A stretch of DNA of 59,534 nt, the filler included, from Basidiobolus ranarum (taxonomy: Eukaryota): assembly GCA_040143965.1 (NCBI GenBank). It is 9 parts of 9 records of this genome, joined end to end, with 100 filler letters (N's around TTAATTAATTAA, not from the genome) between each part and the next. Parts side by side here need not be neighbours in the genome. Positions count along the whole stretch, not along the records: positions 33,187 to 39,710 come from JASJQH010001303.1; 8 more parts are not named here. One strand, written 5' to 3'. The position numbers and the translations under genes were made by a program. The notes under the pieces are model-generated. The model had not been told where the DNA came from, did no database searches, and saw only the letters and a list, made by a program, of their open reading frames with translations. Numbering within the stretch: the stretch's first letter is position 1; every line of letters begins with the position of its first letter. Positions 1 through 59,534 of this stretch are shown in pieces.

Positions 1-449
1 CAAATTGCCGACCGCTTTCGCATACTTTTCATCATCATCTTCTCACTAATGCCCGAGCCCTCTTTCATCAAGTGACACCTCATCTTGTCGGTAAAGTCGG
101 TAATGGCCTTGTTCGCTGCATAAGTACCAAGGATCTTTAGAAGTGCCACAAAGATCGGATACATATTGGTCATCTTTTTACCCAAAGGGCCGTCATCAAA
201 TTGATCATCAAACATGAACAGCCATGTGTAGAGCTTGGTGACCCAAAATACGAATTTGAAGGGAGTACGTGGGTGGATACGACAAGGTAACCGTCCAAGT
301 TTGGACCTGTTGACTCTCTCCAAAGCGGATCTACTCTGAATCAGGTTAAACTCTAAGAGCCAGTCATTGGTAGCATCTTCGACTTTCCCGAACTTCTCAT
401 GAATCATCGAGGGGAATGCGCACTCGAAATCTTGAATGTTGATTATCAT
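1..449 (-). CDS. Class I microbial/bacterial-type terpene synthase, 5' part (runs off the window start; absent from the ORF track)
   Basis: Manual translation from ATG 449: MIINIQDFECAFPSMIHEKFGKVEDATNDWLLEFNLI...KLYTWLFMFDDQFDDGPLGK... The WLFxFDDxxD Mg-binding motif (DDQFDD) is at 192-209. The frame is open and intronless to base 1. Confidence 0.88.
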   Translation of the reverse strand, partial: MIINIQDFECAFPSMIHEKFGKVEDATNDWLLEFNLIQSRSALERVNRSKLGRLPCRIHPRTPFKFVFWVTKLYTWLFMFDDQFDDGPLGKKMTNMYPIFVALLKILGTYAANKAITDFTDKMRCHLMKEGSGISEKMMMKSMRKRSAI

Positions 450-543
450 GTTGAATAAATAGAAAGTACACAAAGGTGTTTCCAGCTACAAATGAATGAA
501 GATTGATAAACTTGATGTTGTGTAAGACAGTCAGATTTCACCG

Positions 544-552
544 TTTTATATA
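544..552 (-). promoter_or_regulatory. Candidate TATA box of the terpene synthase
   Basis: TATATAAAA on the minus strand about 95 bp upstream of ATG 449. Confidence 0.4.
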
Positions 553-1905
553 TGAGTTCATGCTTTAAGGGGATCATCAGGTGGATGTGGGTTGCTTGTA
601 AAATGAGTGAAAGACGTAAATGAGCCTTAGGATACGGGATACATTTGTGAATGGCCGTTCATCACTAGCTTGAAGTATGTAAAGGGGGAAGAGAGCGTCT
701 TCATCGCGACTTTTAATCTATACTTTAAAGTAAAAAATTCGCTACTTGTGCATATTCCCATTGATTTTGGAAATAATTGGGGTTCACATAGCAATGATTC
801 TTTCAAAAACTCGAGAATACACTAGACAGATAGTCAAGCAGGGAGGGATGCAGCTGACAAAGATCGTTACTTGTTTCTCTTATCTAGATTGATTTCGCCA
901 ACCTGTCCAACGCCTCTGTCACTTTAGGTAAAAAATTTTAGAATAGAAAGCGGATACGGATACGTTTTCTCCGCTAAGGAGTCATGCAGAGTTAACGAGA
1001 TGAGGTGCTCCCTCTTTACTTTAAGTGTCAAAACTAAAAGTATATTACTGTGCTTCACCGCACATACATCTCTACTAATGGAAATGATTACCAATTTGAC
1101 CATTTCTCAAAATAGTAATATATCAGAGTTGAAACAATCTAGGGAAGCATCATGTGAATCAGTGCATCAGATGCTATCTAATTCCACCTACCAATTACTA
1201 AATTTAGAAGAAGCTTGTACAAGTGGTCAACAAACAAGTTGGATCGTAATCACTAGCTGCTTTGGTTTTAATGAACTTCCACTGGTGTATGGCCAAGATG
1301 GACTTCTTAAATACCCTGCGGATGTAGTTGTCCCGGATTACAACTTCTTCCTACAGCCTTCTTTCGAGTGACTGTTAGTCGAGAATGTACGTCTTTGATT
1401 TACATGTCTGCCCTCTAAGATTGGTTACTCTGTACATTGTATCCTTTATGCACGATTCTGTTGTTTGTAGCAAGTGTGCACTCACGACCTCTTCAGAAAT
1501 CGCCAGGAGAGCTGCTCAGACATCAAGAATACCAAAGGCTATTTGTTCAGGACAAAAGGAGCCATGTAGGTAGTGATAACAAAGAGCAAGCAGCATCGGT
1601 CACAGAAAAAGATAGGTATTCCGTTTTTTTATTTAAAATATATCAAGAACTGCTCTTGCAGCTCTGTGTTCTTTTGACATTGATGGCATTGAAAATCGGT
1701 GATTTACGGGGATTGTGGATTAGTTATTTTATACTTGCATGAAACTATAATGCCATATCAAGTCTATTCAATTTACTTTGGAATTTCTAACAATAGTGAA
1801 GAAAGGAGTTCTAATAATTTGTACAAGCTTTTCTATGAGACATGCTACTTCGTGAAATAATAGATAAAGGGCTAGATATGTCAATGAGGGAGTATGCATG
1901 CATAG

Positions 1906-4454
1906 TTAGGTCTGGCTCATGAATTGGTTGATATAGGAACTCCATTCTTCGAAATTAAAGTCCATTTGAAGTGGATTTAATGTTGGGGCGTTGCTTATGT
2001 TTTGCTCGAATTGCTCTACACATGGGTCAAAAGTATTTGAGGCTTCAACCTGCGTAGGAGAAACTTCATCGTCTGGAAACAACGGAATCTCAGAGTTGGG
2101 AAATAGGCTAGCGGTTTGAGGCATGCTTCTTTGAGGGTCGATAGGGAAGACCGGGTTTGAGTAGATGAGATTCGGATTATTTCCTAACTTCGTGTTCGTT
2201 AAGGAAGGCGATTGGTACAATGTAGGAACAAAATTCTCTTGCCCACCAAGTTTGGAATATGCTGGTTGTTCGAATTCTCTTACTGGTGGCTGCGATAGCG
2301 GTGATTCGTATGACATGTATGAGCATGGTGAATTCACAGATCTCATTGACGCTATTTCCTGTGACCGCACGTTGTTCACCCGAGAGGCAGTAATGAACTC
2401 AGATGGTGATGGTGTAGGAGACAATGCAGCATTTGGAGAAAGTACTGATGACAGTGACGGAGAGGGCGAATTTGAAGGATTGTTATTGAATAGAACCCTA
2501 TCGGCAATTTCTTCTGGAATGATAATTAACGACTCTGAATCGTGCCGTTGTATATGTCGACTGAGTGAGTTGGAAGTAAACGAGATATTTGGAGAATTGT
2601 ATAGCTCGGGTAACGATGGGGAATCCTCCAAATTGATGTTTTTGTAGGATTTGATAAGGTCATCAAGTAAAGCTAAGCAACGTTTGGCATCCAAATAGTT
2701 TTTGCTAGAGTGTTGCAAGCACTCATATCCTGCTTTCAAATTTGCTTTGGAAATTCGTGCCAATTCTGGATCGTCTGATACGCTATTGATCAAATGCACA
2801 CTACACGCAGTAAAGATTGGCCCGGTTTGCATTTGAATGGAATACTGGCGGTTTTGTACGTAGTAGTAAGCACTGTAGATTATCGCACTAGCCGCTTTAG
2901 CACATATTAGCTGAGAAGGATGTGTTACCGAAGCTTTACGACCAGTTTTGGGTATAAAAGGGCGATTCAAAATAATCAAAGTGTAACAATGCAAAAAGCA
3001 GAGAGTTACAGAGTAACAATCATTTTGTTGACTATTGAAATCATACTTGAACTCACTGGGTAATGTAGCTTCCCATTGGTTCAGAGCCTTGTTCAATTCT
3101 CGTAAGCTATTCTTGGTCTTACCCTGCGATGTGTTTTCTGCAGTGTATATTTCTCGTAGTATTCGTCCCATAATATGAGATAAACGAATGCTTAAAATAT
3201 AACATTTAACAGATCGTTGAGTATAACCAAATTCTTTGATATCCATCGACGTTTCTTTTGCCAGATTTTCTGGAAGTAGTGGAAGTGATGTATTGCAATC
3301 AGACTCTTGGATCGCCAGTGGTCTACCTAGAAATGAGCTAAGTCCTCTGTCGAGAAGCATACAATTCCACCAAAGAAATTTTCTTTTTTCGCGCTCAAGG
3401 GGGTCCAGCTTTTGAGAATTCAAGGTTCGATGGAGTCCAAGCTCTTGTGCAAGTCGTATCGCCATTCCTAGATACATCCACCCATTCTGGGGATGCAGAC
3501 TTAGTAGAATCAATGCTTGAACAAGCCCGATTGATGGAACAGAGATAAGCCTGTCCAGTAAATTTTTGGCCCTGGCTTGGAATACTCGCGACGCAAAGAA
3601 TGCCTCCTCAGGACTAGGGAATAAGGCTCCACTGGGGCTATGGAATGCAGCTATCGTGAGAATGCAGTTATACAAAAGTTCTGACAAATCATCTGAAACG
3701 ATGAGACTTTTGTCGAGGCGACCTAGGGGGAAAATAGGAAAGCCACAGTTGATGTATTCGAAAAAGTAGTTTAGCAGTGCTTCACGAAGTTCTAATGGTG
3801 GGAACCCGGGACCAAGTGAGAGTGGGTTTTGTCGGAAGAGAGGCTCTTCACTGATCAATTTAAGAACATTTTGCAGTCGCCCCTGTTTGTAAAAAGATCC
3901 GCCATCAAGTAGATAAAACCCGGAGCTGCTTCCAACATATGAAAAGTATTTTGGATCTTCAAGGGCAAGTTTACCGAAATCATCTTCCACTGAATCGTCA
4001 CTCTTCTGTGGAATGAATAAAATAAATGTATGGCATGTGTAAGTACTAGTGCAAACAATTTACAAGTAACCAATAAATGGGCTTTTATAAATACCTCATT
4101 ACTATCATCAGCTAACGATTGTTCTATTGAATGAAATTCGTCAACAACATCTGAGGGTAAAGTGGTATTTCGTTTGGCAAGGTTAGAGAGCACTGACTCC
4201 AAGCGTTCTAAACGATCTTCCAATGCTTTTGGGTAACTTGGCTGTGGGCCCCTTTTTTTCTGCTTCTCAAGGTATGTACACTCATATCCATATGAAACAC
4301 AATTTGAACAAGCAGGCTTTTCGTTGTCACATTTTACTTTCTTTTTACGACAAGCATCACAAGCACGTGAAGCTCTTGGCTTTTTAGTTAAGGCCTCTAT
4401 AGAGTTTGTACCGGTACCATTGCTTTCTTGATGGTCATCAGCAAACGAGGACAT
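1906..4454 (-). CDS. Zn(II)2Cys6 fungal transcription factor with Fungal_trans middle-homology domain (2 exons, about 819 aa)
   Basis: RACDACRKKKVKCD...CSNC...CTY binuclear cluster in exon 1 (4454-4095). A GT..AG intron at 4094-4006 joins in frame to exon 2 containing GMAIRLAQELGLHR...LDRGLSSFLGRP. Confidence 0.95.
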
Positions 4455-5466
4455 AATAGAAAATTTGACGGGGATATAAGAACAATGCTTCAGTCAGTGG
4501 ACATAAATGAGTCAAAGCGATAGTAAACAAATTTTATCCCTAGTTAAGCAATATCCTCTTTATAATAATCAAAATATCAAATTCCTTCGAACCCTAACCC
4601 TAAGCATATTAGCCACCAAATAATCTTATCAATCCTGAAGAGGGTGACTCATTCCGGATATTCGCCCAAAAAACGGGCATATAGTAATTCTATCCGGCCG
4701 CAGCAAATGTCAGATTAAGTCGGTGTTACATTTTCCAACACCACGATGTTTGTGTGAAATATATGAAAATCTTGCCATTTTTCCGGAGACGAGGAGGCTA
4801 GAGAGAAATAGGAATAGATAGTCCGCAGCAAGAATAGTATCCTCCAAACCTTTGATGATTCCGTAGGTAAGTAGGTTTGACACTAATCCTATGATTTGCA
4901 AGGATCTAGTGGCAGAGTAGCATGTTTCGGAGAATCTCAGAGGGAATGGATCAGCAGATGAGTATTATGAACTATCCTACCTGCTTAGAGAACACTAGCA
5001 AAGTGGATTTGACTCTTAGATTTAGGAATTCATCAAGCATGTTGATGAGATCGATGGAAATTGACTTGGAGGTTGCCAAGTGGTGATTAAGGAAATCACA
5101 CTGTCACCCAATGAAAAGTGAATGATAAATGCGGATCTCATCTTTATATGCAGTAATTTATTGCCCAAGCGACAACATATTCATTTGAAGTCTTGAGAGC
5201 GCATTAATATAGGAAGACATCGCCAGGCCTTATGGCGACTGCGGTTGTAATGGAGGGGAGGGAACAAGAATTAAAAGACTATGAAACACTACTAAGGGCC
5301 TAGGTGGTTGTAATTAGAAAAATATACTGGTATTGTCAATGTTGAACAGTTTGAAGGATATGGCTTGAAGCCATATCGCCAGGCCATACATAATGATGAT
5401 CGGCTACTCTTCCCTAATACACCAGATTGTTAGTATCGCCTCAATCAGACATGTATATAAAAAACC

Positions 5467-6548
5467 CTACTTTTCATCTTCCGAGTCACTCCGTACGTCT
5501 TCGGCATTGTTCCCACTTAAGACTTTGACAACAATTCGAAGAATGGATCTAAGCCAAAGTAGTACTAGAACTTGCAAAGCAGCAAACAAACTCAAAAAAA
5601 ACACTTGAGCTGTTCTGTTGAAATAGTGCCCTTTATCAGGATTCCAATCGATAACGTTGTAAACATCAGGATCTGCCCAAATGCTGTAGACAATATGGGC
5701 GTAGATGAAATGCCGAGCGAATATCCAACTTGCGACGAAGATTCCAAAAGTGATATTGCAGATGGTCCCGAAGCCACTATAACGTTGAACTTTGGCAAAC
5801 TAAAACAAGTCTTAGTGAATACTCAAAAGGTAAGCATAAAGCTATTCTTACCGAGAGCCATATGTCAGAGAAATCCATCATACACAATACAGCGTTACCA
5901 ATTCTAGTGAAGTTAGTAAAGTAGGAGCTTAGCAGAAGAGAGCAAGTGATAAAATGATGGATTCCCATTATGACTTGATCTTTGCGAGGTTTTTCGACAC
6001 CCAAGTCAAAGAACTGTTGAATCCAGTAACCAGTGGTGGCCAAGTAATACCATTTCGTCAAGTAAGAGGTGTTCACATGTGGGTAATCAATCCAGAAATG
6101 ACTGGCATCAAACCAGTAAGGAGAATGGTACATTATATACTGAAAGCCAAAGCATCAGAAAGGTCCAATAAAAATCATTAATAATAAGCATACCATGCCC
6201 AAGGTCCAGGATATTGAAAAGTAGACAAATTGCCAAGCCTGTTCCAGAAATCTGGTGCGTTTCGAGGCACTTCTAATCTTCAAGATTCTCGTGAGCGGTA
6301 AAAAAATATATTGCATGACAGCCGCTCTCAGGAAAGTGAAGAGAATAACCCAGAAAGCGATGATATACACATCATCCCACCCCTTTCCATAGGAACTTTC
6401 ACCGGGATTACGGTATTGTAAGCGTAGGAATTTCTCTGCAAGAGGGAGCTGAAACAGGTCACCCAGTATAATACCAGTCAACACCGTTAAAGGTAACTCT
6501 AAGAGTTCAATGAGCACACACTTACAGAACAGAGGATCTGACACTTCT
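5467..6548 (-). CDS. LAG1: Ceramide synthase (sphingoid base N-acyltransferase, TLC domain), multi-exon, 5' end cut by gap
   Basis: Lag1 motif RKDQVIMGIHHFITCSLLLSSYFTNFTRIGNAVLCMMDFSD; YGKGWDD; RFLEQAW; C-terminal AEDVRSDSEDEK* with TAG at 5469-5467; introns at about 6193-6140 and 5851-5800. Confidence 0.92.
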
Positions 6549-6648
6549 NNNNNNNNNNNNNNNNNNNNNNNNNNNNNNNNNNNNNNNNNNNNTTAATTAA
6601 TTAANNNNNNNNNNNNNNNNNNNNNNNNNNNNNNNNNNNNNNNNNNNN
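6549..6648. other. Artificial contig linker (N44-TTAATTAATTAA-N44)
   Basis: Six-frame stop spacer flanked by Ns. Confidence 0.99.
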
Positions 6649-6650
6649 TC

Positions 6651-6782
6651 CCAAGACATATATTAGTTAGATCTGCTCTGCTTATATATCCTGCTTAAAC
6701 AGTTCTAAGATTCTGCACTTAACTGTTTCTTTGGTTCAGTAAAGTTCAAGACTTTTTATTCACTTTTCTCTTGAGCACAACA
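6651..6782 (+). repeat. Dispersed repeat fragment (family D, possibly an LTR 3' end)
   Basis: Similar to the reverse complement of 40260-40392 (shared ctgtttctttggttcagtaa, ttctaag, ctctgct); ends ...CAACA. Confidence 0.6.
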
Positions 6783-6835
6783 GTAACTCTTTGAGTTAAA
6801 TAACAGAATGGTAAAGTTTGTGATAAAGTAAAACA

Positions 6836-7139
6836 TGTTCAGCAATGCCTAAGCATTTATTTAGTTATATATAGCTTTGAATTTAGTTTTCCTATATTTG
6901 ACCAAGACATCACTTACTGTTCTCAAAAGGGATATACTCAGAAGTTCTCAGATATACAGATTTTCAAACTTGTGCTAGAAGCCCCAAACTCTGCAAACAT
7001 GATTCTGGGACCTTCCTTAACATAATCTACACGCTTGTTTGCTTATATCTTAACAAGAGTATAAACGTCAACTTTCTACTCAATAGATCAGTAAATAAAA
7101 GCCACCAAATTCTTCTAGGTTTCCAAACCACTTCCAACA
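6836..7139 (+). mobile_element. Diverged copia LTR (family A)
   Basis: Reverse-complement match to the LTRs at 39932-40259 and 49854-50182 (gaagttctcagatata, ttttcaaacttgtgctagaagccccaaact, ccaaaccacttccaaca). Confidence 0.8.
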
Positions 7140-7660
7140 AGCTCCCAAAATACTTTGACAAACTCTAGCTGCATGTCAATGAGAGAAATATTCCATTTAA
7201 AATGGCGATCATCACCCTAAGTCATACTTGAAATATCAAAGTCATCCAAATTAACCCGAAAATAGCACAATTCTTTTGCTCAACAGGAACTTTGTTGAGA
7301 TAAGCATAAGTATTTGCAATTTAATGGCCTTCGTCATAAGCCTGCTTAAGCTCAAGTGACTGTGATAGAATTCAGTTAGAAAAACTTCATTGTATTCAGA
7401 TGCGTATCAATTACTGAAATCTAAATTCGAACTGTGCACATACTTCTGTCGTATATTGCTTAACCCGAGCTCATTTTTCGACACGTTGCTAAAGAAATTG
7501 GGCTGTCATATCTAAATTTAGCATGTAACGATCAGAAATCCATGTTTATTCAAAGTAATAAAAATTCCATAGAAATCAATATATTTAATTGGAGCTCATC
7601 CTAACTAAACGAACCGAGTATAACCACTAGTCCAGCTGGGATGCAAAATCCATCAGCTAC

Positions 7661-8473
7661 TTAGGCCCAAGAGCAAATGATATCTCCACTATTTGCTTGG
7701 CAGACAGTACCTTTGGCACACACTTGCTGGACAGTTCTTCCATGGGAACAAGTCTCGAACACTCCGGTGTTCCCAGGACTGACGCACCTTCTATCAAAGT
7801 CGCATCCAGGGTTTAACTCGGTTGGAGTTTTGTCATTCTTATCAACAACTTCGGAATTTGAACCGGTGTTGGTATTGGCTTCACCCTTATTACTCTCAGC
7901 AGTATTTTGATCCTTTGGGGATTCAGTATCAGCACTTTGGTTTCCAGATTGTTCGTTGTTGTTGGAATTACTCTCATCATTCGATTCGGAGTCATTTTTT
8001 TCGGTCTCCGGGATAACGGTGTCTTGATTTGGTGTTTCTGAGCCACCATCGCAGGACACGTAGTTCCATGTTACTGTGACGCGACCTTGGACTTGATCTG
8101 CAATCCTATCAAAAGCGGCGGGACTTAGGTCAAGGTCACCGTGCTTGCATGATGGGCATTTATCAACAATTTTTACCTTCACGCTGCCTCTAGGGCCTTG
8201 AACCAAGGCGCAACTAGAGCAAGCCGGGCTGTTCATTGGCCTAGGATAAAGACCGAATTGTGGAGCATTCAACGCTGCGATCAACTCGGTAGGACCAGAG
8301 ACCACTTCACAAGCACCTAAACCAGGATCATAGTAGGTAGCATCACCAGAAAACAAACCGCGTTTGGTCAAACGAATACCAGATTCATTTTGAACGGGAG
8401 CGGCCGATACTTGGGAGGCCGAAAGAATAGCCACCAAAATGGACACTGTGTTGAACAATTTGAAGCCTGCCAT
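7661..8473 (-). CDS. Secreted expansin-like/loosenin (RlpA-like DPBB) protein with acidic linker and C-terminal Cys-rich CBM19-like module
   Basis: Signal peptide and KR site; GDATYYDPGLGAC...ALN...VKIVDKCPSC...DLDLSPAAF DPBB motifs; C-terminal CVSPG...FETCSHG...QVCAKGTVCQ. Confidence 0.88.
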   Translation of the reverse strand: MAGFKLFNTVSILVAILSASQVSAAPVQNESGIRLTKRGLFSGDATYYDPGLGACEVVSGPTELIAALNAPQFGLYPRPMNSPACSSCALVQGPRGSVKVKIVDKCPSCKHGDLDLSPAAFDRIADQVQGRVTVTWNYVSCDGGSETPNQDTVIPETEKNDSESNDESNSNNNEQSGNQSADTESPKDQNTAESNKGEANTNTGSNSEVVDKNDKTPTELNPGCDFDRRCVSPGNTGVFETCSHGRTVQQVCAKGTVCQANSGDIICSWA

Positions 8474-11400
8474 GTTAATAAAAGAAATTCAATAGTCCTG
8501 TTGTCAAAACTAGGAGATAAATTATGATGTTGCCATGGTATGGCATCTCCTCTTTATACGTGAATCTTTCGGTGGATATTTGATACTTTCTTTCCACTCT
8601 TAGTGGCTTGAGATTGGAGTACCCGATCTTCTTTTTGCCATTCATGATTATAGAACTGAGAATATATTGAATTTTCACCCTTCAAAGCACCTCCACCTAA
8701 ATTGTATTAATTCATTAGCAATACGCTTAGCTAGTATTATGGTACTGGAACCATACTACTTCTTTTACATGCAACCCTAACCCATCACTGATCTCATTTG
8801 AAAGAAAGATAAGATAACCGTGTCTAAAGAGCTAACTTTGGATATGGCGCAAAGAGATAAGCGTCGTATATCAATACTTTCCCCTCCCTCCATTAAAGTA
8901 AGCAGAATGCAGGTTTACCAGAATCCTATTTTCACCCATTTTCATAGACCGCACAGCATTGAGATTTAACTGACCGAAATCAGAATCGATGGTACTAGAA
9001 TAAATGAAGCAAAAAGGAAACGATGATACTCTAGATGGAAAGTAGTCAAAGAATGCTCTTTGTTTGTTCCGTAGCGAATCAATTCCCCTTCAAATCGATC
9101 CACGAAAAGGTCACGGAATTTCCTCAAGATTCCAGTTCAAATGATTACGAAATAATTGAATGGAAACTCATTTGTACATATGGAAAAAGATTAAAAAATT
9201 GCATACCAAATATGCATAATCTCATAGAGCAGAATCTCCGATCATTCCAGAATGATTGCTCATCTTAAGATGGCAACTTGATGGTTAATAACGGTCATCA
9301 CAGCGTGGTTTGGGTGGCGCCATTAGGTTCAATGAACGAAACGGTCCATGTGGGTCACACATGTGCATCTGGCCTCTCTAGGTATTAAGGCGAAATGAGG
9401 AGGGGGCAAATTGTTGAAAACATGTCGAGATAACCACTGAACAAAATGAGTATCTATCGATTTCATCGTGTGGAGGTCCATAATAGCCAAAATAAAGTAG
9501 CAGTAAAAGCTCGGACAAACAGATGTGTTCACTAAGCAGGGGGTTAGTTTGGGACTAGACTGCTTATTTTGAAGAAAACATACTTCGAAAACTCATCTTG
9601 GTTATGTCGTCCAAAGATGAGTCGTTCATCAGCTTGATACTACGTATGTGAACTCAAGTGGTTTTTGAATTGCACCAATGTGATGGCCATGATGATGATA
9701 AACTATTTTAGTGTATTTTCTATCGAGAGGGGCTGAAGAGACGGGTGGTTATATCGACTCAGTTTTTGTCAGAGTTGGCTCGAGTTGACATTCCCCAACT
9801 GGGATCAATTAATACAGGGAAGTGGCTCAATTGGTTTGGTATCATTAATGCTTCTGCTGCTGATATCCAATGAAAGGTGAAGGCAACAGCACCATCCTGC
9901 CAATTATGATCCAGTCTAATATATTAACCTAGGTCTAATTCTTCCTTAACCACTGGAATCTGGGTGAACTTGTATATTTATGATGACTGTACTCTAGACT
10001 TCTAGTTTATAATATTTTTGTATGCACGAGTGTCAAGTGCATCAATTCTGGAGTATTTCTACGCTTTGAATTGGTGAATAAAGTGTTTGAGTTCTTGCAT
10101 GTACCTTGTTCTCCTTGATTTCTAATCGCTTCAATCTTGGTATGTCACTCATATTTCCCGGAGATAGACCGCCCGAGATTATTTAGAACTACAAGCTTTA
10201 TTTCCAAACTCTTTTCCATTTGTTATAAGGAATGCGCATGTATATTCCTTTACTTTATCTTCATCGTCGAAAGATCTACCCTCTGCTCCTATTTCTTACC
10301 TCCTGGTTATACAAACTTAATCATTATGGTCATTTCTCGTAATTCTGGGCCCCATTAGCCAATGGAAGAAAACAAAAGGAATAGAGCAATCAATATCAAA
10401 AACAGTACTTATTTCCGTTGCTAAATAAGGTAACTAATATATACCTAAAAGTGAAAGAAATAGAGCACTCCACAGCTTTTCCGTAGGTTGAAATCTCCTC
10501 ACCAGAGATCAAGTAAATTCAATAATGCGGCCAGTATCATATATTAAATTTTATTCAAGTATCTCTAACTATTCTTTATAAACCTTGATTAAAGTAACTT
10601 GTTAAACAAAGGTAAAGTTGTACTAGAGGCATTTGGAACCTAGAAGAGTAGCTTGGTTTCAATTCTTACCAGAAGAAATACGAAGAAACTAAATCTTGAT
10701 TGGTAAATGCTTCAAGTTAAACTAATGAATTGACTAACAAGAACGAACTTCAACTACACTATTCATGTCCCAATATACTCTTAAGAGTATAGCAAAGCGC
10801 ATCTTTTAATTAACAGAAATTGGGAGACTATAGAGCAACATGGCAGTTCCTGTAGGTGATGATTAGGCCTCGAAAAGTCTTACTCGTTGTCGCATAGGTG
10901 AGTAGGTTAAAATAACTGTAAACCATAAAGTAAGCCTATATACAAATTGTTTTGTTCCATGGTACATTTACCATAAGATGCATCATATTAGCCATGGCCG
11001 CTTTACTAGCATGATGTATATGTGTAAGTGTATAGATTAGAATTCTCAAGTATATATAAACAAGAATGTGGAAATCAGCCGATCGGCTATCTTATCTGTA
11101 TGGTATTCAATTTGCCTCGACTAGAAATCATTACCGAAGAATTGGGTACTAGAAGCGTCGCAATACTAGGACACTTCCTCTAGTTAAATTACATTCGCAA
11201 ACTAGCCTCCAAGCAGCAATCAAAATACTGCATCAGTTTCATACACCTTCTTGATAGGACTGCAATACCCGTCAAATACATTACAACAGGAGAAAATTCA
11301 CTTGAGTCCATCATCGCCCCAAACGTGCACACTGATAGAGATTTTATTGAGAGTTGATAAACTTCTACATATATGAATCAAACTTGGAAGACTGCTATAG

Positions 11401-11650
11401 TGACATACTAAGGCCTATCAAATGAACATCATTCTCTGATCACTCGCTACCAGCATTGTGTTAACAAGATCAATAAAGCTGTTTAGTATACATAAAATTC
11501 ACAGTTTAGTAAATACAATACTTGCTCATATATATGTAATAAAGGTAGCTATCTTCTATCAGTTTTTCATCAAAATTTGGAATTATTTTCACTGGAATTT
11601 TGGTAATAAAAGCGACCTCTGAAGCGTAATATTCATCCAACAATCTAAAT

Positions 11651-12754
11651 ATGCAACTCGCCATCACCTTGTTAGTTTCACTCACTACTTTACTTTTAGC
11701 AGTAGATGCGGCACCTATCAATTACTTCGCACCTGGAGCCAATGCACTTGCAGCCACTCGTTATAGCGATAGGTCGTGTGAGCAGCACTTGGGTACTTGT
11801 GAGCAAACACAAAGGCAGCAGATACCATTATCTTTTGGAAGTGAAGATACTCAAACTCCAATATTGAAGCAAGTATTCACTACTATCACCAAAAAACACG
11901 ATAACTTAAATACAGCTGACGCTAAAGGCAAGAAAAATATCCGTATTAAATATCAGACTGGTCCTAGCGTAGAAGTTGAGGGAGAGTTTACTAAATCGGC
12001 ATCTACAAAGCAAAGTGAATCGGATTCTCCATCCAATTCGGCATATATCCAGAGTACACAAGAGCACCCTTATGTACAAATGGTACCAGAACAATATAAC
12101 CAGCTTGAAGCCCAAAACTACCAACCAACAGAAATGGCTAGCACATCCACTGAAAGTCAGCCAATATTGATGGAGGAATCACAAGTCGAAGAACCACAGC
12201 CGGAACAGGTTCAAGATGAACAAAGCCCTAGTGAAGAGGCCACATTAGAGACGGAACCAGCAGGGTCACTTGAAAATCAGCCTGATCAGGACCAGATTGA
12301 GCAAAACCCTAGTGAAGAAGGTGAAGCAGATATAGATCCCATTACAACAACTCCAGACGAGTTATTTGAGAGTTTCCCGGAGAGTACACCTGGTCAGCCT
12401 GAAGAGGAACAAGAAGGATCTGAACAGAGTCAGTCCGATTTGTTACCCTCTGAAGACCAGCAATCGTCCCCTTCACTTTCCTCTGCACTGGGAAGTGTAA
12501 ATATTGCTCAGCTACAGCCTGATCAAGCATTGTTAAATCAAGCAAATGGGGAGTCGTCAAGTAACAGCAATGCCCTATCTGACTCAAACCAATTTGACCA
12601 AGCTCAAGTAATCGATCAAACGTTGTATCAAACTCAACCAAAGATAGCCTATATTCAACCAGCAATTAGTCAACGTAGTGGACAATACAAGAAGTACAGA
12701 AAGTATCGTCATCGCTATTTCAAGCTCAAATATTCTAGTGGCAACAGATATTAA
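11651..12754 (+). CDS. Secreted low-complexity acidic (Q/E/S/P-rich) protein with basic Tyr/Lys/Arg tail, unknown function
   Basis: 367-aa intronless ORF; signal peptide MQLAITLLVSLTTLLLAVDA-AP; C-terminus YKKYRKYRHRYFKLKYSSGNRY. Confidence 0.75.
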   Translation: MQLAITLLVSLTTLLLAVDAAPINYFAPGANALAATRYSDRSCEQHLGTCEQTQRQQIPLSFGSEDTQTPILKQVFTTITKKHDNLNTADAKGKKNIRIKYQTGPSVEVEGEFTKSASTKQSESDSPSNSAYIQSTQEHPYVQMVPEQYNQLEAQNYQPTEMASTSTESQPILMEESQVEEPQPEQVQDEQSPSEEATLETEPAGSLENQPDQDQIEQNPSEEGEADIDPITTTPDELFESFPESTPGQPEEEQEGSEQSQSDLLPSEDQQSSPSLSSALGSVNIAQLQPDQALLNQANGESSSNSNALSDSNQFDQAQVIDQTLYQTQPKIAYIQPAISQRSGQYKKYRKYRHRYFKLKYSSGNRY

Positions 12755-13194
12755 CCTATATTATTTACCTCATTGCAACCTTTCCGAACTCTCATTGATA
12801 CAAAAATTCAATCAAGTGCAGAAATCCCTTAATATCCATATTATTCTCATTTTCAATAAATATACTATTTCCTGAATTGCACAAATAATCTACATTTGTA
12901 CATAGAGTACACGACCTTTGCGAATACTTATGAAAGTTGTGATTCCCGTACAAAAGATCAACTGAGTCTTTTAGAGCAGATCGAACGCGACAAGATAAAG
13001 AAGTACCTGTTAAACTTTCATTCTCGTACGACATACACACAAGTTAGTAGTGTTGTCTGCTAATGCATCTGTAGATATGCAACGATATCGCTATATGTAC
13101 ACTTTAAAAATTCAGTAATATAGAGTGCAGTTAGATTCAGTTTGCATATCACTTTTAGATTTGTTGGTGGTTCGGTGACATCTGGATAATCGTT

Positions 13195-13294
13195 NNNNNN
13201 NNNNNNNNNNNNNNNNNNNNNNNNNNNNNNNNNNNNNNTTAATTAATTAANNNNNNNNNNNNNNNNNNNNNNNNNNNNNNNNNNNNNNNNNNNN
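13195..13294. other. Artificial contig linker
   Basis: N44-TTAATTAATTAA-N44. Confidence 0.99.
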
Positions 13295-15099
13295 CCATAT
13301 CATCAAGTGTTCCTATCTCCTGAAAACAGCAAAATCTTTGATGCAGCCCTCGCAGAATCCAATACTACATTTTCAAGCCTCATGAGTCGAGAACCTGCGA
13401 TAGCTACACAATCAGGCGATCAGCAAACGTTACAGAAGCGTCGAATCACTACCAATTTGAAAATAGACGGACTATGGGAATTATCAAAGAGTGCCACTCG
13501 TGAAGGAGTGGAAACATTGCATTTCCTTCATAATCGACATAAAATGGCCATCACCAGACAGTTGAAAGTGATACCCATCTTTGATCAGTCATTGTCCAGG
13601 ATTCTTCAACAACTCAACGAACATTTGGAAATCTCCCGTATGAACCTTAGTTCAACAATTGAAAATTTGACTCGCCATGGCATTGACCAACTACTAGATA
13701 ATGAGAGATCGTCCGACCCCAACAGGACACCCGCAAGGTTCTCCAAAGAAATCAAGAAAGTACTGATTGACTCCTTCGTCAGTAAATCTCCATATCCCAG
13801 TGAAGCTGAGAAGGAAAGACTCAGTAGGTTATGTAAATTGGACTATAAACAGGTGAGTGTTTGGTTCGCAAACAAGCGTATGCGTACTAAAATTCACTCG
13901 CCTTCATCGAATTCCCATATCTACTCAAGTGGCAAGTCCCTCCAACCAAAACTCTCATCTACTAAGAATCCCAAGGCGGAAGATTACTTCTCACCAGCCT
14001 TCAAAACAGAGAATGCTCTTTCAGATGTATCTTCGCAACACAGTTCGTTTTCTGGATCTCCATTCACTAGTTCCTCCATGGATAGCGTAAGGGGAGACTC
14101 TTTCAGTCCTGATAATACCCCAAGTCCATATTTTAGAGGAGACGCCGAATCTCACCCACCGAAGAGTCCTCATATTTCTTTACACAAGTTCAAAGTAAAT
14201 TCTGAATGTGAATCAATCTCCACTCCCACAAAATCGTATGAACGCACACCATGGACCACATCAAATATGTCAGTTAACTCGCCCGAAAGTTGGAAATTTA
14301 GGAACAGGTTGGCCTCTTCATCAAGTATTAAGACACCGCTTGCTTACTTGGATTGTTTATCAAGCACCGACGAGACAGATATACTTGAATCTATGTCTGG
14401 GGATGATTATGCCAATATGAAATGTAGAGATGGGTATACATCAAATACAAATATCCTAGGAGTTACTGGGGTTATGATTGAAGACGAAAACACAACTAGT
14501 CCACGAATGTCGGGAGAATGTAGGAAAGCGAGATCAGTAAACCGACAGGAACAAATGAATTCGGATAATGTTTTATCCGATGCGGAGGATGTATCCAAAT
14601 TACCAGTGTTTCCAGAAACATTGGATGACATCGTATACAAGTATGGTATTTCTCAGGGCCAAAGTGAGGTTGAAATTCAGGCTTCAAAATCATATCTCAT
14701 GAAGTCGACCAACTCGTTGCCTGGTCAAGATTCCCCAGAATTGGGTATGTATTTGTATACCAGCGCTTTTGAGAGATAGTGAATGCTTACATATTGACTT
14801 TTACAGATTCTCATTATGACGATTTAGAACAATGCATCAAGGGGGATGGCAAGTCCGCGGCGGATAATACTATCCTGTTGGATATCTTAGGGGATGGTTA
14901 TACCCCAAAGCATTCAAGTGTAACACCAGAGATATCGCGGAAATTTGAGTTCGATATATCATCCGATTGGGGATCGCGATCTCCCAAGGAGATTCGGGAT
15001 TATTCGGTATACTTCAAAACGATCTTAAAACCTGAACAACTCACAGTCGATCCCAATATTCTTGATTTAAAAAGAAAATCAGAGAAGCCAGAGGTTTAA
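13295..15099 (+). CDS. Homeodomain transcription factor, 5' truncated by gap, one 3' intron
   Basis: RFSKEIKKVLIDSFVSKSPYPSEAEKERLSRLCKLDYKQVSVWFANKRMR; intron GTATGT..TTACAG at 14745-14806 joins in frame to DSHYDD...KPEV* (15099). Confidence 0.88.
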
Positions 15100-16144
15100 A
15101 TGATTCCTTCAACTCTATTCACAGTTTGTTTTGAGAACAAGGTTGTGACTGGAAATAATTCCTAATTTACAAATTCCCTCAATTATTTTGTATCTTAATA
15201 AACTTGAATATTTATATGACAACCTCAGGTTTATTTGTACGAGATTAATGCAACAAAATCCATCAATTGAATCCATATCAACGTTTTCTACTCGAATCCA
15301 ATCACGCATTCACAATAACACATTAAGAATGTACAAAGTTTTTCTATAACTTATGATGATAGTACAACTCTATGAGCTCCAGTAAGGTAATCCCTAATGA
15401 CGACAATATCTGCCTATTAATTCATCAAGTACTCACTATCTCTAATCAATAAAACAAAGCAAAAGCCGCAAGCATATCAACTTTGAATATCCTGTCAAAT
15501 TCCTTGGCAGCCTGCACTTAGATGCCAGAGAAGCAACTAGCTACTTGTCGCAAGTCTATGGATTTGTTTTAATCAAGGGCAGACACTAGATAGGAATGAT
15601 GAGTTAGATGTTACTAGACTCAAACTTTGAATAATAGAAACATTATCCAGTATATGATCTCTTTAGTTTATTCATGTAGAATAAACAAACATAAAGCTGA
15701 CTTGGATCATAACAGTAATGAAGTGTGAGTGGTTCACTGTCTCAAGTCACCATGGAGTATACATAAATAATAAAGAATCGTGGTATAAGGTAATTACTGT
15801 CAGTTCCTCATGCTATGAGTTTTTTTGGACCGAGTTACACATATACAGTCAGGAATGGTATCCCCATAAAATTACAAATTATCCGAATTGGAGATTCTAA
15901 AACAAGGCCGAATGTTATTAAGTTGATATATGGTACAGGCTCTGAAGGAATAAAAAGACAACGATTTCACAAGAAATTTGCTGACTCTATGGAAAATCGA
16001 TGAGTGAACTCTGGATACAATTAATAATCCATCTAGGAACAAATATTTTTGGTGTTACAGTACATCTAATTGCCGATGAAAGAACGTGGAAGAAAAGTGG
16101 GAGCTAATGAGTTAGATGCAGGTTCAGAAATCACATTACACCCA

Positions 16145-16975
16145 TCATGGAAATAATTTGTCCTGCGTCTGTTGTTGTTGTACGGCCTGATAGAACCGAC
16201 GTAACTTTTGATTCTCGGAGCGTATAAGCTGTAGTTGAGTCATTAATGCCATCTGTGTGCCTCTCATACTTTGCAAATGTTGAACAGCTGAAGATTCATA
16301 TAGTTAGTGCTGATCATCAATGTAAATAATTAGTTACACTTACTTTTGTTAAGAATGCAAGCCTTGCTGATCTTTTTGTTCGAGCAATTCGGGATATGCC
16401 TTTTCAACTCATCAAATCCATCTTTAATTTGGGCCCGACGTTTTTGCTCGGACTGAATATGAACTTGGCGTCTTATCTCAGCACTTGATGCTCTAAAATT
16501 ACCACGGTGTATCAATATGACATTTCTATAGACTGATATGAAACCAATATGAACATACCCATGATCTTCACCACCATCAGAATTAGTCTCGCTCTCCTCG
16601 GAAAATGAATGCCTTGATCGTTTTCGGTTACAACCAGATGCTTGCTCGTATGCCTCTTTACTGTATTCTTGAATTTCCAAAATTCCGTTTTCAGAGGATG
16701 AAGAAATCACTGGTGAATCCAGCGGCGTCCAGCAGTTACAATTGAGTTCGGTGGGAAGTAAATTCCCTGCGATCGCGGTGTGTATGTAACCGAAGTTATC
16801 CACTTCTAATATAAACAAATACTATTAGCTGGATAATCAATGGTAACGTTCATCTTTTGATGGTTAGTATACCGTTTGGAAATAAAGGCTCGGCAAAGGC
16901 CTCGGATTTCAGTTCTATATCATTAGGGCCCATGACAGTGAAGGGCTGAGTGGAAAATTGTTGGAGTAGTACCAT
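16145..16975 (-). CDS. bHLH-ZIP transcription factor (Mlx/Max-like), about 4 exons
   Basis: RRQVHIQSEQKRRAQIKDGFDELKRHIP...KISKACILNK, then an intron, then VQHLQSM...LQLIRSENQKLRRF...LFP* (TGA 16147-16145). The 5' exon from ATG 16975 is less certain. Confidence 0.82.
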
Positions 16976-19833
16976 ATTATCTTGTTTAGGCATTTTAGTC
17001 AACCACAAATGAGCCAAACGGTAAGGGTATGGTGAATGGTGTGAGTTCCTGGAAAGATGAGATGAATAATGGAGCTAACGTTCAGCTACTAGCCGTATAT
17101 TTATAGGCTACAGAAATCATACCACTTACCTGTTGGAAATCTACCTTTGGCCACCCCAATTCGGTGATTTTTACATCCAAATGGGAAATTTGTCTTGGAA
17201 GCCCTTCTTGATAGGCAATCTACAAGTCACGAATTTGATCTCCGTTATTTGTTGGGGCTTCGGAATCACTCAATATTGATTACACTAAGTGATAGTCCGC
17301 ACCAATTGAACAACGCTCTGTCATCCACACCTGCCATAAAAGGATGTTCGCCAAAGGCCATATGCCCGGCAACTTGCATAGAGATTTTCCGTTAATTTGT
17401 ACCAACTGGATATTGGGGAGTGGACTTGGTACTTTTTATAACACTCGATTGCATATGAATATATAACATGACTGTTATGATCTCTGCATGGATTGAAGAT
17501 GGCGTAGTTGGGATACACAACGACTAACTACGAAATAGGTGGAATATTATTGAATTGATAGAATTGGGCAGTTGGCCCTTGTGGAAGAAACGTAGAACCA
17601 TGCCAAACGCAATCAGCCATAATGTTACTTTGAGTTGCGAAGCCTTACTGCCATTTGTCTTAATGGTTTATTCGAACACCAGAAATGGTTGACATCTCTG
17701 GATATTTAGTGACGATTTTGGTGCGTATTCTAACTAAATCGGATTACATACTGGTGCCCTCTATTATGCCGTTGATAGGTCAATCTGAACCTTCCTTTTT
17801 GGCCCTGTATCGTGATTGAACTTAGCTCAATCACTGAAGCTTCCGAACTAATCTGGGAATTGATCTGAGGTTTGTCTATGCACCCTGTCGCGCAACGGCT
17901 TCTCTACATACGATACTGTCAGGTTGCCACCAGCTATGTTACCCAAGAGAACACCCAGTTGAGCTCAAATTGTTATCAATGGTACGAACTGTATTATAAT
18001 GGCTATTGTGTGGAATATAATGCCTCTCTGCTATGGCACTATGTACTCTACTTGGACCTTTATTACCATTTTAATATTCAAGTATTCGTTTTAGGCCACT
18101 CCGACTTGCCTAACCCATGAGTTCGGACAAATTTTAGATCATTGCTTGGTACCATTACCCTATATCTCCCTACCCCCCATTGATAATCATACCTCGTAGT
18201 AAACCAGCAGTTATCAAATCCTCAGGCCGTAAATTTCTCATACAAGCCAAGATTCTTAATTATTTGCGTATTCTGAGACAGCATAAGCGATCAACCTCTC
18301 GCGATTTATGACCACTATGATTCGAGTCGGCCTACCTCAGTGTCTTCAGGGAGTGTACGCAAGTGATTCTAGTAATATCTCACCCAGAACCCACTGTATT
18401 GCAGATATAGCAAAATATGGGTTTTTTCGGCCAATCGGCTGCTCTAAATCTGATGGCACGTTGGATAGACATTATTCCAGGATTCGCCCAAGACTCAACC
18501 TATTCCCAGGAGAATTTCCATCTGTATTAAGATATTCAATACCGCATCTAGAAACTACTAAGTGGTCAGAACAAATATTGCTCAGCCTCTGCACGTTGCT
18601 GGTTCGGTGATGATTGCCTAGGTTGTCTTTAGCAAAAGAACCTCCTCGCAAGCCAATATATTGGATCCGATAGACCGATGGGCACATGTCCTATCAGCAT
18701 CTTATGAATCACTCAAGATTAAGTTGTTTATCGCAGAGTCTGGACCCAACTAGCCCTGGAGATAGCTAATCGAGAATCACCAGGAAATGATTATTATGTC
18801 ATTTACTTATAGCTGGCTTAGTTTGTTGAATTAATCGGTAGAACGATTCGATAGTGTCGTGACTGTAAACCGATTAACCTAGCGTCAGCAAACCAGAAAT
18901 TAGCAAATCCTCTCAGCAAATCACAATACTTCCAAAGATAAGTGCTATCATCAGGGCTCATCCACTTAAGATGCTAGAAAAGGACGGTTTCGAAGCATCC
19001 CATATACATCAAACTTTAGTGATTTTGAGGCATGCTGATTGGGTTTTTAGGTTCATATTAGATATTCCTGGACAAAACGTCATTGGTTTCTATATATACT
19101 CTACACATCAATTTAACCTTAACCCACTTTGTTACTTAAAGTAGTAATAGTATTGCTACTAGTTTAGTATGATCTCTGAATGGTAATCTATCTGTGATTC
19201 TGTCGACATGAGCATCTACCATATTTACTTGATAGGATCAAGAAATGCACTTTATCTACACATAAGAGAGTTGAACTGGTTTGATCCTTCCGCGTTTGTA
19301 GTCACCACGTCATTTAAACATCAGAAACTTCGTCACAGAGTATGAGCTCTTAAATTGCTCTAGTTGGGTTGGGTATTGAGGTCACCTACGGATTTCGAAG
19401 GAGTTTCGTTGAAAGGCTATTTAGTTATTTGTCGCTTCATCCTCCAAAATACCACTTTCTTTTAGTCCGCGTTTATCTGCACTCTTTACTTGCCAACACC
19501 AATCTCGAAAACATAAACCGTCCCTGTGTACAACGACTAGTCTTTATTATCCACGATATATTCGGTAGTTGAAGGTATGATATATATATTTGCGTATTAT
19601 CCTCTGTATCTAATATCAAGATAGAGTAGCGATGCTGCGGTTACATTAACTTGCTAAACGTTAACATATATATTATCATGAAAGATATTTTACTTTTTAG
19701 CTTGCTACCTTGTAACTAGATAATAATGTCTACCAGTATTGAAGAAAACTCTGTAGATAAACATCAACATCATTATCATTTCGGCCTGCGAAAAGCCTTG
19801 ATAAAAGGGGCCCGCAAAACGTTCAAAGTTATT

Positions 19834-19933
19834 NNNNNNNNNNNNNNNNNNNNNNNNNNNNNNNNNNNNNNNNNNNNTTAATTAATTAANNNNNNNNNNN
19901 NNNNNNNNNNNNNNNNNNNNNNNNNNNNNNNNN
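19834..19933. other. Artificial contig linker
   Basis: N44-TTAATTAATTAA-N44. Confidence 0.99.
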
Positions 19934-20138
19934 ATTTGTATTCTAGTTTCTATACATTTACAGATGGGGGAGGGGAGGGTTTGATGTACGATTGTTCAGT
20001 GAAAGTTCAATTCAAAGATATTAAGCGTTCAATAGTAAGCGAAGAATACATGTAACAACAGATGGATTTCTTTCTCCACGTTATATCAGTGAATTCTCCT
20101 AAACTGGGGTCAATAAACTTCATCACGATGGTGTAAAA

Positions 20139-22614
20139 CTAATGTAACTCAAGATTTTTGGGCGTAGATTGGATCTTGACCTTGAGATTGGTGTCAGAGT
20201 TGGTTAGAAGACTCCTCTTTTTCCCAATCAGACAGTAAGTTACCACAGCGACTAAAATTATCGCAAAAGCGATGGCACATGCTATAATTAAGATGGTCTG
20301 GTAAGGTCTGGGATGATTAGGAACCAATTTCGTGTAAAATGGATCGACGTCGGAGAACATGACTTGTCTAGCAATGAGTGATTGAAACGCTGCATTATAG
20401 TCCAAAGCAACCTAGTGGTATTAGGCGGGAAGAGTGTGAAGTTAGTGGGAATATCATTGAAGCGATCCATTTAATACCAGAGTCGGATATTGTCGAGAGC
20501 TTTAACAGGCAACACAATAAAAAGCAGATGTAGTCAATTTACCTCGGATTGCGAGTAATCCTGCCTATCATCCAGGAATTGGTCATCTCGGTTGGGTCCA
20601 CCTACTACAGCCCCAACTAGCCGGTTATTATTTTCAAATGGATTGCTCATGGATTTGAAATCCGTTCCACCGTGAGCTCCTGCGTGGTGTACGTTTTTGG
20701 GGGAGTTGGGGTGTATGTCTGCGACGTAAGGCATCTTCATTGGATTGTTTCCTAAGATATAATCAAGTTGTTGATTTCCAAAAGCATCGTAACCTAGTCT
20801 TTTGGCTTCAGCCTGAGATGATCCGGACAAAGTTGACAGAACTGAATGAGAATAAATATGCATCAAAAGTGCAGTGGTTAAAGCAGGTCCCGTGGATGCT
20901 TGCTCACTTCAGAAAAGAAAGAGTGAGTATCTTTTCAAGAATCAATCAAATGACATAAAGGTGATATACCTCGTCCCTTTAAACCAAATCAATCCACCTT
21001 TGGTTTTCTCTAGGTCATTGGAGCCTGTCAACACATTGTCAAACCAGACTTCCGATATATTTCTCCAATTAAGCCCAGGATCACCTTGGATTAGTTGAGC
21101 GAACATAACATAGACTCCAGGGGATTTCTGATTCCAATTAAAAGGAAAGTCACGACCTTCCATTTTGAACAATGTAAAGTATGTTTTAGCCTTTTCCAAG
21201 TAACTATTATCGTTAGTCGCTTTATAAAGCCATAAGTTCCCCCAGCAAAGTTCATCTCCGAAGCCTCTAGATCCGTAGAAATCGGTCACCTCAGGTACAG
21301 ATTCATGATATCTTACCCATGGTTCAATCTCAGCCAGCTTCAATAAGTCTTTTGCGTGTTCGAGTAATATATCTGCATACTTAGCATCAGAGTATTTTTC
21401 CCTGAAAAGGATGGATGCTGCAGCACACGCGGCTGCAGTTTCGGCCGCGATGTCCGTACCTCGATGATTTAGGTCGATTTTAAATGCAGGTCTTGGATAA
21501 GGAATGTTCAAATCGGAGCCTTAAGGAATGAGATTCAAGATTTGCCGAGCAAAGTAATAACAAGAGAGATTACAAAGGGATGTCAGTAAAGGACATAAGG
21601 TAAAGGAAGGAGCGGATTGATAGAAGATCGACAATGCTTACCCCAATACTGTTTCGAACAATGAAAAAGGACAAAATTCATCCAAAAAATCCGAATAAAT
21701 GAAAATCATGCAAAAAATGGTCTCTTAATAAATTGCACTGGCACTAAGAAGTCTTCTTGGATGTCTTCTGTTTGACCAACGTAGACCAATGGAAGAAACC
21801 GCGTAAATTATATATATATTAATGTCTTACCTGATGGTCAATATCTCCTCGACCAACTTGCACGTAAAGCTCATTAGGTGACGGATGGGCTTTAATTATC
21901 CAGTCAGTGGCCCATTTTATCATATCGCGAAAATGGCCATCCTCGTTTGCAATGGTATACCCCTTGAAAAATTCCAAACCGCCCCAGCACAGGACAGCCA
22001 CAGTATAAGATAAAGGGAACAGAAATTTGACATAGTCGCCTTGAAAAAGGGAGAAAAACGATCAAAATAAGGAAAACACTAGTACCGATATGATAGTTCT
22101 TTTTCGAGAGCAGGTATTCACAGAATCCCATCTTTATCGAGTACAAGAAAAGAAATTACCCGCGTCATAATATCCCTTGGTTAAAACAAGAAAATCAGCC
22201 TTTGTGCTTACATTGTTTCGCTTCATAAAATAATAGCAAAGAGTTCTTTACGAAGAAGGTAGAGATCCACTTACTCCGCTCAAATCAATACCGCTACTAT
22301 TACCGTCATCTAAAGCGGAGTCATGTCTCCTACAACAAAACGAAAAATATTAAAGGTATTGAGTAACCTCCTTGAGGCATATTCCAGTGAATGAGAAAAC
22401 AACTCCTGCAAAGAAATACGCATCAATGCAATATTTAAAAAAAGAAAATGCATGAGTACCAAGGGATCCGATTGTCTGGTGGTAGCTTCCCACTTCTTTG
22501 AGCCTCATAAAACAACAACGAATCACCTAGTAAAGAGATATATGGTACATTTCCCTCCGATGTGACTGACTTCGTACCCAGAAACCCCATAGCCAATAAA
22601 AAATGGATCTTCAT
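20139..22614 (-). CDS. Glycoside hydrolase family 9 endoglucanase with signal peptide and C-terminal transmembrane helix, multi-exon with micro-exons
   Basis: LLFYEAQRSG; DLSG|GYYDAG|DYVKF; WATDWIIKAHP; QVGRGDIDHQ|YW|G; GTDIAAETAAACAAAS; NVHHAG; GAVVGGPN..DDRQDYSQSE|VALDYNA; TM segment ILIIACAIAFAIILVAVVTYCLI then GKKR. Confidence 0.92.
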
Positions 22615-23313
22615 GATCCTCAACTAATTAGGAATAAGTAGAAACCACAGATAGGGTGATCCGAATGATGGCAGTGACTTGATAAGGTTAAAAGTTTATT
22701 AGTCAATTGGTATTTCCACTGCAAAGTAAAAAGAAAAGTTTCAAACTGGAGTCGTGTATTTATACTGTGCAGAGTTTATCAGGTCCACGGACTCTGGTTC
22801 AAGTGGAGTTACATCATGATCGTGAAGGCCATGGATTTCCAATCCTATCCTTGCAATAGCCTAACCACAGAAATAACATGGAACATGCGTATTGAAACAA
22901 GGAATAAGCGTATTGTATGATACAAATGCACAGGTCGATGCGAACCCATCATTCTACACACGTACGTCTATGATTCTCATGTTCGAGGCAAGTTGAAGCT
23001 TGATTTCAGCTTTCATGCATAAACTCTTTTCCCCCCTCCCAACGCACACATAAACAAGAAAGAACGATGTTCAAACTTAGATTGATTTCATAGATACATG
23101 CAACCCATCGATAGGTCTAGTCACCAAGATTTATTCGATACATGTAAGCATCGGTTCATCCAGCTTGTTATTCTTACAGAAGAGTTCCTTAGACGAAACA
23201 CTATGTACAATACGCATCTGGGAATCCTAGGCTCGCTTGGTTCACCAGAACGCATAAAAAAGGGGGCTGTGGAATGCTATCTCAATCAACGAGGCAACAA
23301 GCATAAGCCTCGA

Positions 23314-26300
23314 TCATTCACAATTGCGCTCATGTGGCTCACTGACAGAAGAAATCAAAAAGAAATCTCTTAACTGACATGAATATCACGACAAAAGCTA
23401 CGTCAAGTCACTTACCGGTAAGGCATTCCTAATCGCTCGAAGATTTCTTTTTATGTACTAGAAGCTATCAGCCTACCTTCTGATAGATTTTTCCTTTTAT
23501 GACCACGTAACACTTGGTCATAAAGTCCATGCATATTTAGCATCATTCCCTAAATGAAGTTGAATGTTAAAGCAGGCTTTTGAAATCTCTCTACCAACAT
23601 CAAACTACCTTCTTGATAGCTAGGAGACGCATGCTTCTGTTAAAAATATCACTTCCGGTGAAGTAAAGTAGAGCAGCTCCGAGTTGATTGTACGGGACTA
23701 TTAGAAGATCTGAAAGATAGTTTGAGACGAGAATTCAGCATCGACGTAAATGTTCAATGAGTGTTATCTACCGATATGTCTGTGCAGACCACCTTCTAAG
23801 CGACATATACCCATATATTTGGATCCAGTCTCATCAGACGGAAGGGCCAAGTCATCAGTCAAGAATTTGCGTTCCGAGAGTAAAGCCACAATCTTTGCAA
23901 GTAATCCTGAGACAAATTACTCCAGGTAAATATATGATTTGCTAGCAATACTGACAACCAAAGACTACCGTGATGTGATTTTCCATCAGAAGGATCACTG
24001 GAAGTAGACACACGAATTAGAAACATTAGAATTCACACGACTTCGATGATGCCTCAGTATTTACCGTGTAATTAAGATATCAATGTCACCACAGGTGGGC
24101 TAAGGTTATTTTAATGCAAGAATAGTTAGAATTTCATGGATAAACAGTCACCTTCAAGGTGCTATATTTAACCTTTAGACGTCGAAACGACCCGGCAACG
24201 TAGCATTGCAGCTTGTTGTCTACTTCAGAGGCTGCTTCCATGACTGCCTGTACGTATCTAGCAACCTCCTCACGAGGCATTCGTTGATTGAGATCCTTTG
24301 AAAGTTAAGTGTTCAGTAATATAACGAAACAAAGGTTTAGGAAGGAAAGTACATAGTAATATTTCAATCCAATCTTTTGATCACGATTCAAAATTGCTTT
24401 GGTTCCCAAGTCTTCTAAAGTTCGAAATCCCTGATTATACCATACTTGGGCTTGGTATGGGCCGGCGCCTACGGATTGCCAATATGTTACTCTCTAAAGT
24501 TATCTTTTCAAAACAGTGCACGTGACTCATAACCATACCATAAACCTTTGTGAACATTTCCATTACTTGAACATCTTCACCAATATGGTCCAACCTTCGC
24601 AGGTGCCCACTCGAGATGATTTCTCCAATCTTTGACGAGAAGAGTCCATTAGTTTGCAGAGAAAAGGATTTCATAATTATGTGGTATATCACCTTATCGG
24701 CGAGTCGTTGCCCAACCCGTGGAATTTGAAGGGCTTCCTCTTTGGAAGTAATAGCCTTGGGATATTTTTTGAGTGCAGCGATGGCCTTTGTATATCCTAA
24801 AGCACGAAACTTGTCATTTACACTTTCGTAGGCATCCTTTAGAACCATCAGTTTATTGATGATAAACTGGTTAGGGCAACCTGTCTTTCCCTTTTCTAGA
24901 GTATTTGGATGCATACAAAGAAATTTTTGCTCCCAATTGTACTGTCAGTTGTGAAACAGTTAAATTCAATTTCGTAACCGGCCAACATGCTTTAGATTTT
25001 CCACTTACTTTTCTTTTTGAAATTGCGCTTTCCTTGTCATCACTTAATACCTGGCTTGTATCGGCTGTCTATTACGAAGCACAAATTAGAGGTGTCAAAG
25101 GAATACTAGAAAGTGTGAAATTCAGTACTTTACCCCTGAAGAAGAAAACTGTGTTGGCAATGTAAAATCTTCACTGTGGCTTTGCAAATAGCTAGAAGGC
25201 TAATATTCATCATATTGAAGAGAAAATATAAAGTTAGTACGAGTAGAGGGGGGCCGCCGACAAATAAGCGAAATAAATTTGAAAATGAGAGACCTGTTGC
25301 TTCAATAGATTATCCTGTTCAAGTAAAAGTATCTTGTTTTCTTTATCTTCTGCGAACTGTCCATTGCTGTTGTCGCTATCATTTGTGATGAGTTAAGGGC
25401 TGTAAGTTATACCAGTGATTGTTGATAAACTAGTCTTACCCATCACTCTCCGACTTATCAGCCTCCTTGTCCGTATCAGACTCTGGCTCATACTTGCGTT
25501 TTTTATATCTCCAACGACGCTTCCACCAGAGAATTTTGGTAGATAGTTTGGGCGTTGGGGTGAGTTCTTCATTGGGAGACATTGTGTCTTCCTGGAATTC
25601 ATCAGGAATGGGATGTGGTATTCCAGAGGATATCTTATGCTTGGTAGCATCAGCCACCCTCCCAAACTTTGAATGAAAAATAAAGAAAAATCTCATTGTT
25701 AATGAAAACGCGGCATAACACGGAGAGTTTACGAGCAACCATTTTCTAGAGAATAAGGAAAACAGTCCCTACCATAACAGATTCCGATATCCAATCTGAG
25801 CGTACAACAATCAGATGCTCCTACATTCAAACAGAGCAATAGAGAGGAGTATGTTAATACACATATCTTGGTGATTACTGCAGAGATTGTTATATCAGAG
25901 TTTACCGGTATTTCGGTAATATTCAGTTCACGCAATATAAAAGCTTCACCCAATTCGCTAACCAAATGCGTAACGTTCATTGAATACGTATCCACCACGA
26001 TAGCACCTCTTTCTTCAAGTCGTTGCTTAAACAGTTTCAATCTAGTTTTGTTGATCTTCGATGGAATAATGAATATTTGGATGCCGGCAAATATTTTCAA
26101 AGTCGAATTTGTGGTACAATCGGCAGCTTTTCGAGGAACTATTTCCGTATCGGAACATCTTGCCAATGGCCTTGAGGCTTGGTCGGATTCTTCTCCACTA
26201 AGGCTGGAATTTGGTATTGGGGCGCTCAGATGTGCGAGAGGTAATTCGGAACCTCCCATTTTCTCAATACTTGCCGAACAACCCTGATCCACTCTAGCTT

Positions 26301-26461
26301 TCTTTCGAGGCACATACGGTTTACTCGACTTTGTAGGCTTGATTTGAATAGCCTTACGTCCAAATGGCAATTTACGAGAGCTGAGGGTATTGTTACAGTA
26401 ATCCTCATCTAAAGTGGAAGTCGGATTGCTTTGGGTCGAATGAGTATTCTCTTTATCATCT
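23314..26461 (-). CDS. POL4: Family X DNA polymerase (Pol lambda/Pol4-like) with N-terminal BRCT domain, multi-exon, 5' end at gap
   Basis: BRCT-like [10 protein letters not shown]...KQRLEERGA; 8-kDa lyase domain [31 protein letters not shown] and TCGDIDIL catalytic motifs; YFTGS; terminal [19 protein letters not shown]. Confidence 0.9.
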
Positions 26462-26561
26462 NNNNNNNNNNNNNNNNNNNNNNNNNNNNNNNNNNNNNNN
26501 NNNNNTTAATTAATTAANNNNNNNNNNNNNNNNNNNNNNNNNNNNNNNNNNNNNNNNNNNN
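26462..26561. other. Artificial contig linker
   Basis: N44-TTAATTAATTAA-N44. Confidence 0.99.
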
Positions 26562-28023
26562 ACTTTCTTCACCTCTGGCATATTTTGGATAACGATCAAT
26601 CAGCTCCTTCATCATATCCAACTGTAGTCCGTGGTTCTTCTCCGGCCTTCAATGAAAATAAAGAAATATTATGATCTGGAATCGGGGCAATATATCCGTA
26701 GAAATCTGAAATGTAACCTGAATTGAGCCACAGATATAATCATTCTCTCTCTTTCGCCAATAGGCAACATCTGAAGTCGTGAGGTGTCGCAAGGAGGATA
26801 GACAACGCGTGTGTTCTGAGGGTTGTGCCATAATTCCAATATATGATTCTTGGTCCACGTAGAGTTAACCTATTTGCCACGAAATTGTGAATTGAATATC
26901 GATTCGTGTGTTCGAAGAAATACTCTTGACAATTAGTTACCATAACTACTTCACAAAAGGATCCTACAAAACTATATAGATAGGCAAATACATGGTAGTA
27001 GCTGTTGATAGATAACCAGGGTTAGAGATATGGTGATTCGCAAGTAAGCTTTACAAAGATTACATGAGCTTTCCACGCGTAAAGATTTTGCTATTACTGA
27101 TTTCTGTGTTGTTGTTGAAGTTACTGATGTTTTGCTTAACTGTATGAAGCATATCCGTACTAGTACACATTGAAGAGTTAGATGCTATAGTTGCAACAAA
27201 TGCGTGCATAAACATATCTAACCTGATAGTAGGATAGTGGACATAAGCACCAACACTAGGTACGCCGAACAACTTGACAAGTGGAAACGTAAAAGCATAG
27301 CCCATGGTATCTTGAAGTTGAAAATGAAATATCGGAATATGCTCAATAGTGTATATAATAATAGTAACTTATAACATACCAATAAACACATCAGGTACCA
27401 ATAGAGTGAGAGCCTCCCAACCTAATATTATAGATCCTAAACTCTGTCCTAACAAAGTAAACCTCTTGTATCTTTAAGCTGTGTTAGCAAATATTCGGTT
27501 CTTATTATTGCTAAAATAATAACATCAAAGTTCTCTATAACCTTTTATCTTCGACTAGGTAACGTTTGGTTAAAAACTTGAAGGCAAGTGTGTCAGGATT
27601 TAGATCGATCTTGAAATTGTCTCGGACTTTATCCAAGATTCCTTGTTTAGTCATCTCACTATCGCCAGAATATACCACGCAGATAGCATTCGGATATTTA
27701 TTCTGAATAGCTCGGATAGCTATCCATAACACGCGCTCTCCACCTCCACCAGCATTACTGTCAATGAGATAAAGGGGTCCATGTTATTCTCAGAATGAAT
27801 TCTACGCGTAAATACAAATAACGTACCAATATGGGTGAAATAGACCAATAATTACTGGTGGTTTATCATCGATTAACGGCTTAACTTCACTGAGTAATTG
27901 ATTTCGATTACGGCGCTTAATTCGGGCAAGGTGATTGCGTAGCACGAAGAAAGTAAATGCCAAGCCAATTAAGCAAGTAGCTACCCAGACGATAGCAAAT
28001 AGTGTGAGAAATGACACACCCAT
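26562..28023 (-). CDS. ALG11: GDP-Man:Man3GlcNAc2-PP-Dol alpha-1,2-mannosyltransferase, multi-exon, 3' truncated by gap
   Basis: N-terminal TM helix; [45 protein letters not shown] motifs. Confidence 0.93.
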
Positions 28024-28306
28024 ACTTTCAATAAAAAGCAAACCTAACCAAGTACAAGAAATTTGTGAATAAAGCTACACTTGGTAGTCAGAAATATACT
28101 AATAACATTTCAGTGAGTAGTGCAGATTTAATCAATTTAACAGATACCGGAATATATGCTGTTTAAAGTTTGACGTATCAGTCTAGATTCATTGGTAATT
28201 GAGCTGAGCATGAACATCAACTCGATATTTCCCTCTCGGTCATAGTCTTGGGACGATTTAACGCTAAATACCCTATCGGTCTCTATGAATAAATACCATT
28301 TTTGAT

Positions 28307-31300
28307 ATGTCAAAACTGGATGTCTTGAACGTTTACTTGCAACCAACTTCTGTAGACTCAGATGCAATTCCTACTACTCTAAACCAGGAGTTCTCTCAGT
28401 TAGAAAATTTCAAATCTATCAAAAGCGTGTTGGAGGAGCGTATTCGCCATCAACGAGAACTAGAGCAAAAAGTAACTTACAATTACGATTTTTTTTTGTA
28501 GTCATTAAGCCCATTTTAGTGGAATCTGAATCTATGATAACTAATATCATCTTCTTTTAGCTTGACCAAGCCAAAAAGGCTAGTAATGTTAGTTTGCTTA
28601 GCTTTAAATCCACTGGTGACGATATATCTACTCAAATACGCTCCTTAAGCGCACAAAAAGTAGACTTGAGCAAAAATCTAGATGATCATTTGAAGTCTGA
28701 TCAGACAGTCATTCAGGAGGTTCAGAGTTTATTAAAAAGACTCAATTCACTCCAAATTAGTCAGGAATATTTTGAGGTTTTACTTAAAGCTAACGAACTT
28801 ATGTATGTACTATATTGTGATTCATATTTTTTTACCTTCTGACCAAATTTTTATTCTAAACAGCACATTAGCTAAGAACGAAGTTGAAAAGTCACCTAAA
28901 CAAGCTTTGGTACCATACAATCAACTAGTTGATTTATCTACAAGTTTAGGGGATTCTACAAAACTATCCAGCAAGCTTACTAGTTATTTGAATGGAACCA
29001 TTGATACATTATGGAGAGATCTACGAAGTAAACTTAGCATGTACATATAGAACTCTCACCATCGGCATCAGGATAATTTTTACTGACCTAGCTGTTTTGT
29101 AGAAAATTCAACGCTAGTCTTGAAGCATTGAATTGGCCTACTCCAATCAAAACCCCATATCCAAGCAACCTGGAAAGCAAGCTCCAAGCATTCCGAAAGA
29201 CTTTCTTGGATCTACTATTGCTACAGCAACCGTATCCTATAATTCGTTACCATACATATTGTACTTGCACTTGACTTTAAATGCTAAATCTTACCACCTT
29301 GACTCGACCTATTTACTAGAAACAATGATTTTCAGAGACAAAAGGAAAATCAGTCATTCACAGAAACACTGATTCCAATGGAGATCTTGGTAAATCCACT
29401 TGTTACAAGATTCAAGTACCATTTCGATGGAAAGAAGCCGACGAGTAGAATTGATAAGGTTCCCTTTGATTACTTTCAATATTTGTTACTATTTGATCCT
29501 GATGTCTGGATTTTCCGTAGCCTGAGTGGTACTTTTCACATGTACTTTCGATTGTCCGTGATTACTCAGATTTCCTCATCACTCAAGTGCAACCTTTACT
29601 ATCAAGTGCCGGACTTGGAATGTATGACGCAAAAGTAGGTGTATTCTGAATTTTAATTTTGATGCCAACCCTTCTCAATGGCTTCTTTTACGACAGAACG
29701 AATTCATTCGAGAGTTATTGCTTGCAGTAGAAGCAAAACTGAAGCGTGACATGAAAAAACTGATAAAAAACCCCCAATACTTGGCACATACCGTAAGAGA
29801 AACATTGGAATTTGATCAAGCAATCAGAGAGCTGCATTTCTACTGTGAACGGGATGGGAGTGATTGGAAAGGTTGTGTAAACGTCTTTACCGAGCAGAAA
29901 AGCACATTCGACGCCTGGCTAAATGCCGAGAAAGCATGTAAGTTTATCGTTCAACAAAACCAAACCATGGCATCCTCAAGTAGTAACCTTTAGTGTCAAA
30001 ATCACCCTTCACTTATTAATAGTTGCGGAAACCAGATTTGAAGAAATCATGGAGGAGGAGGATATTTGGGAACCGCTATATGATGACGACTTGGAGGTCG
30101 AGGAGATAAGACCTACTAAATCCGCTGATAAGCTTATTAATTTGTTGGAAATTATCACCGGTATGTCTATCAACTCCAGTCCCTTTTACTCCATAATATC
30201 CACTTACATGATAAATCTAGAGAGATATAAGCCTCTTATGAACCTAGCACATCGGTTGCGATTCTTAGTCGAAATCCAGTTACATCTATTAGCTATGTAC
30301 CACTTAAAAATCACATATGCCATGGACAACTTTGAAAAGCAAGGCTTTGCTTTCATACGAGCAGATGGCCACGACGAGATTGAGGGGCTCAAAGGAGTCA
30401 GAAAACTGTGCCTTTGGCTAGATTCAGCCGGTTATGTGAGCGAAATGGTGAAAGACTGGGGTGAGCAAGAGGTGAGTGTCCCATCCATCTTGCTGTAACT
30501 TCTAAACTTATACAATATCATTGACCCTTTTCTGAAGTTCTTTCTAGAATTGTGGGAAGGCGTTAACGAAAACACCGAAAGTCATGATACTAATTCAGAT
30601 GATGAAAATGATGAGGATGGTACCATTTTCGAAGAGATTGGTGACACTTACAACACACTTTGTGAACGTATCGAAAATGTTATAGTACGTACCATCAACA
30701 AGGAGTTCACAACAGCGCTGCGCCCGTACCGCAAGAAGTAAGTATTGGTCATGAACTACCTTAGAAACAATTACTAATCTACATGTTGCTACAGGCGTAC
30801 ATGGGCAGTGTTGGATCCTGCACTAATGTACTCAAACTCCGAGAATGTTGAGACCAATTATACTGATACTCTAGAGATTTCTCCAGAGTTATGCTCACCA
30901 TTGTCCAGTTTGTCAATGGAAATCAACTATCTAGGCCAACATTTGCCAAAGCCTCTTTTTGTAAACTTGTTTAAGGAGTTTGCAGCTGAGGTTGATGATT
31001 TCTTGTGGAATAGAATCTTGATGGCATACCAATTTAGTGAGTATGGCTATAAGCAATTTATCACTGACATGAAGATTGGTGTTTGGGGGTCAACTCAAAG
31101 ATGGTTACGTAAACCAGAGAATTACTTTAAGAAGTAGAAACCATTGTATTTCTCTTGGATTCGGAAAGATTACTAATGAAACCTATTTATTTATCTAATT
31201 AGAGTCAAAGATGCCTGTACACTTTTTGCACTTGACGGCCCAGCTATTACTAAGTTATCTGCCGAGCTTTACGACTATTCTGTTGCAAATGAGGAGCTAA

Positions 31301-31392
31301 CACAAACTTTAGAGAAGTTGAACGTATTTAACCTGAGTATCTTTGAAGTTCGAGAACTGCTAGCCAGAAGAATTGACCCTTATGAAATGTAG
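28307..31392 (+). CDS. TIP20: RINT1/TIP20 Dsl1-complex tethering subunit, multi-exon
   Basis: LEALNWP; LVNPLVTRFKYHFDGKKPTSRIDK|PEWYF; LAHTVRETLEFD; WLNAEK; YQFSEYGYKQFITDM; stop TAG at 31390-31392. Confidence 0.9.
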
Positions 31393-31631
31393 TCAGATTA
31401 TATGTCTAACTACTAGGTGCTTATATGACAATGTGTAGCTTAAATAGCCGAAATAGTGGTATACTCGAGAAATTGCGTGTATTCACAAGTGAAATAAAGA
31501 CATTCTTGACTTTTCTAAACTATCATAATCTGATAATAATAACTGTCTAAAACAAAAATGTATGTAATACAGTTCGTTTATTTCTTGACTGGTGAAAAAT
31601 ACTAAATAAACAAAGCATCGCTCCAGATGAA

Positions 31632-33086
31632 TTAAGAGAACCCGAATAATCTTTTCTTAGCATTAAGGATGGATCTACCGATTCCAAGAACACCACCAAT
31701 TCCTCTCTTAGCTCCATTAATAATTGAACCAAAGAATCCGCTTCCACCGCCACCTTTCTGTACACCCTGACCACCCTGTCCACAAGATGCACCTCCCTGA
31801 CCACTTCCCTGATCACAGGATCCTCCGTTATTACCTCCCTGACCACCCGAGCCTTGGTAGTAGCCCATGCCACCACCCTGTCCACCTTGACCTCCATATC
31901 CTCCTTGGTAATAACCCCAACCATTCCCTTGTCCACCAGATCCCTTGTAATAACCCATACCATTGCCTTGTCCACCAGATCCTTTGTAATAACCCATACC
32001 ATTCCCTTGTCCACCAGATCCTGTGTAATAGCCCTGACCACCAGATCCTGTGTAATAGCCCTGACCACCGGATCCTTTGTAATAGCCCTGACCACCAGAG
32101 CCTTTATAGTAACCCATACCACCGCCCTGGCCACCGGAGCCTTGATAGTACTGGCCACTCGAACCTCCGTAATTTGTTTTCTTAGCCTTATACTTGATCT
32201 TCTTACGTCCAGGATTTACGTACTTCACTTGACCTTTTCCAGTTTTGTAATTTGTCTTGACCTTTTTCTTGATCTTGTTATATCCAGGATTCACAGGCTT
32301 CACTTTATTGTTTCCAGTTTTGTAGTTCGTCTTTACCTTTTTCTTGATCTTCTTATATCCAGGATTCACAGGCTTCACTGGTTTCACTTTATTGTTTCCG
32401 GTTTTGTAACCCGACTTTACCTTTTTCTTGATCTTCTTAATCTTCTTGACTTTCTTGGTCATTTTTTTGTTATTACCACTACCATAGTTAGTCTTGGTCT
32501 TATCCGAGTTAGACCCGTAGCCTGAAGTTGTCTTGCCTGAGTTAGACCCATAACCTGAAGGTGTCTTGCCCGAGTTGGATCCATATCCAGAACTTGAAGT
32601 ATTTTTTGAATCTTCATCATCATCCTTACCTCCAGCTAAGTTAGACAAGTAATCAAAAATTCCCGACGTGTCTACTTTAGAGCCTCCAGTATTTTTGTTA
32701 TCATTTGATATGATGATCTTTGGTTTTTTGGGACCAGAATCTTTGCCGCCTGATCCGTAAGAGGATGGTTTAGAACCGGAATTAGAACCCGTTCCGTAAG
32801 AGCCAGTCTTGGTGCTAGAACTAGAACCTGATCCATACCCAGATGTGGATGAGGAACTCGAGCCATACCCTGAAGTCGTCTTCGGCTTGGTGGTAGAATC
32901 GGTACCATATCCTGATTGAGTGCTAGAATCAGAACCATAACCCGATTTGGACTCGGAGCCATTACCAGATTTGGAGTTTGATCCAGATCCGTAACTCGAT
33001 GTGGATGAGCTGGAACCATAACCCGATTGGGATTCGGAGCCGTACCCTGAATTGGACTTGGAACCATATCCAGATTTGGAATCAGA
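31632..33086 (-). CDS. Repetitive Gly/Ser/Tyr/Lys-rich block-repeat protein (at least about 485 aa, 5' end lost in gap)
   Basis: The frame of track ORF 31632-32648 stays open upstream to the gap. It reads as SGYGS repeats, then KKIKKKVK(T/S)NYKTG..VKPVNPGY repeats, then GYY(K/T/Q)GSGGQG repeats, then an amphipathic C-terminus. Confidence 0.8.
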   Translation of the reverse strand, partial: SDSKSGYGSKSNSGYGSESQSGYGSSSSTSSYGSGSNSKSGNGSESKSGYGSDSSTQSGYGTDSTTKPKTTSGYGSSSSSTSGYGSGSSSSTKTGSYGTGSNSGSKPSSYGSGGKDSGPKKPKIIISNDNKNTGGSKVDTSGIFDYLSNLAGGKDDDEDSKNTSSSGYGSNSGKTPSGYGSNSGKTTSGYGSNSDKTKTNYGSGNNKKMTKKVKKIKKIKKKVKSGYKTGNNKVKPVKPVNPGYKKIKKKVKTNYKTGNNKVKPVNPGYNKIKKKVKTNYKTGKGQVKYVNPGRKKIKYKAKKTNYGGSSGQYYQGSGGQGGGMGYYKGSGGQGYYKGSGGQGYYTGSGGQGYYTGSGGQGNGMGYYKGSGGQGNGMGYYKGSGGQGNGWGYYQGGYGGQGGQGGGMGYYQGSGGQGGNNGGSCDQGSGQGGASCGQGGQGVQKGGGGSGFFGSIINGAKRGIGGVLGIGRSILNAKKRLFGFS

Positions 33087-33186
33087 NNNNNNNNNNNNNN
33101 NNNNNNNNNNNNNNNNNNNNNNNNNNNNNNTTAATTAATTAANNNNNNNNNNNNNNNNNNNNNNNNNNNNNNNNNNNNNNNNNNNN
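33087..33186. other. Artificial contig linker
   Basis: N44-TTAATTAATTAA-N44. Confidence 0.99.
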
Positions 33187-34820
33187 TAATGAAGTAATGT
33201 TCAATATCCATATGTTTGCTTCTATTATAAAACATGGGATTTTTAGCTAATTTGATACAACTTGGATTATCATGAAATATTGTAGTTGGCAAATTTTGGA
33301 AATAACCCAAATCTGTTAAGAGTTTTCTTAACCATATTGCTTCTTTTGTTGCGTCACAGGCAGCCATGTATTCAGCTTCTGTTGTTGAAAGTGCTACAAT
33401 AGGTTGCTTCTTTGAATTCCAAGAAATAGTTCCATTACAGCAAAGAAATAAGTACCCTGTTGCAGACCTCCTATCTTCAATATCTCTTCCCCAATCTGCA
33501 TCTGAATATCCCATCAGATCATAGTTGGATCCAGAATATATGTATCTTAAGCACATATCTCCAGTGCCTTTCAAATATCTGAAAATCCACTTAACTGCTA
33601 TGATTTGATCAGAAACATAATTTTGAAGATATTGGCTTATAATTTTCAATGAATATGCAATATCTGGCCATGTTCCAACCATGATATACATCAAATTACC
33701 AATCAAACATTGATAAGGAAATTTCTGGCTTTTATTTGAATCCAAAAATGTCTGATTTGAGCCATTTTTGGTCAAGTTAAGATTTGCCTCCATTGGGTCA
33801 GATGCTGGATTATATTCTTCCATAGTAAACTTCTTTAGTATATCTAGGATATACTTAGACTGGCTTAAAGTAATTGTTTAGGTAGTTCTCTCTATCTTAA
33901 ATTGGATTCCACGATAGTACATCAGTTCACCAAGATCAGTCATTTGGAATTTGGCAGATAAGCTGGATTTGGTTTTCTGCAAAGTCTTCAAGTCATTGGT
34001 TGCTATAATAAGGGCATCTACATATAAGGCTGATAGAACTGGGTTTTTCTTATCTGGCCAGAAGTGAATACTATAGTCAGCATTACTCTTTTGGAATTTG
34101 AGTGTTGCAAAATAAGGGTCTATCTTGCTATTCCAAGCTCTTGGAGATTGTTTTAGCCACAGAGTGCTTTCTGGAGACTGCAAACTTTTTTAAGGTTTTA
34201 TGGGCCCCCAAATCTGTCTGACTGGTCCATATAGATCTCCTCAGCAAACTCATCATTCAAAAAAGCAGCTTTCACATCCATCTGATGTGTAATACACTGA
34301 TGTTCAGCTGAAGTTGCTAATATCAATCTAATTGAATTAAACTTTGCTACAGGAGCAAAAGTTTCTGTATAATCTATTCCTGGTGCTTGGGAATAGACTT
34401 TGGCTACTAGTCTAGTCTTGTACCTTTCTATATTGCCATCAGAGTTGTATTTAACTTTAAATATCCATTGGCAGCCAATATATTTTTTATCAACAGTTAA
34501 GTTGGTTAAAATCCTAGTTTGATTATCAATCAGAGCCTGGTACTCATCAGCCATTGCAGCTCTCCAAAATTTCATGTGAGGGCCATTCAGGGCCCGTTTT
34601 ACAGTCTGGGGCTAATGTACTTGAGCTGTGCAGGACTCATTGATATATTAATCAGGGCAATTTCTGATCTGATTTGATCTCCTGGTTTGGTGTAAAGGTA
34701 ATACAACTACTGGCATTATGTTGGGCACTTCAGTTGGCAAAGGTTTGGTTGGAGGGTCCACAGGAATGCTATTTTCTTCATTGTTTTGGTTTGAATCAAT
34801 TTCATCATCTGAGATGATTT
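33187..34820 (-). mobile_element. Degraded Ty1/copia pol fragment (RT-RNase H), same family as 49854-52930
   Basis: ERYKTRLVAK, QMDVKAAFLN, LKQSPRAW, YSDADW, ALSTTEAEY, KHMDI; frameshifts and stops; interrupted at 34821 by another element. Confidence 0.93.
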
Positions 34821-35198
34821 TGTGGAAGTTTATTGTCTTTATCATATTTGTTATCTCTATCTTTATACATCTATCTATTACACATATCAACTAAAAGTTA
34901 GCTTTGAATACTTAGTCAAATATCACTTAACTGCAAATTGGAACATATATTATATATATACGTGAACAATGTGAGAATTAGCAATTTCATATTGGAAATT
35001 TCAAACTTGTCCAAATTGCCCCAAAGATAGCTCATTATACTCCCACAAATGTTCTGAACACAACCCCAGTGGTAGATTTCTGTATTTCCACCAAAATGTG
35101 TAAACACTTTATTTCTGGACAATAAATAATTATCTCACAATGCTATTCACAACTCCACTTTTCTAAAGTTCCTCCAAACAGCCCATATCTTCCCAATA
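34821..35198 (+). repeat. 5' LTR of copia family C
   Basis: TGTGGAAG...CCCAATA, homologous to 36708-37083, immediately followed by the PBS and gag. Confidence 0.88.
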
Positions 35199-35210
35199 GG
35201 CTATGAGCCC
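35199..35210 (+). promoter_or_regulatory. Primer-binding site of the half-tRNAiMet type
   Basis: GGCTATGAGCCC directly after the LTR, close to GGTTATGAGCCC, the complement of the initiator tRNA-Met anticodon arm used by Drosophila copia and yeast Ty5. Confidence 0.75.
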
Positions 35211-36707
35211 TGTGTTCTAACCTTTATATCATGACCAAAACCACTACTACCACTCTTATTGACTCAAGTGTTGAAAAGCTTGATGCAGAAAATTACAATT
35301 TCTGGAAGTTCCAGAGGCAAATCACGCTGGAAGACAGGGAACATTGGGACGTAGTCTCTGGAGATGAAAAGAAACCTTCTCACCCTTCTTTATTGGAAGC
35401 TTAAAAGAACAGAGACAAGAAGGGCTTTATTGTCATGTATCAAAGCTTGAAGGACTGACAACTTGTGAATATTCAATATGCAAAGACTTCCCATTGAGCT
35501 TGGACTATATTGGAAGAGTTTGATCAAGCAAAGAGCCTTGCTAATAGACTCTTTCTCAGACAAAAATTCTTCAATATAAAGATGGAAAAGTCTGAAAGCA
35601 CAATAACTCATATTGCAAATGTGAGATCTTTGGCAAAACAACTGGAAAATATTGTGGCAACTTTACAGGAAAAATACGTCACTATGACTCTTCTAAGTAG
35701 TCTACCAGAACCGTATTCAAACATGGTCACAGCTTTGGAAGCAAGATCTGACAAGTTGTCTTTAGAGTTTGCAATGGCAAGGCTGATGTAGCAACACCTC
35801 AGAAGTAAGCATTTGGAAAAAGAATCGGAGGAAGTGATTGTTTTAGAACTGGAAAATGTAGCTTTGGCAAGCACAAAGGTTACAAAAGAAGGAAACCAGG
35901 TTTATGCTCTGGTTGTAACAAACCAGGACATCAGTTAAAGATTGCAAATCAAGAAATTACAACAGAAATGAGAAGTCAGAGCAAGCTAATCAGGTTTTAA
36001 CTAAAGAGGAAGTATTATTCATTTCTGCCCTATCAATGGCCTCTGAACAAGACTGTAGGCTGCTGTATATTGATTCTGGAGCCTCTCAACATATCTCTGA
36101 TCTTAAAAACTGGTTCAAGACACTTAAAACTAACACAAACAAGAAAGTTTATATGGGAGATGACTGGCCGCTAGAAGATCTGGGAGTGGGAGAAGTTAAA
36201 GTGGATCTTGGGGGTATCTCTGGAGACATGTATTTGACACTAAAAAATGTGCTTTATGTTCCTGGGATAGCAAAAATATGTTATCAGTGAGTGAAGCTAC
36301 ATCTGAGGGATATAGCTTTAATTTTGATAAAATGGCTGTACAATCAGGGATCAAAAGCAATTACATAGCTTCTGGAGGTAAGCAAAAAAATGTGTATAAA
36401 CTTCATTGTAATGGGCCAATATATGAATATGCTAATACTGCCACAGCTGCAGAGATAGACTGGAATATCTGGCATAGGAAATTGGGACATCTAGGAGCTG
36501 AAAATATATGATATTTAATCAAAAACAAGATGGTTTTGGGACTAAATTTTGCAATTCCACCAGATCTGGAGCTATGTGAAGGTTGCCTGTGTGGTAGGTA
36601 ACACAGACAGCCATTTGTGGGTGCAGTACACTCAGATCTGTGTAGCTTTAATTTTGATCAGAAAGGCTGTGCAATCGGTCATCAAAAAGGGAATTACATA
36701 GCTTCTG

Positions 36708-37083
36708 TGTTGAAGTTTATTGTCTTTATCATATTTGTTATCTCTATCTTTATACACCTAACTATCTTATATATCACCTATATGTTAGTCAACATTACTT
36801 AGTCAAATATCCCTTTGCTAAAATTGAAACATATATTGTATATATATGTGAATAATGTGAGAATTAGCAATTCATATTGGAAATTTTGAACTTGTCCAAA
36901 TTACCCCAAAGATACCTCATTTTACTCCCACAGATGTTCTGAACACAACTCCAGTGTTAGTTTTCTGTATTTCCACCAAAACGTAAAAATACTTTATTTC
37001 TGGACAATAAAAAATTATCTCACAAAACTATTCACAACTCCACTTTTCTAAAGTTCCTCCAAACAGCCCATATTTTCCCAATA
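36708..37083 (+). mobile_element. Solo LTR of family C with perfect 5-bp TSD TTCTG
   Basis: TGTTGAAG...CCCAATA flanked by TTCTG at 36703-36707 and 37084-37088. Confidence 0.9.
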
Positions 37084-37146
37084 TTCTGGATCTAAGAAAA
37101 ATAGCTTGTATAAACTTCATTATATTAGGCCAATATATGAATAAGT

Positions 37147-37427
37147 TGTTGAATATCTGGTGACTTGTGGTACAAGCTGTAATTCCCAAAGGGGAAAATA
37201 TGGAGTATGGTGACTGCATCTAACACAAAGTCTAAGGCCAATCAGTTGCTTGTATAGCAGCAATGCCAAAGTACCATACATTGACAGACTAGGTTAAGAT
37301 TCCCTAGCAATATAGGCATACCATACAAGGACTGGTAGCTCAGTGGTTAGAGGACCTTGCTAGAGTGAAGGAGGTCCCAGGTTCAATTCCTGGCCAGACC
37401 AAAATTTGTCCCTAAATAATTTCAATA
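37147..37427 (+). mobile_element. 281-bp LTR-like element containing a tRNA-like cassette (solo LTR, TSD TAAGT/CAAGT)
   Basis: Termini TGTTGAA...TTCAATA; flanks 37142-37146 TAAGT and 37428-37432 CAAGT; empty-site paralog at about 36421-36440; further copies at 39551 and 53031. Confidence 0.85.
37329..37401 (+). tRNA. tRNA-like sequence inside the LTR (nominal anticodon AGA, short variable loop; probably not a functional tRNA)
   Basis: GGACTGG TA GCTC AGTGGTTA GAGG A CCTTG CTAGAGT GAAGG AGGTC CCAGG TTCAATT CCTGG CCAGACC A; A-box and B-box present; mismatches in the acceptor, D and anticodon stems. Confidence 0.7.
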
Positions 37428-39550
37428 CAAGTCAATACTGCCACAGCTGAAGAGCTTGACTGGAAAGTCTGGCATAGGAGATTGGGTCACTTAGGAGCTG
37501 AAAATATGAGAAATTTAATCACAAACAATATGGTTTGGGGACTAAATTTTGTAATTCCATTGGATCTGGAGCTATGTGAAGGTTACCTATAGGGTAGGCA
37601 ACATACACAGCCATTTGTAGGCTTTGGAATGACTAAACTGATCATATATTGGGCCTGATACACTCATATCTATGTGGCCCAATGCAGACAAAATATGTAG
37701 ATGGAAAAAGGTAATTTATAACCTTGATTGATGATGAGACAAAGTATACTTGAGTGTACATTCTGGCCAGTGTGGATGAAGCCTTGGATACCTTCAAAAA
37801 ATTCAAGGCAATGGTGGAGACTGAAACAGGTCCAAAGATTAAGATTATCTGTACTGATGATGGAGGGGAATATTCCTCAAAACTCTTCCCCGACTTCTGC
37901 TCAACACATGGGATAATGCAACAGGCCACAGTGCCATATTCCCCACAGCAGAATGCTGTAGTAGAACATGCAAACATATCAATCATGGAAAAGGCAAGAT
38001 CAATGCTTTATGAGCAAGATTTACCAAAACAGTTCTGGGCTGAATTGGTTGCAATTGCAGTAAATATTAGGAACAGATGTACTCCTAGGTTGCTGTTGGC
38101 TATCACAACTTATCAAGCTTATTTGGAAGTAAACTTGGTGTGGCTAATCTCAGAGTTTTTGGAAGTACTACATATGTAAAGATTCCATACCAGAAGAGAT
38201 CAAAATAAGACCAAAAAAGCCAGAAATGTCTCTTTTTGGGATATTGTGATGGAACAATAGGGTACAGACTATGTGACACTGAAAATAAGAGGCTCGTCAA
38301 GCCAAGGGATGTGCAATTTGCAGAAGAAAAAATTTCAATCAAAACACACCAGGATCAAGAAAAACAACCAAAATTGATGAAAATTCTTCTTTCACTCACC
38401 AGATCCTGATCAGTGAGAAAAGCATTGAAAATCTCTCACCTGCAGTGTCCTCAACCAAGCCTGAGGTGGTTTCATTGCCTAAATTGGTACCAGAAGCTGT
38501 TGTGCAATTTTCCCATCTAAGGAGATCCAATTGGATGAGAACTCTGCCTGATTACTACTCTCACACTAGCCAAAAGGAGCCTTGTGCTAATTTAGCCTCT
38601 TCTGATGAACTCAAATCAGTACAGGAGGATATGGAGAGTCCCAAAACAAAGTTTTGGAGTGTTGCAATGGCAGAGGAGTATCAGTCACTCATATATAACC
38701 AAACTTGGACTTTGGATAAGTTACCTGATGACAGAAAATTAATTGGATGCAAATGGGTATTTAAAGTTAAACAGCAAGCTGATGGATCTGTAGAAAGATA
38801 TAAAGCAAGAATTGTGGCTAAAGGATACACTCAAATGGAAGGAGTGGACTCCAATTAAACATTTGCTCCTGTATCAAAGTTTGATTCCATCAGAACCATA
38901 ATAGCAGTAGCAGTAAAACACAGCTTAAAAATCCTTCATATGGATGTTAAAACTGCTTTATTGAATGGGGACTTGAAAGAGGATTTATTCATGGAACAAC
39001 CAGATATATTTGTGCATCCTGAGCACCCTGAGGATATGTGTAAGCTACAAAAAGCACTTTATGGACTTAAACAATCACCCAGGGCCTGGTACACAAAGTT
39101 AGACACAAACTTGGAATCACTAGATTTCCAAATGAGTAAGGAGGATTTTGGGATCTACTTTAAAAAGATAAAGACAGTAAGGTGATATTTGCCTTATATG
39201 TATATGATCAGATTATAGCTACCAATAATGTTGAAGCTCTGAGGAACACCAAAAGCAATCTATCAGTCCAATTCAAGATGACCAATATGGATATACTTCT
39301 CTATTTTTGGGCCTGCAGATCCATAAAGATAGATTGAGCAAATCTAGTACTTTGAATCAATCTAAATACATCTCTGACACTCTAAGATGTTACAGGATGG
39401 AGAATTGTAAGCCAGAAGTAACTCACATGGATCCAAGTGTGAAACTAGTCAAAAATCCCGTCATAAATCATGAAAATTGGCCAAATTTGGCTCAAATAAG
39501 TGTTTTGAAAGCCCTGAGTTCCCTTATAAATCTATGGTAGGTAGTTTGAT

Positions 39551-39710
39551 TGTTGAAAGTCTGGTGACTTGTGGTACAAGCAGTAATTCCCAAAGAGGAA
39601 AATATGGAGTATGCTGACTGCATCTGAACACAAAGTCTAAAGCCAATCAGTTGCTTGTATAGCGGAAATGCCAAAGTACCATACATTGACAGACTAGGTA
39701 AAGGTTCCCT
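39551..39710 (+). mobile_element. Second copy of the tRNA-bearing LTR (5' part, cut by gap), inserted in copia pol
   Basis: TGTTGAAAGTCTGGTGACTTGTGGTACAAGC... matches 37147 onward; interrupts the SMVGSL RT/RNase H tether sequence. Confidence 0.85.
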
Positions 39711-39810
39711 NNNNNNNNNNNNNNNNNNNNNNNNNNNNNNNNNNNNNNNNNNNNTTAATTAATTAANNNNNNNNNNNNNNNNNNNNNNNNNNNNNNNNNN
39801 NNNNNNNNNN
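39711..39810. other. Artificial contig linker
   Basis: N44-TTAATTAATTAA-N44. Confidence 0.99.
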
Positions 39811-39931
39811 TTAACTCTTGAACATTGAATTAGCAATTTGTCTTTAGCATTAAGACAAATTGTGTTAAAGGCATTTTGTTCTTTTTTAACCTGAAGTAAT
39901 ACTTTGGTTCCTGTTAAAGTATTTGAGAGCT

Positions 39932-40259
39932 TGTTGGAAGTGGTTTGGAGAATTAGAGGAATTGGTGGCTTTCACTTATTGATTTATTGAGTAGAAAGTT
40001 GATATTTATAATTTTGTCAAGATGTAAGCAAACTAACTTGTAGAATGTGTTAAGGAAGGTCCCAGGAACATGTGTGCAAAGTTTGGGGCTTCTAGCACAA
40101 GTTTGAAAAATCTATATATCTGAGAACTTCTAAGTTGGTCAAAATATTCCAAGTAAATTCCAATTGAGAATAATGGGTAATATCTTAGTTCAATATAAGA
40201 TAACTAAGTACTAAGCTATATATGACTATATAGGTGTTTAGGCAATGCTAATTTCAACA
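39932..40259 (-). mobile_element. Copia LTR (family A), apparently solo
   Basis: TGTTG...CAACA termini; high similarity to 49854-50182. Confidence 0.88.
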
Positions 40260-40392
40260 GTTGGGTCCAATAGAGAAGGCTACAAAGCCTTGAATGTTAC
40301 TGAACCAAAGAAACAGTAGAGTGTAGAAACTTAGAATGGTTTAGGCAGGAGATATTAGCAGAGTAGATTGGGACTAAAATGAGTCTTGTGGA
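40260..40392 (-). repeat. Dispersed repeat fragment (family D)
   Basis: Reverse-complement similarity to 6651-6782. Confidence 0.6.
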
Positions 40393-41565
40393 TAGCAAGG
40401 GTTTGCTAGGCAGCTAGACTTGGCGTTTTGCGGATGCTAGGCCAAATAGAAATAACCAATTGCCATAAATTAAACTTGCAATCTGCCTATCATCTCTCTA
40501 ACACACTCTGAAAATTGCATTTATCTTGCTTTAGGAAGTCAGACATAATATAGATTCCCTGAACTTAACCAATATTTGCCTACTTTCTACATATTTGAAC
40601 AACAACCTCAATTGGACAATCCTAATACATGCTCATTCTACCAGGCAAACTCACTTGTAGTCTAGATACCAAAACCATATTTCGAATGTGACAAAAATGT
40701 AGGCTGAGAGATCAGTTTCACAAAGTGGTAAATGATTCATATTCGATAAAGCTGTCTCGATCAATTCACATGGTAAAGTAGGTGAGGGATAATAGGTCAA
40801 AGGGTACTGATTTTGTATGTCTGAGTGCGATGATTAATGCGCCCTGGAATTAAACCCCACCCCCAACCTTCTATTACACTCACCTAGAGTCAATTCCGTT
40901 GGTTAAAGCTACCCTTTGGGATGATCCCTCATTGCCTAGTTGGATGTTTGTTTTATTTCACCGGTAGTCGCTTCTAGACAGGGCACAAAAGTGATGAATC
41001 CAAGTCATGATCAGGATGTCTTAGCACCTATATAGCCAAAGATCCAGACAATTCCGAGTAATGCTTCTCAAGCATCTCCTAGGTAACATGATTCATGTCG
41101 GCTAATTAAGAGTCATCCAATTTCTTAGGATTCCTGAGTGGTGATTGGCTAGATCAGTATTGTTTATGGTTGAAGTACTTCCAAATCTATGGATTTCAAG
41201 ATTGTGGAGGATGGTGGTTGATGTATGATGATTCTAAAAGCGTTCGTGGAACAGAAACAAACAGATAGTGCATTTGGAATTCCCCACTTTTATTGAAACT
41301 ATCTCACGCTATGACACACCAGAACTACCTGGGGTGTGTTCGCGAACCATAAGCATGAATCCAATTGAGGTGTCGCTCAGGCAAATCTCTGTTCAGATGG
41401 ATCATTTCAATCAAGGTTTATTTCAAATAATACTAGAGTCTATAAGGTATGCTTAGGGTGCAGGTGGTAAACCCATTCGATACTTTCAAAATGTTGAACT
41501 TTAGAAACATGTCAATATCTGTTACTCAAAATGAGTGGCAGTCTGAAGTGTCGTTTGTACAATAC

Positions 41566-42638
41566 TTATTCAGGAACACTATGGAATAAGTAAGAAACTG
41601 ATTCACCATTATGAGTTCTTCTAATGGCTTCAGCGAGGGTAGGTGAGACATCAATGGTTTCGATTTTGGAGCAGAGTTTCTTTTTATCCTCATGGGGGAT
41701 GGTGTTGGTAACCACTACCTTCTCCAAGACGGAATTATTGATCACTTCAATGGCTTTACCAGACAACACTCCATGAGTAACAATAGCATACACCTGAGTA
41801 GCACCATTATCAATCAGGGTTTTGGCAGCGAGACCTAAGGTACCACATGTATCGGCCATATCATCGACGAGGATTCCAATTTTACCCCGAACATCACCCA
41901 CAAGCACCATGCGGGAAACTTCGTTAGCCTTCTTACGTTCCTTGTGAATAAGGGCAAACTCGAGATCCAAACGATCAGCAATGGAGGTGGCTCTAAACGT
42001 GGTGTGAGTATTGGTAAATTAACAAATTCACCAAGTAATACAATACATACCTCTTGGCGCCACCAGCATCAGGAGAAACGATAACAGCATTCTTAAAATC
42101 GGGGATCTCGTTTCTGATATACTTAAGAACCGAGGGTTCGGCGTAAAGGTTATCAACGGGGATATCGAAGAAACCCTGGATCTGAGAAGCATGGAGATCC
42201 ATGGTGATTACGTGGTCAGCTCCAGCAACAGTCAACATGTTAGCGACCAACTTGGCGGAGATGGGAGCACGGGATTTATCCTTTCTGTCTTGGCGAGCGT
42301 AAGGGAAGCAAGGAATGATGGCAGTAATTCTACGAGCGGATGCAGTTTTACAAGCATTGATCATAATAAGAAGTTCCATGAGATTATCATTAATCTCACC
42401 GCAGCCGGACTGAATGATAAAGACGTCTTCATCTCTAACAGATTCACCAACAGTAACTGAAGTCTCTTGGTTGGAAAACTTGACAACAACTACATTGGCT
42501 AGATCAATACCGAGACGCCTAAAAATCAGGTTAATCAAATATATTTTGGTAGACGCAACACTTATAGGCATACTTGGCAACAAGACCAGCCAGCTCGGGA
42601 TGAGAGTTGCCAGTCAAGACTTTGATAGAATTAGTCAT
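41566..42638 (-). CDS. PRS: Ribose-phosphate pyrophosphokinase (PRPP synthetase), 3 exons
   Basis: [74 protein letters not shown]. Confidence 0.97.
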
Positions 42639-44405
42639 AGTCATTTTGCGAAGATATGCCGAGAGTACCAAGAAGTGGGAATACTAAATAAATGCTAAAA
42701 TTCGATGTTAGTGAAGCCTTCTTTTGAGTCCAACATCAAGTCACAAAGAGAAAGGTCGACTAACCTTTTACCAAAAGGTAAATAAAGTGTCGAGCGCGTA
42801 ACTCGAAAAGAACGATGCTCCGATATTTGACTCTTAAAGGTTACTAATGTGCAAAAAAAATAACGTGAAAAGAAAAAACAGCCCGGGATACAGGAAAATT
42901 TATTTACCTTGAAAACAAATAATCACTGATAATCAAATCAAGTAATTTACCATAGAAAATATGGTAATTAGCTCTATTCCAGTTTGAGACGGGAATTCTT
43001 TGAATAATTCGTTCGTCTATTGATGAATGAGCAATATAGGGCTGTCGATCTTCGTACATAGCAATGCGGAACTAATGGAAGATCTAATCAATCATGTCGT
43101 GATGATTTTACCTAAATATATCTTCGATTGGACCGATTGGTGCTTCTGTAGACATCAAAGAGCGTTTGGAATGCAATATTCCAGGCGAACCAACTGGCAC
43201 AGAGATATCATGAAATTCACATTGACAGCTGAATGGTGTGACTACTCTTCACCGAAAGTAGACTGAACTTGCTAAACTGAATGGTGTATCGACAAGGCCT
43301 CGTTGTTAAAGCTTCAGTTGTCAGCATGCCGGCCTGAAAGAATACGACTTCGTCCTATGCAAAGAGCGCTCTCAGAACACTGATTTAACTTTTATGCCAT
43401 GTTAGAGGTGCGATAGAAGTCTATAGATAGTCGCAATACATGGAGCTCTCTAAGTCATTCGAAGCACCATCACAGTTGTTATGCCTTCACAAAAGATTGG
43501 TACTTGGGGTCAATTTAACACAAGATGATCAAATTGGAGCATCCTGTTTGGAGGCCAAATTCAAGCACACATCATATTGTAGTTACTGTACCTACTGTTT
43601 TCTGCTCTAGCCATTTGAAAATATCCATATTGTCACTAGCGCGAACATAGCTAGGTACCTCATTGCTCATCAATTAGGCTGTTCCTATTGAATTGACAGG
43701 TAAGGAGTCATTGAAATGATGCAATCAACCAAGATGGTTCGTGAGCGAGGATCTTTTCGGCATCGTGGAAGGAATTTCTGTTGATCAGGGAAAGGTTATC
43801 TCAAGTTCAGATCTCGATCGACCTGAACCAATCATTGATCCCTTAGAGTCCACACAGTGAATTTATAAACTGAAGTGGGGTTTCAGGCGGGATTAAACTC
43901 GAAATGATCCAGAACTAACTTTGACTCGTGGCTTTTAAAGTGAGAAGTATAGTGACTTTATTCAATACTTATGTCAACATTAGTCATAAGATGTTTCTTT
44001 TTGATATTGGGATTTAGGTAGCTCGTGAAAAACCTAAGAACAAGTATTCAAGGTAACACAAACAAGCGAGCTCTTCCTAAAATGTTTTGCCTCTTGAAGT
44101 ATGGTTTACGTTTGTCGACTAAGTTTACTACGTAGAAATAATCAATAGTTATCACCTCTTTTCATACTATTTCTCCACATATTCTGTGGTGCATTTTATA
44201 CAGTTGAGCGGTGTGTGAGGTTGATAGAATATAGGTCATCTCTGTCACCTTAAATACACAGTACCTCCTCGGTTTTCAATTCTTGCACTTCTTTTTCCTC
44301 TCCACTTTTATTGAACACAGAAGAGTCAACTCGGTTCCAAACTTTTGACACATTGTTCTTGCATTTTCACTCTTTCACATAAACAACTGGTGACCCGTTT
44401 CGCCT

Positions 44406-46323
44406 ATGCTACAGTCGGATGTTCCTTTCATTAATTTAAAGCCTTGTGCTTCTAGATGTTCAGACTCCGACGAATTCTCCGAGCCTGAACAAAATTTGGA
44501 AGTTGATTTGAACGACTTCAACGGGAACTCTAGTCAAGTCTCCAGCAAGGCTATTTCACTTCCTTCCGCAGGACGCTTTCGCAGTTTTTCAGTTAGCAAA
44601 ACTGCATTATCTACTAAACTCTCAGCCGAAGCCCAAATAAGAGAATTAGAGGCAAGATTAGTGGATAAAGAGAATGAAGTTCTACTCGCGGCAGATATAG
44701 GGCAAGTCTTACTCAAGGAGATCGATAGTCTAAAGTATAAAATGGCTGCGTATGAGCATCGTAGACCTGCTGACGATATCAGTCAAGAAATTGAAATCAA
44801 CAATACTGAAACTGTACAAAAACTTCGTACATTTCGTGTTGAAACTGATATCTATACTTCTTCTTTTAAAGAAAAGCCTTTCAAGATTTCTGAAAGTCCA
44901 TATACTCCTGGTCGACGTTCTGAGCGTTCCGGAAATTCAAACGGGCTTCCTCTCAACGACAATGATCCAGATTTAACTACCCTTCCACCCTCAGCTTTAT
45001 TTTCAAACAAGAATACTACTAGTACTCTACATAATGAAATCAATAAAGCCGTAGAGTCGGGAGAGAACCTGATGAAATTATCAAGACAATTGCAGACTAA
45101 GCTACTTGATGCCGAGAGAGAATCCCTTAATCTTGCTGAAAAATGTTCTGAGCTAGAGCGGCAGATGGCTGCTTTGAAGGTGCAAATGACTCGGGGGGCT
45201 GAGAACGAAGGTAAATTTTAGTGACCCATATGACCCCACCCTATATAATTTTAACCAAAATGTTTGTTTATTTTTGGTTCACATAAAAAAGCCAAATCGC
45301 AGGAGAATACATGGAACCTCGAGCTTCAAAATCAAGATCTCCAAACTCAAGTTGATGAATTAGAGCAAGCAGCACAGAAGCTGATAAGTGATCAAGGAAA
45401 ACTTCAGGAAGCTCTCATGGCTTCTCGAGAAGTGATTGAACAACTAAGCGTCAAAGAAGAAAAGTCAAATCAAATCCTTGAACGACTCAAGACCCGACAT
45501 GAACAAGAGATCATAAATATTCGAAAGTCGATAATCAGTCTCCAGAGAGAGAAAGCAGAGCTCAACAAAACAAATGAGGATCTCAAAAGTGAACTCTCAG
45601 GTAAAACACAAAGGTATGGCATGAGATCGTTGGGTAGTCCCACTCCTACTCCTGAGCCTGCCTTTTCTGGGCTAGATTCTCCTTTTGAGTTGTCAGATAC
45701 GTATGAGCTACCCCCTCCGCGATCACCATTACCCTCGCCATTCTCCACCTGCACTACAGGCCAAACTCTTCAAGTTGAAACTTTGACAGGATCTTTGGGG
45801 CATGCACATAGAACCATTGCTAGTCTCCGATCGTCGTTGCACAGAGAGAAGATTGAAAAGTTGGAATTTAAAAAAATGTTGGCCGAAACTCAAGAAATAG
45901 TAGAGAATTTACAAAAGGAACTGATATGGGAGAGTGAAGATATTGACAAGGAAGTGAATAGCAGGCCTGTTAACCGGCGAATGCGTCGAAAAAAAGTTCA
46001 GATACGGCTAGCGAATAACAAACATGATCACTTCAGCGGCGAGACTCAATCTCCTATTGAAGACCTGGAGGATAGAGGAGAGTTTGTTGATGAATTAAGT
46101 CCTTCCACGGATGATTTGTCGGAATTTACCGTGGATTCGGATGCTAGTGAACATGGAGGTACCAAGTCAGAGTTTGATGATTTACCAGGTGCATTGATTG
46201 CGAACAAACCAATTCCACCATTTAAAGACCAGCCAGTTAACTCCCAGAGATCTGCAAGAAAAGCAACCTCCAGGAACCCATTAACTAGACGATCTACTCT
46301 CAACCCTATGCCCAGTCGTGGTT
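44406..46323 (+). CDS. NUM1: Num1/ApsA/Mcp5-like cortical dynein anchor, N-terminal coiled-coil half (3' truncated by gap)
   Basis: Coiled coils with RQLQ, WNLELQNQDL and ETLTGSLGHAHRTIASLRSSLHREKIEKLEFKKML, resembling ApsA/Num1; in-frame intron 45211-45291. Confidence 0.75.
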
Positions 46324-46423
46324 NNNNNNNNNNNNNNNNNNNNNNNNNNNNNNNNNNNNNNNNNNNNTTAATTAATTAANNNNNNNNNNNNNNNNNNNNN
46401 NNNNNNNNNNNNNNNNNNNNNNN
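46324..46423. other. Artificial contig linker
   Basis: N44-TTAATTAATTAA-N44. Confidence 0.99.
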
Positions 46424-47988
46424 CCTGGATTCGTCACTGCTACAGTTACCGAGGGTATCAACGTCAACGATATACTCTCTGCCTTCACGGTGGAGGGACT
46501 GGATCAACTACCTTTTATTGAGACGTTTTTAACAGCCAATCTAAGGTACTTTGAAGCATGCTTTGGCTATAAACCAATAGAAGCAGAAGATACCACAGCA
46601 ACCACGAACACTCCTGCCAACTATGAAGACTCACTTTCTATTTTTGGAGTCGGGGTTGAGCTTTTCTGGGATGAACCCATTACTTTGGGGCCTCTTCATC
46701 TTTCTCGGGTCACTGTTTCGACGTAGTTTTACGACAAGTATCACCCGTATAATATGTTCGACAGCGAGGAAAGAGGTTTCAAAATAACAGCCAACGTTTT
46801 TGGCAACTGCACCAGAGCTGAGGTTATATACAACGCTAGAAGTGAAAACTCTATCATTTCCGCTTCTCTTCGCCCATTTTACCCCGTCACTGTGAAGCAG
46901 ATGATGGATACCATGCTTTCCTCTACGCTTCAGGCGGATTTGTCTTTGTCCGTGTGGGACATCACCCTAAACATGGCCGCTATGGGAATTTATATCGAGA
47001 AGAAAGATGAAACCAACACGTATGGCCTGGATAGATTTGGTGTTCAGCTTGGAACAACGTCTAAACTTGATATGCAAGGCTCTCCTAAAACTTATGGATT
47101 CAAATTGGTTGACCTGATGGTCTCCTATCGACGTGGCAAAGCTCTCGATTCATTTGTCCTATTACCTAACTCTCATGACCATACGTCCCTGGTTTTAACT
47201 GATTCCGACAAGAAAAAAGTCAAGAGGGATGAGTTTAGCCATCTTATCAAATCCATAACCAATGCAACTCAGAACGGTGTAATCCAGAACTGGGATAACA
47301 ACGAAGTGTACCCTGAAAAGTTGTTACTGCTACTGCTGGCCTGAATGGCAAACGCGCTCGACTGGCATTTGGATACCAAGCTGCGGGATATGGCGGCAAT
47401 GCTGCCAGTACGATAGCAGTGAGTATAGCCGGAATTGATAAGGGAGCTTTACAGCTTGACAATGTTCTTTCCTTGTTTGGATTTTCCGAGAAGCCAAACT
47501 ACGATAACCACGATCAGAACATTAGCTTTTGGAATTTTGAGATACTAAGACTTGGTGGATCAGTCAAGATTTTGACTTTTCCCAGCACCCATTCTCAGCC
47601 CCCAACCGACAATAGTAACCAAGATCAAAGCCAGCAGCAGCCGCGCAAGTTTATTCTATCAACCGTCGAGATGACTGTGGAATCGGGCAATCATTCATTT
47701 GAACTTCTAAGTCAACCCAAGATCATGGTGGACAAGTAGGGACTTGACATGACATATAACGCTGAAAAGGCCGTCGATTCCAAATCCGGACTTGAAGCGA
47801 CCTTTTACGCCGTCATCACTATCGCGGGCCATCCGCTGCGTATCATTCGCCGTAAAGATGCGAAGTATGGTTTCGTGTTTCTCGGATACATGAAAACCCA
47901 TTTTTGTTCAAATTGACGACAGCAAGGGTCCCATAAGAGTCAAACATATTATCACTACAAGTTCAAACCGGAAGATCTTCCTCATCCA
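46424..47988 (+). pseudogene. Disrupted 5' portion of a large beta-rich gene leading into the lectin-like ORF
   Basis: Frame open from the gap, then in-frame TAG 46724-46726, a frameshift near 47330, TAG 47737-47739 and TGA near 47915. The last frame is continuous with 47989-49326. Confidence 0.6.
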
Positions 47989-49326
47989 TTGGATCGCGGC
48001 AATCAGTACACTATATCCGCCTACTCAGTCAAGGGATCCGCTCGTGGTGTTTGGAGTTCAATCGAGTTCAAGGTGCCAGATGTAGAGGTTGCGGACACCT
48101 ACTGGACCGGACCGTTCGAAACCCGACTTGGGGATATTTTTTCAAACGCTAGCTTACACATTCTTCAGCACACGCAAGATTTATATACCTATGCCCTGTG
48201 GTCCACTTCCAATGGCAAGGTGGTTTACCAGCACACCGAGAACGATGTCGTGTGGCAAACTGAAGCCTTTGAAACTATTGCTGATAATACTACTGCGGTA
48301 ATCCCTGATGGTTCTAGCTTTTCCTGCGCCTACCTGTCTGAGCTCCATCAGGAGATCTATTGGATCGGCCCAGACGGCTCAATCCAAGAACGCCGTCAGC
48401 AAGTCGATCCAAACGATACTGCTAGGACCGCACGTGTTTGGAGTACAATTGATAATTTTCCTTTTCCCACTCCCAAAGCCCCTAGTATTGAGAAGGGAGG
48501 CTCAATTTCCGCTGTGGCGCATCATGATGGAACCAGAATCGATCTCTGGTGGGTCGATGACAAACAATCTCTCATCAAGGCTACGTTCACCACAAATCCC
48601 GAGAAGTGGACTGGTGCCAGCGTTCTTGTCTCTGGCGAAATAGGACCTTCAGGAACTGCTGGTGGTGGCGGCAACAACAACAAATCACAACTACCTAGCA
48701 GATTGGCTGGTTGTGCTGCTAATGGGCTGTACACATATTTGATGTGGATCACTTCATCAGGTCATGTTCAGGGTGAACGTACCTATGAGAGTAACTTGCA
48801 TGGCTACATATATAGTTTCCGCGATGAGGATGTCGATGCAGTGAATGCCATACCAACTTCTTCGCTGGCTATGCTGGCTCGTCCTGGTGCAAGCACTAGG
48901 ATGTGGTGGATCTCGCCCAACGGAAGCGTACTGACGGCCGTCCAGTTCCAAGCACAAGCCCCACCGCCAATATCCTCCTCAACAATGAGAGACAAGGAAA
49001 AAGCATGGCACATCTTCATCGTGTCAGGCTACCAGAGCGCATCGGTGCACTCGGAAATTGTTGCGGTTTACCTGAACGATAATGACCTGCGCGTGTTTTG
49101 GGTTTCACCCAATAATAGGCTCATGAGCGCAAAGGCGGGTTTAACCAAAGTGGTAAAGACCGAGTGGCAGCTTACTGGTCAGTTGCCGGCAGTGAAAATG
49201 TGCAAGGCGGTAGGTGAGCAGGAAAATGACGGTGTTAACTATTTACGAAAGTATCTGGTTGCGGTACCATTAGGTGAGAAGAAGATCGGGGTCTGGTACG
49301 TTAGTATCGATGGTAAGATTATATAA
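47989..49326 (+). CDS. Fucose-specific-lectin-like (AAL-type) beta-propeller region, probably the C-terminus of the disrupted gene
   Basis: About 7 blade-like repeats: YALWSTSNGKV, QEIYWIGPDGSIQE, IDLWWVDDKQSL, YLMWITSSGHV, RMWWISPNGSV, LRVFWVSPNNRL, GVWYVSIDGKI; the track start is TTG, not ATG. Confidence 0.65.
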   Translation: MDRGNQYTISAYSVKGSARGVWSSIEFKVPDVEVADTYWTGPFETRLGDIFSNASLHILQHTQDLYTYALWSTSNGKVVYQHTENDVVWQTEAFETIADNTTAVIPDGSSFSCAYLSELHQEIYWIGPDGSIQERRQQVDPNDTARTARVWSTIDNFPFPTPKAPSIEKGGSISAVAHHDGTRIDLWWVDDKQSLIKATFTTNPEKWTGASVLVSGEIGPSGTAGGGGNNNKSQLPSRLAGCAANGLYTYLMWITSSGHVQGERTYESNLHGYIYSFRDEDVDAVNAIPTSSLAMLARPGASTRMWWISPNGSVLTAVQFQAQAPPPISSSTMRDKEKAWHIFIVSGYQSASVHSEIVAVYLNDNDLRVFWVSPNNRLMSAKAGLTKVVKTEWQLTGQLPAVKMCKAVGEQENDGVNYLRKYLVAVPLGEKKIGVWYVSIDGKII

Positions 49327-49853
49327 TAGTCTGATCTGGAATGTAGAGTGGGATGAATGTGTATATAGTCTGTTACGGTACCTATTTTACTAACTATATC
49401 AACTGTAACTGTTTCAACTTTTTCCATATTATTATAAAAGAAAACACACTTTACAAGGTAAGTTTCAATAACAGTTCATTATTATTAAATTCAAATTGCA
49501 AATAGTATAGGATAAACCTTCTCAATATTTATTGAAATATCTTAATTTGTTTCATTATCATTGAACTCCATAGAAACTAAGGCTCTATTTTGCTTTATAA
49601 TACTTCCATTTTGTACAATGTCTTATTAATCCTTTAGATTTTTTAGTTGCTATTTAATTTATACTTCTATATAGATCCTGTTAATGATTCTGTTGCATAA
49701 ATGGAGAGCTAACTAACTCCAACTAAGAAATAAGATTTTATATATACTCTTATAATACTATTTGACATACTTAAAAAGTGAGTGGGGCTAGGTGGTGAGG
49801 ATTTTGTTGGTATCATATCCAGATACTTCATGCTGATGAAGAATTTGGAAGCC

Positions 49854-50182
49854 TGTTGGAAGTGGTTTGGAGAATTAGAGGAATTGGTGGTTTTTGCTCA
49901 TTGATTTATTGAGTAGAAAGTTGACATTTATAGTCTTATCAAGATGTAAGCAAACTAACATACAGAGTGTGTTAAGGAAGGTCCCAGGAAAATGTGCACA
50001 AAGTTTGGGGCTTCTATCACAAGTTTGAAAAATCTATATATATGAGAACTTCTAAGTTGGTAAAAATATTCTAAGTAAATTCCAATTGCAAATAATGGGT
50101 AATATCTTGGTTAAATATAAGATAACTAAGTACTAAGCATATATATGACTATATTGGTGTTTAGGCAATGCTAATTTCAACA
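49854..50182 (-). repeat. 3' LTR of copia family A
   Basis: TGTTGAAATT...TTCCAACA on the minus strand, directly after the PPT. Confidence 0.9.
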
Positions 50183-52930
50183 CTCCCTCAACTTAATAGT
50201 CATATAAATTAATCCTAATAAAGGTCTAAATTTCTCAAATTTCTGTCTAGCTAATGGTTTGGTTAATATATCAGCAATCATGTCTTCAGTACAACAACAA
50301 GTTAAATCAATAAGCTTACTCTCTATGGTGTCTCTAATGAAGTGATGCTTAATATCTATATGTTTGCTTCTATTATGAAGTATGGGATTTTTAGCTAATT
50401 TGATACAACTTTGATTATCTTGAAATATTGTAGTTGGTGAATTTTGAGAACAATCTAAATCTGTTAGGAGTTTTCTTAACCATATTGCTTCTTTTGTTGC
50501 TTCACAGGCAGCCATATATTCTGCTTCTGTTGTTGAAAGTGCTACAGTAGGTTGTTTCTTTGAATTCCAAGAAATAGCTCCATTACAGCAAAGAAATAAG
50601 TATCCTGTTGTAGATCTCCTGTCTTCAATATCTCTTCCCCAATTTGCATCTGAATATCCCATCAGATCAAAGTTTGATCCAGAATATATGTACTTTAATC
50701 ACAGATCCAAAGTATCTTTCAAATATCTGAAAATTCACTTAACTGCTATGATTTGATCAGATCCATAATTTAGAAGATATTGGCACATAACTCCCACAGA
50801 ATATGCAATATATGGCCATGTTTCAACCATGATATAGCTCTAAGTACCAACCATAGATTGATAAGGAAATTTCTGGCTTGCATATGGATCAATACACATC
50901 CAATTTGAGGCATTTTTGGTCAAGTTAAGATTTGTATCCATTGGGGTAGATACTGGATTATATTCTTCCATTTTAAACTTCCTTAGTATATCTAGCATAT
51001 ACTTAGACAGGTTTAAAGTTATTCTTTTGGTAGTTCCAGCTATCTTAATTTAGATTCTAAGATAGTATGTTAGTTCACTAAGAGCAGTCATTTTCAATTA
51101 GGCAGATAAGCTGGATTTGGTTTTCTTCAAAGTCTTCAAGTCATTGGTTGCTATAATAAGGTCATCCACATATAAGGCTAATAAAACTGGGTTTGTCTTA
51201 TCTGGCATGAAGTAGATACTATAGTCAGCATTACTCTTTTGGAATTTGAGTGATTGCAAAAAAGCATCTATCTTGCTATTCTAAGCTGTTGCAGATTGTT
51301 TTAAGTCACATAGTGTTTTCCAGAGTCTGCAAACTTCTTTAGGATTTTCTGGGTCCACAAACCCATCTGGCTGGTCCATATAGATCTCCTCAGCAAGCTA
51401 ACCATTCAACAAAGCATTTTTAACAACCATTTAATGTATAATAAACTGATATTTAGCTTAAATTGCTAAAATCAATCTGATTGAAATAAACTTTCCTATG
51501 GGAGCAAAAGTTGCTGTATAATCTATTCCTGGTGTTTGGGAGTAGCCTTTAGCTACTAGCCTAGCCTTGTATCTTTGTGTATTGCTTTCAGTGTTGTATG
51601 TAACTTTAAACACCTATTGGCAGTCATTGGATTTTTGATCATCAGGTAAGTGGGTTAAAATCCATGTTTGGCTAACAATTAAAGCCTGGTTCTCATCAGC
51701 CATTGCAGTTCTCCAAAATTTTGTGTGAGGGCCATTGAGGGCTTCTTTTATAGTCTGGGTTCATGTATTGGAGCTGTGTAGGTGTAGGCCCAATTTTGGG
51801 AATCATTGATGCAGCAATTGGGGCTGTTTCTGATCCAATTTGATCTCCTGGTTTGGGATAAAGGCACAACAACTTCTGGCATTTTATTGGGCACTTCAGT
51901 AGGCAAAATTTTGGTTGAAGTGTCCACAGGAATGCTATTTTTTTATTGTTTTGGTTTAAATCAATTCAAGTGATTGGATCAGCAGAAAATTGATTATTGT
52001 CATCATCTGTGGTCATTGTGGGTGAGAATATTTCACTTACATTAAACAAAACATCCCTGGACTTGATTAACTTGGAAATATTGGTATTGTAGAGTCTGTC
52101 AGGCTTAGTTTGAGTACAATAACACTAAAATATGCATTTCTTATTTTATGGATCAAATTTAGACTGATTTTTGGTCATAATTTTGACATCAGCTATGAAT
52201 CCATGGATCCTCAAATTTTTTGCATCAGATTTAACTACAAACCAAGCTTGATATAGTGTAGAGTTAGACGGACTTCTAGTAAAACTCCTATTCTTCAGAT
52301 ATACAGTTGTAGAAACAGATTCCACTCAAAAGTTATGAGATAAATCTTATGCATTTTTCATAGATCTTGCCATCTTTATTATAGTCCTGTTAACACTTTT
52401 GGCAACTCCTTTTTGTTGAGGTGAATAGGGCAGTTGTTTCTTGCTTCATTTCATGAACTTTGCAAAAGTGCTTAAATGGTGTTGAAGTATATTCTCCACT
52501 ATTATCAGTACATATTTTCTTGATTTTAGTTCCAATTTCAGTCTCCACAGGTGTTTAAAATCTCTAAAGACAGAGAGAGCTTCTTCTTTCTTTCCATAAA
52601 GTAGACAAAAGTGTATCTTGTATAGTAATCAATAAATGTATTGAACTATTTTTTTTTGCCTAAAGACAAAATTTGCGTAGGTCCACACAAATCTGAATAA
52701 ATTAGATCCATTTTTTGGACAGATTTGATTAAACCAGAGCTTGTGAATGGTTTCCTGGCTTGTTTTCCATATAAACAACCCTCACAAATTTCCATTTTGG
52801 TTGGGGGGTTAATTTGAATTCCAGAAATTAGGCAATTTTTGATCATTTTGCTCAAATAATCAAATCCAATATGGCCAAATCTCTTATGCCATAATTGAAT
52901 AGTTTCTTGATTGGAATAACTTATATTTAC
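49854..52930 (-). mobile_element. Degraded Ty1/copia element (family A): integrase-RT-RNase H, PPT, 3' LTR
   Basis: CEGCLYGKQAR, SDLCGP, TDNSGEY, YSDANW, ALSTTEAEY, KHIDIKHHF, ADILTKPL; ORF ends LREC* across PPT GAGGGAG (50189-50183) into the LTR. Confidence 0.95.
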
Positions 52931-53030
52931 NNNNNNNNNNNNNNNNNNNNNNNNNNNNNNNNNNNNNNNNNNNNTTAATTAATTAANNNNNNNNNNNNNN
53001 NNNNNNNNNNNNNNNNNNNNNNNNNNNNNN
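52931..53030. other. Artificial contig linker
   Basis: N44-TTAATTAATTAA-N44. Confidence 0.99.
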
Positions 53031-53305
53031 AGTCTGGTGACTTGTGGTACAAGCAGTAATTTCCAAAGAGGAAAATATGGAGTATGGTGACTGCATCTGA
53101 ACACAAAGTCTAAGGCCAATCAGTTGCTTGTATAGCTGAAACGCCAAAGTACCATACATTGACAGACTAGGTTAAGGTTCCCTAGCAATATAGGTATAGC
53201 ATACAAGGACTGGTAGCTCAGTGGTTAGAGCACCTTGCTAGAGTGAAGGAGGTCCCAGGTTCAAAACCTGGCCAGACCAATATTTCTCTGTTAATAATTT
53301 CAATA
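53031..53305 (+). mobile_element. Third copy of the tRNA-bearing LTR (first few bases in gap)
   Basis: Colinear with 37154-37427; ends AATAATTTCAATA. Confidence 0.85.
53207..53279 (+). tRNA. tRNA-like sequence inside the LTR (nominal anticodon AGA)
   Basis: GGACTGG TA GCTC AGTGGTTA GAGC A CCTTG CTAGAGT GAAGG AGGTC CCAGG TTCAAAA CCTGG CCAGACC A; D and T stems intact. Confidence 0.72.
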
Positions 53306-53380
53306 CTAGCCACACCATCTTCAAATGAACTATCATGCTGGAAATTGATGCAAGATTATCCTCTTGTTTGTGAGTTAGCT

Positions 53381-53700
53381 TTATAGCTGCATGAAAAAAA
53401 AACAGCCAAAAATTGTTGCTATTGACTTCCAGCTAGGCCTTTGGAAGCAATACCTTGCCTCTAAGACACCTTTCTTGATTCCCAGTATTCCATGTTTTTG
53501 TCCTATTGTCCATCTAGTTTGTACCAAGTGCCTTCCTTTCTGCGTACTACCTTTGCCCCTTAACACTATATTTACATCCTCTGAACTTGAATAAATTGGT
53601 CATCAAGTTAAGTATGGATATGATCCAGTATTGTCACCATATCTTAAAAGATTAATGTCTTGATTGTCACTTTGTTTAGATTGGTATATAAGCTAAATAA
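53381..53700 (-). mobile_element. Possible decayed DDE transposase fragment
   Basis: TRWTIGQKHGILGIKK weakly resembles the RWxIExxFxxLK helix; CpG-poor and lies between LTRs. Confidence 0.25.
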
Positions 53701-53737
53701 AGTCCACACCACCTGGTACTTTTCATCCCCCTAAGCC

Positions 53738-53959
53738 TGTAGAATGTGTTAAGGAAGGTCCCAGGAACATGTGTGCAAAGTATGGGGCTTCTAGCACAAG
53801 TTTGAAAAAATCTATATATCTGAGAACTTCTAAGTTGGTGTCAATATTTTGAGTAAATTCCAATTGAGAATGATGGATAGTATCTTAGTTAATTACAAGA
53901 TAACTAAGTACTAAGCTATATATGACTATACAGGTGCTTAGGCAATGCTAATTTCAACA
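53738..53959 (-). mobile_element. Partial copia LTR (family A)
   Basis: tgtagaatgtgttaaggaaggtcccagg...ggcaatgctaatttcaaca matches 40039-40259. Confidence 0.88.
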
Positions 53960-54339
53960 TTTTTCTGGTTCTCTGACAGTTTTCCACTAGTTTGATCAGG
54001 ATCCAATCCTGATTATCCAAAAATGATTTTTGTGAGGTAAGGTAAGGCTACTTTGCAATGAAAGGTAGTTAAGTAGGAAATCCAAGCATGCAAATCCCAG
54101 CCCCTTAATGTGCAAAGCCAACTAGAAAGCAAATCTTCAAGACTACTCACCAGGATTAAATGCAAAAATACAGAGCCTGCTTGTGCTACTACTTCAGCAT
54201 TAATATTACACCAACTTGGAAATATGAAATATTTCTGTGGTGGTAATTAGTAAATTGGGACAAGTAGAATTTCCATTAGTATGCCACTATTAATATATGG
54301 CTATTGTAACTCTCATTAATTACATAAAAGTGCATGTTA

Positions 54340-54840
54340 ATTCATAAATCTACAGATGGGCTTAAACTAACACACATAGTCAACTTACTACTAAGATTAT
54401 GCATTCAATTTCTCAACCCACGACTACCATTTTTGTTTAATTTAGAAATAGGACTGCAAAATAGTTTGCACAATGAGGGTGGCTAGTTTCCAATAATATG
54501 TAGCTACATGTCGCTTAATAACTACATATTAACGCTCCTATTGATTGCCCTTTGGCGATCCAATTAATGCATACCGCCAAATGGGATTTTAGTACAAATT
54601 GTTTATATTAGGTTATGTTACGGTTGATTTACCTAAAGCTAATGGTAATACCATAAGGAATACTGGGAAAATGGTAGTATATCGGCTAATTCATGCATTG
54701 AAAGATTACAAGTTAGGACTTTTATCTTCTTTTATTTGTGTTGTACTAAGCTTGATATCAGCCACTCGTAATTCTTAAACATGACATGAATAAGCAATGA
54801 AGAGTCAACCCTTCTCACCAGCAGCAATATTCAGCTTAAC
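54340..54840 (+). pseudogene. Relic copy of the lysozyme upstream region and first codons (ATG changed to ATT, CDS deleted)
   Basis: 54517-54838 parallels 55565-55898 (offset about 1050-1060); caatATTcagctta at 54829 versus caatATGcagctta at 55889; 54385-54446 parallels 59300-59365. Confidence 0.8.
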
Positions 54841-54841
54841 G

Positions 54842-55430
54842 TTACCACTCCAATGTGACCACTTGAAGAGATCCCCTCCATTACCGCCATTCCTATCATT
54901 GTGGTATCCCTACTTTCACCTTGATCAGAGTTGTAGTTCTGCTACAATCAATGATCAATAGCTGATTATGACACACATTTAACAGGCAGTCGGTAAGGTT
55001 GGTATTATATTATAAAGACTGCTGCTTGATTCTTAAGCACAATGAATGTGCATAAAGGTGGATTGCTATAATAGGTGTATCAGTGTATAAAAGCATCTCA
55101 AGGATCGAATGCACCAATCCTGAGTTTGCTTGTACTACTACAGCATCTATTTGTGTAGTAGTGACTCTGAAAGTGATAAAAGTAAATTCCAGAAACAAGC
55201 TATGTTGCTATTGTTACACGGACTAAATATTTAAATAATCGTACTCTAGTCACTCATATTTTCTTTTTCGGGGAATCAATATATCTATGGCTGTAGCTGT
55301 GGGAAAAACCCACCCATTTGCTTCAGTACTACTAAGGTAGAATTCCATTCGAATTGAATCGCCTTTTCCCGCTATGTCGGGTTATGCTAGCTACAGGAAT
55401 GCATTACATGAATGGGCTTCAAGAAAATAC
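54842..55430. repeat. Segmental repeat block, paralog of 58553-59205
   Basis: Shared ttaccactccaatgtga, ttcaccttgatcagag, catttaacaggcagtc, ctgaaagtgat, tatgtcgggttatgcta. Confidence 0.85.
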
Positions 55431-55888
55431 CTGGGGTCTAATTGCACCTTTGTTGAATCTGTTAACTCCCTATTGCTATATCCCAGATCACAACCATGCT
55501 GGCCAAATTTGGTTTCGTATAACATGGGCGGCTAATTTCGGATAGCAGTGGTGACACTTCGGTTAATAACTACAAATTAACGCTCCTATTGACTACCCTC
55601 GCATACCGCCAGGTGGGATTCTAGTCCAAATCCTATATATCAGGTTATGTTACGGTTGAATTTACCCGGCTGATTGAAAGGTTTAAACCTAGTGGTGATA
55701 CACCAATACACCATGAAGAATGCTGAGATAATAGTAGCACTTCGGCTAATCTATGCATTGAAAAATTGAAAGTTGGGATTTAATCTTCTTTTATTTGTGT
55801 CGTACTAAGCTTGATATCAGCCACTCGTAAAACACTAAACATGACATAAATAAGCAATGAAGAGCCAACCCTTCTCACCAACTTCAAT

Positions 55889-57244
55889 ATGCAGCTTACA
55901 AACTCTGCCATCTCAGCTAAGGGTTTACTCCTAGTACTCCCTTCTATCCTTCTCTTGACTTCATCGGTAACCGCCAAGTCCTTCCCTCTTAATGATGGTG
56001 TCAACCTTCGTGCTGGTCCAGGAACTACCTATCCCGTGGTAGGCTCTTTGAAAGCTGGCTCCTACGTAGATGTTGTATGCCAAGAAGCTGGCCAATCTGT
56101 CAATGGCTATAACATCTGGGACAAGCTTTCAGATGGCAAATGGGTCTTTGACAAATACGTTGAAACCGGTACAAAATTTGTATCTGGAATTCCAGGATGC
56201 TCCGAAACTGGTGGTTCTAACAATGGCAATACATTCCCTATCAATGATAATGGAGTACGGGTCCGTTCTGGCCCTGGAACCAGCTTCTCACAGGTAGGCA
56301 CTTTGAACAAAGGTGACAAAGTAACAATCCAATGCCAAGGTACTGGCGAGTCTGTCAATGGATACAATGTCTGGGACAAACTCACTAACGGCAATTGGGT
56401 ATTTGACAAGTACGTCGAAACCGGTGGCAAATATGTATCTGGTGTACCTAAATGTGATGGAGGTAATGGTAACGGTGGCAATAATGGTGGTGATAAGACC
56501 TTCCCCATCAATGACAATGGTGTCCGCGTTCGTTCTGGGCCAGGAACTAGCTATTCTCAAGTAGGTACTTTGAACAAAGGTGATAAAGTAACCATCCAAT
56601 GTCAAGGTACTGGAGAGTCAGTCAATGGATACAATGTCTGGGATAAGCTTACTAATGGCAACTGGGTTTTCGATAAATACGTCGAGACCGGTAGTCAGTA
56701 CGTCGCTGGTATCCCCAAATGTGAGGGCGGTGATAATGGCAATGGTAACGGTAACGGTGGGAATAACGGCAATGGAGGGTCCAATAATGGCCGTATTAAC
56801 CAGGCTGGATTGGATTTGGTCAAGAGTTTTGAAGGCTGGTTTCCCAATTTCTATATTGACCCGGTAGGCATCAAAACTATCGGCTATGGTCATGCCTGTC
56901 ACTCTGATCCTACTGGATGTGCCAACATCCGTGCCCCCTTATCTGTCGCTCAAGGTGAAGATTTGCTACGTCGCGATATGGCAGAGTTCGAGAAGTGTGT
57001 TAGCGGGCTTATCTCAACCTCTCTTACTTCAAACCAATTTTCAGCTCTAGTATCATTCTCGTTCAATGTTGGTTGTGGTGCTCTCCGTAACTCTGATATG
57101 CGTAGATTTATCAATCAAGGGAACAACGGTGCGGCAGCTGCAGAATTTGGACTCTGGGTACGTGGTGGAGGAAAGGTTCTTCCTGGTCTAGTTAGAAGAC
57201 GTAAGTCGGAGCGTGATTTATTCTGTTCGGGCATTTCATGCTGA
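55889..57244 (+). CDS. Secreted GH24 (phage/T4-type) lysozyme with three tandem SH3b-like cell-wall-binding domains
   Basis: Signal peptide; three repeats of V(N/R)(L/V)R(A/S)GPGT..VG.L..G..V...CQ..G.SVNGYN.WDKL..G.WVFDKYVETG; Gly/Asn linkers; catalytic E-x8-D-x5-T in FEGWFPNFYIDPVGIKTIGYGH; QFSALVSFSFNVG; LPGLVRRRKSE; intronless. Confidence 0.95.
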   Translation: MQLTNSAISAKGLLLVLPSILLLTSSVTAKSFPLNDGVNLRAGPGTTYPVVGSLKAGSYVDVVCQEAGQSVNGYNIWDKLSDGKWVFDKYVETGTKFVSGIPGCSETGGSNNGNTFPINDNGVRVRSGPGTSFSQVGTLNKGDKVTIQCQGTGESVNGYNVWDKLTNGNWVFDKYVETGGKYVSGVPKCDGGNGNGGNNGGDKTFPINDNGVRVRSGPGTSYSQVGTLNKGDKVTIQCQGTGESVNGYNVWDKLTNGNWVFDKYVETGSQYVAGIPKCEGGDNGNGNGNGGNNGNGGSNNGRINQAGLDLVKSFEGWFPNFYIDPVGIKTIGYGHACHSDPTGCANIRAPLSVAQGEDLLRRDMAEFEKCVSGLISTSLTSNQFSALVSFSFNVGCGALRNSDMRRFINQGNNGAAAAEFGLWVRGGGKVLPGLVRRRKSERDLFCSGISC

Positions 57245-58012
57245 AAAGTATGTTGTAATTACCCCCAATAGACACCAATAAAGTGAAATTGAATAGCTTT
57301 ATAGGTTAGCCAAAGTTCAATATTAATTAGTATCTCCCAGTTACTTATTCGGGCATACTGAATGCATGAGAACATAAAAAGCAAAAGTTGACTCTGTGGC
57401 TTATCAAACAAGTGTTACATTTACCGCTTTGTAAGTCACGTTAGCTTGATGTTTGGATGGTAAACATCTACAAATAGCACTCCAAGATTGAATTTAATCT
57501 GAAACAGCTTATACCTATAAGGGCTGAATCCTCTCGTATATGAGTCAGGTTGTTCGCAAATAAAGTATGATAACCGGAACTTAAGTTATATTCGTTGAAT
57601 AATCTAGTGTTAAGTCTACTTGAACGTGAGTGTATGAAAAGTAAGATCAAAAATGTATAATTAAGCAGACGTAAGAATTTACATGCACAGAATTAAGTAG
57701 CGATATCAATGACATACGGTTGCCATTGAATCTGTGCTTGAAGCATCACTAATTCCAAGTGCGCGTCATACCTGATGCAAGGATAGTAGTCAAAGATGGC
57801 ATTATTCTGAGTACTACGTATTACGATTAACCCAAATTAGTACTGATTAATGGACCAAGTCCAGGGCGTCTATACTTCGCGTTAGGATAATCAAAGAGAG
57901 AGTTCGACTTGAGCGAGTTCATTAATCGCCTTAAGGAGAACTGCATTGGCTATCGTTTCTGATTTGCAAAGAATTTGTGCGCACTTATGGATGTTTAGTG
58001 TAGGTTCGGATC

Positions 58013-58056
58013 TCTCTTGTTAGGGGTCTGCCAGTCTCTTGTTAGGGGTCTGCCAG
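58013..58056. repeat. 22-bp tandem duplication
   Basis: tctcttgttaggggtctgccag x2. Confidence 0.9.
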
Positions 58057-58131
58057 TAAGCTCATCGATCGGTTAGGTTCGATTGATTGGTTTGAAAGTT
58101 CTACAATGTATGGATGAATAATGGGTAGGAT

Positions 58132-58220
58132 CATTCGTTTTCAATGTTCCAATTTGATTCATTCATTTTCAATGTTCCAATTTGATGCATTCATTTTCAA
58201 TGTTCCAATTTGATTCATTC
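58132..58220. repeat. 28-bp minisatellite, about 3 copies
   Basis: cattcattttcaatgttccaatttgat(t/g) x3. Confidence 0.9.
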
Positions 58221-58552
58221 CAGTTGTTTCCAAACAAGTCAAAACATTTCCCTATTTGTAAAAACTGCAACATATGCATTTATATCTAGCCTCTGTTTCT
58301 AAATACTAAGTGTAGCGTATTTTTGTTTGCTAACTATTAAATTATACCTAGTAAGATGATGCTGACGTGCATGAATCGATCATTTTAAGTAGATGTTTAG
58401 ATTGCATTAAATATGCATATGTTTACATGATTTAACTTGGATTTCTATACTGCATGACCCTGGAGAGTAACAAAGTTCAAATCTGTTTGTCACAACCTGT
58501 GGAGTCATCACCTTTGCCCTTTCCATAATCGCAAGTCCCGGCTTCATAGCCA

Positions 58553-59534
58553 TTACCACTCCAATGTGATCATTCGTAGACTTTTTACCACTCCATTACC
58601 GCTATTCCTACCATTGTGGTATCATTATTTTCACCTTGATCAGAGCTGTAGTTCTACTACAATCATCAATCAACAGCTGATTATGACACCCATTTAACAG
58701 GCAGTCAGTACGGTTAGTGTTATATTGTAAAGACTGTTGCTTGATTCTGAAGCATAATAAACATGCATAAAGGCAGATTACTATAATACGTGCATAATAA
58801 GATCTCAAGGATGGAATGATTACTATAATATGTGTATAATAAGATCTCAAGGATGGAATGTGCCAATCCGGAGTTTTCTTGTACTACTGCAACATGTTTA
58901 TTCCATCTATTTACGAGCTGAAATAGTTACATGATAGTGATTCTGAAAGTGATGAAAGTGAATTCTAGAAACAAGTACTAAATATATAAATAAACATACT
59001 CTAGTCACCTTTTTTCTCTTTTTCGGGGAATGCATGTGAATTAATGAAACCAATCTATCGCGATATGCAATAGTGGTGGGAAAAACGCCAACTGTTTTCC
59101 TTGGTACGACTAAAATAGAATTTAACCAAGTCGATCCTTCCCACTATGTCGGGTTATGCTACCATGTAGCTAAAGGAATACGTTAGATGAATGAACTTCA
59201 GGAAATATTATTTCACCAGTTAATAGTATTTTAATCCTTAGATAGATTTACACACATATATGTAGTCACTTTCTACAACGATTATGTATTCAATTTATAA
59301 ACTTACTACTACGATTATGCATTCAATTTCTCAACCTATTACTACTATTTTTTGTTTAATTTGGAACTTGCTACTGCTATATCTCACATCACTGCACTGT
59401 CCAAAATTAATTTCGCACAATAAGGATAGCTAATTTCGGATAGTAGTGGTGACACTTCGGTTAATAACTACAAATTAACGCTCCTATTGACTACCCTCGC
59501 ATACCGCCAGGTGGGATACTAGTCCAAATCCTAC
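58553..59534. repeat. Third copy of the lysozyme upstream unit, running to the contig end
   Basis: 58553-59205 resembles 54842-55430; 59429-59533 is nearly identical to 55531-55635 (offset 3898). Confidence 0.88.

Follow-up and report, generated by a model that had tools for sequence, protein, structure and literature searches.

The 281-bp unit that interrupts a decayed copia element in the genome of Basidiobolus ranarum is probably (we would put the probability at roughly 0.7) a solo LTR of a non-autonomous, copia-dependent TRIM of the Helenus type, which carries a tRNA-derived Pol III promoter inside its LTR. The unit constitutes a precise insertion with a target-site duplication, has LTR-type ends in common with a local copia LTR, contains a tRNA-like cassette, and is present in further, diverged copies.

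The window analysed here (a stretch of 59,534 nucleotides, filler included) is composed of nine contigs of 6,504-6,548 bp each, which are sorted by size and joined with N44-TTAATTAATTAA-N44 linkers. Since this joining is artificial, contigs that adjoin each other in the window are not genomic neighbours. All positions are those of the whole window, and the features on which the argument is built are collected in Table 1.

Table 1. Positions within the window of the tRNA-bearing unit, its parts and copies, and the relevant parts of the surrounding copia element.
Feature	Position	Strand	Remarks
Copia 5' LTR	34821..35198	+	TGTGGAAG...CCCAATA; 88.6% identity to 36708-37083; PBS directly after; coding domains downstream
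Copia PBS	35199..35212	+	GGCTATGAGCCCTG, directly 3' of the copia 5' LTR
Empty site, paralogous copia segment	36421..36440	+	atatgaa-tatgc-taatactg; pentamer TATGC at 36428-36432; 720 bp upstream
Solo copia LTR	36708..37083	+	TGTTGAAG...CCCAATA; first insertion in segment B
Left target-site duplication, TAAGT	37142..37146	+	Falls on the five columns of the empty paralog that the right copy also occupies (MAFFT)
Copy 1, complete 281-bp unit	37147..37427	+	Insertion inside decayed copia, relative to the paralog 36421-36440
5' terminal heptamer, TGTTGAA	37147..37153	+	Common to copy 2 (39551-39557) and the solo copia LTR at 36708
tRNA-like cloverleaf	37329..37401	+	73 nt, anticodon AGA, class I shape; ARAGORN and Rfam RF00005
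Pol III A box, TAGCTCAGTGG	37336..37346	+	tRNA positions 8-18; identical in copy 3
Pol III B box, GGTTCAATTCC	37380..37390	+	tRNA positions 52-62; GGTTCAAAACC in copy 3; GGTTCAA in both
3' terminal heptamer, TTCAATA	37421..37427	+	Common to copy 3 (53299-53305)
Right target-site duplication, CAAGT	37428..37432	+	4/5 match to the left copy; MAFFT alignment
Copy 2	39551..39710	+	Element positions 1-160; stops at contig end, N-linker after; in copia RT region, RVT_2 upstream
Copy 3	53031..53305	+	Element positions 8-281; begins at contig start; tRNA-like part 53207-53279; right flank CTAGC

A decayed copia element, oriented along the + strand, lies in the contig spanning positions 33187-39710; its domains follow the expected order, i.e. 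Retrotran_gag_2, Pol_BBD, gag_pre-integrs (twice), rve and RVT_2. The pre-integrase region occurs twice in tandem, as the diverged segments A (36313-36640) and B (from 36643), the second of which holds two insertions missing from the first. One of these is a solo copia LTR, bordered by a perfect 5-bp duplication (TTCTG at 36703-36707 and 37084-37088); the corresponding empty site is found in segment A at 36370-36374, where the flanking BLAST segments overlap by exactly 5 bp. The copia LTR is bona fide, as is evident from its PBS and coding interior, and is characterized by TGT(T/G)GAA...CAATA ends (TGTGGAA...CAATA in the 5' LTR and TGTTGAA...CAATA in the solo copy) as well as by 5-bp duplications.

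The other insertion in segment B, placed 63 bp beyond the solo copia LTR, is the 281-bp unit. The original prediction had described a unit of this length with TGTTGAA...TTCAATA ends and TAAGT/CAAGT flanks, all of which were recovered at the positions listed in Table 1. It had also named an empty counterpart of the site, which was confirmed by direct reading, by the colinearity of a MAFFT alignment and by BLAST matches of the flanks: in the three-way alignment the paralog is colinear and uninterrupted across the insertion point, and the sequences bordering the unit match it at 83% over 60 bp (left) and 85.6% over 188 bp (right). In this alignment, one and the same set of five columns holds both flanking pentamers, which is the pattern predicted by a 5-bp target-site duplication. 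The duplication is seen in one complete copy (n=1), with 4 of 5 positions matching; wherever the base adjoining an end is visible, in two copies for either end, it is identical (T in front of TGTTGAA, C behind TTCAATA), and therefore each end is uncertain by 1 nt and a duplication of 3, 4 or 5 bp is compatible with the sequence.

The terminal heptamers are constant among the copies, with TGTTGAA found in both copies showing a 5' end and TTCAATA in both showing a 3' end. The reverse complement of the latter (TATTGAA) agrees with the 5' heptamer in 6 of its 7 bases. The unit terminates in TA, not in the canonical CA, and its last five bases (CAATA) also terminate both copies of the copia LTR; its 3' end reads ...AATAATTTCAATA, with no A-rich or simple-repeat tail. 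Thus the unit and the local copia LTRs have in common the 5' terminal heptamer (in the case of the solo copy), the last five bases and the length of the duplication, and BLAST comparison within the window revealed no further similarity between the tRNA-bearing LTR and the copia LTR. The copia element whose 5' LTR lies at 34821-35198 represents a candidate for the type of autonomous partner on which the tRNA-bearing element may depend.

The tRNA-like cassette occupies positions 183-255 of the 281-bp unit, leaving 26 bp to the 3' end. ARAGORN and Rfam agree in this respect with the original prediction, which had placed a 73-nt cloverleaf with A and B boxes exactly there. The cloverleaf is called by both programs in both copies covering the region (37329-37401 and 53207-53279, each with the anticodon AGA according to ARAGORN), and the scores obtained with the Rfam tRNA model RF00005 (49.7 bits, E 1.1e-07, for copy 1 and 55.2 bits for copy 3) are to be compared with a gathering score of 29. 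Both boxes are textbook examples of their kind in the two copies; the sequence TAGCTCAGTGG was judged against the A-box consensus as generally known and against the TRGCY ... YGG motif of PMC10886601. Rfam detected no 5S match in the window, the element yielding only tRNA, and a sub-threshold Rfam scan found no decayed tRNA-like parts in other LTR families. The folding energy of the cloverleaf is no better than that of shuffled controls (z -0.35 and -0.86; not significant).

Eukaryotic tRNA-Ser has a long variable arm, and a genuine tRNA-Ser gene is recognized by this arm, by fully paired stems and by a nearby downstream Pol III terminator. The cloverleaf analysed here has a variable loop of 5 nt, two stem mismatches kept in both copies (A3.A70 and G31.G39, in addition to G10.G25 in copy 1 only), and no terminator within 146 nt. 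The first T4 run downstream of it was found after 146 nt in copy 1 and after 216 nt in copy 3, in both cases outside the unit, so that the earlier observation of a cassette not followed by four or more T holds. Since a serine anticodon is combined here with a class I shape, and two mismatches are kept in both copies, the cloverleaf is unlikely to be a working tRNA; judged from its sequence, it most likely serves as a promoter. Most cloverleafs of the published Helenus elements have likewise been judged non-working as tRNAs (PMC10886601).

A BLASTN search of the whole window with the 281-mer returned three copies and no others. The claim of three copies therefore stands as to their number, with the qualification that one of them is complete, while the other two are cut by the contig joins. 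The identity between copies 1 and 2 is 93.1% (160 bp), between copies 1 and 3 93.4% (273 bp), and between copies 2 and 3 96.1% (153 bp), and they are old, independent insertions. The possibility that copies 2 and 3 constitute one locus split by the assembler was rejected, as 6 of the 153 overlapping positions differ. Copies 1 and 2, which lie 2.4 kb apart on the same strand, were also considered as the LTR pair of one element; this was rejected because the copia element to the left of copy 1 continues on its right, as both the paralog and the domain order gag_pre-integrs, rve, RVT_2 demonstrate. The occurrence of three copies within 58.7 kb of unrelated contigs, with two lying at contig ends, fits a high-copy repeat that breaks the assembly, and an extrapolation from these three suggests that the element is such a repeat.

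At none of the three copies was a second LTR found, nor a PBS following the 3' end, nor a polypurine tract preceding the 5' end. Copy 1 is bordered on both sides by copia coding sequence and copy 2 on the left, and the right flank of copy 3 contains no PBS-like string. A scan of the window for PBS-like strings beside LTR ends retrieved only that of copia itself; its power is low, since with the mismatches allowed at least one match was also obtained in 58 of 100 shuffles. When metagenome contigs were scanned twice with 22-mers of U3 and T-arm sequence, there were 0 matches on each occasion. A protein-level search with the 53-aa reading frame running through the U3, directed at mis-called ORFs of other copies, yielded no candidate, and a BLAST search of a phage collection no match.

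Helenus (TRIMp3) is a published group of TRIMs with tRNA-derived sequence in their LTRs (Kojima 2024, PMC10886601). Its members are 311-1263 bp in full length and comprise two LTRs and a short non-coding interior, with a PBS and a PPT. In fungi, 113 families have been described from Pucciniales, alongside a small number from Agaricus, Coprinopsis and Amylostereum; the fungal table rows examined in that source all refer to Basidiomycota (Pucciniales and three Agaricomycetes), and give LTR lengths of 106-284 bp and, in every row, a 5-bp duplication. The fungal LTR consensuses examined begin with TGTTG or a close variant, and two of them, LTR-1_PGr and LTR-1_PSt, start with tgttgaag and end with ttcaata. 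The tRNA-like part is found near the 3' end of the LTR (e.g. positions 147-234 of 274 in Helenus-4_PGr and 156-227 of 246 in Helenus-5_PGr), with a conserved box A (TRGCY...YGG) and box B (GGTTC). Most PBSs of the fungal elements show complementarity to the anticodon loop of a tRNA, in the dominant case tRNA-iMet, and mobilisation by copia was inferred from PBS similarity (PMC10886601). Many of the published internal portions open with ggttatgagccc, which we take, from the text of that report, to be probably of the iMet anticodon-loop type. The same source proposes that Helenus originated by insertion of a SINE into an LTR, and it contains families named from solo LTRs alone.

The unit of B. 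ranarum agrees with the fungal Helenus elements, as these are presented in the examined parts of PMC10886601, in architecture, in LTR length and in the length of the duplication. It starts with TGTTG, and its two terminal heptamers are exactly those of LTR-1_PGr and LTR-1_PSt; its tRNA-like cassette, which includes both the A and the B box, stops a few tens of bp short of the 3' end; its length of 281 bp falls within the published range, and its duplication is 5 bp (here in one copy, with 4/5 positions matching). Its context is of the copia type, and the local copia element has a PBS of the anticodon-loop type, GGCTATGAGCCCTG, in which 1 of 12 positions differs from ggttatgagccc. Even the predicted type, tRNA-Ser-AGA, is among those whose numbers are inflated by Helenus in rusts (PMC10886601). 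The earlier reading of the unit as a Helenus-like LTR, putatively mobilised by copia, is supported by its layout, by the termini of the local copia LTRs, by the anticodon-loop-type PBS next to the 5' one and by the perfect 5-bp duplication of the solo one, and the element as a whole is probably a TRIM. There are also differences. The host is B. ranarum, whereas the published fungal hosts are Pucciniales and three Agaricomycetes; no T4 run follows the cloverleaf, whereas many of the rust LTRs displayed in that source have one (by eye); and, unlike Helenus, the element is represented among the three copies in the window by no copy with two LTRs.

A look-up of element words in the consensus FASTA of PMC10886601 (DataS1) showed that 22 of 24 are absent (the words were 10-19 nt long, and those crossing the 70-letter line ends would go unseen). 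Absent were all 14 words from the U3 and the word spanning the boundary between the U3 and the tRNA-like part. The two words present are generic tRNA words, namely agctcagtggttag, found in 20 places, and the T-arm 16-mer gaggtcccaggttcaa, shared with four published LTRs (those of Helenus-2_MLP, -4_CroRib, -16_CroRib and -1B_MyGa). The putative membership in Helenus is therefore one of architecture only, since the U3 shares no word with any published consensus (0/14). Given that Helenus is defined by structure and not by homology, the absence of words bears on the question of a new family and does not speak against the assignment to this kind. It lends support to the original suggestion of a possibly new family, and the element is best filed as a putative new family, in a new fungal phylum, of the already described kind Helenus/TRIMp3, set apart by the words of DataS1.

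The text of PMC10886601 makes no mention of Basidiobolus, Zoopagomycota, Mucoromycota or Ascomycota. The screen described there used Repbase LTRs as a seed and was extended only to related genomes. The full-text literature searched contained no description of elements of this kind from Basidiobolus or any other early-diverging fungus, and later papers naming Helenus merely cite it, as far as their relevant passages show. A comparable arrangement is known from the plant Cassandra TRIMs, in which a Pol III-type small-RNA promoter also resides within the LTR of a non-autonomous LTR element (PMC10886601); the Cassandra promoter is, however, 5S rRNA sequence, and that of the present unit is tRNA-like.

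The observed structure suggests the following scheme, each step of which is a prediction. The A and B boxes would recruit TFIIIC and Pol III, and transcription would start at approximately LTR position 183, which would make ~37147-37328 the U3 and the remainder of the unit, beginning with the tRNA-like part, the R/U5. Pol III transcription would then proceed out of the 5' LTR, through a short interior (PBS ... PPT) and into the 3' LTR of a presumed two-LTR element, read-through being expected because the 26 bp of the LTR remaining after the cloverleaf contain no T4 run. An RNA produced in this way would gain a terminal redundancy beginning at the cloverleaf, and could be packaged and reverse-transcribed in trans by the proteins of a copia family. 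The copia integrase would recognize the TGTTGAA...CAATA ends, integrate the product and generate the 5-bp duplication, and later LTR-LTR recombination would leave solo LTRs, of which copy 1 may be an example.

An alternative, which we consider unlikely, is that the unit is the LTR of a larger retrotransposon (autonomous, or several kb in length) transcribed by Pol II, with a tRNA-derived SINE or tRNA fragment as a mere passenger. Consistent with this, no short interior is visible in the window, copy 2 (cut at its contig end) might belong to a longer element as its 5' LTR, and tRNA-like pieces occur in many Repbase LTRs, only some of which have been classed as TRIMs (PMC10886601). Against it, the A and B boxes are intact in both copies covering them despite an overall divergence of 7%. 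Moreover, the cloverleaf occupies the same position near the 3' end as in the published Helenus LTRs examined, no copy adjoins a coding interior of its own, and the unit differs from the LTR of the one copia element for which LTRs are present in the window.

Still less probable are two readings in which the unit is not an LTR at all, or not a mobile element. The tRNA heads of SINEs are 5'-terminal. This arrangement, which is outlined also in PMC10886601, differs from that of the present unit, in which positions 183-255 of 281, within the 3' third, are tRNA-like. The unit does resemble tRNA-derived SINEs (SINE2) in being short and multicopy and in having a tRNA-derived internal Pol III promoter, and its ends form a 7-bp imperfect inverted repeat, with a duplication seen in one copy only, as might suit a miniature DNA transposon (short inverted ends, 5-bp duplication). 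Against both of these it can be argued that the tail of a SINE is absent, that the duplication is short and fixed, and that the sharp LTR-type ends are the same in kind as those of the local copia LTR, which is followed by a PBS; we therefore regard such an origin as very improbable. As for a real multicopy tRNA gene accompanied by a conserved upstream flank and spread by segmental duplication, the scores of both tRNA finders lie well above threshold, but the remaining evidence brings this explanation close to refuted. The upstream 180 bp were named beforehand as a part that might be nothing but tRNA-gene flank, and a precise 281-bp insertion with a duplication, in a copia frame that is uninterrupted in the paralog, argues against this, as do the unrelated flanks of the other two copies. 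Furthermore, the 73-nt cloverleaf combines a serine anticodon with a class I shape, which is non-canonical for tRNA-Ser; its mismatches are kept in both copies, and a terminator is absent within 146 nt.

The solo LTR of a copia-dependent, Helenus-type TRIM thus remains the preferred reading. A more far-reaching version of it, which we offer tentatively and at somewhat less than even odds, is that a Helenus-like TRIMp3 arose independently in Basidiobolus, i.e. outside Dikarya, as a high-copy, assembly-breaking element that seeds false tRNA-Ser(AGA) calls, and whose terminator-less cassette permits Pol III read-through to make the full template.

If the assignment to Helenus is correct, tRNA-promoter LTR elements occur not only in Pucciniales and a few Agaricomycetes but also in a fungus outside Dikarya. 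Such an extended distribution would support their repeated origin wherever copia elements and tRNA-like promoters meet; and, if an independent origin is true, Pol III-driven LTR elements may be a recurrent fungal invention and not a rust speciality. There are practical consequences as well. Copies covering the cassette are called tRNA-Ser(AGA) by standard tools, and tRNA counts in Basidiobolus will be inflated unless the LTRs are masked, while the repeat itself appears to fragment the assembly. A cassette devoid of T4 may also offer a tidy case for how the Pol III-made RNA of an LTR element could obtain its terminal redundancy. The element is of use in annotation and in tracing the natural history of Helenus/TRIMp3; it introduces no new principle, as its kind has already been described, with 113 fungal families (PMC10886601).

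The contigs themselves point to B. ranarum, an early-diverging fungus, as the host, and a rust was rejected: the first contig holds a 717-aa reading frame (1909-4059, - strand) whose product is 100% identical to a B. ranarum protein. BLAST comparison identified repeat families common to five of the nine contigs, and fungal Zn2Cys6 transcription-factor domains are present among the nine (Pfam). The contig carrying copy 3 also encodes a GH24 lysozyme/SH3b protein, whose best match is an 88%-identical paralog of B. ranarum.

The tRNA-bearing LTR (a 281-bp unit at 37147-37427) resides in a decayed copia element whose coding domains, in order downstream of the PBS, are gag, Pol_BBD, gag_pre-integrs, rve and RVT_2. 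The coding part of this copia contains stops and frameshifts, its pre-integrase region is tandemly duplicated (36313-36640 versus 36643 onward, ~85% identity), and its contig contains no 3' LTR. The element also carries a solo LTR of its own family, flanked by a perfect 5-bp duplication (TTCTG), whose empty site is retained at 36370-36374 in the tandem paralog, i.e. the upstream pre-integrase segment. Only 63 bp separate this solo LTR from the tRNA-bearing LTR, and this single copia element therefore contains three nested LTR insertions.

Features annotated in the window
Feature	Position	Strand	Details
Decayed copia element	34821-39550	+	5' LTR, PBS, then coding domains
Its 5' LTR	34821-35198	+	
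Its PBS	35199-35212	+	GGCTATGAGCCCTG
Solo LTR of the same copia family	36708-37083	+	88.6% identity to 34821-35198
~350-bp repeat family, separate	39911-40259, 49833-50182, 53738-53962	+	
Same family	6841-7149	-	
Homeodomain ORF	13295-14776	+	Homeobox_KN/TALE; Pfam E ~1e-11
GH24/SH3 ORF	55850-57241	+	three bacterial-type SH3 domains; GH24 'phage lysozyme' domain
Linkers (n=8)	6549-6648, 13195-13294, 19834-19933, 26462-26561, 33087-33186, 39711-39810, 46324-46423, 52931-53030		N44-TTAATTAATTAA-N44

A 1.6-kb repeat (33187-34801 and 50335-51966, 84.8% identical), truncated by a contig start and containing a minus-strand copia RVT_2, is a second copia family or copy. Copies of the ~350-bp family are 75-92% identical, end 3' in ...GCTAATTTCAACA and have no tRNA-like part detectable by Rfam; they possibly represent another LTR.

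The nine linker-joined contigs (6,504-6,548 bp each) are ordered by length; their neighbourhood is artificial, and features touching a linker are cut. The homeodomain ORF is open at its contig start.

The GH24/SH3 ORF contains an internal tandem repeat (56077-56496 versus 56332-56766). Among its matches, B. ranarum paralogs (88% and 55%) rank first, ahead of proteins of Glomeromycotina, Kickxellales, Pseudogymnoascus and springtails. It looks like a member of a known family of eukaryotic GH24 muramidases, which is likely of bacterial or phage origin.
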